Below are positions 1 through 64,000 of a stretch of DNA of 64,000 nucleotides, in pieces (position 1 is the first letter of the stretch; the number at the start of each line of letters is the position of its first letter). The position numbers were made by a program, and so were the translations under genes. The stretch comes from Octopus vulgaris (Eukaryota), in contig OX597816.1 in the NCBI GenBank assembly GCA_951406725.2, positions 3,100,001-3,164,000 of the forward strand. Direction: 5' to 3'. The notes below the pieces were generated by a model. It saw only the letters and a list, made by a program, of their open reading frames with translations. It was not told where the DNA came from and did not search any database.

Positions 1-46
1 GTAGATTTCCAAGCTAAGACACCGGTTCTTCACTCGTATTTTTCAG

Positions 47-229
47 ATTCAATAAAAATATGCAAGACTTTTCCAGAGGGAGACACTCAGCCATTCTTGA
101 AGGTCAAAACGGAACTGTTAGCGTTGTTGTTAACCAAATTCCATCGATGGGGATTTGTTTCTTTGTTGGAAACCAGTTCCTGCCTTCATACAAGAATTCT
201 AATAAAGAGGGAAAAGAAGGAAGGAACAG
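47..229 (+). CDS. Candidate internal coding exon (183 bp), product unknown
   Basis: Preceded by tatttttcag (acceptor-like) and followed by ag|gtatgt (donor-like). Non-repetitive and open in two frames (FNKNMQDFSRGRH...KEGRN; SIKICKTF...KEGT). No homologue recognised, and the donor GT is also the start of a (TATG)n tract. Confidence 0.3.
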
Positions 230-687
230 GTATGTATGTATGTATGTATGTATCTATGTATGTATGTATGTATGTATGTATGTATGTATGTATGTATGTA
301 TGTATGTTTGTGTGTATGTATGTATGTATGTATGTATGTGTGTATGCATGTATGTGTGTATGTATGTATGTACGTATGTATGTATGTATGTATGTATGTA
401 TGTATGTATGTATGTGTGTGTGTATGTATGTATGTATGTATGTATGTATGTATGTATGTATGTATGTATGTACGTACGTATGTGTGTATGTATGTGTGTA
501 TGTATGTGTGTGTGTATGTATGCATGTGTGTGTGTGTATGTATGTATGTATGTATGTATGTATGTATGTATGTATGTATGCATGTATGTGTGTGTGTATG
601 TATGTATGTATGTATGCATGTATGTATGTACGTACGTATGTATGTATGTACGTACGTATGCATGCATCTATGTATGTATATATGTAA
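230..687. repeat. (TATG)n/(TG)n microsatellite
   Basis: Direct reading; explains the MYVC/HTYI ORFs. Confidence 0.97.
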
Positions 688-716
688 GCATGTACACAAC
701 CTTACATTTTCAGGAG

Positions 717-787
717 CATCATCATCATCATCATCGTCGTCGTCGTCATCATCAACATCATCATCATCATCATCGTCGTCGTCATCG

Positions 788-831
<44 letters not shown>

Positions 832-1324
832 GTCATCGTCACCATCTTCGTCATCATCGTCGTCGTCGTCGTCGTCGTCATCGTCATCAGCTCCAAGCGC
901 GATCTTCCAAGAGTGCTCCTAACCGCCTCCGCCACCGCCGCCGCCGTCGCCTCCCTCTCCCTCTCGCGCGCTCTTTTAATTGCTGTAACCGATACTGTTG
1001 TTGTGGAGTCAGTCTCTTCTGCTTTTGTGGTCAGCGATCGTCACCGGTCAGGACAGTGGTACACCATTGGCGGCGATGCTGATGCTGATGCTGGTGGTGG
1101 TGGTGGTGGTGGTGGTGGTGAGAAGAGCGGGGACAGTGTGGGAGATGGTAGTGGTGGTGGTGGGGGCCGCCGCTGGTCGTGGTGGTAAAATCGTAGTTAC
1201 AGCATTAGTTAGTGGTGATGAGGGTGGTTGTGGTGGAGACGATGTCAGTGGTGATGTGGATGGCGGTAGTGGTAGCAGTAGTAACGGTAGTAGTATAAGT
1301 AGTTGTAATAGTAGTAGCAGCGGT

Positions 1325-1375
<51 letters not shown>

Positions 1376-1432
1376 TGTTGTTGTTGTAGTAGTAGTAGTA
1401 GCGGTGGTATTAGCAGCAACAGCGGTAGTAGT

Positions 1433-1500
<68 letters not shown>

Positions 1501-1787
1501 GGATGGTAGTGGTGTTGATGAAGGTGATGGTATAGGTGGTAGTGTTGGAATGCTCTTTGGCTGCTATAAATGGTGCTGGTGGCTGTAGGTGAAGTAGACG
1601 TACAAGTGGTGGTGTATGTGGTGGCAAACGTAGCAGTGACGGACGTAGTATGGGTGTTGGTTGTGGTAATGATGGAAATATAATCGTTGCGGTTGCAGCG
1701 GTGGAGGGAATGGTAGTAGCAGTAGTAGTAGTAGTTGTAGTAGTAGTAGTAGTAGCAGCAGTAGGAGTAGTAGTAGTAGTTGCGGCG

Positions 1788-1827
<40 letters not shown>

Positions 1828-2075
1828 CGGTGCAGCAGTAGTAGTATTAGTTGTAGTAGTAGTAGTAGTAGTAGTAGCGGTGGTGGTGGTATTGTGAGTG
1901 TAAAAGTGCTGTTGTTGGTATTGCAATTACAGTAGAGCATATAGTGGTGGCGGTGGTGATGTGGTGGCGGTGGTGATGTGGTGGCGGTGGTACAAGTGAT
2001 GGTAGCTGTGGCAACGGAGTAGTGGTGCCTTTTATTGTTCAAGCTACTGTTGTAGTAGCCATAGAGATGGCGGTG
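717..2075. repeat. Compound trinucleotide tract (CAT/CGT, GGT, AGT, AGC)
   Basis: Direct reading. Confidence 0.93.
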
Positions 2076-2103
2076 GGATGTTGGTAACATTAATTGTTAC
2101 GAA

Positions 2104-2470
2104 GGCGGTGAGGTCTTCACGCCCTCAGTTCAAATTCTGCCGAGGTCGACTTTACCTTTTATCCTTTCGGGGTCGATAAAATAAGTACCAGTTGCATACT
2201 GGGGTCGATGTAATCGACTCAACCCCTACCCTAAAATTGCCGCCCTTGTGGCAAAATTTGAAACCATTATTATTATTGTTGTTATTAAGGCGGCAGAATC
2301 GTTGGCGCGGCGACAAAAATGTTTAGCGTTGTTTTTTCCGGTTCTTAAATACTTCGGAGGCCAACCTTGCCTTTTTGTCCTTTTGGAAGCGATAAAATAA
2401 AGTATCAGTTGATCACTTGGATCCCTGTAGTCCACTATGCCCCTCCCCTCAAAACAGTTGGCCTTGTGTA
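2104..2470 (+). mobile_element. Two decayed family-A SINEs (tRNA-like head plus Nin/Deu-like domain)
   Basis: gttcaaattctgccgaggtcgactttaccttttatcctttcggggtcgataaaataagtaccag at about 2128-2191; second, more degraded copy from about 2289. Confidence 0.85.
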
Positions 2471-2761
2471 TTATTCATGAGTAGCAATGGTATATTATAG
2501 GGGAAGGGACCAAATGCTGATAATTAAGATCCTGTTAAAATTTTGTAATGTTTTCGATATTGAAAAACTTTTAAATGTTCAAATTCTCTCGTGGGTTGTG
2601 GGCTGTACCCATGGGAACATTTTTTTTGTAGTTCTGATATTTTTTGGGTTTCTTGGTAATTGACTAGGGTATTTAAGGGTGTCTTTTGGTATTGTCTCCA
2701 AATCTCCGAAGATCACACGTACAGTTGTCGCTCTTAGATGTCACATTTTGAGACCTCCATT

Positions 2762-2795
<34 letters not shown>

Positions 2796-3271
2796 CCACC
2801 CCACCTCCTCCTTCTCCGCTTCTTCCTCGTCGTCGTTATCATCGTCATCATCATGATCATCATGATCGTCATCATCATCACCGCTACTTTGGTATGGCGA
2901 CTGTTTAACTCAGGTGTGAGGAAACTTTTTAGTGCTGCGGGAAAAAATTTACAAAGGAAAAGGTCCACACGCAGACCACAAGTTCTAACCCTTATTTCTC
3001 TATAAACACTGAATTTAGGACGTTTATATTAATTATAAGGTATTCTACATTTTTCAGCTAGGGTGTAGTTGGGTCTCAAGGGGTTGGTACAAACCTAGCA
3101 ATATGTGTTTTATAGTGAAAGTAAAATTTCCATTCCAATGGCAATTACCAGACGAGTTTCTGTTCGTGTCTAATCGTTTTAAGTCGTAGTGGAAAAGCGA
3201 CCGAAGTTGCAAAGAGACATACGAATATTATATAAATTTTATAATTGAAAAATTTATTATATATGTATATA

Positions 3272-3690
3272 GGCGCAGGAGTGGCTGTGTGGTAAGTAGC
3301 TTGCTAACCAACCACATGGTTCCGGGTTCAGTCCCACTGCGTGGCATCTTGGGCAAGTGTCTTCTGCTATAGCCCCGGGCCGACCAAAGCCTTGTGAGTG
3401 GATTTGGTAGATGGAAACTGAAAGAAGCCTGTCGTATATATGTATATATATATATGTGTGTGTGTATATGTTTGTGTGTCTGTGTTTGTCCCCCTAGCAT
3501 TGCTTGACAACCGATGCTGGTGTGTTTACGTCCCCGCCACTTAGCGGTTCGGCAAAAGAGACCGATAGAATAAGTACTGGGCTTACAAAGAATAAGTCCC
3601 GGGGTCGATTTGCTCGACTAAAGGCGGTGCTCCAGCATGGCCGCAGTCAAATGACTGAAACAAGTAAAAGAGTAAAAGAGTAAAAGAGAG
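3272..3690 (+). mobile_element. Full-length family-B SINE (tRNA-like head, CORE-like cttgggcaagt, internal TA/TG tract, (AGTAAAAG)n tail)
   Basis: A-box-like tggctgtgtgg and B-box-like ggttcagtccc; near-identical copies at 39922, 51546 and 54678. Confidence 0.92.
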
Positions 3691-4195
3691 TATACGAATA
3701 TACCAGCCTGTGGGCGCAATAAAGTGGGCTCGCGGAGGTTTCTCCACCCCCTGGATTAACTAGTACCCTTATCCTGAGACTTATCTCTCGTGACGATGAT
3801 CATGGTGATAATGATGATGATGAAGACGACAGCGAAAAACGACGACGGCGAAAGAAGGCGAAAGAAGGCGAACGGTCGGTGGAGATGTTGTGAATGTTGT
3901 TGAATCTCTAAACATGATAAAGTTAATAGTTTCGTTCTTTGTGTTTAACATTTATTGCGGAACGGCAAAAGAATGTTGTTGAGTGATGGGACGGTGAGTG
4001 GTTGCTGAGTGGTCGGGTGGTTAGACGGGTGAATGGACGGGTGGTGGGCGTTTGTGACGGTTAAAGACACAAGACAAGACCACCCCCCTTTCTTCTAAAC
4101 ATTTGTAATCAAATACTGGAACAGCAGATCGATCATTCTAGACAACTTAAATAATGGAGAAACTTTACTGTTTGGTAAATCTTTTGTGAGGTACG

Positions 4196-4395
<200 letters not shown>

Positions 4396-4714
4396 CCTGT
4401 CCCTGTATGTGTGACACGATATGTGTATGTGTGTGAGGGAGACTATAAATGTATATATGTATGAACGTGTGTGTGTGGATTTGTGCATTTGTAAGCGTAT
4501 ATGTGTACGTTTTTCTGAGTGTATGTATATGCGGGTACTATATATGCATATGTGTCTGTATATGTGTGTGTATGTGTGCGAGAGACTATATGTGTATATG
4601 CGTGTGCGTGCGTGCGAGTGTGTGTCCAATGTTTCGCTTCTGTTTTGTTATCTTTACCGAATTAAAAGTACCCGACATAAAAGGGGTCCCGTGTCTAGCC
4701 GTGCCCTTTTCTCT

Positions 4715-5160
4715 CACTGCCTGCTAATACTATCCTAGGACTATTTTCTCTATGTTATGGGTCGGTTGGAGGTTTTCAATTACGCATTTCTCTGTATATT
4801 TATTAAATCATTCCCAAAGCATCTACCATTGCAGAGATTATTTCTGTTTCTGGCCACCAGATTCGGGTTATCTCTATTTCCAGATCTCTATATTTTGATA
4901 ATTTCTCCATTTCCTTTTGAGCTAAATTATCTGTTAGGACTGATTTATCGTTTAGCGGACATTTCTTTTCCTGGTGGTCCTTAAGATCAATATCTGGTCT
5001 ATTAATCTTCTCACCTTTGTCTGTGTGTATTGGTATATCCCAGGCTATGGTCGCTGTGCCATTCTTAGAAGCCGCTACTGCTCCATGTCTATATTTGCCC
5101 CACTTCTCTTGATGTTTTATGACAGAGCTATAACTTCCAGTGTAAGTCCCAACGCTCTCG
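4715..5160 (-). mobile_element. Decayed R4/Dong-like LINE, restriction-like endonuclease region
   Basis: Minus-strand translation gives WDIPIHTDKGEKINRPDI and KEMEKLSKYRDLEIEITRIW, matching the better-preserved copy at 17170-17608. Confidence 0.75.
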
Positions 5161-5616
5161 AGGAGGCGATGGATATATTCTTTCTTGGCTAAGACCGAAC
5201 AGCCAGAGAGAAAGAAAGGGAGAAAGAGAAGAGAGAGAAGGGAGGGAGATTAATCGTTTCTTTCCCTTCACAACATCTTTAATATCTCTATTTTAGTGCA
5301 TCAGTCGAAGAATCCACTTTCCATTCAACTTCATCTATTATTTTACTTAAACTGGTGATATTGATGGATGTATTTGTTTTGATTAAATCTCCCGTTGTTG
5401 TTGTTGTTGCAATTTTTTCTTCGATTTTTCTCTCTCCCCCCAGAGACACTTTCTTTGGTCCACAGCAATATCTACTCTTAGTCATTTTGAAAATATTTCC
5501 ACAATCTTCGTCGCCTTCTGTTTCATTTATATTCTTGTTTATGTTCTTCTGAGTCAGTTTTTGCCGGTCAGTTTTATTGAAGATATTCAAAGGCTTCGAT
5601 GTGTTAGGTTTTGATA

Positions 5617-5935
5617 TCTTTATATATAAAAGTGAAGTTGTGTGTCTGTCTCCTACGATTTAGATTCCTAACTAGCGCGCGTCTACGATGAGTCTACGAT
5701 TTAAAAAAAAATTTACCATCATTTTTTTCCATTTTAATGCATTTTTTCGCTATTATATAAGGGAAGTAACTCTCTAAAAATGTATACGATGAGTCAACGA
5801 TTAAAAAAAAAATTTACCATCATTTGTTTTCCGTTTTTAATGCATTTTTTTGCTATTTTTTGGCTATAACTCTCTAAAAATGCATATATGGTTATTTCCC
5901 TTACAAAGCCAAGCAACGCCGGGCGATACTGCTAG
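5617..5935 (+). mobile_element. Non-autonomous Helitron
   Basis: Begins a|TCTTTATATATAAAAGTG and ends with GC-rich gcaacgccgggcgatactg followed by CTAG|t. Inserted between A and T; contains an internal ~100-bp duplication. Confidence 0.8.
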
Positions 5936-5949
5936 TTTGCTATATATTT

Positions 5950-6960
5950 TTTACGATGGTTAGTTCTTTGTGGTTTATATTATCGATGTTTTTATAATTA
6001 TTAATTGTTTGAGTTCGTCACCTTTGTTTTTCGTAATAAATTCTTGCCTTTGAATCTCATATTTCTATTTCTGGTATTTTGTGTTTGAGAATTCATCTTC
6101 TTAAGTTACCTAACCTGTTGGGTATTCAGTGATAGTTATAGATCCGAGTTGTATTCCCTCCACATTTTGTCTTACTTTCGCTTTGAAATTAGAGTGTTGC
6201 TGTAAAATATAGATGCAGAATCAACACACAGGCCTCTCACGTTCGTATATGTCTTTTCTGGTTCATCTGCTAGTCTTGAGGAGTAAAGACCATCAATGAT
6301 TAACCAGCATCCCAGAAATGCTGCTCTGAACGGAATTAATGGTGCGTTAGTCATCGTGCCCGACATCAGAAGGACCAGGAGGAGGAAGAGGAGAAGAAGA
6401 AAGAGAAGTAGGAGGAGCAAGAAAAGAAGACTGGGTATTTGTATTGAGAGCAGAGTAGAATATTTCGCTAAGGAGGTCTAATAAGGCGTAAACGCTCCCG
6501 TTACTGTTACAACTAGGTTTTAAAGATACAATTCACTTCTGACGTCATTATCTTTATTATCTAACAACTGATTTTATCTCCTTTCGTTGTCTCCTTTTAA
6601 TTTATAAACACCTCCATAACGAACTTATTTCTCTACTAAATGCTTTACTACTCTCAGTCAATAGAAGGTTTTTCAACTCACTGCATTACATTGTATTCCA
6701 GTGTGCGAGATGATCTTCCGGTGGTAGATTTATATCAGCCATATTGCTGACCTTTGTAGCTAACACATTAACCATTCGTTCTGTGTTTCTCGCCCCCAAT
6801 CTCTCTGCAAATGCATTCACATAAAGTGTTTTACGTCAGAAGCATTCAAGTCATTTCTTTCAGCTTATTTATGTTTTGATTATGTAAATTAACCTCCTCC
6901 ATAAATGCCTTCTTTTTCTGGTACATAATTACGTCTTATTCCTGCCGGAGTCAAAATAGA
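5950..6960 (-). mobile_element. Heavily degraded LINE reverse-transcriptase remnants, possibly continuing the R4/Dong-like element
   Basis: Weak peptide resemblance only, with many stops. Confidence 0.3.
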
Positions 6961-6970
6961 GTAACTGCTG

Positions 6971-7553
6971 TCATCATCATTCATCATTGTTCGACCGTGG
7001 TCGAGACAATGGAATTTACCATGCTACGCCAGACTTCACGGTCCATCATAGCATTACGGAGGTCCTGTTGCTGGATGCCTGTATCCCTGGAGATTACATC
7101 AGGGTAGGAGAGTGTGTGTCCTCTGGTATTGCGAGTAGATGGCTTCCAGAGGAGAAGAGCAGAAATTACCTCGTTTTCAGCTCTACAACAATGTCCAGCA
7201 AACTGGAATCTCCTACCTTTCACAAGAGATGACACAGGTGGTAGTTTCCCATATATTTGCATTTTGGTTGGATGGCGCCTCCACAAGAGATTTTGAGCTC
7301 TCATAAGGAGGCGAGTGTAAGTTCCATCCAACTGCCTCTCAAGCTTCTTTGATAACGTCCAGGTTTCTGAGCCATATAGTAGAATTGGTTCGACTGTGGC
7401 TTTGAAGATTTCAAGTTTGAAGTCTCTACTTAGATTTGATGACCAGATCTTATGCATGTCATTACAGGCTGACCAGGCCATACCCTTTCTAGTTAGAAAG
7501 TCTTTTCCAGATGATGATATGTATGACCCAAGATATTTATAATCAGAAACCAT
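6971..7553 (-). mobile_element. 5'-truncated RTE-group LINE (ORF C-terminus)
   Basis: ORF 6984..7553 contains YKYLGS, ILLYGSETWTL and FAGHC; it ends in a short (ATG)n-type tail. Confidence 0.9.
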
Positions 7554-7886
7554 ATTTAAGGGCGCACTGATGACGTACAGTGAGGCAGAAACACGTGTCT
7601 CAGCTGGCAGACCTCAATATACTTATGATTTAGAGTAAAGGATCTGCTGAGTACACAGCACGATATGAATTAATGATTGACAAAAGAACAAGAGTTAAAT
7701 AACCCCCTTCATTATCTTACAACTGTTTTTGCTATGGGAAGCATTGCTCGGCAAGTAATGTTGCATAAATGACTCCGAGGAAGCCATAACATGTTGCATG
7801 GGCACTCAGCACTGCGTGCAATGACTTCTTGTTGCAGAAACAGCTACAAGCTAATGAAAGTGCTTAGGTAACTCCTGCTCTTTTGA

Positions 7887-9565
<1,679 letters not shown>

Positions 9566-9889
9566 CGCATACATATATATACATGCATAGGTACATGTAC
9601 CCCACCGACCCCTTTTAATAACACCAACAACAAGAATAAACAGCAAGACCTAGCAAGTAACGGAAAAGCCTTTCAGTGGCCCCTTGCTGAGCGCAAGTCA
9701 TTGAACGACAGGTGAAGCCTTCAAGATCCACGTGTCCGGATGAATTTCATCGGCCTACTGGCACGCTCGCTGTGGCCCCTACACTCTTTCACTGATTCGT
9801 AGGGAAGGCGAGCCTGGCTGCACGCACCCATCACAGGTGTTAGAAATAGGAAAATAGGAAGCAGCTACCGAAATGGATACCAGGGTCTC

Positions 9890-10390
<501 letters not shown>

Positions 10391-10398
10391 TGTATATA

Positions 10399-10554
10399 GG
10401 CACAGGAGTGTCTGTGTGGTAAGAAGCTTGCTTCTCAACCGCGTGGTTCTGGGTTCAAACCCACTGCGTAGCACCTTGGGTAAGTCTCTTCTACTATAGC
10501 CACGGGTCGACCAAAGCCTTGTGAGCAGATTTGGTTGACGGAAACTGAAAGAAA

Positions 10555-10595
<41 letters not shown>

Positions 10596-10838
10596 GTGTG
10601 TGTGTATTTATGTATGTATGTATGTGTATATTTATGTGTGTGTGTGTTTGTCCTCCAACGTCGTTTGACAACCGATATTAGTGTGTTTACGTCTCCGTAA
10701 CTTAACAGTTCGCCCCCCACCCCCCCAAAAAAAACTATAGAATAAGTACTAGGCTTACAGAGAATAAGTTCCAGGGTTGATTTGTTCGATTAAAGTGCTC
10801 CAGCATGGCCACAGTCAAATGGCTGAAACAAGTAAAAG
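10399..10838 (+). mobile_element. Family-B SINE
   Basis: Collinear with 3272-3690. Confidence 0.88.
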
Positions 10839-10845
10839 AACAAAT

Positions 10846-10879
<34 letters not shown>

Positions 10880-10890
10880 TATACATACTA

Positions 10891-10925
<35 letters not shown>

Positions 10926-11827
10926 TCTGTTGCTGTTAGGGGAATAACTAAAAAATTGGGTGAGTTGTTAGAGTGGGGGGCGGTGGCTAAAGGAGCAATG
11001 GGATCTGTGCCCTTAATACTAAAGGGGGGAAAATGGGGAAATATCCATCCACCCGGGGTGACATACGTAGAAGGCATCAACAATAAAACACAAAAATCTT
11101 GACCGCCCTCCACCCCACCCTGAAACGACAAGAAGAAGAAGAAGAAGAAGAAGAAGAAGAAAATTAGCTCGACTGAATAATAATGTATTTAGTTTGGAAA
11201 TATCAGTTGAGCGGGTGGATGGAGCGGGTAGATGGAGCGGGTGGATGGTGGGGGTGAACGAGTGGACCGATGGATGGGAGGTGGTGGACGGTGAGTTTGA
11301 ACGGATAGTGTGTGTGCGACGGGGTGTTTGTGTGTATGGTGGGTGTGGTGAGATAAGAAGGGTGGATATCAGTCGGGTGTCGGGTATCAAGCAACCTCGA
11401 CCGAGGGTTAACAGGTACTACAGGAAATGGCCTTCTAATGTGTTCTCGTCTGGAAACAGCCGTACAATAGAGTACAGTGAAGTACAATGCAGTTATAAGT
11501 GCATTGTGCAACACTGCGCGGTGCTATATCCACCGGGGTATACAGCTCGATGCGATGCCGTCCTGCATTTTATATGCGTGCGCGACTGAAGAAATGACTG
11601 TTATTTACGTTTGAAGTCCATTGTCAACTTCTACATGATTATACAAACACACATACACATATATATACACACAGAGACATATAAAGCGAGACGTATTGTG
11701 TAAGACCGGAACAATGCGACACAAGTCTCTTTGAAGTAATATCCCACAGTGCTTCACCAAAACTACTTCGTTTTAATATATGAACATACACAGACACACA
11801 TGAAAAACAGACAATGCGCATATGTTG

Positions 11828-12025
11828 ATTCGTTAGCTACTGCACGCATTTTTTTCTCTCCTTCTTTCTGTGTTTTTCTCTCTCTGTGTATCTTTCTGTT
11901 GAAGAGCGTAGGCTCGAAACGTTAAAGACTTGTTTTATTTATATTTCCTGAGCGCCATACTAATACAATTGTTCGTTTGTTTTCCACCTGCCTTCGTCTT
12001 TTGTTTATTTTCATAAAGCTTCCCG

Positions 12026-12027
<2 letters not shown>
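11828..12027 (+). mobile_element. ~200-bp PLE-terminus-like element carrying a minimal hammerhead motif (11891-11928)
   Basis: tcttt-CTGTTGA-a-GAGC-gtag-GCTC-GAAAC-GTT-aaaga, ending in (TA)n. Related copies at 22400, 32176, 35179 and 47990. Confidence 0.75.
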
Positions 12028-12065
<38 letters not shown>

Positions 12066-12220
12066 TATAATTATAATTTACAGTATCTAAGAGATACCAC
12101 CAAAATAGCAGCGAAAATTGACTCTAAAACCTCATTAAATGTTCATACAACATTAGGAGAGAAGACAAAGGAACAAAATAAACTAGCAAAAAAAAAAAAA
12201 AATAATAATAATACTGGATA

Positions 12221-12279
12221 ATTCCAGATCCCGGATTTCTGGCTCTGCATAAGAAATGCTCTGCCTTCATCAATGGAAT
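12221..12279 (-). ncRNA. Type I hammerhead-like ribozyme, C3U variant
   Basis: Minus strand: attcca-TTGATGA-a-ggc..gcat/atgc..gcc-a-GAAA-tccggg-ATC-tggaat. Perfect 6-bp stem I and an AUC cleavage triplet. Confidence 0.65.
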
Positions 12280-12298
12280 ATACTCAGATAGCACATAA

Positions 12299-12337
<39 letters not shown>

Positions 12338-12378
12338 TGTATGTATGTATACGTTCGTATATGTAAGTATTCATATGT

Positions 12379-12420
<42 letters not shown>

Positions 12421-12439
12421 TGACATGCTGTACTGCTTG

Positions 12440-13038
12440 GCATTCGCGCCGGAAGCTCATGTAGAAACATTTCAGAGTGTTTAGCATAACGTTATGCCGC
12501 CATTCGTCTCCCCACACGGCCTCACACTCAACACGGAGGCCTACACCAAGTGTTTGGAGGAGGTAGTGCTGCCCTGGATCAAGAGGGTGGTTGCTGGAAG
12601 ACCCTATGTCTGGCAACAGAACTCTGCACTGTATCACACAAGCAGGAGAACCCAGTCATGGCTATCAGACAATTTCTGCGACCACATCACCCCTAACATC
12701 TGGTCACCAGACTGCAACCCCCTTAATTATTGTGTGTGGGGGCACAATTAAGCAAGCGACCAACAAAACTCCTTGTAACACCTAAGATGAACTGAAGGCA
12801 AGGCTTATGGCAGCATTCACCAACTTCAACAAGGAGGCCATCCAGAAGAGTTGCAAGAGATTCCAAAGTCGTCTGGAGACCATGGTTGAAGCCAATGGCG
12901 ACTTTATTGAATAAATTTACTCTTTAGTATTTCAAAATATTTTAATGTAAATTTGGTAAAATATATCTGTTAAATGAGATGCCAGTGTTGTGTTCCCTTC
13001 TTTATAATTGAGACGACAATTTATTCACCGCACCCTCT
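12440..13038 (+). mobile_element. Tc1/mariner-superfamily transposase 3' half and right end
   Basis: ORF 12494..12751 contains YVWQQNSA.YH and WSPDCNPLNYCVWG (decayed QQDxAP.H and SPDxNPxD motifs); ends caccctc-TA. Confidence 0.85.
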
Positions 13039-13045
13039 ATATATA

Positions 13046-14310
13046 TCAGGTCATTTAGAATGAAATGTCCAATTTTGAACTGAAAATTTATTTTACTTTA
13101 TCTCAACAAAAAGCAATGCAGTTAATCAAATTATCAACAGAATTTTGCCATTTTATCGGCAGCTTATTTATGCCGGCAGTGAAGAATTCTGGAGAGCAAG
13201 AGTTGATGAAATCACGAAAGGCTGTTTTTGCATCTTCGTCAGATTTGAAGTTTTTTTCCTTGACAAAAGTTGTCTAATGCCTAGAAAACGTGATAGTCAG
13301 TTGGTGCAAGGTCTGGTGAATATGGTGGGTGACAGAGTACTTCCAAGTTCAGTTCTTGTAACTTGAGTAACGCTCTTTGTGCAACACGTGGTCAAGCATT
13401 GTCTTACAAGAGAATTGGCCAGTCTCTCTTGACCAATCTCGGTTCTTTAATTGCAAGTTCATTCATCATTTCATCCAATTGGTTAATGTAGACATCCACT
13501 GTAATTGACTTACCAGGTCTCATAAAGCTGTAGTGGAAGACACCAGCGCTGGATCACCAAACAGACACTATTAGCTTTTTTTGGTGAACTTCTTTTTTGG
13601 ATTGTCTTTCGGCACTTCGTCTCTATCGAGGAGAATGCTTGCTATTGTTGAAAAGGATCCTTTTTTCATCACATCTAACAATACAATGCAAAAATGGTTC
13701 ACTTTGAAGCCGTGACAGCAAAGAACAGCAAGTTTAAAGATGACGAGTCATTTGATGCTCGTTCAGTTCGTGTGGTACCCACTTGTCCAACTTCTTTACC
13801 TTGCTGGTTTGTTTCGGATGGTCCGATACAATTGGAATCGAAACATGAAGCCTTGCTTCTAACTCACACTTAGTTTGAGATGTATTCGCTTTCACTACAG
13901 TTTCCAGCTCATCATTATCCACCTTGGTCCCAGGTCTACCACGGGACTGATTTTCAAGAGTAAAGTCACCAGACAGGAACATCTCGAACCATCGACGTAC
14001 AGTGCACTCAATCGACACATCTTCACCAAACACTTCATTGATGTTTCCAGCTGTCTGGGATGCATTGGTTCCACGACGGAGCTCATACTCATAAACAATA
14101 CGAATTTTTTTATCTATCCATGGGTTCACAAAAATTGATTTACAAGAGAGAACTTTCAATCTAATCAGACACCATGAATTGTATTTCGAAAAGTGATTAT
14201 CTAACTTTTCAATGTTGTACAACATAGAATTATCAAGATAAAACATTAGGATTAACGACTGTCAAACTTAGTGCATAAGAAAATCAAACATTTCATTCTT
14301 AATGATCTGA
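13046..14310 (-). mobile_element. Full-length decayed mariner element
   Basis: ORF 13734..14246 has TVRRWF, RGRP and WVPHEL. Imperfect ~31-bp TIRs (tcaggtcatttagaatgaaatgtccaatttt vs reverse complement tcagatcattaagaatgaaatgtttgatttt), flanked by TA. Confidence 0.93.
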
Positions 14311-14318
14311 TATGTGTC

Positions 14319-14359
<41 letters not shown>

Positions 14360-14426
14360 ATAGACAAAAGACGAAGGCATTTACGGAAATAAACAAAAGA
14401 CGAAGGCAGGTAATACAAACAAACAA

Positions 14427-14458
<32 letters not shown>

Positions 14459-14780
14459 CACACATATCTATTTAAAAAAGGAGTTTGAAAACGGCACTAT
14501 ATAGGATAAATTTTAATTTTATGAGAGATTTTACATGCTTCGGTTCTTCTTGAAAAAGCAAATCTTAAGAAAAAAAAAATATTTTTAAAAGTTAAGTGTA
14601 ATAAAAGAAAAGTTCATAATTATTTCTTACTAGTCTCAACAGAGTCGACGTGGAAGGGTTTTGTGTGTGGGAACATAATGGCTGTCTTGTGTGTTGACTA
14701 GAACCGTTGGCTGTAATAGTGAAAGTGACCGTTAGGTGTAATAGCAGCAGCAGTAGAGACCGTTGGTCGTAGTAGTAGTG

Positions 14781-14840
<60 letters not shown>

Positions 14841-15006
14841 ACCATGGTGGTAGTGATGGTTGGAGTTGGACAACTCCAACGATTCTTGTCAACACACAAG
14901 ACAGCCATTATGTACAGATCCGTGATAGAAAATTCAACAAAAAAATGTACTCCATTTGGTGAGAGATGAATATTATTTATTCAAAGGACACAAGACATGT
15001 CTTTAA

Positions 15007-15061
15007 GTGCTACTAATAGTTTCATATGTTGAGAAATATCTCAAGCAAATTCATCAGGCAC
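15007..15061 (-). ncRNA. Canonical type I hammerhead ribozyme
   Basis: Minus strand: GTGC-CTGATGA-[atttgcttgaga tatt tctcaacatat]-GAAA-CTattAG-TA-GCAC. Intact core, stems I-III and a GUA triplet; adjacent to a PLE. Confidence 0.8.
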
Positions 15062-15229
15062 AAACCACATATCATAACGAACTAAAAAAAAAAACTGAAT
15101 AAGACAAGAAACACGAAAAAACTGAGAAGACAGCATATAATTGATTATTTAGCAGTAGCTACTAATTCGGTTATAATTGACTATTTAGAGGTTTCCCTAG
15201 ACCTGAACTCCTCCTCGTTTTAGCCTTTC

Positions 15230-16230
15230 CATAAGCCTAATGAGAAGCTTGCATATATACATAAACAATCTTGTCACCCTCATGAAATATTTAAAGACCT
15301 TATAGCTAACATTAGTAACAGAGTGTCTGACCTCTCTTCTTCTAAAGAAATTTTCGAGAAAGCAGCCCCTTACTATAACAATGCTCTAGCCAATAGTGGC
15401 ATCTGAGATAAATTAATACAGAATCCCTCTAATAATCAAAATATTAATAATAGATCTAGTGGCATCAAAGATAAAGCAGTACTTAACCACACTGGTATTA
15501 ATCAGAATAATAATAAGAAACCTAAAAATGAGCCAAGGAAAGTTCTTTGGTTCGCCTTTCCCTTTTCCCTTAATATAAAAACTAACATTGGTAAAATATT
15601 CCTGTCATTCCTAGACAAACACTTTCCAGCAACTCACAGATACAGGAAAATATTCAAATGGCTTTCTGTGAAATTATCATGCAGCTGGTGCCCCAATATG
15701 AAGAGTATCATTACACGTGGTCAACACCAAGAAACTGACTCCAGCTGCAACTGTCGTGACCCAGGGTCCTGTCCACTTAACCAACACTGTATGACTAAAT
15801 CTATCATATACGAAGCAGAAGTTACTGCAACCCTAAATAATAATACAACCGATAAGAAGACCTATATTGGATTATGTGAAGGAGAATTTACAAATCGCTG
15901 TGCCAATCGCACGCATCGGGAAAAAAGTAAAGCTACGAAGTTGGCTATCGTACGTATGGACTTTGTAAGATAACGAAACACCGCAAGTGATTAAATGGAA
16001 AGTAATTGAGAAATCCATACCTTATGGGAATGGATCGAATAAATGTAGACTTTGTTTGGCTGAAAGAGCACAGATCCTGTTCAGATCTAAGATCCCTCTA
16101 TTGAACTCCAGGTCAGAAATTTTCACTAGTTGCATGCATATATATAAATATATTTTGAAGAACTGGAAAATTCCATCTGTTCCTGACGGACTCCATATCT
16201 TTCCAGCCTTATCATTTAACGTCTAAGGAG
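15230..16230 (+). mobile_element. Penelope-like element, RT thumb plus GIY-YIG endonuclease (decayed; possibly Naiad-type)
   Basis: SCHP...WFAFPFSLNIKTNIGKIFL.FLDKHFP, CNCR...CPL, SIIYEA...YIGLCE, CRLCLAE and LNSRSEIFTSCMH, with stops and frameshifts. Confidence 0.9.
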
Positions 16231-16398
16231 GATAACTCTTTTAGCTTTTTACTTTTTAGTTTTTACATTTTAGCTTTTGTGTTTTCGTTTTCGAAAGTCA
16301 CGCACCAAAACTATTTAACACTTTATTTATACTGCGTTATTATTGTTAGTATTATTATTATTATTATTAATATTATTATTATTATTATTATTATTATT

Positions 16399-16953
16399 GA
16401 GTGAGAGAGCAGTGCATGCCATCAAAGTAAAACTGGGGTAAAATATACGAAGCCCAGTATACCCATCATGACTACCCGTCTGATAAGGGTACGCCAGGCA
16501 CATGCATCTGAACCACGTGTGCGCGACATGGTGATCTCATATCAATATAAACAGCACATGACCTTGCAGTTGAGGCCCAGCTAGAATTTTCTTCTGGTTG
16601 AGTAGCTCATCCCGCTCAAAAGGTCCCTGAATAAGGATTTTTAAGGATGCTGAATGAAACACCGATGTTTCCAGAGGTGAACTATTCAAACCCCAATGAA
16701 TCCTTCTCAACACATGGCTATGATGCTCCCCCACTACTTCTGCTCGTGATCAGAGATGCACAAATCGTCAGCCACTAAGGGACATGCTCAACTGGTTACG
16801 GTCAAACAACTGACAAGCAAATCTGTGGTATTGAGCAGAATATTTGCTGTAGCCCATCTTTTATACCAAGACGAAACAATGTACATGATAACACTTCCAA
16901 TCAGTTAAGATCAGAAGCCACGAGAGTCACTGCCTGGTACTGCATCAGGGCAT
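16399..16953. mobile_element. ~555-bp non-coding insertion splitting a (TTA)n tract
   Basis: Sharp boundaries with (TTA)n on both sides and no ORF; resembles a non-autonomous microsatellite-targeted element. Confidence 0.55.
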
Positions 16954-16954
16954 G

Positions 16955-17007
<53 letters not shown>

Positions 17008-17169
17008 GTTTTTTCCTTCTTTCTTCAAATTTTCTTCCGTTTCTCGCCGAGTGTTTTCCATACACCTAGGGCAGAGAAGGGCATTGTATGCATTCCCAGA
17101 TTACACACGCAAATTCACAGATAAAATATGTATTTAAAAATTAATAAATAAATAAATTCATGGACGGAT

Positions 17170-17603
17170 GTTATTTTCACAGCGATAATGCTCTTCTCAG
17201 TACATGAGCCGTTCAAGTTAATACGATTTTTTGCACTTCCTGTAGGGATGGTGAGCCTGGAATCATTTTCAAATAGGTTTCAGTACCTTTTTTTATCATT
17301 CCTAGAGATCCTACAATCACTGGTATGTAGTCGCTTTGAGATGCCACATTTTTTCAATTTCTATTAGCAGGTCTTTATATCTACTAATCTTGTCAAATTC
17401 TTTTGTCGCTATATTGTGATCACAGGGAATACTCATGTCAATTAATAAACACATCCTTTTTGTCTGATCTTTTATAATGATATCCGGTTTATTAGCTTTT
17501 ATAGTCCTGTCGGTCTGGACGGGGAAGTCCCATAGAATCGACACATTTTCTCCCTCAGTCACAGCTTCAGGATGATGTTTATACCATTTGTCAGCGGTTT
17601 TGA

Positions 17604-17608
<5 letters not shown>
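17170..17608 (-). mobile_element. R4/Dong-like LINE 3' fragment (REL endonuclease)
   Basis: ORF 17317..17682 contains ILWDFPVQTDRTIKANKPDIII...LIDMSIP...KISRYKDL...MW; 5'-truncated against (TAA)n. Confidence 0.88.
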
Positions 17609-17651
<43 letters not shown>

Positions 17652-17868
17652 GAAGGTGGTGAGCTGGTAGAATTGTTAGCACGCTGGACGAAATGCTTAG
17701 CGGTATTTTGCCCGTCGTTACGTTCTGAGTTCACATTCCGCCGAGGTCGACTTTGCCTTTCATCCTTTTGGGGTCGATAAATTAAGTACCAGTTGCGTAC
17801 TGGGGTCGATGTAATGGACTATCCCGCTGCCCCAAATTTCAGGATTTATGTCTATAAGAGAAAGGCTT
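17652..17868 (+). mobile_element. Family-A SINE, tail type B
   Basis: Full head plus Nin-like domain. Confidence 0.87.
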
Positions 17869-17884
17869 ATTATTATTATTATTG

Positions 17885-18046
17885 ATTTGACTCAGGTTCG
17901 GTCTTATTCCTGGTAGGACTTATGTGGGTAACTTGTTACTACCTGTAACCTTCGGTATCCCCCAGCTTCCAAGTCTTTCAAATGCTTAGAACTCACCTGA
18001 TAATCCTTCCCGTCCCTAACAGGCAAACTTTCTCTACCTGTGTATC
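17885..18046 (-). mobile_element. R4/Dong-like LINE extreme 3' end
   Basis: QVEKVCLLGTGRIIR, then a short UTR and (TAA)n. Confidence 0.65.
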
Positions 18047-18049
18047 CAT

Positions 18050-18155
18050 CATTATTTTATTAATTTTATTCAAATTTGGAAAAATTAAAGCATGTCTTTG
18101 ACAATTCCGGACCTTAGAGAACTTATTTCGTGTGTAACTTTTGGCCCACTCTGTA
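18050..18155. mobile_element. Tc1/mariner-type terminal fragment
   Basis: Ends ...aacttttggcccactctg-TA (TA-CAGAGTGGGCCAAAAGT, a Tc1-like TIR). Confidence 0.5.
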
Positions 18156-18309
18156 TAAAATATGCGATATATAATAGGCACACACATACACACACACACA
18201 CACACACATACACGCACACACACACACACACACACACACTGATGTATGTTTATACCATTTGTCAGGTCTGTTGATTTTGATGTATTGAGTTATTATTATT
18301 ATTATTATT

Positions 18310-18497
18310 ATTGGCCGCGGCGAAATGACAAGAGGAACGTCGGACACGTGTGTACAAGTGTGGCAGCAACAGAGAGAAAGGTCGATTGGTGAGAACCAGC
18401 TGGGAGAGGGGGACGTGGGGGGGGGGGGGGGGGGGGGGCAGAGGCCAATCTGGAAGAGAGCTTAGGCATGACGTCACAATGCGAACTGAAGGTAAGA
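18310..18497. promoter_or_regulatory. Candidate promoter/enhancer island
   Basis: CACGTG 18345, ATTGG 18310 and 18385, G22 run, CCAAT 18445, full CRE TGACGTCA 18469-18476, donor-like AG|GTAAGA 18492. Confidence 0.35.
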
Positions 18498-18754
18498 CAT
18501 TGGAGTGAGAGGGAGGAGGGGTGGTGCTGGAATAAAAACAACAACAACAACAACAACAACAATAATAATGATCATAATAAACGAACGAAAATGGACGAAG
18601 CGCTTGATAATCCACACCACCTCTCCATCTTATATGTTAACATATTCATTTCATTGCTTCTACATAGAGAGGAGGAATAGATATTCGCACTCTGTCACAT
18701 GCATGTATGTATATACATGCGTATACATGTAAGCTTTCGTACCACACGTGGAGA

Positions 18755-21215
<2,461 letters not shown>

Positions 21216-21520
21216 CTTATATATTATTCCTTTGTTGGCCGCCTTAGGCAAGTGTCTTCCACTCGTGTTGACCAATATCTTGTGAGTGAAATTTGCTCGG
21301 CGGAAATTGCAGAGACCGAGTTATAAATTACTGCATTGTAAGCCCTGACTGTACATTATTTAGCTGACATCTCCTACTGTGACCACCACTACTTAGGTCG
21401 ACAGCAGGGGTACAAGAGCTGGAAGGACAATAGTGAAACACGACCAAACTATTTTGCCTCATGGTTAAGCGAGTCTGTCATGTGTCGATCAAACAGACGA
21501 AGGGAGGGGATATCGGATGT

Positions 21521-21521
<1 letters not shown>

Positions 21522-21616
<95 letters not shown>

Positions 21617-21645
21617 ACACATACACACATACACACACAGACACA

Positions 21646-21692
<47 letters not shown>

Positions 21693-21775
21693 TCACACAC
21701 ACACAGACGCACACACACACACACACACACACTCACACACACACACATACACACACACAGACATACACACACACA
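21522..21775. repeat. (CA)n microsatellite
   Basis: Direct reading. Confidence 0.97.
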
Positions 21776-22399
21776 AGCACGCACATATATATGAGTGGAA
21801 TGATAGGTGGTAGGCAAAAGGGTTTATTGCAGGTGTTCTCAACCAGGGTGGAGTCCCCGTGGGGTGGTGGAAATGTTAAGGTCTTGCTGATGAAGTGAAG
21901 GCTGATATTCATTAAACTAAGATAACCTGTAGATTATGTCCAATCTGAAGGAGCATTCCAACATGTGGCGTGATTTAGTTATTGTAAGGAAGATTATCAT
22001 TTCTAGATCAATTATTAGAAATTTGAATTCAAAGTTGAAGGACACAGATGTACAGAATGCACACATTTAATTTTTGTTTTGCTTATTTCATCATAAAAAT
22101 CTTAAAATTTCTAGTCATAGATAATCAGCGCCATTTCATTCTTATTAGAAATCGTCAGCATGACTTTATTGTTTTCTTTCAATTCGTTGTTTGATGTTTT
22201 ATAGATTTTATTGTTTATGGCAAAGATTTATATCAAAGGAAGCCAATAGCATTAAAGAAATATTCACGGATTTTGTTTCCATCGCAACAAAAGGGCGGCG
22301 GTGGCTTTGAAGATTCGGCCTTCGTCACACGAAGGCTAGCAAGCCGAAACTGCCTAGTCAGTGTCCCCACTTTCTTGTAAAACTATAATATATATTGTT

Positions 22400-22555
22400 G
22401 AAATTTATAGAACAACGAAAGACGAAGACAGGTTTATGAACGAGAAGCAAGTGTTTTAGTTTGACGCTCGGGAAAAAGAAAAAGTCTTTTACGTTTCGAG
22501 CCTACGCTCTTCAGCAGAAAGGAATAAAATAAAATAAACAGAGAATAAAAAAAAA
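22400..22555 (-). mobile_element. Hammerhead-bearing short element (motif 22486-22521)
   Basis: Minus strand: cttt-CTGCTGA-agagcgtaggctc-GAAAC-GTA-aaag. Confidence 0.7.
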
Positions 22556-22763
22556 CTTATAAAAGAAGCAAAGGAGAAAAAAAAAAGGTGAAAAATGAGA
22601 GAGAATGGCAAAGTATTAACGTACGGAGTATAAAAAGTACTAAAAGTTCAAAAGCCGTGGTAGATTGGAACGATTTACATAAACGAAAAAAAAAAAAATC
22701 CAGTGAAATCCGTGATGGTAGAGTCAGTAGATTCAGTCGTAATCCGAGTGGAGTGCTGGTATG

Positions 22764-22799
<36 letters not shown>

Positions 22800-23299
22800 A
22801 TGTTTAGAAAATAGTTTATCTTTAACAGAAGAGGAAAAGGATGACTACTTTGTTTTTGAACTTTATAAGATAAGGTTGGATTCCAGGGAAGCATTCGAAG
22901 AAATTCACGACAATGTTACCAATGCTTGTTTTGTCGTAGCAAAGGAAGGATACGGAACGTTTCGATGCCGTCCGTTTGGCGTCGCTGCTTTGACGCTGAC
23001 TTATTTGATATTGGAAGTTTTAATGGTTCTTTCGTTCTCTCCCACCCTTTCTCTCACACACGCCCTTTCTATCCATGTGTATATTTCTGCTTTCAAGGTG
23101 TGTATTTGCATCCAGCGCCAAAAAGTACTGCCATCAGAAACAGACCGAATGTTCTGTCAGCCGAGGCACATCATCAGCGCCTAAATAGCTACGCCCAGTC
23201 GTCTCATTACAGCACTAAAGATACCAAAGTAAAAAAAAAAAATCAATCAGTCGAATGCAACTGAGGAAACTGACCGAAGATTTGCTTGGAAATGGATTG

Positions 23300-25000
23300 G
23301 AGAAAATAACTGTATTTCTTTCTTTATGAAGCAGTTTTGTTTAAATGGAGATAAAATGTTGGTTATCAACATCAAAGATTCCGCTGTGTAGGGGAGCAAT
23401 GCTGCAATATTTGGCTCATTTCTTTATAATTCTTGGATCGAATTGTATGGAATCGTTCCCCCAATTCCTCGTATTTGTAAGATAAAATTTTGAAGCAATA
23501 ATTTCATTTGAAAACAAGTTGCTGTTGTTTCCCTCTTGGAACAACTAAAAAGTTCCTAGCTAATTTGGAAACGGTCTCATCTGCGGCGAAACCGGAAAAT
23601 CTCTTGTGGGATAATGTCTGCAGGAGTTGTACAGATGGAACACTATCTTTGGGGAGGATAGAATCTAGAAGTCATTTTTCTGTGATAAACGACCAGCGGA
23701 AGGGAAAGACATTGGTTGTCAGCAATTTCTACCTGCTCCAGGGATAATTTCTAATGAAGCAACCCAAATTGGGAATTTTGTCAAAAGCAGAGCGCTCAAC
23801 TGATGGCTTTCAAGTGGTTATTTATCGATTTGGATGTAGGCTTTCTTTTATTTCTTCTCCAAACAGATGTTCGATGGTTTTCAACTGGAAATATAACTGA
23901 AGTTTGAGTTTAGAGATGGGTTAATTCAGAATAAGATGGTATTTTCTTCTGGCTAATTGGCGGAGAATGTATCACACGACTTGCTTATTTGGTTGATATT
24001 TTGGGGGCAGGAGTATAAACTCTCTCTCAAGATGCAAGAAACGAACAATAAGATTCAATGAATCTTTGAAAGAATTCTTAAGGTGTTATATTGCTCTAAT
24101 TCAGTTCTGTTCTGACTAGGAATCGAACTGAGTCTGGTGGCTTTAGTAAATGTATTTGCATTTTGCTAATTTCTACAAATAACAGTTCTTCTAATTCGCA
24201 TACTGCTTTATTTGCACGTGCTTTAATCAGCGTATATTTTTGAATATATATTGCTCAAATATTCACTCCATTTTCTACGTTCTGAGTTCAAATTCCGCCG
24301 AGGTCGACTTTGCCTTTCATCCTTTCGGGGTCGATAAATAAATGACCAGTTACGCACTGGGGTCGATGTAATCGACTTAATCTCTTTGTCTGTCCTTGTT
24401 TGTCCCCTCTATGTTTATCCCCTTGTGGGCAGTAAAGAAATAATATTCACTTCATTTTTTTTGTTAGTGGCTGAGGGGAATTCAAATACTGTAATAATTC
24501 TGTATTAAAACATAAGGAAACCAGGTAATTTGGACGAGAAAGATCAACATAAAAAAATATTGTAATGTTTGAAAAGCGTCTTTCAGTTCTTGTTGTTTGT
24601 TATGAAGACTAAATACTTTCGCATTTTGCGAAAAATCCAATTTTATAGCATTGGGTAGCATTAGAAATTGAATCCAGTTGGAATTTTCCTGAACTCAGTG
24701 ATGAGGAATAAAGAAATCTATTTAAATAGTCAGTTGAAAAAGTCCTTGGAATATTTGTTTAAACAAATTTCTGGAGATATTGGTCGAGAAATCAATCACA
24801 GAATTTCAATCCATCAATTTGTCATTCCCCCCTAAAAAATCTCAGGAAAATTTAAATATGTATTACTTCTATTCTGCCAAAATATTTGGTCTTAGACTCT
24901 GTTCGAAAATGAAAACGGAGCAACGAAGTAGATCGGCAGATAAAGACAGTCAAAAGATTGTCATTTCCTTTCAAATTCCTTCCCACAAATCTAAGATCTG
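23300..25000 (-). mobile_element. Highly degraded Penelope-like reverse transcriptase
   Basis: Fragments resembling PLE RT motifs: ILSKIH (LPKIHK) and NFILQIRGIG (YLQxxGxAMG); many stops. Confidence 0.45.
24276..24441 (+). mobile_element. 5'-truncated family-A SINE, tail type A
   Basis: Flanked by the direct repeat aatattcact(c/t)catttt (TSD). Confidence 0.9.
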
Positions 25001-25153
25001 TGAATCAGTGAAACAATCACACATTTTCTCAAATCTTCAACAAAATGAAATGAACGGCTTTACGCTAGTATCTCACAAAACGTTTATTTTATTTTTCGTT
25101 TTTGGATTTGGTTTGCAAGATTCTTTATATGAGTTCGTGTGTTGAAGCATATT

Positions 25154-25391
25154 CTGTTGTGTCTGAGGAGAGTCATTTTCTTTTTGTGCCTTATAATGTA
25201 ACACACTCACCGGTAAAATTTCCACTTTTTTTGCTTATTTTCGTTGCGTCTTGCAACCTTTTCAATAGTTTTGACTGAAAAGGTTGCAAACGTAACGAAA
25301 ATTTTAGGGAAATAAAAATAAGCAAAAAAGTGGAAATTTTACCGGTGAGTAAAAGACACAAAAAGAAAATGATTCTCCCCAGACACAACAG
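25154..25391. repeat. Long inverted repeat (foldback)
   Basis: ctgttgtgtctg...actcaccggtaaaatttccactttt...gcaaccttttca mirrored by tgaaaaggttgc...aaaagtggaaattttaccggtgagt...cagacacaacag; loop about 11 nt. Confidence 0.9.
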
Positions 25392-25803
25392 TTTATTTTA
25401 TTGAAGTGTTGTTTAAAAAAAATCAATCTGTCAAGTAATTGGTTATAACTATCAACAAGTTCTATGGTGCTCCTATAACAAACCAATATGGAAGCCTCTA
25501 CTTCGTCACTCGAGTAACAGTTGCCAGATCTCTCTCTCTCTCAAGTCACACCACATACTCTTAGAAAAGAAAAGATCGGATGCCGTGTCCTGTACTTCCT
25601 GTGAATAAGAAATAATAGCAAAACAAAAACACGGGACGAATTCCTTTGATCGTATTTTTTACTCGATCAAGGCTGGTCTGAGGTTAAGTAATAACAAATG
25701 CAGGCTGCAGGCAAAAATCTGCCATCGCAATGGCCGTGTGAAGTATGGGAGGTTCTTCTGCCGCATTCTGCGTATTTGTATGAGTGTATATATGAAGAGA
25801 TAT

Positions 25804-26191
25804 GTGGAGGCGCAATGGCCCAGTGGTTAGGGCAGCGGACTCGCGGTCGTAGGATCGCGGTTTCGATTCCCAGACCGGGCGTTGTGAGTGTTTATTGAGC
25901 GAAAACACCTAAAAGCTCCACGAGGCTCCGGCAGGGGATGGTGGTGATCCCTGCTGTACTCTTTCACCACAACTTTCTCTCACTCTTACTTCCTGTTTCT
26001 GTTGTACCTGTATTTCAAAGGGGCGGCCTTGTCACTCTCTGTGTCACGCTGAATATCCCCGAGAACTACGTTAAGGGTACACGTGTCTGTGGAGTGCTCA
26101 GCCACTTACACGTTAATTTCACGAGCAGGCTGCTCTGTTGATTCCGATCAACCGGAACCCTCATCGTCGTAACCGACGGAGTGCTTCCACC
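25804..26191 (+). mobile_element. Full-length family-C SINE (tRNA-Arg-like head)
   Basis: A box tggcccagtgg, B box gtttcgattccc, 12-bp TSD atgaagagatat; near-identical inverted copy at 45857. Confidence 0.93.
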
Positions 26192-26680
26192 ATGAAGAGA
26201 TATCTTAACATTATACAGAACGAGGCAAAAAAACAAAGACCTCCAACCGTCACTATTCTTGGTAACAGCAAACACCTAATGTGCATCAATTCAAACCACA
26301 ATGGTAACCAAAATAGAAAACAATAAAACATTAGTTACACAAATATTCTCCTACAATCTGCCTAACTTCACTCATGCCAGACCAATGGCCATGTAAAATA
26401 TGGGACAATTTTCTGCCGCACCATGCACTGGCCACGCCAATCAGGGAGCTCGTACGTGGTCCTTCCAATTGCTTGAAATAGTAGCTAAATTTCCTTCAAA
26501 TCTCACTCTTTCGGCATACCGGACGCCTTTGTTGATAATTTTGCCCTGCCAGGGTTGGACTTCGGTTAAAACAGTAGCAACATTAACAATTGGTGTTTGT
26601 ATCTTCTACCCCGGCGGGATAAAAGCAAGGTTGATCTGAGCGGGATTCGAACTCAGGAACTAATGATACATAACCTGCAT

Positions 26681-27412
26681 CAGTGGTTCTCAACAATTTT
26701 TTACCTGTGGACCCTTGTGATCCTTATTTTAGTCCGGGGACCCTTATAATCATTTAATGTATTCAAAAAATTCTATTATACTTTTATAATTAAATATTGA
26801 ATTAAACTTTGGCACAAGGCCAGTAATTTCGGGGAGTGGGGGGGAAATCGATGTACCTCCCCCCCCCCCCAGTACTCAACTGGTACTCTATTTTATCGAC
26901 CCCCGAAAAGATGAATGGCAAATTCGGTCTCTGCAGCACTTTAAATATTCTTTTATTTGATTCAGTCATTTGACTGCGGCCATACTGGAGCACCGCCTTT
27001 TTTTCAGTCGAAGAAATCGACTCCTGGACTTATTCTTTAGAGGGACGTAAACACACCAACATCGGTTGTCTCAGTGAGCGTGGTGAGGACAAACAGATAC
27101 AAACACATACACACGGCGGCCTTCTTTCAGTTTCTGTCTACCAAATCCACTCACAAGGCTTTGATCGGACCGAGGTTATTGCAGAAAACACTTGCCCAAC
27201 GTGCCGCGATATGGGACTGAACCCGCAACCATGTGGTTGGGAAGCAAGCCTTTTACCACAAAGCCACGCCTGCGCCTATTATTAGGGATTGTAATTAAAC
27301 AATCGTTAAAATACTTTGTGTAGAAGTGGAACCGATTTGTGGCAGATAAATCGTAACAACAAAATCTTGGTCGGTCCCTTAAGGGTCACTGAACTCTGGT
27401 TGAGACCCAGTG
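26681..27412. mobile_element. hAT-like MITE interrupted by SINEs
   Basis: Ends cagtggttctcaac ... gttgagacccagtg; related to 44783-45137. Contains a family-A fragment (about 26805-26935) and a family-B SINE. Confidence 0.65.
26950..27277 (-). mobile_element. Family-B SINE (internally deleted)
   Basis: Reverse complement of 3272-3690. Confidence 0.85.
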
Positions 27413-27518
27413 GTCAACAGTGAGGTATGTCGTCGGGTGCTTTACGATTCTGCCACAAGGGCAGCAGAGGGAAACATTACATCCATGAAACGTAAAGAGT
27501 ATCTTGATCCAGGGTACA

Positions 27519-27584
27519 TTATTATTATTATTGTTGTTGTTGTTGTTGTTGTTATTGTTATTGTTGTTGTTATTATTATTATTA

Positions 27585-27634
<50 letters not shown>

Positions 27635-27701
27635 GTTGTTGATGTTGTTGTTGTTATTGTTATTGTTGTTGTTATTATTATTATTATCATTATTATTATT
27701 A

Positions 27702-27742
<41 letters not shown>

Positions 27743-27794
27743 GTTGTTGTTGTTGTTGTTGTTATTGTTATTGTTGTTGTTATTATTATTATTA

Positions 27795-27847
<53 letters not shown>

Positions 27848-27911
27848 GTTGTTGTTGTTGTTGTTGTTGTTATTATTGTTGTTATTATTATTATTATCAT
27901 TATTATTATTA

Positions 27912-27952
<41 letters not shown>

Positions 27953-28034
27953 GTTGTTGCTGTTGTTGTTATTATTGCTATTGTTGTTGTTATTATTATT
28001 ATTATTGTTGTTGTTATTATTATTGTTATTGTTG

Positions 28035-28087
<53 letters not shown>

Positions 28088-28260
28088 GTTATTATCATTA
28101 TTATTATTATTGTTGTTGTTGTTATTATTATTGTTATTGTTATTATTATTATTATCATTATTATTATTGTTGTTGTTGCTGTTGCTGTTGTTGTTGTTGT
28201 TGTTGTTATTAGTAGCAGTGGTTGTTGTTGTCTATTGTGGTGGTGATAGTAGTAGCAGTA
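27519..28260. repeat. (ATT)n/(GTT)n alternating array
   Basis: Direct reading; rough higher-order period of about 105 bp. Confidence 0.95.
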
Positions 28261-29358
28261 GTAACAGCAGTAGCCGTAGCAGCAGTAGCTGTTGTAGTAA
28301 CGTAAACACAAACAAACGAAATATGGTGGGAGTCGGTTGGGGACCATTTTCCCACACTTCGCTCGGGAGGGTTGGGGGAAATGGGAGAAAGAGATAAAGA
28401 AAGAAAGGGGTGGAAAAAGGAGGAGGAAGAGGAGGAAGAAGAATAAGGGGCTCCGCTGTACCTCATTTGCTTCTCATTCTCTCTCTCTCTCTCCCACCCC
28501 TGCTGTCACACACACACACGCACACCTATACTCCCCCCCCCTTCACGGCAGCAACACATTAGGGCGTCCCACTCCCACCGCCACCGGCCCCACTGCTGCG
28601 GCTGCTGCCGCCGGACGATCAGGGGGTGACTTAATGCGGAAAAGGAAACATACAAGAAGGAAGTTAAGGGGGTGGGGGAGTTTGAAGGTAGGATGGTGGG
28701 GGTGGGGGTGGCACTGGTGGCGGTGGCAGTGTTTATAAAGGGTTATATAGACTTTAAAATAATAATAATAATAATAATAAGCAATCGGGGGTGGGGCGCT
28801 TAGATTCGGTAAATTTAATCCTAATAAGGCCTGAAAATTTTTTGGGGTTAGTTGATGTCATCGACCTCTGCCGAAAGATTTTGAACTCAGAGCGTAAAGA
28901 CGGACGAAATGTTGCTAAGCGTTTTGTCCGGTGTAAAGGGCAAGTGACATTAAATGTGGAGGTTCGCATAAAAATCGAACGAAATAACAAAAATACGCAT
29001 GACTATATAAAGGAGGATGGAGAGGATGGAGAAGATGATGCTGATGCTGATACTGGTGATGATGATGATGATGAGGAGGAGGAGGAAGATGACGACGACG
29101 ATGGCGACGATGACGGCGATAGTAATGTCGGCACTGCTGCTGTTGTTGTTGTTGTTGTTGTTAAGCAACAAGACGGGTAAGGGTGATTAGGTGATGGTCT
29201 AGGGCTTAGGGGCGGGAGACCCCAGACCTTGGAAAAAAACAACTTTGGTCATCTTGTTGTAGTCGAGGGCTATTCGTTGACCCTCGATACCACTGGGAGG
29301 AGGTGGCCCTCGAAGTCGCTGGAAACGGAGATCTCCAAGTCCAAATTCTTGAACGGTT

Positions 29359-29390
29359 GATGCTGCTGCTGATGATGACGACGATAATGG

Positions 29391-29423
<33 letters not shown>

Positions 29424-29760
29424 CGACGATAATGATGATGATGATGATGATGATGACGACGATAATGGTGATGATGATGATGATGATGATGATGATGACG
29501 ACGATAATGATGACGATGATGATGATGATGACGACGATAATGGTGATGATGATGATGATGATGATGATGATGACGACGATAATGATGACGATGATGATGA
29601 TGATGACGACGATAATGGTGATGATGATGATGATGATGATGATGATGACGACGATAATGATGACGATGATGATGATGATGACGACGATAATGGTGATGAT
29701 GATGATGATGATGATGATGATGACGACGATAATGATGACGATGATGATGATGATGATGAG
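29359..29760. repeat. (GAT)n array with 75-bp higher-order period
   Basis: acgataatggtg recurs at 29381, 29459, 29534, 29609 and 29684. Confidence 0.93.
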
Positions 29761-30210
29761 GATTATGATAATTGTAATGATAGTGAAACCTGTCCGTCTG
29801 TAGCATAAATTTTGTCTTGGCTTGCAATTTCCCCGTTTTCCTCTGCATGTATGCACGTAAGTATTGCACCTATGTGCATACGTACGCATGCACGTACGTA
29901 TGTACAGTCATACACATATTTCTTTTACTCTTTTACTCGTTTCAGCCATGCGGCCGCGGTCATGCTGGAGCACCACCGTAGTCTTGCTGATTTCTTCCAC
30001 ACGATCGTTAAAGACATTATGGTACCGCTTTTGAAAGTAGACAAAAAAAAAAAAGAAAAAAAAAATCCCTTTAATTGAAGGAACTTTATTTTAAAATGCG
30101 AAGAAAATGATAAACCTCCTTTGCTTAAATTCTCTCAAGAAAACTTAAGAATAAATAATTGGCTTTCTCTAATAAACCTTAAGAAACTTTCTATCTAATC
30201 AGAAGTACCG

Positions 30211-30531
<321 letters not shown>

Positions 30532-30536
30532 TTCTC

Positions 30537-31456
30537 ATTCTGGGCGTCGACGACTGTTCAAGACGACTTTAGGGCCGGGACCTATGGACAACTTCCAGAG
30601 ATCCCTGGCCTGGAAGTGCTATCGAGAAGCGCTACCCGTTCGGGATAAGCTATATAGACATGGTTCGAGAAACACGGGGCCGACCTGTCCGAGATGCGGT
30701 CAGAGCGACGAAACCGTTCTGCACGCACTCGTGCAGTGTCCAACAATTTCCGACCTGTGGGCTTATGTCGAACGACTGCTGTCACGTGTGGGACGTGTCG
30801 GTTTATCAGCCGAGTCTATCGTTAATATCGTCACGCCTCCTTCCTTCAAACGGGAAGGAAGAGCTATTTTCATCATCCTTGTGGCTATGGCGAAAGAGTG
30901 TATCTGGTGGACGCGTCTGAAAGGATTGGAGACAAACACTTTCCTCTCTGGTCAATCTCTCATCAACTTCTTCAAGTACCACTTGAAAAGGAAAGTGAGA
31001 GTAGAGAGGCAAGTTTTGTCGAGCGAATGTTTTAAAAAAAGATGGGTGAATGTAGCAAGGATAGCACTATGAATGACGAAGCCACCTTGAGCATAATCCT
31101 ATGAACCCGGAAATTGAAAGCAGAGGGCTACCTACTTGCAAACAAATGTGGTAACATGTAACATTATTGACCGAGGTTACCGTGGTCTTTTCCGTAGGCT
31201 TTTCTTCCCACGGATAAACCTTATCTGCTTCCTCCTTTACACTTTACATCATGACACTGTGATACACGATCCCTATTGATCGTTTTTTCTGTTTTTTCTT
31301 TTTTCCCTTTTTTCTTTATTTTCCTTCTTTCTCTTTTACGATCCCTTTTGATCGAAAACCTACCCCACTTTTTTTTTCTCTCCCCCAAAAAGAAAAGCTC
31401 TACTTTTTAATCTGTCCCGTCTGTGTGCAGCCCTGTGTGGCTAATAAAGAAACATA
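30537..31456 (+). mobile_element. 5'-truncated Tx1/L1-clade LINE: zf-RVT C-terminus plus 3' UTR
   Basis: ORF 30584..31072 contains CPRCGQSDETVLHALVQC...LW (CCHC knuckle) and IWWTR, followed by a T-rich UTR; (TATC)n on both sides. Confidence 0.88.
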
Positions 31457-31524
31457 TCTATCTATCTATCTAGCATTTTTGAAAGGGTGAAATAAAATTA
31501 CCTAATAATAAAATGTTGTTTAAA

Positions 31525-31890
31525 TATTAGCACAGGACCAGCAAGTTCGAGGAGGGGGTAAATTTATTATATCGACCCTAGTGCACAACTGGTATTTTCT
31601 TATTGACCCTGAAGGGTTGAAAAGGTGAAGTCGACCTCGGCAGAATTTGAACTTAGAACCTAAAGTCGGACGAAATGCAGTTAAGCGCGTTAACGATTCT
31701 GCCAGCTCGTCGCCTTATATATTATTTAATAATATTAAAGCGGCGAGCTAGCAGAATCGTTGGCGCGCCGAACAAAATGCCTACTGGTATTTCGTCCGTC
31801 TTCACGTTCTGAGTTTAAAATTCCACCGAGGTTGTCTTTGCCTTTCATCCTTTCAGGGTCGATAAAATAAGTACCAGTTGTGTACTGCAT
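31525..31890. mobile_element. Head-to-head pair of family-A SINEs (minus to 31714, plus from 31740)
   Basis: Both carry the head and Nin-like domain; 25-bp AT spacer. Confidence 0.87.
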
Positions 31891-32175
31891 TTCCCGGAGA
31901 TTCTTGTTTTATATTGTAGCCGATTCATCCGCAAGGATTAGTAAAAGCTGTCGAAAAAGACGCATCTTTGTTATCCATGGCCAACGAAGCTCACGTGAAC
32001 CAAGCTCCCTAAAATAGTTACTACTTCGGCATTTTCCCTTCTGTTTTATTATTATTACCTCCCTTTAACATTTCCTAGAGAAACCCTAAATCTTATGGGC
32101 AACGGCAATATAAAGTGTAAGAAATTAAAGACATGACAGCGACATGTTGAAGAATAGACTCTGCCTGTCATGATA

Positions 32176-32337
32176 AATCGTTAGCCACTACACACATTTT
32201 TTTCTCTCCTTCTTTCTGTAGAAGAGCGTAGGCTCGAAACATAAAATACTTTTTCTATTTCTGAGCGTTATACTAATACATCTGTTTGTTTTGTACACCA
32301 CTTGTCTTCGTCTTTTGTTTTTTTCGTTAACTTTCCC
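32176..32337 (+). mobile_element. Hammerhead-bearing short element
   Basis: tcttt-CTGTAGA-agagcgtaggctc-GAAAC-ATA-aaa at 32211-32246. Confidence 0.7.
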
Positions 32338-32679
32338 TAAAATAGGTTAAAGTAGGATCTGCGCTGTGACCTCATAAAACCCTCACCAGCAATGACCACC
32401 CAAACAGACCCATGGGTTGGAGAGTTTTCGCTGAGTTACGCAAAAGTGTCAACAACCAAGAGTAAGGAATCACCAACAAATACATACGCTGGCTCTATCA
32501 GCGGGTTCCATATGATGCCCTCCATTGCAGGCTTCTATTTCAGTGAAGTTGCTAAGTTTCGAACATATTTTCACAGCCAACATTTACGTTCTTCACGTTT
32601 TCTTCAAACAAGTTCTGCTACAAATCAAGTCTCTAGTACGGATGCTGTAATCTTCTTGACTAAATATAAATGTATGACC

Positions 32680-33078
32680 TATTTCTTTACTTTACAGAGA
32701 GGACAAACAAGGACAGACAAACGGATTAAGTCGATTATATCGACCTTAGTGCGTAACTGGTACTTATTTAATTGATCCCGAAAGGATGAAAGGCAAAGTC
32801 GACCGCGGTGGAATTTGAACTCAGAATGTAAAGACAGACAAATACCTATTTCTTTACTACCCACAAGGGGCTAAACACAGAAGGGACAAACAAGGACAGA
32901 CAAACGGATTAAGTCGATTACATCGATCCCAGTACGTAACTGGTACTTAATTTAATCGACCCCGAAAAGATAAAAGGCAAAGTTGACCTCAGCGGAATTT
33001 GAACTCAGAACGTAACGGCAGACGAAATACAACTACGCATTTCTCCCGGCGTGCTAACGTTTCTGCCAGCTCGCCCGC
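32680..33078 (-). mobile_element. Family-A SINE dimer
   Basis: Two units joined at aaatacc|tatttctttac (32846|32847). Confidence 0.92.
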
Positions 33079-34065
33079 TACCCAGATGGTAGCTCTATCT
33101 TAACGAGAACTTTTGTCTCTGTGTTTATTTTGAGGCACCTCTGGGTTCTAATTTAGCTGCCACGTTGCAAATGTTCCCTCTAAATCTTCGATTGATTCAG
33201 GAATGAGACTTTGGTCATTGTCATGTAGGAATTCTCATAGACAGCCGCTCTTATGTTTCTCATATATTCGCAATTTGACGGAGGAAATGACTTAATGTGC
33301 TGTACAAATATCTAATCACTATTATCGAATCATCTGTGCAAGTTGTCCCGCAAAATGTTACGGAACATTCATCCGTCATCTTGTAAACTCATAAAATTTA
33401 GGCGGGTCAAGGTTACGACTTCGCTTTGATGTCGCTGTTAGCGCTCCAAAGCGGTTTACAGATGACTTGTCGTCCGAATCTCGCAGGCGATGTTACTAAG
33501 GTTTCCGTTTTCTTTTTCTTTCGTTTCTTCTTTATGCACACTTAAATATATACGCATTCACAGGAGCATGCAATAGCTCTAATATCTGGTGTTATATCTC
33601 ACCCCAGTTCAGGTGTTTACGGCAGACAGGTGAAGGTATCAAACAGAACGCATGACGTGTAAGATGTAACAAAGCTTTCGTAGCAAATATAAGATTACAT
33701 CGCCGCAAACTTTGGTGGTTTTAGGTTCGCCGCTTGGTTTCCGACACCACACAACCCGACTGGTTTACAGAGATCTCCGGCTTTCTGTCTTTCTTTCTCT
33801 CTTTTTCTATTTTATAAAGACAAACTTTAACAGCACCTATCTAATTTCTAATACTTCTTTATCTTTTCCCCCATCTTACCGTTTGGCGGTTTAAGTTTAA
33901 AGTCAAATAAGTCCAGTTTTACATTCTTGTCTATCATACACAACCACAGACACGCACAAACACATAGACACACATGCAAAAACACTACGTAGTCACTAAC
34001 ACACAGCACATACACACACACACAAACAACGATGTGTGTGTGTGTTGTGTGTGAGTGTATGCCTT

Positions 34066-34353
<288 letters not shown>

Positions 34354-34399
34354 ACTTAGATATGTTTCAACCAAAGATTGGCCCAGGCCATGCCTAAAT

Positions 34400-34985
34400 T
34401 AATGGCACCACATGACTGGATTTGCTAAACCCCTTTTGAAGTCAGGTTTTGTGGTATCATGGCCCATTCGAGTAGAGAGTTCTTGTTGAGTGAGTTGTAT
34501 CCAGGCATAGGTGTCTTATCTGGTATTCCTTTTTAGAAGTGATGGGATCCTTTTTCTCTTTGATCGTTTTGGGGATAATGTTAAATAGGAAAGGGCCTGT
34601 TGAGGTAACGAAATAGTGTTGCAGTGTATTTATGTGTTGTGATCCTGAATTGGGTAGGGAACGCATGGACCGGTGGTCCTAGCCTTGGATGTATTCTGAA
34701 ACTAATGTTGAGGCCGCTCGGGCAATGTTGGTGATATATTCTCCACATGGAGCAAATGATGCATCGCTCACTGCGGCGCTGGAGAGAATAGAGATTCAAT
34801 GCTTTAAGGCGGTCCCAATAATCGAGATCGATCGTGCCCTTAATTTGTTTAGTGAATACCCTCTAGCATGATTCAATTTTCGAAATGTTTTTGTTTTGTG
34901 CAGGGGGCAGCACAGTATTCTAAACAAAACTGTCCGACGAACGGGAACGTGAAACTTTGAGTAACAGTTTTTGTGATATTTTTTG
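34400..34985 (-). mobile_element. CR1-group LINE 3' fragment
   Basis: LEYC...KIES..RVFTKQI...DYWDRLKALNLYSLQRRSER and GPFLFNIIPKTIK. Confidence 0.8.
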
Positions 34986-35003
34986 CTGCTTTTTTATAAA
35001 GTG

Positions 35004-35156
<153 letters not shown>

Positions 35157-35178
35157 ATATATATATATATGTGTGTGT

Positions 35179-35383
35179 GACCGCGTGTGTACCGTTGGTG
35201 ATTTTCTTTCCTCCGCCTTCCCTTCTTTGGATCTTTCCTTTTCCTATGTTTCTGACGAAGAGCTCCGCTCGAAACGTTAAAGCCTCCTTCTTTCCTTCTT
35301 TCCTGAGCGTCCAATAATACTATACTTGTTCCACGTCCTCGCGTTGTTGTGTTTTCTCTTTGTGTTTTCATATTTGGATTAAC
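35179..35383 (+). mobile_element. Short element in (TA)n with a canonical-core minimal hammerhead (35249-35281)
   Basis: ttt-CTGACGA-a-GAGC-tcc-GCTC-GAAAC-GTT-aaa; (TA)n on both sides. Confidence 0.75.
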
Positions 35384-35431
35384 TATATATATATATATAT
35401 ATATATATGTCTCTCTCTCTCTCTCTCTCTC

Positions 35432-35528
<97 letters not shown>

Positions 35529-35833
35529 TACATATACATACGTACACTTACCTATATACATACATCACGCATACAAACATTCTTACATGTATATTCATGT
35601 GTGTGTGAGTGTGCGTGTGTGTTTGTGTGTTTGCATGTATATGTGTATATAGTTGTGTATGTACGTTGCACATATATGTATATGTGTGTGTAAATATGTA
35701 TGTGTATGTGAATGTATTCAGTACGCGAGATTGTTATTATACGTACACACAATTATATGCACACACACACTAACACGCACACGCACACAGATATGTATGT
35801 GTGTGTGTGTATTTGTTCATATACGTGTACTAG

Positions 35834-35894
<61 letters not shown>

Positions 35895-35931
35895 GTTTAT
35901 ATTTGTCTCTCTCTCTCCCTCCCTCTCTCTG

Positions 35932-36019
<88 letters not shown>

Positions 36020-36433
36020 CCTGTCTGTCTGTCTGTCTGTATATATATGTATGTGTGTGTGTGTATGTATAAGTAGCCTAGAGGAGTAAATGACAGTGGT
36101 CACGGAATCAGTTTGATCGTGTGCCGTGGCCCACCGCAGATATCGAGTCCAGTGTTATTCTATCCCGGGGATTTGGTTATATTTGAAACGATAACCCTTA
36201 CTGAAGCTCTTCGATGACAGTGGCGGGTGGGGGTGGATGGAGTGGATAGGATGGCTGGAATTCGATTCCAGTCACGCGGTGTGATGGTATACGCCCTGCA
36301 CACGCTCAGAAAAAGGAAAATTGAAACCCAACGAAGTCACTTCATGAAAATACATCATATATACGTATACGAAGAATCCTGGGTATGTATATATACGAGT
36401 ATACATATACATACATATATATATATGTATGTA

Positions 36434-36485
<52 letters not shown>

Positions 36486-36929
36486 TATATGTGCGTATCA
36501 AGACAATTGCCCCCTCCCCATAGGACAATTCCCACTCGACGACAACTGCACCGTAGGACAATTACGCCCTCTCTCATATATTAAGAAGTCTTAAATCATC
36601 ATCTGTTCTCAAAACATCTTGTCCGACCGTCCCATAGGCCTCCCTTTTGAGAAACACTGATTTAACCTAAATTTGAGACACAAGCAAAAGAAGAAATAAA
36701 GATAGACTTTTTTTCTATTCCAAAGAAAAACGATTTTATTCACACAAATATGCAACCAAAGAGTTTAAAGTACCAATGATAAGGCTGTTGACTGGGAGAA
36801 CACAAACATGGTTTAAACAGAAAGCTTGGCAGGGAAGAAACGTGCCTTTAAGCAGTATGAAAACTGGAAGGTGCAGTTATGTACAGGTTGACAGAAGAAA
36901 AGTACGTTCCCACCGCTTTATCGGTCGCA

Positions 36930-37092
36930 TTCTTACCTAGAATAGATTTTTGTAATTTTTTCAAGACTCATATACGCCCTGATACCGTCGGCATCTACAT
37001 ATCAAATTTGAGTGCAATCGGATGGAGGATGCCCGAGATCCTAGAAGACACACACACAGACAGACAGAACAGATTTTATATAATATATATAG
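36930..37092 (-). mobile_element. Helitron-like 5' end fragment
   Basis: Minus strand ctatatatattatataaaatctgttctgtctgtctgtgtg...ccgattgcactcaaatttg, the usual non-autonomous Helitron start. Confidence 0.5.
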
Positions 37093-37203
37093 CCGAAATT
37101 GCGAAGTTAATCTAGTACTCGACTGAGGAAAGAAAACTCCGAATGACCCGTCTTTGTCTTCTTTGTTTCGTCTATCTGGATGTTTTGTTGTCCCATTTTG
37201 TAT

Positions 37204-37235
<32 letters not shown>

Positions 37236-38002
37236 CAATTCAAAGAGAGTTAGGGGTTGTGAATCCAACCAACTAAGGAATAATAGTATCTATCCAATAT
37301 ACTGTTCGTAGAATACCCAAAATCCACTGCAGGAATCCACCCTTCCTAATGCATGAAATATGTGTGTGTGTCTATGTATATATATATATATATATATATA
37401 AATTAATAAGAAATTAATAAAGGAAACATATGCATATATACATACATATATGTACTACCCACCTCTACATGTATATATACACGCATTTATGGGTACAGGA
37501 CACCAAAAAAAAAAAAAACGTCGAACATACTGAGAAACGAAAACATAAACACAAAACCAAGGAACTGGACATTATATATATATATATATATATATATGTT
37601 AAAGGTGTGAAATTGTAATGATCTTTGAACGTTAACTGACGAAGAAAGAGCATGTCCTTGTCCTGTGTGTAAATTCTCAGTTTGTTCCTTTGTTGTCCTG
37701 TTCAATTTTTGAATCTGATATGTATATATATATACATATATACATACATACATCTGTATATATATATGTGTGTGTGTGTGTGTGTATGTATGCACACACT
37801 TACGCATACATGCGTGTGCGTATGTACATATATGTGAACAGTTATATACACACATGCTTGCACAAACAGTATCCCACCCCATAACACATTTAAAGGAAGA
37901 GATCAGAATAAATTTTGCTTGATAAACCGTGTGTGTGGTGCATTTATAGGCGTGTGTGCGTATGCGCATTTAAGAGATAGCTAGAAAGATAGATAGATAA
38001 AT

Positions 38003-38033
<31 letters not shown>

Positions 38034-38048
38034 AAGAGAGAGAGAAAG

Positions 38049-38080
<32 letters not shown>

Positions 38081-38309
38081 ATATCGCTTAAAAGTTATAG
38101 AGAGGGAAAGAGAAAAAGGTAAATTGGGAAGAGGTGGGACGGGCGTGGTGTAAAACTTTCTGACATCTTCCGAGGTTGTACAGAATGTTTCCGATGTATT
38201 TGGGGAAGGAGAGGATTGAAAAGGAAGAAGGAAGAAGGAAAAAGGGGAGAGGAAAATATGTATAAGACAATGAATAAGGAGGGGGAAGGAGAACAACAAC
38301 AACAACAAT

Positions 38310-38713
38310 CCTTTCTACTGAAGGCACAAGACCTGCCTGAAATTTTGGGGGAGGGGACCATTCGATTACATCGAACCCAGTGTTTCACTGGTACTTAATA
38401 ATTTATCGACCCCGAAAGGCTGAGAGGCAAAATCGACCTCGGCAGGATTTGAACTCAGAATGTAGCGGCAGGCGAAATACCTGTTTCTTCACTACCCACA
38501 AGGGGCTAAACACAGAGAGGACAAACAAGGACAGACAAACGGATTAAGTCGATTATATCGACCTCAGTGCGTAACTGGTACTTATTTAATCGACCCCGAA
38601 AGGATGAAAGGCAAAGTCGACCTCGGCGGAATTTGAACTCAGAACGTAACGGCAGACGAAATACCGCCAGGTATTTCGTCCGGCGTGCTAACAGTTCTGC
38701 CAGCTCGGCGCCT
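38310..38713 (-). mobile_element. Family-A SINE heterodimer (tail-B unit plus tail-A unit)
   Basis: Junction gaaatacc|tgtttcttcactaccc at 38481|38482. Confidence 0.9.
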
Positions 38714-38731
38714 TCAATCATCATAATGATA

Positions 38732-38798
<67 letters not shown>

Positions 38799-39029
38799 CG
38801 ATGATGATGATGATGATAACAGCAATAATATTAATTCTTTCTAATATAGGCACATGGTTTGAAGAAGTTTTGTGGGGCGGGGCAAGTGCTCAAGTGGAAT
38901 TTTATTTTATCGATCTCGAAAGGACGGAAAAGGCAAAGTCGACTTCGACGGTGTTTGAATTCAGAACGGAAAGAGTTGGAAGAGATTCCGTTAAGCATTT
39001 TGTTCGACGCACTCACGATCAAGCCTGAT

Positions 39030-39590
39030 TGTGAAGAAAGAAGGAAGAGGAGGAAAAGGAGAAGGACATGGAGAAGGAGAAGAAGGAGAAGAAAGACAAA
39101 GGAGAAGCGGAAGAAAGACAAAGGAGAAGCGGAAGAAACAGAAGAGGAAGCGGAAGAGGAAGAGGAAGGGGAAGAAGAAAGACGAAGAAGGAGAGGAAAA
39201 AGAAGAAAAAGGAAAAGAAAAAGAACTAGAAGTAAGACGAAGTAGAACAAGAAGAGGAAGAAAGACGAAGAAGAAGCGGAAGAGGAAGAGGAAGGAAAAA
39301 AGAAGAAAGACGAAGAAGGAGAGGAAAAAAGAAGAAAAAGAAGAAAAGGAAGACGGAGAAAAACAAAGAAGAAAAAGGAAAAAGGAAAAGAACGAGAAGT
39401 AAGACGAAGTAGAACAAGAAGAAAAAGAAAGAAAATGAAGAGGAAGAGAGACGAAGACGACGGAGAAGAAGGAGAAGAAGGAGAAAAAGAAGAAGAGGAC
39501 GAAGAACAAGAAGGAAAAGGAGTTGAAGAAAAAGAAGAGACGGACGACGGTGATGGTGATGATGGTGATGATGTATTACGAAAAGGAGGT
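39030..39590. repeat. Purine-rich (GAA/GGA) low-complexity tract
   Basis: Direct reading; agtaagacgaagtagaacaagaag occurs twice. Confidence 0.92.
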
Positions 39591-39699
39591 GGTGGTGGAG
39601 ACTCTAGGAATCTTGCTTGACTTGAACTTGACTCACCGGGGAATGGAAACTGGTCCGAGGAATCGGCGAGTCGAGAATGTGAATATTAATATTGTTTAT

Positions 39700-40350
39700 A
39701 CGGCAATGGAGCTGGCAGAATCGTTTGCATGCCGGACCAAATGCTAAATGCTATTTCGTCCGACCTTACGTTCTGAGTTCAAATTCCGTTGATGTTGACT
39801 TTGCCATTCATCCTTTCGGGTGGTCGATAAAATTAAGTACCAGTTGTGCACTGGGGTCGATATATTCGACTTAGCCCCCTCCTCCAAAATTGCCGGCCTT
39901 GTGGCAAAATCTGAAACATATGGCGTAGGAGTGGCTGTGTGGTAAGTAGCTTGTTTACCAACAACATGGTTCCGGGTTCAGTCCCACTGCGTGGCACCTT
40001 GGGCAAATGTCTTCTGCTATAGCCTTGGGCCGACCAAAGCCTTGTGAGTGGATTTGGTAGACGGAAACTGAAAGAAGCCCGTCGTATATATGTATATATA
40101 CGTATATATAAGTGCGTGTGTATATGTTTGTGTGTCTGTGTTTGTCCCCCCACTAATGCTTGACAACCGATGCTGGTGTGTTTACGTCCCCGTCACTTAG
40201 CGGTTCGGCAAAAAGGACCGATAGAATAAGTACTGGGCTTACAAAAGAATAAATCCCGGGGTCGAGTTGCTCGACTAAAAGGTGGTGCTCCAGCATGGCC
40301 GCAGTCAAATGACTGAAACAAGTAAAAGAGTAAAAGAGTAAAGAGTAAAG
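39700..40350 (+). mobile_element. Family-A SINE (39700-39915) directly followed by a full family-B SINE (39922-40350)
   Basis: Matches to both families. Confidence 0.9.
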
Positions 40351-40936
40351 AGTATATTGATATTGTTTATGCGGCGGCGGCGGCGGCGGCGATGGTGGTG
40401 GTGATTGTGGCGGCGACGGCGGCGGTGGTTAAGGATTTGAAGATGATTCGTGTTCGGGTGAGGGTTCGTGGTGGGAGAACTTGTTGTTCCTCTGGCGACG
40501 CACGCGCGCACACACACACGCACACACACACGCACACACACAAACACACATACAGAAACACGCGCTCATTGAGGTCCCACCACACTCACCCTTTCCGCCT
40601 TCACTCTCCCCCCCCCACCGCCTCTTTAAACTTTAAGCCTCACCCGTGGCCTGTCTGCCTGTCTGTCTGCCTGCCTGCTTGTCCGCTCGCGCGCGCGACC
40701 GTTCTCTCTTCTATTCATACAAGCGTACAAATCACACACACACACAAATACAATACACACACACATACAGACAGCTACATACATACACACTTACACACTT
40801 ACACTCACGCGCGCACTCCCGTGCCCCTCTCTCTCTATCTCCAACTCCTCCCCCTTCATACGTACAAACTCTTACTCTCCCTTCTCTCTCATCCATTCAT
40901 TCATTCACCACTGCTTATTACTCCCGCTCTCTTCTA

Positions 40937-41309
40937 CCTTCTCCCTCTCCCCTCTCTCGCTCTCCTATCCACTTCTCCCTTCTCTCTCTCCCCTCTCTCG
41001 CTCTCCTATCCACTTCTCCCTTCTCTCTCTCCTCTCTCTCGCTCTCCTATCCACTTCTCCCTTCTCTCTCTCCCCTCTCTCGCTCTCCTATCCACTTCTC
41101 CCTTCTCTCTCTCCCCTCTCTCGCTCTCCTATCCACTTCTCCCTTCTCCCTCTCCCCTCTCTCGCTCTCCTATCCACTTCTCCCTTCTCTCTCTCCCCTC
41201 TCTCGCTCTCCTATCCACTTCTCCCTTCTCTCTCTCCCCTCTCTCTCTCTCCTATCCACTTCTCCCTTCTCCCTCTCCCCTCTCTCGCTCTCCTATCCAT
41301 TTCTCCCTT
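40937..41309. repeat. Minisatellite, 9 x 41 bp, pyrimidine-rich
   Basis: tcctatcca recurs every 41 bp from 40963 to 41291. Confidence 0.95.
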
Positions 41310-41572
41310 CATATCATTATTATCATTATTATTATTGTTATTATTATTGTTATTAATATCGCTCGCGCCCCCCTCCTCCTCCCTGCCTTGTCCTTCCTTC
41401 CTTCCTTCCTCTCCCTCTCCCATTCTGCGGTTCCTGTCATGCCCTTCCCCTCGATATATATCTGATCTGTTACACTGACTGGCAACAAGCTGCTTGAGGT
41501 GAGCAGCCGTTTAAAACACACCAGAAATGTCGCTTAATTTGTTTAGTTCTTCGCTCCGTCAGTCGCAGCCGG

Positions 41573-41611
<39 letters not shown>

Positions 41612-42271
41612 TATGTATATGAGTAAATAGACACACGCACACGCGCGCACACATACGGACTCTCTTTTCAATCCCTCTTCTTCTCCTCCTCCTCCCCGCC
41701 TTCTTCCCCCCCCCCTGCTCCCTCCACCGTTTTTTTTTTTATTATTTGGGTAATTTTCGCGTTTTTTTTTCTTTCATTGTTGTTGCTTTTTTTCATTTTT
41801 ATTTAATGCAAACTGTGGGAAACTGTTACCGTAATCTCTCTCACACATTTTCTATCATCGCCACCGTCGCCGCCACCGCCGCCACCCGCCGCCCGCCACC
41901 GCCGCCGCTGCCACAACCACTAAAAACCATCCCAAAAATGGCCATCACTAACTACCTTCGTGGTCACTACCAATATCGCCACCAGCATCACCACTAACAC
42001 TTACCATTGCCTCTACCACCCCCGCTCCCGATCCAATACCAACGGGGGTGGGGGGGATCTCTAACTGGTCTCTCAATCTGCTAGAAATAGCAGCAAAATT
42101 CTCCCTCGAATCACCTCTCGATCATCTAAGAAAAATGGACAAATTCAACAACATGGTACTTGAAACATAAAAAACCCCCCAAAAAACTTGAAGGTCACGG
42201 AGTGTAACGTCGATCGGGGTGGATATAGAAGTAAGCTACAACGAAGACCACAATAACAACAACAACATCGT

Positions 42272-42325
<54 letters not shown>

Positions 42326-42469
42326 CACCATCATCATTTCTCTCATCATCATTGTTTCATTTCTGGTTCTCCGTACGACCAGAAGAAACAACACGGGTGG
42401 CAGGGGATACCCTGGTCTCACTCCTGTGATGACGTCGAAGGGTTCTGTATTGCCGCTTTCTGCTCTCAC

Positions 42470-42899
42470 ACAAGAGGACAATCTTGGGAATCAGATCACC
42501 GAGATCCATTCCACCCATGGCATCCACGCAGAACACTCAAGATCGCATACAAGGACGGAATGAGGAACTCTTGAAGTTCTGAGAAGAGTCAAATCTGCAC
42601 AAGATGTCTGCATGGGATTGTGGCGGAAACCTGAGTGAGACTGGCAGGTCATGGTTTCCAACTTCAAGAAGAAAGAATATCCAAGACGTCCATGGAATGG
42701 GAAGCACCAGAGGAAGGAACGAAAGGAGGGAAACTCGGGAAGAGATGATGTACGACTGTCAAAGAAGATCTGAAGCAAGTGAGCATCATCTGGGGAGATG
42801 CTGGGAATAAAGCTCAGAAGTGGGATGCCTGGGGATGTCTTGCGGCCCGATTTAGGGGCCAACCGCTCAGGAAGGACTTCGACAGAGACTAAATCTAAG
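42470..42899 (+). mobile_element. Decayed RTE-like LINE 3' end
   Basis: RRTLKIAYKD..N..VLRR, RLAGH...ERISKTSMEW and TVKEDLK...W..A....W; ends taaatctaag. Confidence 0.75.
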
Positions 42900-43109
42900 C
42901 ATTATCACCATCACTATCAACATCCTCACCATTTCTCTAGCGTCCCCACCACCACCACTGCCGCCACCGCCACCGTCACTACCACCACCATCACCATCAC
43001 CAATCAATATTACTTTAGATTTCGCCCTTGGAGTGGGACGGGGGGTGGGTGGGTGGTCGTCTTCGGATAAAGAAGTTGTGTCTTGCTGTGCTTTTTCCAA
43101 AAATATTGG

Positions 43110-43499
43110 TTTCAAATTTTGACACAAAGTCGGAAATTTCGGGTGTGGGAGGAGGGTGGTAGTCGATTAGATTGACCTCAGTACGCAACTGGTACTTAAT
43201 TTATCGATTCCGAAAGGATGAAAGCCAAAGTCGACCTTGGTGGAATTTGAACTCAGAATGTAGCAACAGGCGAAATACCGCTGAGCATTCACCTTTCACC
43301 AAAATATTATTTTCTATTTTAAGCACAAGGCCAAAAATTTTGAGGGAGGGGACCAGTCGATCAGATCGACCTCAGTACACAACTGGGACTTAATTTATCG
43401 ACCCCGAAAGGATAAAAGGTAATGTCGACCTCGGTGGAATTTGAACTCAGAACATAAAGACAGACAAAATAACCGCTAACATTTCTGCCAGATCGCCGC
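43110..43499 (-). mobile_element. Two adjacent family-A SINEs (independent insertions)
   Basis: Second copy is bracketed by the direct repeat caccaaaatatta (43297 and 43507). Confidence 0.85.
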
Positions 43500-44516
43500 T
43501 TTCTTACACCAAAATATTAACGGAATAACACGTGGAATAGCGACGACCGTAAACTAGATTCATCGGTTGGGTTTACCACCAATTCTGCGCCACCATATTG
43601 GGCAACAACAACAACAACAGCAACAGCAGCAGCAGCAGCAGCAGCAATATCGTCGGCAGCACCAACGCCTATATTTTGGCCAGCAAACGGCATCACCACC
43701 GACAAACAGCAGTGCCCTCAGCAACAATAACAGCGCCAACACGATATTAACATAACCTCAAACTGCTTGAAATAACAGCCAAATCTCCCTTAAATCACAC
43801 CTGATTACCTTAATGAAGGAAAGACGTTTTATAAGAACGAAAAACGCCCCACAACATAAAATATAGACGGCCTGGCCAAGTCTGAAGCGTTGGGCGTCGT
43901 CATCACCATCATCATCACCATCGTCGTCGTCTTCGTAGTCGATCTCCTCCTCATCCACCTCCACCTCCTCCTCCTCTTCTTCCTCACCCACCCCATCATA
44001 AATTCATTATTTTACTTTTATCTTCCCCTAAATTTAATTACATCCAAAGCACCATCGCACCTTTACCACAAATAACCCATTTCGATTATCGTCGTCCTCT
44101 ACAGAAAGTGCATTATTGTGTGTGTGCGAAGAGTGAGAGAGAGAGAGGGAGAGAGGGAGTGACAGAGAGAGAGAGAGAGAGACACACACACACACACACA
44201 CACATACACACGTACACATCTCACACACCATCGTGGATTCTCCCGTCGTCATCGACAAAGAAGGATTCTGCAACCTGCACAGGTGATTGGTTTAGAAGTG
44301 ATCAAACGTTTGTGCAGTACAATGGCTGAATCACCTCCATCAAATCGACATTACCTGTACAGGTAGACAAATGTACCACGCACCTGATGTTGAAATGGTT
44401 GCAGAACAAAGGAAAATGAAGTGATTTGCTCGAGAACACAACTCGGTCCGAGAATCGAAACTACCATCTTACGGATCGTGAGTGCAACATCCTAACCACG
44501 CTCTTTCACACATATA

Positions 44517-44738
44517 TATTTCTTTACTACCCACAAGGGGCTAAACACAGGGAGGACAAACAAGCGGATTAAGTCGATTATATCGACCCCACTGCGTAAC
44601 TGGTACTTAATTTATCGACCCCGAAAGGATGAAAGGCAAAGTCAACCTCGGCGGAAATTGAACTCACAACGTACCGGCAGACGAAATACCGCTCGGCATT
44701 TCGCCCGACGTGCTAACGATTCTGCCAGCTCCCCGCCT
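44517..44738 (-). mobile_element. Family-A SINE monomer, tail A
   Basis: TSD ctttcacacatatat on both sides. Confidence 0.92.
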
Positions 44739-44782
44739 TTCGCTTTCACACATATATTCAGCAGGATATTAATTGTTTCAAT

Positions 44783-45137
44783 CAGTGGTTATCGATCGGG
44801 GTTCATATCACCCTTAGAGATCCATAGAATCCCAGGGGTTTCATATGGCCCTTGGCGGGATCCATATAAGATTTTGTTGTTAAAATTTATCAGCAATTAA
44901 TTAATTATACATAATTATACATAATTACTTCAATATACATAATTATACATAATTATACATAATTACTTCAATACATAAAATGTTTTAATTTTTTTATAGA
45001 ATTCCTAACAATATTTAATTATAAAAATACAGTAAGATATTGTTTTAGATACATCGAATGGCTCTGGAGATCCAGAAGATTAAACTAGGAATCAAAGGGA
45101 CCCATAGGCAAAAAAAAAAAAGGGTTGAGAAGCACTG
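44783..45137. mobile_element. hAT-like MITE
   Basis: cagtggtt ... ggttgagaagcactg ends. Confidence 0.6.
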
Positions 45138-45154
45138 GTTAATAACAACTAGTC

Positions 45155-45830
45155 ATGCCGCGAACACCAGAAGCAAAAAGGTTGTCTCGTTTTCAAAGAG
45201 GGCATATAGGGGGGAGGGCAATCTGAGGGTGGACTTAACCAGCATAAGATTGCACAAACCGTTGGGATTCCTCTTGCTACAATTAATTTGAGTGATTGTA
45301 CAATTTACTATCAAAAGAAAGGAATCAACAGCATTCCTCCCGGGTCGACCTGCGCCCTTTGACTGGTGTCTTTGCGCTATGAAGCGGATTGTTTTCAAAC
45401 GGAAAAACTTTTCCCAAATTTACTCCAGATGGTAAAAAAAAAAGGACAACTTATTTATGGAATATGGTGCTACATGCTACAGCCAAAAACTTCAGTGACT
45501 GGTGGGACAGAAACGGAATAGAAGAGTTCCTTGGCCAAGCCAGGTCTCCTGATACGAACCCTATGGAACTCCTTTGGAGCCTATTGGACAGAAACGTGCG
45601 ATAAAAATCCACGAGAAACAACATCAAAAGCAGATTTGGTCAATGTGTTCTGTTGAGCGAGGGCAGAAATTCCACCGGAGACAATATCCGAACTCATTGC
45701 CGAAAAGCGTTTAATCCTTCAAAACATGGCTTCTGCTAATTACTGGATTAAATATTTAAATGAATCAAATGACGTTTTGTCGTTTCTAGAAATCAATCAT
45801 TCAAAAGTGATGGTGTCTATTTAATTCTGA
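45155..45830 (+). mobile_element. Decayed Tc1-like transposase fragments
   Basis: ARSPDTNPMELLW (SPDLNPIENLW motif) in ORF 45389..45604. Confidence 0.75.
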
Positions 45831-45856
45831 GATGTCTGAGTTGATGTTTATGCATT

Positions 45857-46241
45857 GGGAAGCATTCCGTCGGTTACGACGACGTGGGTTCCGGTTGATC
45901 CGAATCAACGGAACAGCCTGCTCGTGAAATTAACGTGTAAGTGGCTGAGCACTCCACAGACATGTGTACCCTTAACGTAGTTCTCGGGGATATTCAGCGT
46001 GACACAGAGAGTGACAAGGCCGGCCCTTTGAAATACAGGTACAACAGAAACAGGAAGTAAGAGTGAGAGAAAGTTGTGGTGAAAGAGTACAGCAGGGTCC
46101 GCCAACATCCCCTGCCGGAGCCTCGTGGAGCTTTAGGTGTTTTCGCTCAATAAACGCTCACAACGCCCGGTCTGGGAATCGAAACCGCGATCCTATGACC
46201 GCGAGTCCGCTGCCCTAACCACTGGGCCATTGCGCCTCCAC
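45857..46241 (-). mobile_element. Full-length family-C SINE
   Basis: Reverse complement of 25804-26191; TSD gtttatgcatt. Confidence 0.93.
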
Positions 46242-46289
46242 GTTTATGCATTACATCCATCTGCCTGTGTGTCTACGTGTATTTGTATG

Positions 46290-46324
<35 letters not shown>

Positions 46325-46733
46325 TATAGGCTTTAGAAAGGTTCCACTTTCAAGGTATTTGCCAACCCACTGCTACAAGAGAAGACACCTGCCCAAGGTA
46401 GCGCAAAACAAGATAAAATTAAGAAACACGTGGTTTTCATGCCATCTTCGTGACCAGGCACCGATGCCCGCGCTTGTGCAATGCATACATACATGGGATC
46501 CCTTATGCATACACACAAACACGCGCGCAAAACATATACACATATACATATATGTACATATACACATACATATACATCAGCCGAAATTGCGAAGATGATC
46601 CGGTTCTTGACTGAAGATTGAAGGCTTCGAATGTCCCGTCCGTGTTTTTTGTATCGTCTTCTAAATGTTTCACGTTCTTGTCCCAGTTTGTATTTTCTTA
46701 CATTTGCATATATATATATATATATATATATAT

Positions 46734-47230
46734 AAGGACAGAACTTTTCGGATCATGTCCACATGTGACTAAATTTCTGTTACGTTTTTGGTCCCCTAAA
46801 GAAAACAGATAGAACATGCTTTCTATGTTATGTCCCAAGAAGGTTTTTTTTTACCTCATCATACCTTCTATCATATATATATATTTTATGTATATTTCTT
46901 ATATATTTTTTATATATTTTTTATGTATTTTTATATAATTTTTATGGCGAAAAATGCGAGTGAAGATGTGTACCTTTACATAGCGATGTATAAGTACGCA
47001 GGCAAGCAGAGTTATAACACAGTAATTCCCTTTGTATAACGGTATTTTTTCATGGCATTTTCAAATAGCCAGATAACCGAAGAGATGGCGTTGTGGATTC
47101 CCACTTCGGCATCTGAAACTCAGAGTTTTATCTTGACTATCGAGTAATGTAACATATTATTGTGTAGATAAATTTCCTCTACATACATAATATTGAGGTC
47201 TCTTTCTTTCTTATGTTATCTTACCGTTTT

Positions 47231-47233
<3 letters not shown>
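46734..47233 (+). mobile_element. PLE 3' end (last endonuclease codons plus UTR with hammerhead remnant 47071-47133) in (TA)n
   Basis: RTELFGSCPHVTKFLLRFW parallels RSEIFTSCMHIYKYILKNW near 16110; agataa-CCGAAGA-gatg..catc-t-GAAAC-tcaga-GTT-ttatct. Confidence 0.7.
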
Positions 47234-47268
<35 letters not shown>

Positions 47269-47436
47269 TTCAGCAAAAATTTAGATTCAGACGAATATGG
47301 TACTTAAGTTAAAGGCACCAGAATTTTATATGGATAATACCATACAATATATATATATATATATATATCGATCGCCAGTAAAACATAAATCCGAAAAAGA
47401 AGCACGCTCTAAGTTATAGAGCAGAATATAATATAA

Positions 47437-47723
47437 AGTTAGATGAGGCCTGCTTATAGGATTATCCTGGGTTTCACGTTCATAGAACTCTTAGCTTTAC
47501 GGCGTATCATCAGATCGCATACCTTATGGCCTCTCCAACGAGCGGTCTCTCTGGAAAATTTCCTTGTCCTTTTCTGGTTACGCCGCTCGCTAGAGGATAT
47601 TTTCCAGAGAAGCCGCTCGTTGGAGAGGCCATAAGGTTTGGGATCTGTTGAAACGCCTTAAAGCTAAGCGCTTTATGGACGTGAAACACAGAGCAATCTC
47701 GTAAACCGGGATTATTTAAATTT
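47437..47723. repeat. Foldback element made of two divergent hammerhead-bearing arms
   Basis: 47471-47564 pairs with about 47593-47687, including a long perfect stretch accttatggcctctccaacgagcgg; weaker similarity continues outward. Confidence 0.88.
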
Positions 47724-47752
47724 GTTTAGCTAAATATTTGCTAGTGAAATAA

Positions 47753-47879
47753 TGTCAACGTTTTCGTCGCTCGAAACTACGACCTGTTCATTTACAAAAA
47801 AAAAACAAAAACATTCTGTTGAATCTAACATTTTTTGTCAGTCGACAGGTCGCAGATTCGAACGATGAACATTTTGACA
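47753..47879. repeat. Short imperfect inverted repeat (MITE-like)
   Basis: tgtcaacgttttcgtcgctcgaaactacgacctgt vs acaggtcgcagattcgaacgatgaacattttgaca. Confidence 0.65.
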
Positions 47880-47989
47880 GCTTATTGCAAATGAATGTTC
47901 AAGTGAAGTCAACATTCTTTGTGTGTTTCTCAACGATTAACTTATGCCGTCCACATACATGCATATATGTGTATCAGGACGCCATGTTA

Positions 47990-48176
47990 GATTGTTAGCT
48001 CCTACACGCATTTTTTTCTCTCCTTGTTTCTTTTCTGTGTATCAATCTGTCAAAGAGCGTAGGCTCGAAACGTAAAAGACTTGTTCTATTTCTATTCCTG
48101 AGCGTCATACTAATACATTTGTTTGCTTGTACTCCACCTGCCTTCGTCTTTTGTTTATTTTCGTAAACCTTCCCGT

Positions 48177-48177
<1 letters not shown>
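47990..48177 (+). mobile_element. Hammerhead-bearing short element (core decayed)
   Basis: CTGTCAA-agagcgtaggctc-GAAAC-GTA-aaagac; ends in (TA)n. Confidence 0.7.
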
Positions 48178-48208
<31 letters not shown>

Positions 48209-48214
48209 GAATGT

Positions 48215-48332
<118 letters not shown>

Positions 48333-49029
48333 CTATACGAGAGTTAAGGAATGAAGTAGATAAGATCCGGGCTACATATATTTGATAGTGAGGGCGGCGA
48401 GCTGGCAGAACCGTTAGCACGCCGGGCGAAATGCGTAGCCGTATTTCGTCTGCCGTTACGTTCCGAGTTCAAATTCCGCCGAGGTCGACTTTGCCTTTCA
48501 TCCTTTCGAGGTCGATTAAATAAATACCAGTTACGCACTGGAGTCGATGTAATCGGCTTAATCCGTTTGTCTGTCCTTGTTTGTCCCTTCTGTGTTTAGC
48601 CCCTTGTGGGTAGTAAAGAAATATAGATATATTTGATAGCGAACGGAACCTCAGAAGTGGTAAATATCGAAGGGAGGTGTGTACCATAGGCTACTCTTCA
48701 GGTCACATGGTATCTTGAGTGAATGAAGTTTGAATTGTGGTAAGGAAGTGCAGGTCAACACATGGACGATTGGATTAGAATGCGTAGAGAGCACAGTTTG
48801 AGTGGAGGATATAATTGTCCACGAGATCGAATCTTCTGTGTGTTAACGTGTACCTCCTTGCGACAATGTAAACTTTCATCTAATCCAGAGATCCTTGGCC
48901 TGAAAAGTATCCTGCAGCAGACACCTCGCTTGGATATTCACCACCTTCGAGGTTCCGTTTGCTGTGAAACATAAGTAACCCGGATCTTATCTGCTCCATT
49001 CCGAAACTCTCCTAATTTTTATTCGTATA
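48333..49029. mobile_element. Old, almost fully palindromic MITE interrupted by a family-A SINE (48393-48622, plus)
   Basis: agataagatccggg/cccggatcttatct, aacggaacctc/gaggttccgtt and further matches inward; SINE TSD atatatttgatag. Confidence 0.8.
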
Positions 49030-49073
49030 CCCGGCAATCATGGTTGTCTATCGTGAAACGTAAAATAATTTCG

Positions 49074-49157
<84 letters not shown>

Positions 49158-49170
49158 ATCTATCTATCTA

Positions 49171-49208
<38 letters not shown>

Positions 49209-49325
49209 AGTCTGTATGTCTATCTAAGTCAATTGACTTTTCCATTTTTCTTGAGTGTCAAACTAATACACCTGCTTGTTGTTCCTTCACCTGTCCTCGT
49301 CTTTTGTTTTCTGTAAATTTGAATT

Positions 49326-49383
<58 letters not shown>

Positions 49384-49455
49384 ACGCACGGTGAATCCTT
49401 GAAATAAACGAAATTGATTTGCGAAATCTGTGTCCCAAAAAGAAACTCGTCAGTA

Positions 49456-49511
<56 letters not shown>

Positions 49512-50107
49512 TGATGATGATGGTGATGATGATGATGATGATAATAATAATAGTAATAAAATTATAAAATTGTTACGAGAAATATCTCAAGTCTTAAATC
49601 GACAATTCTCCCACTCTCTATCTGTCACCATCAATTTATCTCTCTCTCTATACTTACCACACTCCTCTCTCTCTTTCCCTCTGTATATGTATTAACCCTC
49701 ACACGTTGCTTCTATTTTGTTTAACATTTCGTCTTCTAACATTTACTTTCATTTTATGACTGCCATTACGTGCAAGTCCTATTTTCTGATTGGGCAAAAA
49801 CGATCAAACCATAAATCTCTAACATTTTTCAGCGTGAAAAACTACACCAATATACCAAATTTTAAAATTTCAAAATCTGTGACAGCAACAGAAAAAATGT
49901 CTCTTTATGTTTATCTATCTCTGTCATTTTTCGCTTTTGTCATGGAGAAATCTTCCTTTTCTGTATATATATACCAACTACACACTCTCTCACTCTCTAC
50001 AAAAATATATCGCTCACGTTGAGTGTGTGTGTGTGTTTGTCAGTGTATATGTATGCATGTGTGTAAGAAATTTCAGTAGTGTGATAGTGTGATTAAAAAA
50101 AAAAATA

Positions 50108-50479
50108 TTCTTTTATTTGTTTCAGTAATTTGACTGTGGCCATTCTAGAGCACCGCCTTCAGTCGAGCAAATCGACCCCAGTACTTATTCTTTGTAAGCC
50201 TAGTACTAATTCTATCGGTCTCTTTTGTCGAACCGCTAAGTTACGAGGACGTGAACACATCAGCATCGGTTGTCAAGCGATGGTGCGGGGACAAATATAG
50301 ACACACACACACACACGACGGGCTTCTTTCAGTTTCCGTCTACCAAATCCACTCACAAGGCCTTGGTCGGCCTAAGACTATAGTAGAAGACAATTGCCCA
50401 AGGTGCCATGCAGTGGGATTGAACCCGGGACCATGTGGTTGGTAAGCAAGCTACTTACCACACAACCACTCCTACGCCT
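50108..50479 (-). mobile_element. Family-B SINE
   Basis: Reverse complement match. Confidence 0.9.
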
Positions 50480-50539
50480 ATGTAAAGATGTGATTTATTT
50501 TAATAACATACTTTTCTGTTTGTAAATATGCTTTTTCTT

Positions 50540-50593
<54 letters not shown>

Positions 50594-51545
50594 GGACTCG
50601 CCTGATGCGGGGTGGGGAGGGGTGCTTAAAAATTTCGATTACAAATTTTTGTTGTTGTTGTTGTTTAAAGTCGAGCAATGGATCACCGCATCCTAATTCC
50701 ATAAAATGTGCTTATGGGGAGAAAAATATTGAGAAGCATCAATATATGTCAGAGTGACAAAGAAACGAGGAAGGCACCAGGTGGTCGTGGTATGTGCTAG
50801 AAACAATAGCAAAATCTCCCTTAAATCACACACCCTTTCGTCTGAAAACTACTTTGAAATTACAAACAGAAACGAATTGTAGATTCGAATTGTTCATATT
50901 TTAAAACTATGGTTAAAAAGGGAAGTTGAAAAGAAGCCGAAGTTTTAGGATTTGTGGAGGGGTGAATTTTTTTGAAAAAATTAGATAAGATTTTATCTTT
51001 GTTTTAAAATTACGTTTCATTTTCTATTTTGAAATAAAGGAAGTGGGTATTATAATGGTGATCACCGATTTCCAAAATAATTTTTAACCTTCAAGTCTTC
51101 TGACTCATACATTGTTCGCTTTCCAGACATTTCTACATTACTGCATGTACTTTATATGCACTTTCTGACAAGTTGTGGTGCACCTGAGCACTGTATACAA
51201 TAATTTCATTATATTATATTATATTCTCCCATCATTTTTAAGTGTGTAGTGCAAATAATAATAATAATAATAATTATAATAATAATAATAAAGGCGAAAA
51301 TCACTGTTGATTTGGGGAGCAGATTGAAAAAAATTCATAAATTTTCCCAATTTTTTTTCTTTGTTTTACCGAAAAGGAATCTCACATTGTTTTTAAATGT
51401 GTTGTGCAGATAAAATGAAATAAAAGAAAAAAGGAAAAGGAAAAGAAAATTTGGCAAAATTCGTCTGGAAAGTGGTGAGGGGGGGGGGTCATAAATAAAA
51501 AAAAAAGCACTTTTTTCGTAAAAAGTTTCCATTTCATCGTTTGCA

Positions 51546-51717
51546 AGGCACAGGAGTGGCTGTGTGGTAAGTAGCTTGTTTACCAACCACATGGTTCCGG
51601 GTTCAATCCTACTGCGTGGCATCTTGTGCAAGTGTCTTCTACTATAGCCCCGGGCCGACCAATGCCTTGTGAGTGGATTTGGTAGACGGAAACTGAAAGA
51701 AGCCTGTCGTATATATG

Positions 51718-51750
<33 letters not shown>

Positions 51751-51987
51751 ATGTTTGAGTGTCTGTGTTTGTCCCCCTAGCATTGCTTGACAACCAATGC
51801 TGGTGTGTTTACGTCCCCGTCACTTAGCGGTTCGGCAAAAGAGACTGAAAGAATAAGTACTGGGCTTACAAAGAATAAGTCCCGGGGTCGATTTTCTCGA
51901 CTAAAGGCGGTGCTCCAGCATGGCCGCAGTCAAAATGACTGAAACAAGTAAAAGAGTAAAAGAGTAAAGAGTAAAGAGTAAAGAGTG
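51546..51987 (+). mobile_element. Family-B SINE, full length
   Basis: Match to 3272-3690; (AGTAAAAG)n tail. Confidence 0.92.
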
Positions 51988-52429
51988 AGGGTGTGGTGAA
52001 AAAGAAAATTGAAAACTCTCCGCCAAAACTGAGCAAATCCAATTTATGTGGTTGTACTATTTCGTCCACCAAAAGCATTCTATTGTGAAAATTGCCCAGC
52101 AACGACGGGATACTCAACTAGTGTGCGTGTGTGTATATGCATCCGTGTCTGGGATTATGTTTGCATTAGTCTTTAAGCCGGTCTTGTTTCTGCTGTTACT
52201 TAGCAGTTCAACAAAGATCAATAAAAATAAATACTGAAATCAATATGGCTGTGTGAAGCTTCTAGAAAGTGGTGCCCCAGCCTGGTCACGGGCCAATGAG
52301 TGAAACGTAAAAACAAAAGTATGTAAATAAAAACATGCTAAATTACCCTTTGATGTGGACGATGAGCATTCAGCCATGCGACGAATTTTGTCTCGTGAAA
52401 TTAAAGCAGTAGCGGATGAGTATTCCGTA

Positions 52430-52910
52430 GGCAATCTTGATATCTACCTTAACAATGATATGTACCACTCTAAAGCTTTAGGTTATCGAGTTATGGTCTC
52501 TTTCCCAAATAACATTGGAACAAAATGCTACACGGGGTTTACTGAAAATCCCTTTTAAAAAAGACTCTCGCTGCATATGCACACCTTCAGACATCGAGAA
52601 AGACTCCTTACCACTTCACTCTCCAAATATATCTGGAGTTTAAAGAGTGATAATATTTCTTTCTAGTACAGGCACAATGTTGAAATTTTGGGAGACGGGG
52701 CTAGTCAATTACATCGACTGCAGTGATTGACTGGTACTTACCTTATCGACCCCGAAAGGATGAAAGACAAAGTCGACCTTAGCGGAATTTGAATTCAGAA
52801 CTTACAGACGGACGAAATGCCGTTAAGCATTTTGTCCGGTGTGCTAACGATCCTGCCAGCTTGTCACCTTAAAGGGTGATAATATTAACAATTATAAAAT
52901 AAATTGGTTA
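52430..52910 (+). mobile_element. PLE GIY-YIG fragment interrupted by a family-A SINE (52657-52868, minus)
   Basis: LGYRV...KCYTGFTENPF*KRL..H..TFRH....TSLSKYIWSLK..[SINE]..YKINW; TSD taaag(a/g)gtgataatatt. Confidence 0.78.
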
Positions 52911-53282
52911 ACCAAAAAGGTTAACCAGTTTTTCTCGTTTTTCTCGTTTAGCTTGAGTTCAGCTCTTATTGAGAATAGTTATGATAAAAGTCATTCCAGC
53001 CATGACGGTTTCGTCTTTTTTTATTTTTTAGTAATTGTGTAATATAACGACTGCATCATCCAATACGATTTTCCCTTTTTAGATAAGTTGGATGGGATTT
53101 GAGTAAGATTTATCTGCTGTTTCTTGCAAGTATAGCGAACACGCAGAGGCAAGCTTCTCCAACTCATCTCTCTCCGATGTCAGCTCAGAAGCCTCGCACG
53201 TCTTCTTTCTCGTCTGTTGGCTCTCAACAGTCTCCTACAATGAAAGTAATATGTCTTCTTCCAAATAAGAAATCAAACTCAA

Positions 53283-53500
53283 GTGGTGCAAGGGAAGATG
53301 GTTAGGATGTTGCACTCACGATCGCAAGATGGTGGTTTCGAATCCTAGACAGAGCGGCGCGTTGTGCTCTTGAGCAAAACGCTTCCTTTCACGTTGTTCG
53401 AGTCCCACTCAGCAGTGAGTAACTTAACGATGGACTGGCGTCAGGTCCAGAGGGAATGTTATTATCTCGGTTGCGTATACGCCATGGAAACCGGGTCCCT
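53283..53500 (+). mobile_element. Old family-D tRNA/CORE-like SINE
   Basis: gtttcgaatcc B box, gttgtgctcttgagcaa, cgatggactggcgtc; related minus fragment at about 44415-44500. Confidence 0.65.
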
Positions 53501-53625
53501 GACTTTATGAATTCGAGGACTCGAGATAGTTATGTCCAAAGGTTGACCATGATCATCATGATTATTTTGAGGATCAGATCAAAGATTTTGGAATTAAAAA
53601 ACTAAGAGAAAACTTTTCAAATATA

Positions 53626-53975
53626 AACAAGAGCACTCAGAGATCGCAAATCTTCTCAAAGGCAACACCAATGTCCTCTCAACGACTAGCCGGAGATGAT
53701 TTTTGAAATGAGAATATCTGAAATAAACTCGACAGCTCTCGCAAATGAGAATACTAAAAATTAGAATACTAAAATTAAGTAAAAGATCCGGAAAAATAAT
53801 CCAGAGTCCTTGTCCGGTACCGGATCGATCCCAAAATCTAATCATCTCGTGCCAATCACAAGGCAAAACATCTCTGAAAGTTTCATCCGAATCCATCCAG
53901 CAGTTCTTGAGATATCTTGTCCATGGTCAAACAAATAAACGCGATTGAAAACAATACCTCTGCCTTCGCCAAGGC
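53626..53975. mobile_element. Helentron/DINE-1-like non-autonomous element
   Basis: gaaagtttcatccgaatccatccagcagttcttgagat...aaaacaatacctctgccttcgccaaggc terminal hairpin. Confidence 0.55.
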
Positions 53976-54173
53976 ATTAGGGAAAGTAGATAAAAATAAA
54001 CTTTATTTTCCATCATTTCGAAAAGTAAAAATTAATTTTATGGTTTATTAATGACTATATTTTGAATTACATTTACATGGGGGACACCAAAATCTTTTAA
54101 GTGTTCAGGGCCTTTACGGGGGTTTTCATCCGATGGTATAAACAACTGTTGATTAAAAAGAAATGCATGTATG

Positions 54174-54226
<53 letters not shown>

Positions 54227-54677
54227 CGTGCGCTTAGGAGGCGTACACGTGCACGTGTTCATGCGTGCATATGTGTTATTGTCCGTGCACATAGGTATAC
54301 ACATCTTTTTATGTGGGGATGTTTATGTGTATATAAGTGTGTTCGTGATTGTGTGTGTCAGTGTGTTTTACATGCGTGTGTATGTTTTCATATATATATA
54401 GGTTTCGAACAAGGTCAGGCTTGTTTCTTTTGGGGATGGTGGTGTAGGTGGTGGTGTGGTTTGTCGACCCCAGGAGGACTAAAGACAAAATACTCCTTGG
54501 TGAGATTTGAACTCAGAGCGTAAAGTGCTGAAACTGCATCTCCCTTATTTGATGGTTTTTATCGTTATTTTACTTCTTATTTTTGTTGTTTATCAAAATA
54601 TATTTCATCAACTGAAATGACGAGTTCAAGTCCTGGCAGAGACGACATAAAGTTAAATTGCTCCAGGATCGATAAAT

Positions 54678-54843
54678 CAGGAGTGGCTGTGTGGTAAGTA
54701 GCTTGCTAACCAACCATATGGTTCCGGGTTCAGTCCCACTGCGTGGCACTTTGGCAAGTGTCTTCTACTATAGCCTCGGGCCAACCTAAGCCTTCTGAGT
54801 GGATTTGGTAGACGGAAACTGAAAGAAGCCCGTCGTGTATATG

Positions 54844-54894
<51 letters not shown>

Positions 54895-55128
54895 GTGTGT
54901 GTGTGTGTGTATGTTTATGTGTCTGTATTTGTCCTCCCCAACATCGCTTGACAACCGATGCTGGTGTGTTTACGTCCCCGTAACTTAGCGGTTCGGCAAA
55001 AGACACCAATACAATAAGTTCTGGACTTACAAAGAATAAGTCCTAGGGACAATTTGCTCCACTAAAGGCGCTGCTCCAGCATGGCCACAGTCAAATGACT
55101 GAAACACGAAAAAGAGAGTAAAAGAGAG
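54678..55128 (+). mobile_element. Family-B SINE
   Basis: Match to 3272-3690. Confidence 0.9.
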
Positions 55129-55199
55129 TACCAATCAAGTATAGATATCGATTTAGTGGTCCGCATTCTTTCCCAACCAACACAGTGACCTTATCCTGT

Positions 55200-55782
55200 C
55201 AGAATCTTTAGAGCGCCGGACCAAATCCTTTGTAGCATTTCCTCCGGTTTTCTATATTCCGGATTGAAATTCCCGTGGGGTCGGCTTTGCCTTTCATCCT
55301 TCCGGCATCAATAACACAAAGTACCAGTAACGTATTGGGGTCAAAGGTGTTGTTCAACTCCTTCCGTTCAAAATGGTTGGTGGTGAGTCTTATTCAAAAC
55401 CCATGAAATGGCGGAGAGGTAGCAATGACATCGGTCAAAATGCTTGGCGGCATTTCTTCCGAATATTTATGTTCAGGGTTCAATTCTCGTGAAGTCAACA
55501 ATGCTTTTCATCGCCCTCATCAGGGTCAACAAAATAAAGTACCAGTCAACTACTCGGGTCGACGTAATCGATTAACGCTCTCCTCCTAAAATTGCTGGCC
55601 TTGTGTCTATTCTTCTATACTTTTACTTGTTTCAGGCATTTGACTGCGGCCATGCTGGAGCACCGCCTTTAGCCGAACAAATTGGTCCCATGACTTATAT
55701 CCTTTGTAAGCCTAGTGCTTATTCTATCGGCCTCACTTGCCGAACCGCTAAGTTACGGGGAAGTAAGCACACCAACATCGGT
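55200..55782. mobile_element. Two old family-A SINEs (plus) and a family-B 3' half (minus, 55620-55782)
   Basis: Degenerate ctttgcctttcatcc and aagtaccag motifs; gactgcggccatgctggagcaccgcc. Confidence 0.7.
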
Positions 55783-56050
55783 TTATTCATTTCTCGATAT
55801 ATATATATATCTTTATATGTTATTCTAAATAGCTTTTGACAATAAAATGTGTCCAACGTAACGCGGGACACCGCATTGGTGATTACATTGCAGAAAACTG
55901 CACTTAACGGTGCTTTCTATGAGGGCAACACAAGACAAACGAATGGGAAGGTGGCGCTGCTGGTAGTTGGGATAATGGTGAGAATTTAGTCTTTTGTTAT
56001 CTTGACCAAATAAGGTAAATATCTTATCAATCGATAGTGAGTCACGATAG

Positions 56051-57760
<1,710 letters not shown>

Positions 57761-57764
57761 TTTA

Positions 57765-58126
57765 ATTCTTTTACTTGTTTTTCATTTTGACTGAGGTCAT
57801 GCTGGAGCATCGCCTTTTCTTAGTCGAAGAAATCGACCCCTGGACTTATTCTTTGTAAGCCTGTTACTTACTCTATCGGTCGCTTTTGCCGAACCGTTTA
57901 GTTTACGGGGGGCGTAAACACACCAACAAAGGTTGTCAAGCGATGGCGGAGGAACAAACACAAATATATATACACAAATATATACATAAATATATATATA
58001 CGACAAGTTTCTCTCGGTTTCTATCTACCATATCCACTCACAAGAATATAGTAGAATTCAGTGGAACTGAACCCGGAACCACGTGGTTGGAAAGCAAGCT
58101 TCTTACCACACAGCCACGCCTGCGCC
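57765..58126 (-). mobile_element. Family-B SINE (internally deleted)
   Basis: Reverse complement match. Confidence 0.85.
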
Positions 58127-58652
58127 TGTGTATATATATATGTATATATATATACACAATCGTTAAAAATGATGAACAACAATCGATTTTCGAACCTTAT
58201 TGGGTTTTTATCAGGGGCACATTATATTAAACACATGTATAGTTATACATGTGCACACACACAAACATATACATACATACATTTATATATACTCGTATAT
58301 ACATTATATTAATGTCTCATATAAATATCTATATTTCTACATATATGTTTATATGTGTGTATATGTATGTACTCGCAGCTCTCTATATGTGTGCGTATGC
58401 ACATGTGTATATAGATATGTATATATGTATATATGTGTGTATATATATATATATATATGTGTGTGTGTGAGTGTGTGTGCGTTGTGCGTTGTGTATGTGT
58501 ATGTGGATATACATACACATATATACATATATACATATATATATATGTATGTATATATGTGTATGTGTGCGTTGGATATAAAAATAATAATTTTGACCAA
58601 TGTCCGCCGTCATTTCTGCCGATATTCACATTTACAGTGATAGAAAAGAATG

Positions 58653-58704
<52 letters not shown>

Positions 58705-59015
58705 TAAATAATGAAATAAAACAAAGATAACCCAACCAAATCGTTTATCAGCAGTAATAAAATATAATTCATAAAAATGTACACAAAAATATAAATGACC
58801 TCACCTCATCTTCTCTCTCTCCCGCCTTGCCCACCCCGCAAAAAAAAAAATGAAGGAAGAAAAAGATTACGAAATGGATAATATACAAACAGACACACTT
58901 AACACACACACACACACGCATATATACCTGTATATATATGATGTATAATGAATGTTTATGAGGTCGTTTCGGTGTTGATGAGACGATTTCTCTCTGTTAC
59001 TGTTTGTAATCATGG

Positions 59016-59032
59016 TATTATTATTATTATTA

Positions 59033-59120
<88 letters not shown>

Positions 59121-59144
59121 CATTATTATTATTATTATTATTAA

Positions 59145-59197
<53 letters not shown>
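59016..59197. repeat. (ATT)n microsatellite
   Basis: Direct reading. Confidence 0.97.
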
Positions 59198-59199
<2 letters not shown>

Positions 59200-59399
59200 T
59201 TCTGTCCTGAGCAAATGAGGCGTGGGTCTACATGAAGAGGAAGAGGCTACCATTAAAACCAGATGGTAGTTGCTTATTAATCGACTGATATCGGTGGATT
59301 TCAGGAATGTACGTGTGTGTGTGCTTGTGTGCTTGTGTGCTTGTGTGCATATGTGCATGTGTGTGTGTATGTATAATTCACATAGAATCGTTGGGGCAC

Positions 59400-60480
59400 A
59401 TTTCTTGTTGTGTATACTACGACTCTTTACATTCTGGGCTCGAATTCCGCCTAGGTTACACAATATCTTTCGTTAAGGCCACCAGACAAAGAAACATTGT
59501 CTGCCCTTCTCGGCCAAAAGAAGGCCGCAGGACGATCTTCTGAATGGACTTAGCCGAAAGCTGGATCAGTCCTAGACGTGACTGCAGGTGTTCGACATAA
59601 ACCCACAAGTCAGCCATGCTCGGCCACTGGACGAGAGCGTGTAGAACAGTTCCGTCACTCTGCACCTATCTCGGCCGAGCGCTGCTGATGGCACTTCCAC
59701 GCCTATAGAGTTTATCTCAAGCCGTTACATCTCTCCTGTAGCACTGCTAGGCCAGGGCTTTCTAGTACAGACCGGCCCGTTGATTCTCGTCAACACCCAG
59801 AGTTTCCCGAGAACTTCGTCGCACTTGCTCGCCACTAACCTTCTATAGAACACCAAAGTGGAATTTCTACCGACTGCATTACCCGACTGACAAAGGGCTG
59901 TGGGCGCCTGGTAACATTCTAGGTACCAGGCGACCTGCCTGGGTATACCCTTTTTCCAGGACTGTCATGCAGTCAAAGAGACGAGCTGTGGAAGAACGAG
60001 TTTGACAAACAGTAACCCCTATCTGATCCCCGTCAAGGAAGCACTGAGAAGTCGTAGTCTCAGCGGATGTCTGTGCATTAACAACCACGGCAAAGCCCCG
60101 TCCTCCATTTAACGGATGTTGACAACGAATGGAGCGCCTGACAAATGGAACGCGTCCCTTTCATAGAAAGCATAGTATGCGCTCCAGTTTGGTCAAATGT
60201 GAACTGCGGTGAGGCACAACGGTCAAGAGGTAATATATAACGATGTAAGCATTCACTACCTCTGACCGACCTTTCAGATACAGCTTTCTCTCGGTCCATT
60301 TCAGAAGTTCCCGACCAAATCAGACCCCGAGCAATTTTATCAGACACTCCGTGCAGTGTCCTGCGACGCTATTGGATAGCACAGACCTGCCTCTCCAAGT
60401 GCCACATTTTTCCCATCCACATCTTTACCATATGGGGCCTTAACAAAACCCGATAATAGGTATAGATGCCTATTTATCTA
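59400..60480 (-). mobile_element. Older decayed copy of the Tx1/L1-type LINE
   Basis: SDGTVLHALVQWPSMADLWVYVE...PSFGREG aligns with ORF 30584..31072. Confidence 0.8.
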
Positions 60481-60729
60481 ATTACTTGTCTCCTTCTAAA
60501 ATCAGGTACAACTTGGGGGCGATCGGTCGACTTACAGCAACACCGTTCCTCGTCTTGAGTCTTCTTGGTAGAGTGTGTTTGTTAACTCGACAACAAGGTC
60601 ACAGTGAGCTCTCATTGGCTGTATGCAAATGAGTTCATTACTGGGGTCCGGAACTCTCGTGGGAAAAGATTTCGCTTCCAGGATCGTAAAGAAAGAAGAC
60701 GAAAAAAAAACAAAAAACCCAAAACAAAA

Positions 60730-60794
<65 letters not shown>

Positions 60795-60874
60795 GGATAA
60801 GCATATTCAAAGGGGTCTGTAGGAAAACTCATTTAAATAAAAGGGTTCCTAGGTTGTGAAAAGGTTGCGGACCA

Positions 60875-61030
60875 CTGGTCCAGTCGATTACCCATGTGCT
60901 CAAATGGTGCTTCTTTTATCGACCCCGAAAAGAGGAAAGGCAAAGTCGAGCCGGGCGGAATTTGAACGTAGAACGTAGAGTCGGACGAAATGCCACGGAG
61001 CATGTTGTCCGGCATGTTAACAATTCTGCT
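60875..61030 (-). mobile_element. Decayed family-A SINE
   Basis: ttatcgaccccgaaaagaggaaaggcaaagtcg...ggaatttgaac. Confidence 0.8.
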
Positions 61031-61130
61031 ACGTTTTGATTGTTCGTTTCTTTTTTCTTCGCTGAGAAATGAAAGTATTCCTGAAATTTATAATTTTCTA
61101 ATTAAAGGTAAATAAAGATGCGTCTTTATT

Positions 61131-61196
<66 letters not shown>

Positions 61197-61686
61197 ACAA
61201 TGACGAGTCCCTCGGTCTGGTTCAAGTTGCATGACAGAAATAAAGAAGCAAGGGAAGTAACTCTTGTCTTCATAAACGAGTAAAGCTGAGGTCGACGGTT
61301 GCGAGACACAAACATTCGGTGCCACTTGCTAGAAATAGGAGCCAAATCACATCTCCGATCGCACGCTAATGCTTTAAAATTGGAAGGACAATGCAGTTAA
61401 TGGGACGGTAACGACTGCAAGGCTTTCGGTCATTGATTTGTTCGATCAATGTGAATATTGATTAGATGTTCAATCAAGGTTGATCTCGGCTAAACACGAT
61501 AACCACGACGACGACATCACCCCCTCCACGACCACCACAACCAAGACCCCGATTACGACCATGACCACCACCACCATCACGACCACGATCACCACCACCA
61601 CGATCACCACGACCATCGTGACGACGACCATGACCACCGCCGAGTCGGCGGTGGCGACGCCGACCATTACTGACAACAACAACAAG

Positions 61687-61742
<56 letters not shown>

Positions 61743-62611
61743 AATTCAATGAAGACTAAACTACCGATATGAACAACGGCGAGAGAATGTAGGTCAGTGG
61801 TGACCAAGCATTCTAATATCCGGCCACACCCAAAACCTTGACCATTTTTTAGGGCCCACACCAAAAGAAAATAAAACACAAGTCAATTCAAGAAGTCTTT
61901 ATTATATTTATAAAAGGAAGACCGTCCAGTCCGCCGGAAGGATGCTTGAGGGCCGCATATGGCTCTGGGAGCCGCGGTTGAGAACCACTAGTCTACGTGG
62001 TCAGTTTACATGCTAGAAATAACAGCTAAACCTTGTTCAAATCACTCTTGAAAAAGGAAGGACACACAATCGAAGATATTCAGGAGCGAAACATCTGCCG
62101 TTTTGCCTTTATATATTTCTTTTGTCTGGGCCAAGGGCCGCAGCATCTTGACAGACACGGCTGAGATCAAAGTGGAAAGGAGGATATTGAGAGAAGTTGT
62201 CGGGTGGATTGCATTTGTAATTCAGACACCATGTCACTTTGATTCTACCCGGGGTTTACGTTAAGAGGTCAAGTATCGGGTGCCATACTCAACTATTTAC
62301 AGACATTAATTCAATGAGGAAGATATTCAGTTGATCGATCGACTGAACCCCCATCGTCGAAACTGACGGAGATCCATTTTGGGGATGCAAGGATTGCTTC
62401 GGTTATTTTGTACTTCAGAGAAGAGAGAAAAATATAAGCAAACGATATTAACAATATTTAAAAAAAAACTATCTGCACCCCCCTCTCTCTCGCCGACAAT
62501 GAACCAAAACATGTCCAAGTTCTGACGATGACGAAAGGGAAGAATGAACAGAGTTGTGTATGGAGGGAGAGGAGAGAGAGGGAAGATTTTCGTCGCTAAA
62601 ATATATTTCAG

Positions 62612-62663
62612 CTATGACTATCCTAAAAAACCCAAACAAACCAAAGAGTGGACTGTTTTACAG
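62612..62663 (+). CDS. Candidate 52-bp exon (YDYPKKPKQTKEWTVLQ)
   Basis: gctaa..atttcag acceptor and cag|gtatga donor in unique sequence; phase-compatible with 47-229. Confidence 0.2.
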
Positions 62664-63008
62664 GTATGAGGAGAGACCTTTGATAAGAACTCTGTCCATT
62701 TCGAGCTGGTCTGGGGCTAAGCAACAACAGTCGACGCCAATGTTGATATGTATTTCACCTGGAAATCACAGATTCATAACATAGCACAGGTCACACCAGT
62801 GAACCGTATCAAATGTCGGGTGGTCCACAACATGTTGCATCACGAATTATTTACATGTGATAAAAAAACTTAAATCTGCATTAAAAGATTATTTATGTGT
62901 ATTTTATTATACAATGTGTAATGAAGTTTCTTAGTTCAAAATCTTCATGCCCTGCTTTTACTAAAGGTGCCACCATGCTGCCACCCCCACCCTTACTTGA
63001 ACAATTCT

Positions 63009-63764
63009 TATTTCTTTACTACCCACAAGGGACTAAACACAGAGGGGAGAAACAAGGACAGACCAGTGCGTAACTGGTACTTAATTTATCGACCCCGAAA
63101 GGATGAAATGCAAAGTCGACCTCGGCGGAATTTGAACTCAGAACGTAGCGGCAGACGAAATACCTATTTCTTTACTACCCACAAGGGGCTAAACATAGAG
63201 GGGGACAAACAAGGACAGACAAAGGGATTAGGTAGATTACATCGAACTCAGTGTGTAAATGGTACTTAATTTATTGACCCCGAAAGGATGAAAGGCAAAG
63301 TCGACCTCGGCGGAATTTGAACTCAGAACGTAAAGACAGACGAAATACCTATTTCTTTACTACCCACAAGGGGCTAAACACAGAGGGGACAAACAAGGAC
63401 AGACAAACGGATTTAGTCGATTACATCAACCCCAGTGCGTAACTGGTACTTATTTAATCGACCCCGAAATGATGAAAGGCAAAGTCGACCTCGGCAGAAT
63501 TTGAACTCAGAACGTAGCGACAGACGAAATACCTATTTCTTTACTACCCACAAGGGGCTAAACACAGAGGGGACAAACAAGGACAGACAAAGGGATTAAG
63601 TCGATTACATCGACCCCAGTGCGTTATTGGTACTTAATTTATCGACCCCGAAAGGATGAAAGGCAAAGTCGACCTCGGCGGAAATTGAACTCAGAACGTA
63701 GCGGCAGACGAAATACCGCTCGGCATTTCGCCCGGCAAGCTAACGTTTCTGCCAGCTCGCCGCC
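63009..63764 (-). mobile_element. Family-A SINE tetramer (~185-bp units; only the 5'-most unit has the full head)
   Basis: Units start at 63009, 63165, 63350 and 63534; every junction reads gaaatacc|tatttctttac. Confidence 0.95.
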
Positions 63765-63765
63765 T

Positions 63766-64000
63766 TTGAGATCTTCTCAGTCCTGCAGTCTTGTTCTCAT
63801 AGCTTTGATAGCATCTTTTGACCATCACAGACTTCAAGAGATATAACTGCTGGTCCCAAGGTGAAATCAGAGTCGTTGGAGCTGGTTGGTTGAGTGTTTC
63901 TTGAAAGTGTTCCAATTGGGTGGACTCAAACGTTTGTACTGATGTGGAATTTCGTCTATAGACCTCCATCGTTCTGCCTGTTGCAATCTATACCAGTGAA
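63766..64000 (-). mobile_element. Decayed RTE-like LINE fragment
   Basis: EHFQETLNQPAP (RWxEHFxxLLN motif) in ORF 63691..63969. Confidence 0.55.

Follow-up and report, generated by a model that had tools for sequence, protein, structure and literature searches.

A SINE heterodimer in Octopus vulgaris shares its hairpin-loop junction with two other SINE multimers in a 64-kb window

INTRODUCTION

The octopus SINEs OK, OR1, and OR2 were reportedly described by Ohshima and Okada in 1994. Two later papers cite these tRNA-derived elements but do not agree on which of them, OR1 or OR2, belongs to the CORE group (PMC4758252; PMC4824008). An expansion of a "tRNA-Core" SINE has been reported for octopus (PMC8967140). 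The SINE group analyzed in this study resembles OK/OR1/OR2 and the octopus tRNA-Core SINEs in that it resides in an octopod genome, possesses a tRNA-like head and a center that looks CORE-like by eye, and occurs at high density, with 25 units in a window of 64 kb (the whole stretch of Octopus vulgaris DNA that was analyzed, 64,000 nucleotides). Within this window some units are fused into multimers at the loop of a head hairpin, unlike anything described in the available portions of the octopus SINE accounts (PMC4758252, PMC4824008, and PMC8967140). Neither loop-junction multimers nor an L1/Tx1 tail partner in octopus was found in the literature searched; Ohshima and Okada (1994), Albertin (2015), and Repbase/Dfam may describe them.

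SINE dimers, mixed tandems, and tail swapping are already known, and the exchange of modules has mostly been deduced from consensus sequences. Like the TSD1-(SINE)n-TSD1 arrays of the blood clam S. broughtonii, the octopus multimers contain one full head, after which come units that all lack the head up to one fixed point, and some of the clam tandem structures, as far as the excerpted text goes, include another family (PMC11481361). In the clam, however, the first and inner units are without part of the tail, as in an internal duplication, and the array as a whole lies within a single TSD (PMC11481361), whereas in the octopus multimers the inner tails are complete, the inner units differ, and a significant TSD was found in none. 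Heteromeric SINE tandems are also formed by B1-B2 in mouse and Dip-B1 in jerboa (PMC8466645) and by the crocodilian SINEU-3 tandems that sandwich a TSD (PMC4494074), but in those described in the excerpts the units are of full length or are set apart by a TSD or tail spacer, whereas at the octopus junction the spacer is absent and the second unit starts at a fixed internal point. Squamate SINE satellites, for which an origin by unequal recombination or repeated insertion has been proposed, likewise consist of tandem units that do not reach the length of the SINE and have its start intact (PMC10702118); the octopus arrays differ from them in comprising two to four units, in not being homogenized, and in that one ends in the tail of a different family.

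The tie between the octopus SINE and a Tx1-type LINE is comparable to that of SINEU, mobilized by Tx1-Mar, except that the SINEU link was drawn from a shared target and, in the portion cited, no LINE with the SINEU-1 3' end was found, whereas the octopus SINE shares 40 nt with a LINE 3' end (PMC4494074). U6-L1 chimeras and R2 template jumping provide a precedent for two RNAs placed end to end in one retrocopy, but as described they join whole RNA ends, whereas a downstream octopus RNA would need a precise cut at the hairpin loop (PMC8857657). What is distinctive in octopus is the combination of complete inner tails, no spacer, a start at the hairpin loop that is exact to the base, and a foreign terminal tail.

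RESULTS

One SINE group with three tails

The window has the character of microsatellite-rich animal DNA and contains one SINE group, of which 25 units, from about 20 regions on both strands, were aligned. A unit measures about 230 nt and consists of a head of about 50 nt, a common body of about 120 nt, and one of three tails, termed A, B, and C. The distance and tree analyses covered 19 unit bodies, six units that were old or partial being set aside. SINEBase defines a SINE as a short (<1 kb) interspersed repeat present in many copies, with a head at least 60% identical to a tRNA (PMC3531059). The group is short, interspersed, and present in many copies in the 64 kb, which extrapolates to a genome-wide number of 100 copies or more. 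No true tRNA was detected in the SINE heads by ARAGORN or Rfam, and the putative tRNA derivation of the head is therefore based on the A-box-like and B-box-like motifs present in the units. Likewise, no ribozyme or other Rfam family was detected at the gathering score, and the E-value mode returned only subthreshold matches, mostly to microsatellites. Compared by eye, the central domain is identical at 11 of 15 bases to the 3' part of the oyster Cgi_CORE_1 core (PMC4758252 supplement). The supplements of PMC5804259 and PMC4758252 contained no OK, OR1, or OR2 sequences. A 23-nt pattern from the SINE core had no match in a genome-contig collection where no octopus DNA was found, and comparison of the window LINE protein with the collection gave 109 candidate stretches, none of which was confirmed. 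In most tails a GAAA is preceded, at a distance of about 10 nt, by a small hairpin whose loop is of the CTTGT type, and the tails are thus not wholly unrelated; the shared hairpin is likely to act as a recognition element for reverse transcriptase.

Anatomy of the heterodimer

The dimer lies on the minus strand, where a full tail-A SINE (38714-38482) runs straight into a headless tail-B unit (38481-38310). Both tails quoted in the initial annotation, A in the 5' unit and B in the 3' unit, are present where it had placed them. The A-B dimer, of which a dimeric SINE family such as Alu would have many dispersed copies, occurs as one copy in the window and has the following features.

38817-38715, minus strand: 5' flank, with a candidate TSD copy at 38719-38715 and an (ATC)n microsatellite
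38714-38666, minus strand: tRNA-like head of unit 1, the sole head of the dimer, with an A-box-like motif at 38702-38687 (from sequence and alignment)
38680-38655, minus strand: head hairpin, with arms at 38680-38670 and 38665-38655 and a tetraloop at 38669-38666; predicted folding energy, -19.6 kcal/mol
38654-38548, minus strand: body of unit 1, with a B-box-like motif at 38640-38630, a CORE-like central domain (by eye), and A-type variants
38547-38482, minus strand: tail A, with a terminal hairpin loop at 38502-38498, ending in GAAACA; its last 42 nt match the LINE 3' end at 31413-31454
38490-38474, minus strand: seamless junction, between 38482 and 38481, with a spacer of 0, no untemplated bases, and an overlap of at most 1 to 2 nt
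38481-38361, minus strand: unit 2, headless, starting with GGTATTTC at 38481-38474, with a B-box-like motif at 38456-38446
38360-38310, minus strand: tail B, with a terminal hairpin loop at 38330-38326; aligns with the tails at 43355-43311, 17818-17868, and 52704-52660
38310-38292, minus strand: 3' flank, a (GTT)n run, with a candidate TSD of 4 to 5 nt at 38310-38306 that was not significant

The (ATC)n of the 5' flank is likely an expansion of the tail that ends an older SINE upstream (39020-38838), and a T4 run in unit 2 (38432-38429) may represent a Pol III stop. As the initial annotation had argued, local tandem duplication alone cannot give this dimer, since the bodies of units 1 and 2 differ by 13.7%, along their whole length, and the tails align only at the terminal hairpin. 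Unit 2 was 11 to 14% distant from most tail-A units and 16 to 23% from tail-B units, differed at 11 of 117 positions from the tail-A majority versus 18 of 117 from the non-A majority, and was at least 10.8% distant from all other units in the window. It carries a non-A base 10 nt past the junction, and no crossover point could be placed within it from the diagnostic sites. The dimer head diverges more than the body and tail of unit 1 (7/46 versus 8/183; P = 0.015), and other tail-A heads are likewise diverged (19/184; P = 0.43 versus the dimer head). Its two diagnostic sites are split, one being non-A and the other tail-A-like, and no subfamily could be assigned to the head.

A seamless junction at one nucleotide

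All five seamless junctions in the window, at three loci, fall at the same nucleotide, the first base past the head tetraloop. The two loci besides the heterodimer are the following.

63764-63009, minus strand: tetramer, all units with tail A, with junctions at 63534/63533, 63350/63349, and 63165/63164; its units carry differing variant sets
33075-32677, minus strand: homodimer with tail A, with one seamless junction at 32847/32846

The heterodimer is accordingly fused at the site at which the tetramer units are fused, as had been noted before, and the homodimer shares this nucleotide too. Provided that the three loci are independent, their use of one fixed site in a unit of 180 nt greatly exceeds what chance would give. 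Exactly one full head is present in each of the three multimers, and tail A stands upstream in all five junctions. By locus, tail A precedes the seamless junction in 3 of 3, versus 3 of 14 copies outside seamless arrays (Fisher's test on a hand tally; P = 0.03). The statement that only tail A appears at internal junctions therefore holds for the seamless ones, but tails B and C are internal in two other tandems.

43500-43109, minus strand: a unit with tail B and, after it, one with tail C; an AT-rich motif resembling a TSD is present three times
2107-2470, plus strand: tail-C copy with a large head deletion, ATT repeats, and then an older full-head copy

In the former, the first unit has a 20-nt head deletion and the second begins about 11 nt upstream of GGTATTTC. 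Both are ordinary sequential-insertion tandems, of the same type as those of rodents and SINEU-3. None of three stand-alone 5'-truncated copies starts at the junction site (GGTATTTC; GGUAUUUC). The homodimer ends in a 3-nt GGT stub (32679-32677) that matches the start of a further unit, for which the estimated chance is about 1% per end and about 5% over the five terminal tail-A ends. Two further arrangements of SINE sequence were observed: at 31517-31890, two copies on opposite strands face each other with their heads across an AT-rich spacer, and at 63000-62975 (minus strand), just downstream of the tetramer, a stretch resembles a degenerate SINE head by eye.

The head hairpin and the proposed pairing of tail A

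The head is predicted to fold as a 13-bp stem with a tetraloop, at -11 to -20 kcal/mol in seven heads. In the consensus structure of 10 heads the stem is conserved, with mostly one-sided changes (1 of 25 pairs changed on both sides), and the 3' arm of this hairpin supplies, with its first base, the start of the headless units. A perfect 11-bp inverted repeat was found in the dimer head only, compared with at most 6 bp in nine other heads; it possibly results from quasi-palindrome correction or from the repair of a cDNA hairpin. Both G-U wobble positions of the dimer hairpin (38680-38655) read A.

According to the initial annotation, tail A ends in a complementary GAAAUA-like sequence and is alone in appearing at internal junctions, as a pairing model predicts. 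The proposed helix of tail A and arm comprises 6 bp and -3.6 kcal/mol, versus -12 to -20 kcal/mol for the native hairpin in tail-A heads; since this pairing is far weaker than the native hairpin, the 3' arm must first be freed. At the dimer's own junction the claimed ending does not occur: tail A ends in GAAACA rather than GAAATA, as does the LINE 3' end described below, which leaves the helix with one mismatch and -1.6 kcal/mol, and the helix was absent from the predicted junction fold of the dimer. On the other hand, the best pairing site of the tail-A end across the whole monomer is the 3' arm adjoining the junction, and with a freed arm the last 20 nt gave -7.2 to -10.5 kcal/mol for tail A and -2.5 to -6.9 kcal/mol for tail B. 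Tail C reaches -10.9 kcal/mol over 20 nt yet never stands at a seamless junction. By these predicted energies the tail-A end pairs with the arm more strongly than tail B does, but the pairing is weak, is mismatched in this dimer, and is matched in energy by tail C. Moreover, the tail-A-only pattern is equally predicted by an inherited junction and by the insertion of tail-A elements into resident heads, and it therefore cannot select the pairing model.

Tail A matches the end of an L1/Tx1-type LINE

Two reverse transcriptase elements of this type lie in the window.

30532-31454, plus strand: 5'-truncated L1/Tx1-type LINE, with the ORF end at 30539-31072 containing zf-RVT, inside a (TCTA)n run
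60409-59459, minus strand: second L1/Tx1-type reverse transcriptase fragment, older, frameshifted, and without a 3' end

The last 40 nt of tail A are identical at 33 of 40 positions to the 3' end of the former LINE, which has AATAAA where the SINE has AGTAAA. Against 1,000 shuffles the match had a P value of about 0.001 for 3 of 3 tail-A copies, with scores of 48 to 52 versus 15 to 25 for tails B and C. The Dong/R4-like (17010-17610) and RTE-like (6940-7613) LINE ends gave no match as tail donors with a P value below 0.049, and no LINE partner for tails B and C was found in the window. The named best relatives of the LINE are from Argonauta hians and Octopus bimaculoides; the Argonauta protein, 63% identical, contains RVT_1 and zf-RVT and has L1 ORF2p as its best PDB matches, and its own relatives add PF03372 (APE). 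Judged by these sequence comparisons, the partner LINE is of the L1 type, and its domain layout, its microsatellite target, and the L1-Tx1 elements reported in coleoids (PMC8967140, in part) are the grounds for its putative placement in the Tx1 clade. The 3' end of the LINE at 30532-31454 is the likely source of tail A. This match is new here and goes beyond the initial annotation.

Other elements were observed in the window. At 17010-17870, the Dong/R4-like LINE end (minus strand) has a (TAA)n run on either side; a tail-B SINE, oppositely oriented, is inserted in the upstream one, and a second Dong-like fragment is located at about 4800 to 5250. A Mariner fragment with HTH_48 lies at 13734-14261 (minus). 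By their motifs, we take the fragments at 6984-7613 (minus) to be RTE-like, 15407-15973 (plus) to be Penelope-like, and 34581-34862 (minus) to be CR1-like. Two minisatellites, at 40931-41310 (41 bp, 9.3 copies) and 29370-29767 (75 bp, 5.3 copies), are homogeneous, with 97% matches. The stop-free stretch at 22780-23010 (plus) reads like a coding exon; in a search for host genes, no Pfam family was found in three stop-free stretches, this one included.

TSDs of monomers and multimers

TSD candidates were tested under two nulls. Seven of 12 monomer-type copies had TSDs that were significant under both, two were borderline, and three had none. All three tail-A monomers had a significant TSD, of 13 to 17 nt and with an AT-rich start, compared with none of the three multimers for a bracketing TSD (P = 0.10). 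The clear TSDs of the tail-A monomers and of the LINE start with A or T and never with GG; most TSD starts contain TATT, and so does the junction site. For the dimer, the initial annotation had looked to a single TSD bracketing both units, and the best match was a 5-mer (P = 0.17 to 0.25) within the microsatellite flanks. Put together, these flanks form a triplet microsatellite that stays in phase, as would be so at one insertion site, although the argument is weak. The flanks of the tetramer share a 12-nt stretch matching at 8 of 12 positions, which may be a decayed TSD.

When units 1 and 2 were searched singly, neither had its own TSD (scores of 3 and 4), contrary to what nested insertion predicts and in keeping with the initial annotation. 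No spare head fragment was found upstream of the dimer. The lack of an internal TSD, of a spacer, and of any additional piece of head upstream speaks against sequential tandem insertion and excludes a plain nested insertion.

Relationships among the units

Unit divergence was 7.6% within arrays, ranging from 3.9 to 14.5%, versus 9.4% between loci. In a rolling-circle, retrozyme-like multimer made from one circular RNA, the units should be identical and a self-cleaving ribozyme should be present. Such copying was rejected on both counts, the units differing by 3.9 to 14.5% and no Rfam ribozyme being present; diverged units with differing variant sets exclude recent duplication as well as the copying of one circle. 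The headless units at 63349 and 32846, which belong to separate arrays, share junction-proximal variants that are absent from 5 of 5 head-bearing tail-A copies, and their distal variants match two different head-bearing lineages, as expected of an inherited, recombined junction-bearing segment.

Among 10 tail-A units, 20 of 45 informative non-CpG site pairs were incompatible with a single tree. Incompatibility did not depend on distance (4 of 10 near versus 16 of 35 far pairs; permutation P = 0.33), and recurrent mutation is therefore possible, so that recombination among tail-A units is only suggested by these sites. One linked site pair is explicable as a slippage shift of one T. The tree of the 19 unit bodies is a star, with 0 of 16 inner branches supported and no supported headless clade. 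At least two or three junction-proximal variant sets occur among the five headless units, which calls for several origins or for crossovers within about 14 nt. A non-A-like base was present within the first 18 nt of 4 of 5 headless units versus 0 of 5 head-bearing tail-A units (P = 0.048, for columns picked after looking). A tail-B monomer is similarly close to tail-A units, at 8.9 to 14.5% from 9 of 10 of them. Adjacent units of the arrays were identical over their first 15 nt in only one of five pairs.

DISCUSSION

We tentatively favor a reading in which the dimer derives from an older tail-A multimer whose downstream half was exchanged with a tail-B copy through the shared 120-nt body. The junction would have been made once or a few times, probably at the RNA or cDNA level because it sits on a loop boundary. 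Head-bearing multimers would be read through by Pol III, since no T4 run occurs in the tetramer or in monomer 48393, the youngest monomer, an observation that is compatible with Pol III transcription in an indirect manner. The multimers would then be retroposed as units by LINE machinery, and homologous exchange would add units and swap tails, either because reverse transcriptase switched templates, from tail-B RNA to unit 2 within a multimer RNA, or because the DNA repair of a resident tail-B copy drew on a multimer as donor. For mollusc SINEs, recombination and template switching have been discussed as ways in which modules are exchanged (PMC4758252, in part). R2-type template jumping is described as requiring prior nontemplated addition (PMC8857657, in part), and the absence of added bases in five of five junctions thus argues for an inherited junction, as do the GGT stub, which is expected of a longer multimer template, the lack of stand-alone copies at the site, the single head per multimer, and the position of unit 2 nearer the tail-A majority. 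Against it stand the star tree, the several proximal variant sets, the lack of a placeable crossover, and the non-A base 10 nt into unit 2; the closeness of unit 2 to tail-A units is seen in a tail-B monomer as well. Whole-unit retroposition does not predict that none of the three multimers has a significant TSD, and an inherited junction alone gives no reason for its position at the loop.

That position would be accounted for by recurrent de novo end joining, a rather unlikely alternative in which a SINE RNA, whatever its tail, undergoes cleavage immediately 3' of the tetraloop, the tail-A end pairs with the freed arm, and ligation or a reverse transcriptase jump follows before insertion. The junction lies exactly at the first base past the tetraloop of a hairpin conserved in 10 heads, the arm is the best site of the tail-A end and is bound more strongly by it than by tail B, array units differ almost as loci do and carry differing variant sets, and the non-A-like bases near the junction in headless units, although taken from post hoc columns, are in line with it, as are the precedents of RNA preligation chimeras of human L1 and of template jumping (PMC8857657, in part). 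The 6-bp helix, however, is far weaker than the native hairpin, mismatched here, and absent from the junction fold; tail C, with its comparable energy, is never found at a seamless junction; the junction shows no heterogeneity and no stand-alone copy shares its site; and neither an Rfam ribozyme or other family nor a significant bracketing TSD was found. The conclusion of the initial annotation that two different RNAs were joined stands in part: sequence of two subfamilies is combined, and two different templates are combined under both the exchange and the end-joining models, but end pairing at the junction is not forced, and the inherited junction predicts the same pattern.

It is improbable that a tail-A SINE, using a sequence-preferring Tx1-type endonuclease, inserted itself at GGTATTTC in the head of a resident SINE of any tail, with the 5' end resolved by homology; equally improbable is the corresponding assignment of the head and unit 2 to an old host and of the unit 1 body to a newcomer. 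Such self-targeting would agree with the resemblance between tail A and the end of an L1/Tx1-type LINE, with the preference of many Tx1 families for repeats as targets (PMC4494074, in part), with the TATT that the site shares with most TSD starts, with a head more diverged than the rest of unit 1 and carrying a non-A base at one diagnostic site, and with the deletions and an insertion that lie in terminal units. The clear TSDs, however, never start with GG, only about 14 heads are present among 370 TATTT sites and yet five junctions fall there, and the first 15 nt are nonidentical in four of five adjacent pairs despite TSDs of 13 to 17 nt. Other tail-A heads are equally diverged, the second diagnostic site is tail-A-like, and the non-A base could stem from palindrome correction. 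The GG start and the nonidentical first 15 nt make target-primed insertion into the head less likely, with DNA repair that used a multimer as donor still a possible route. It is very unlikely that a tail-A unit was duplicated locally in tandem and that a tail-B copy then converted the last unit. Such a sequence of events accounts for the single head, and gene conversion is to be expected among abundant repeat copies, but breakpoint microhomology is at most 1 to 2 nt, the same breakpoint recurs at three loci, and units 1 and 2 are 13.7% apart along the whole body. Least likely of all is an assembly chimera or an ectopic deletion that joined a tail-A multimer to a tail-B copy from another site. 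The lack of a significant TSD and the two different microsatellites in the flanks would agree with it; the flanks nevertheless join into an in-phase triplet run with a duplication of 4 to 5 nt, as at one insertion site (a weak argument), and unit 2 is too far from every other unit for ordinary repeat collapse.

With one locus and five junctions to go by, the preference among mechanisms is provisional. Predictions that differ and can be counted follow from the favored inheritance with homologous switching, from RNA end joining, and from self-targeted insertion, and the multimer system looks abundant: the base-exact hairpin-loop junction occurs at three loci in 64 kb and, if this density holds, extrapolates to thousands of natural replicates per genome. 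The dimer is most likely an inert by-product without a function of its own, and no host function is suggested. We regard it as doubtful that octopus SINE RNAs, cut at one fixed phosphodiester bond 3' of a tetraloop like that of a tRNA anticodon arm, are joined time and again, by splicing or by a jump, to the 3' end of a sister RNA with a Tx1 tail, a mimic of the lost arm; if this were true, structure-guided trans-joining would build hetero-multimeric retrocopies and shuffle LINE tails between SINE families. The match between tail A and an L1/Tx1-type LINE names a candidate mobilizer for a young octopus SINE.
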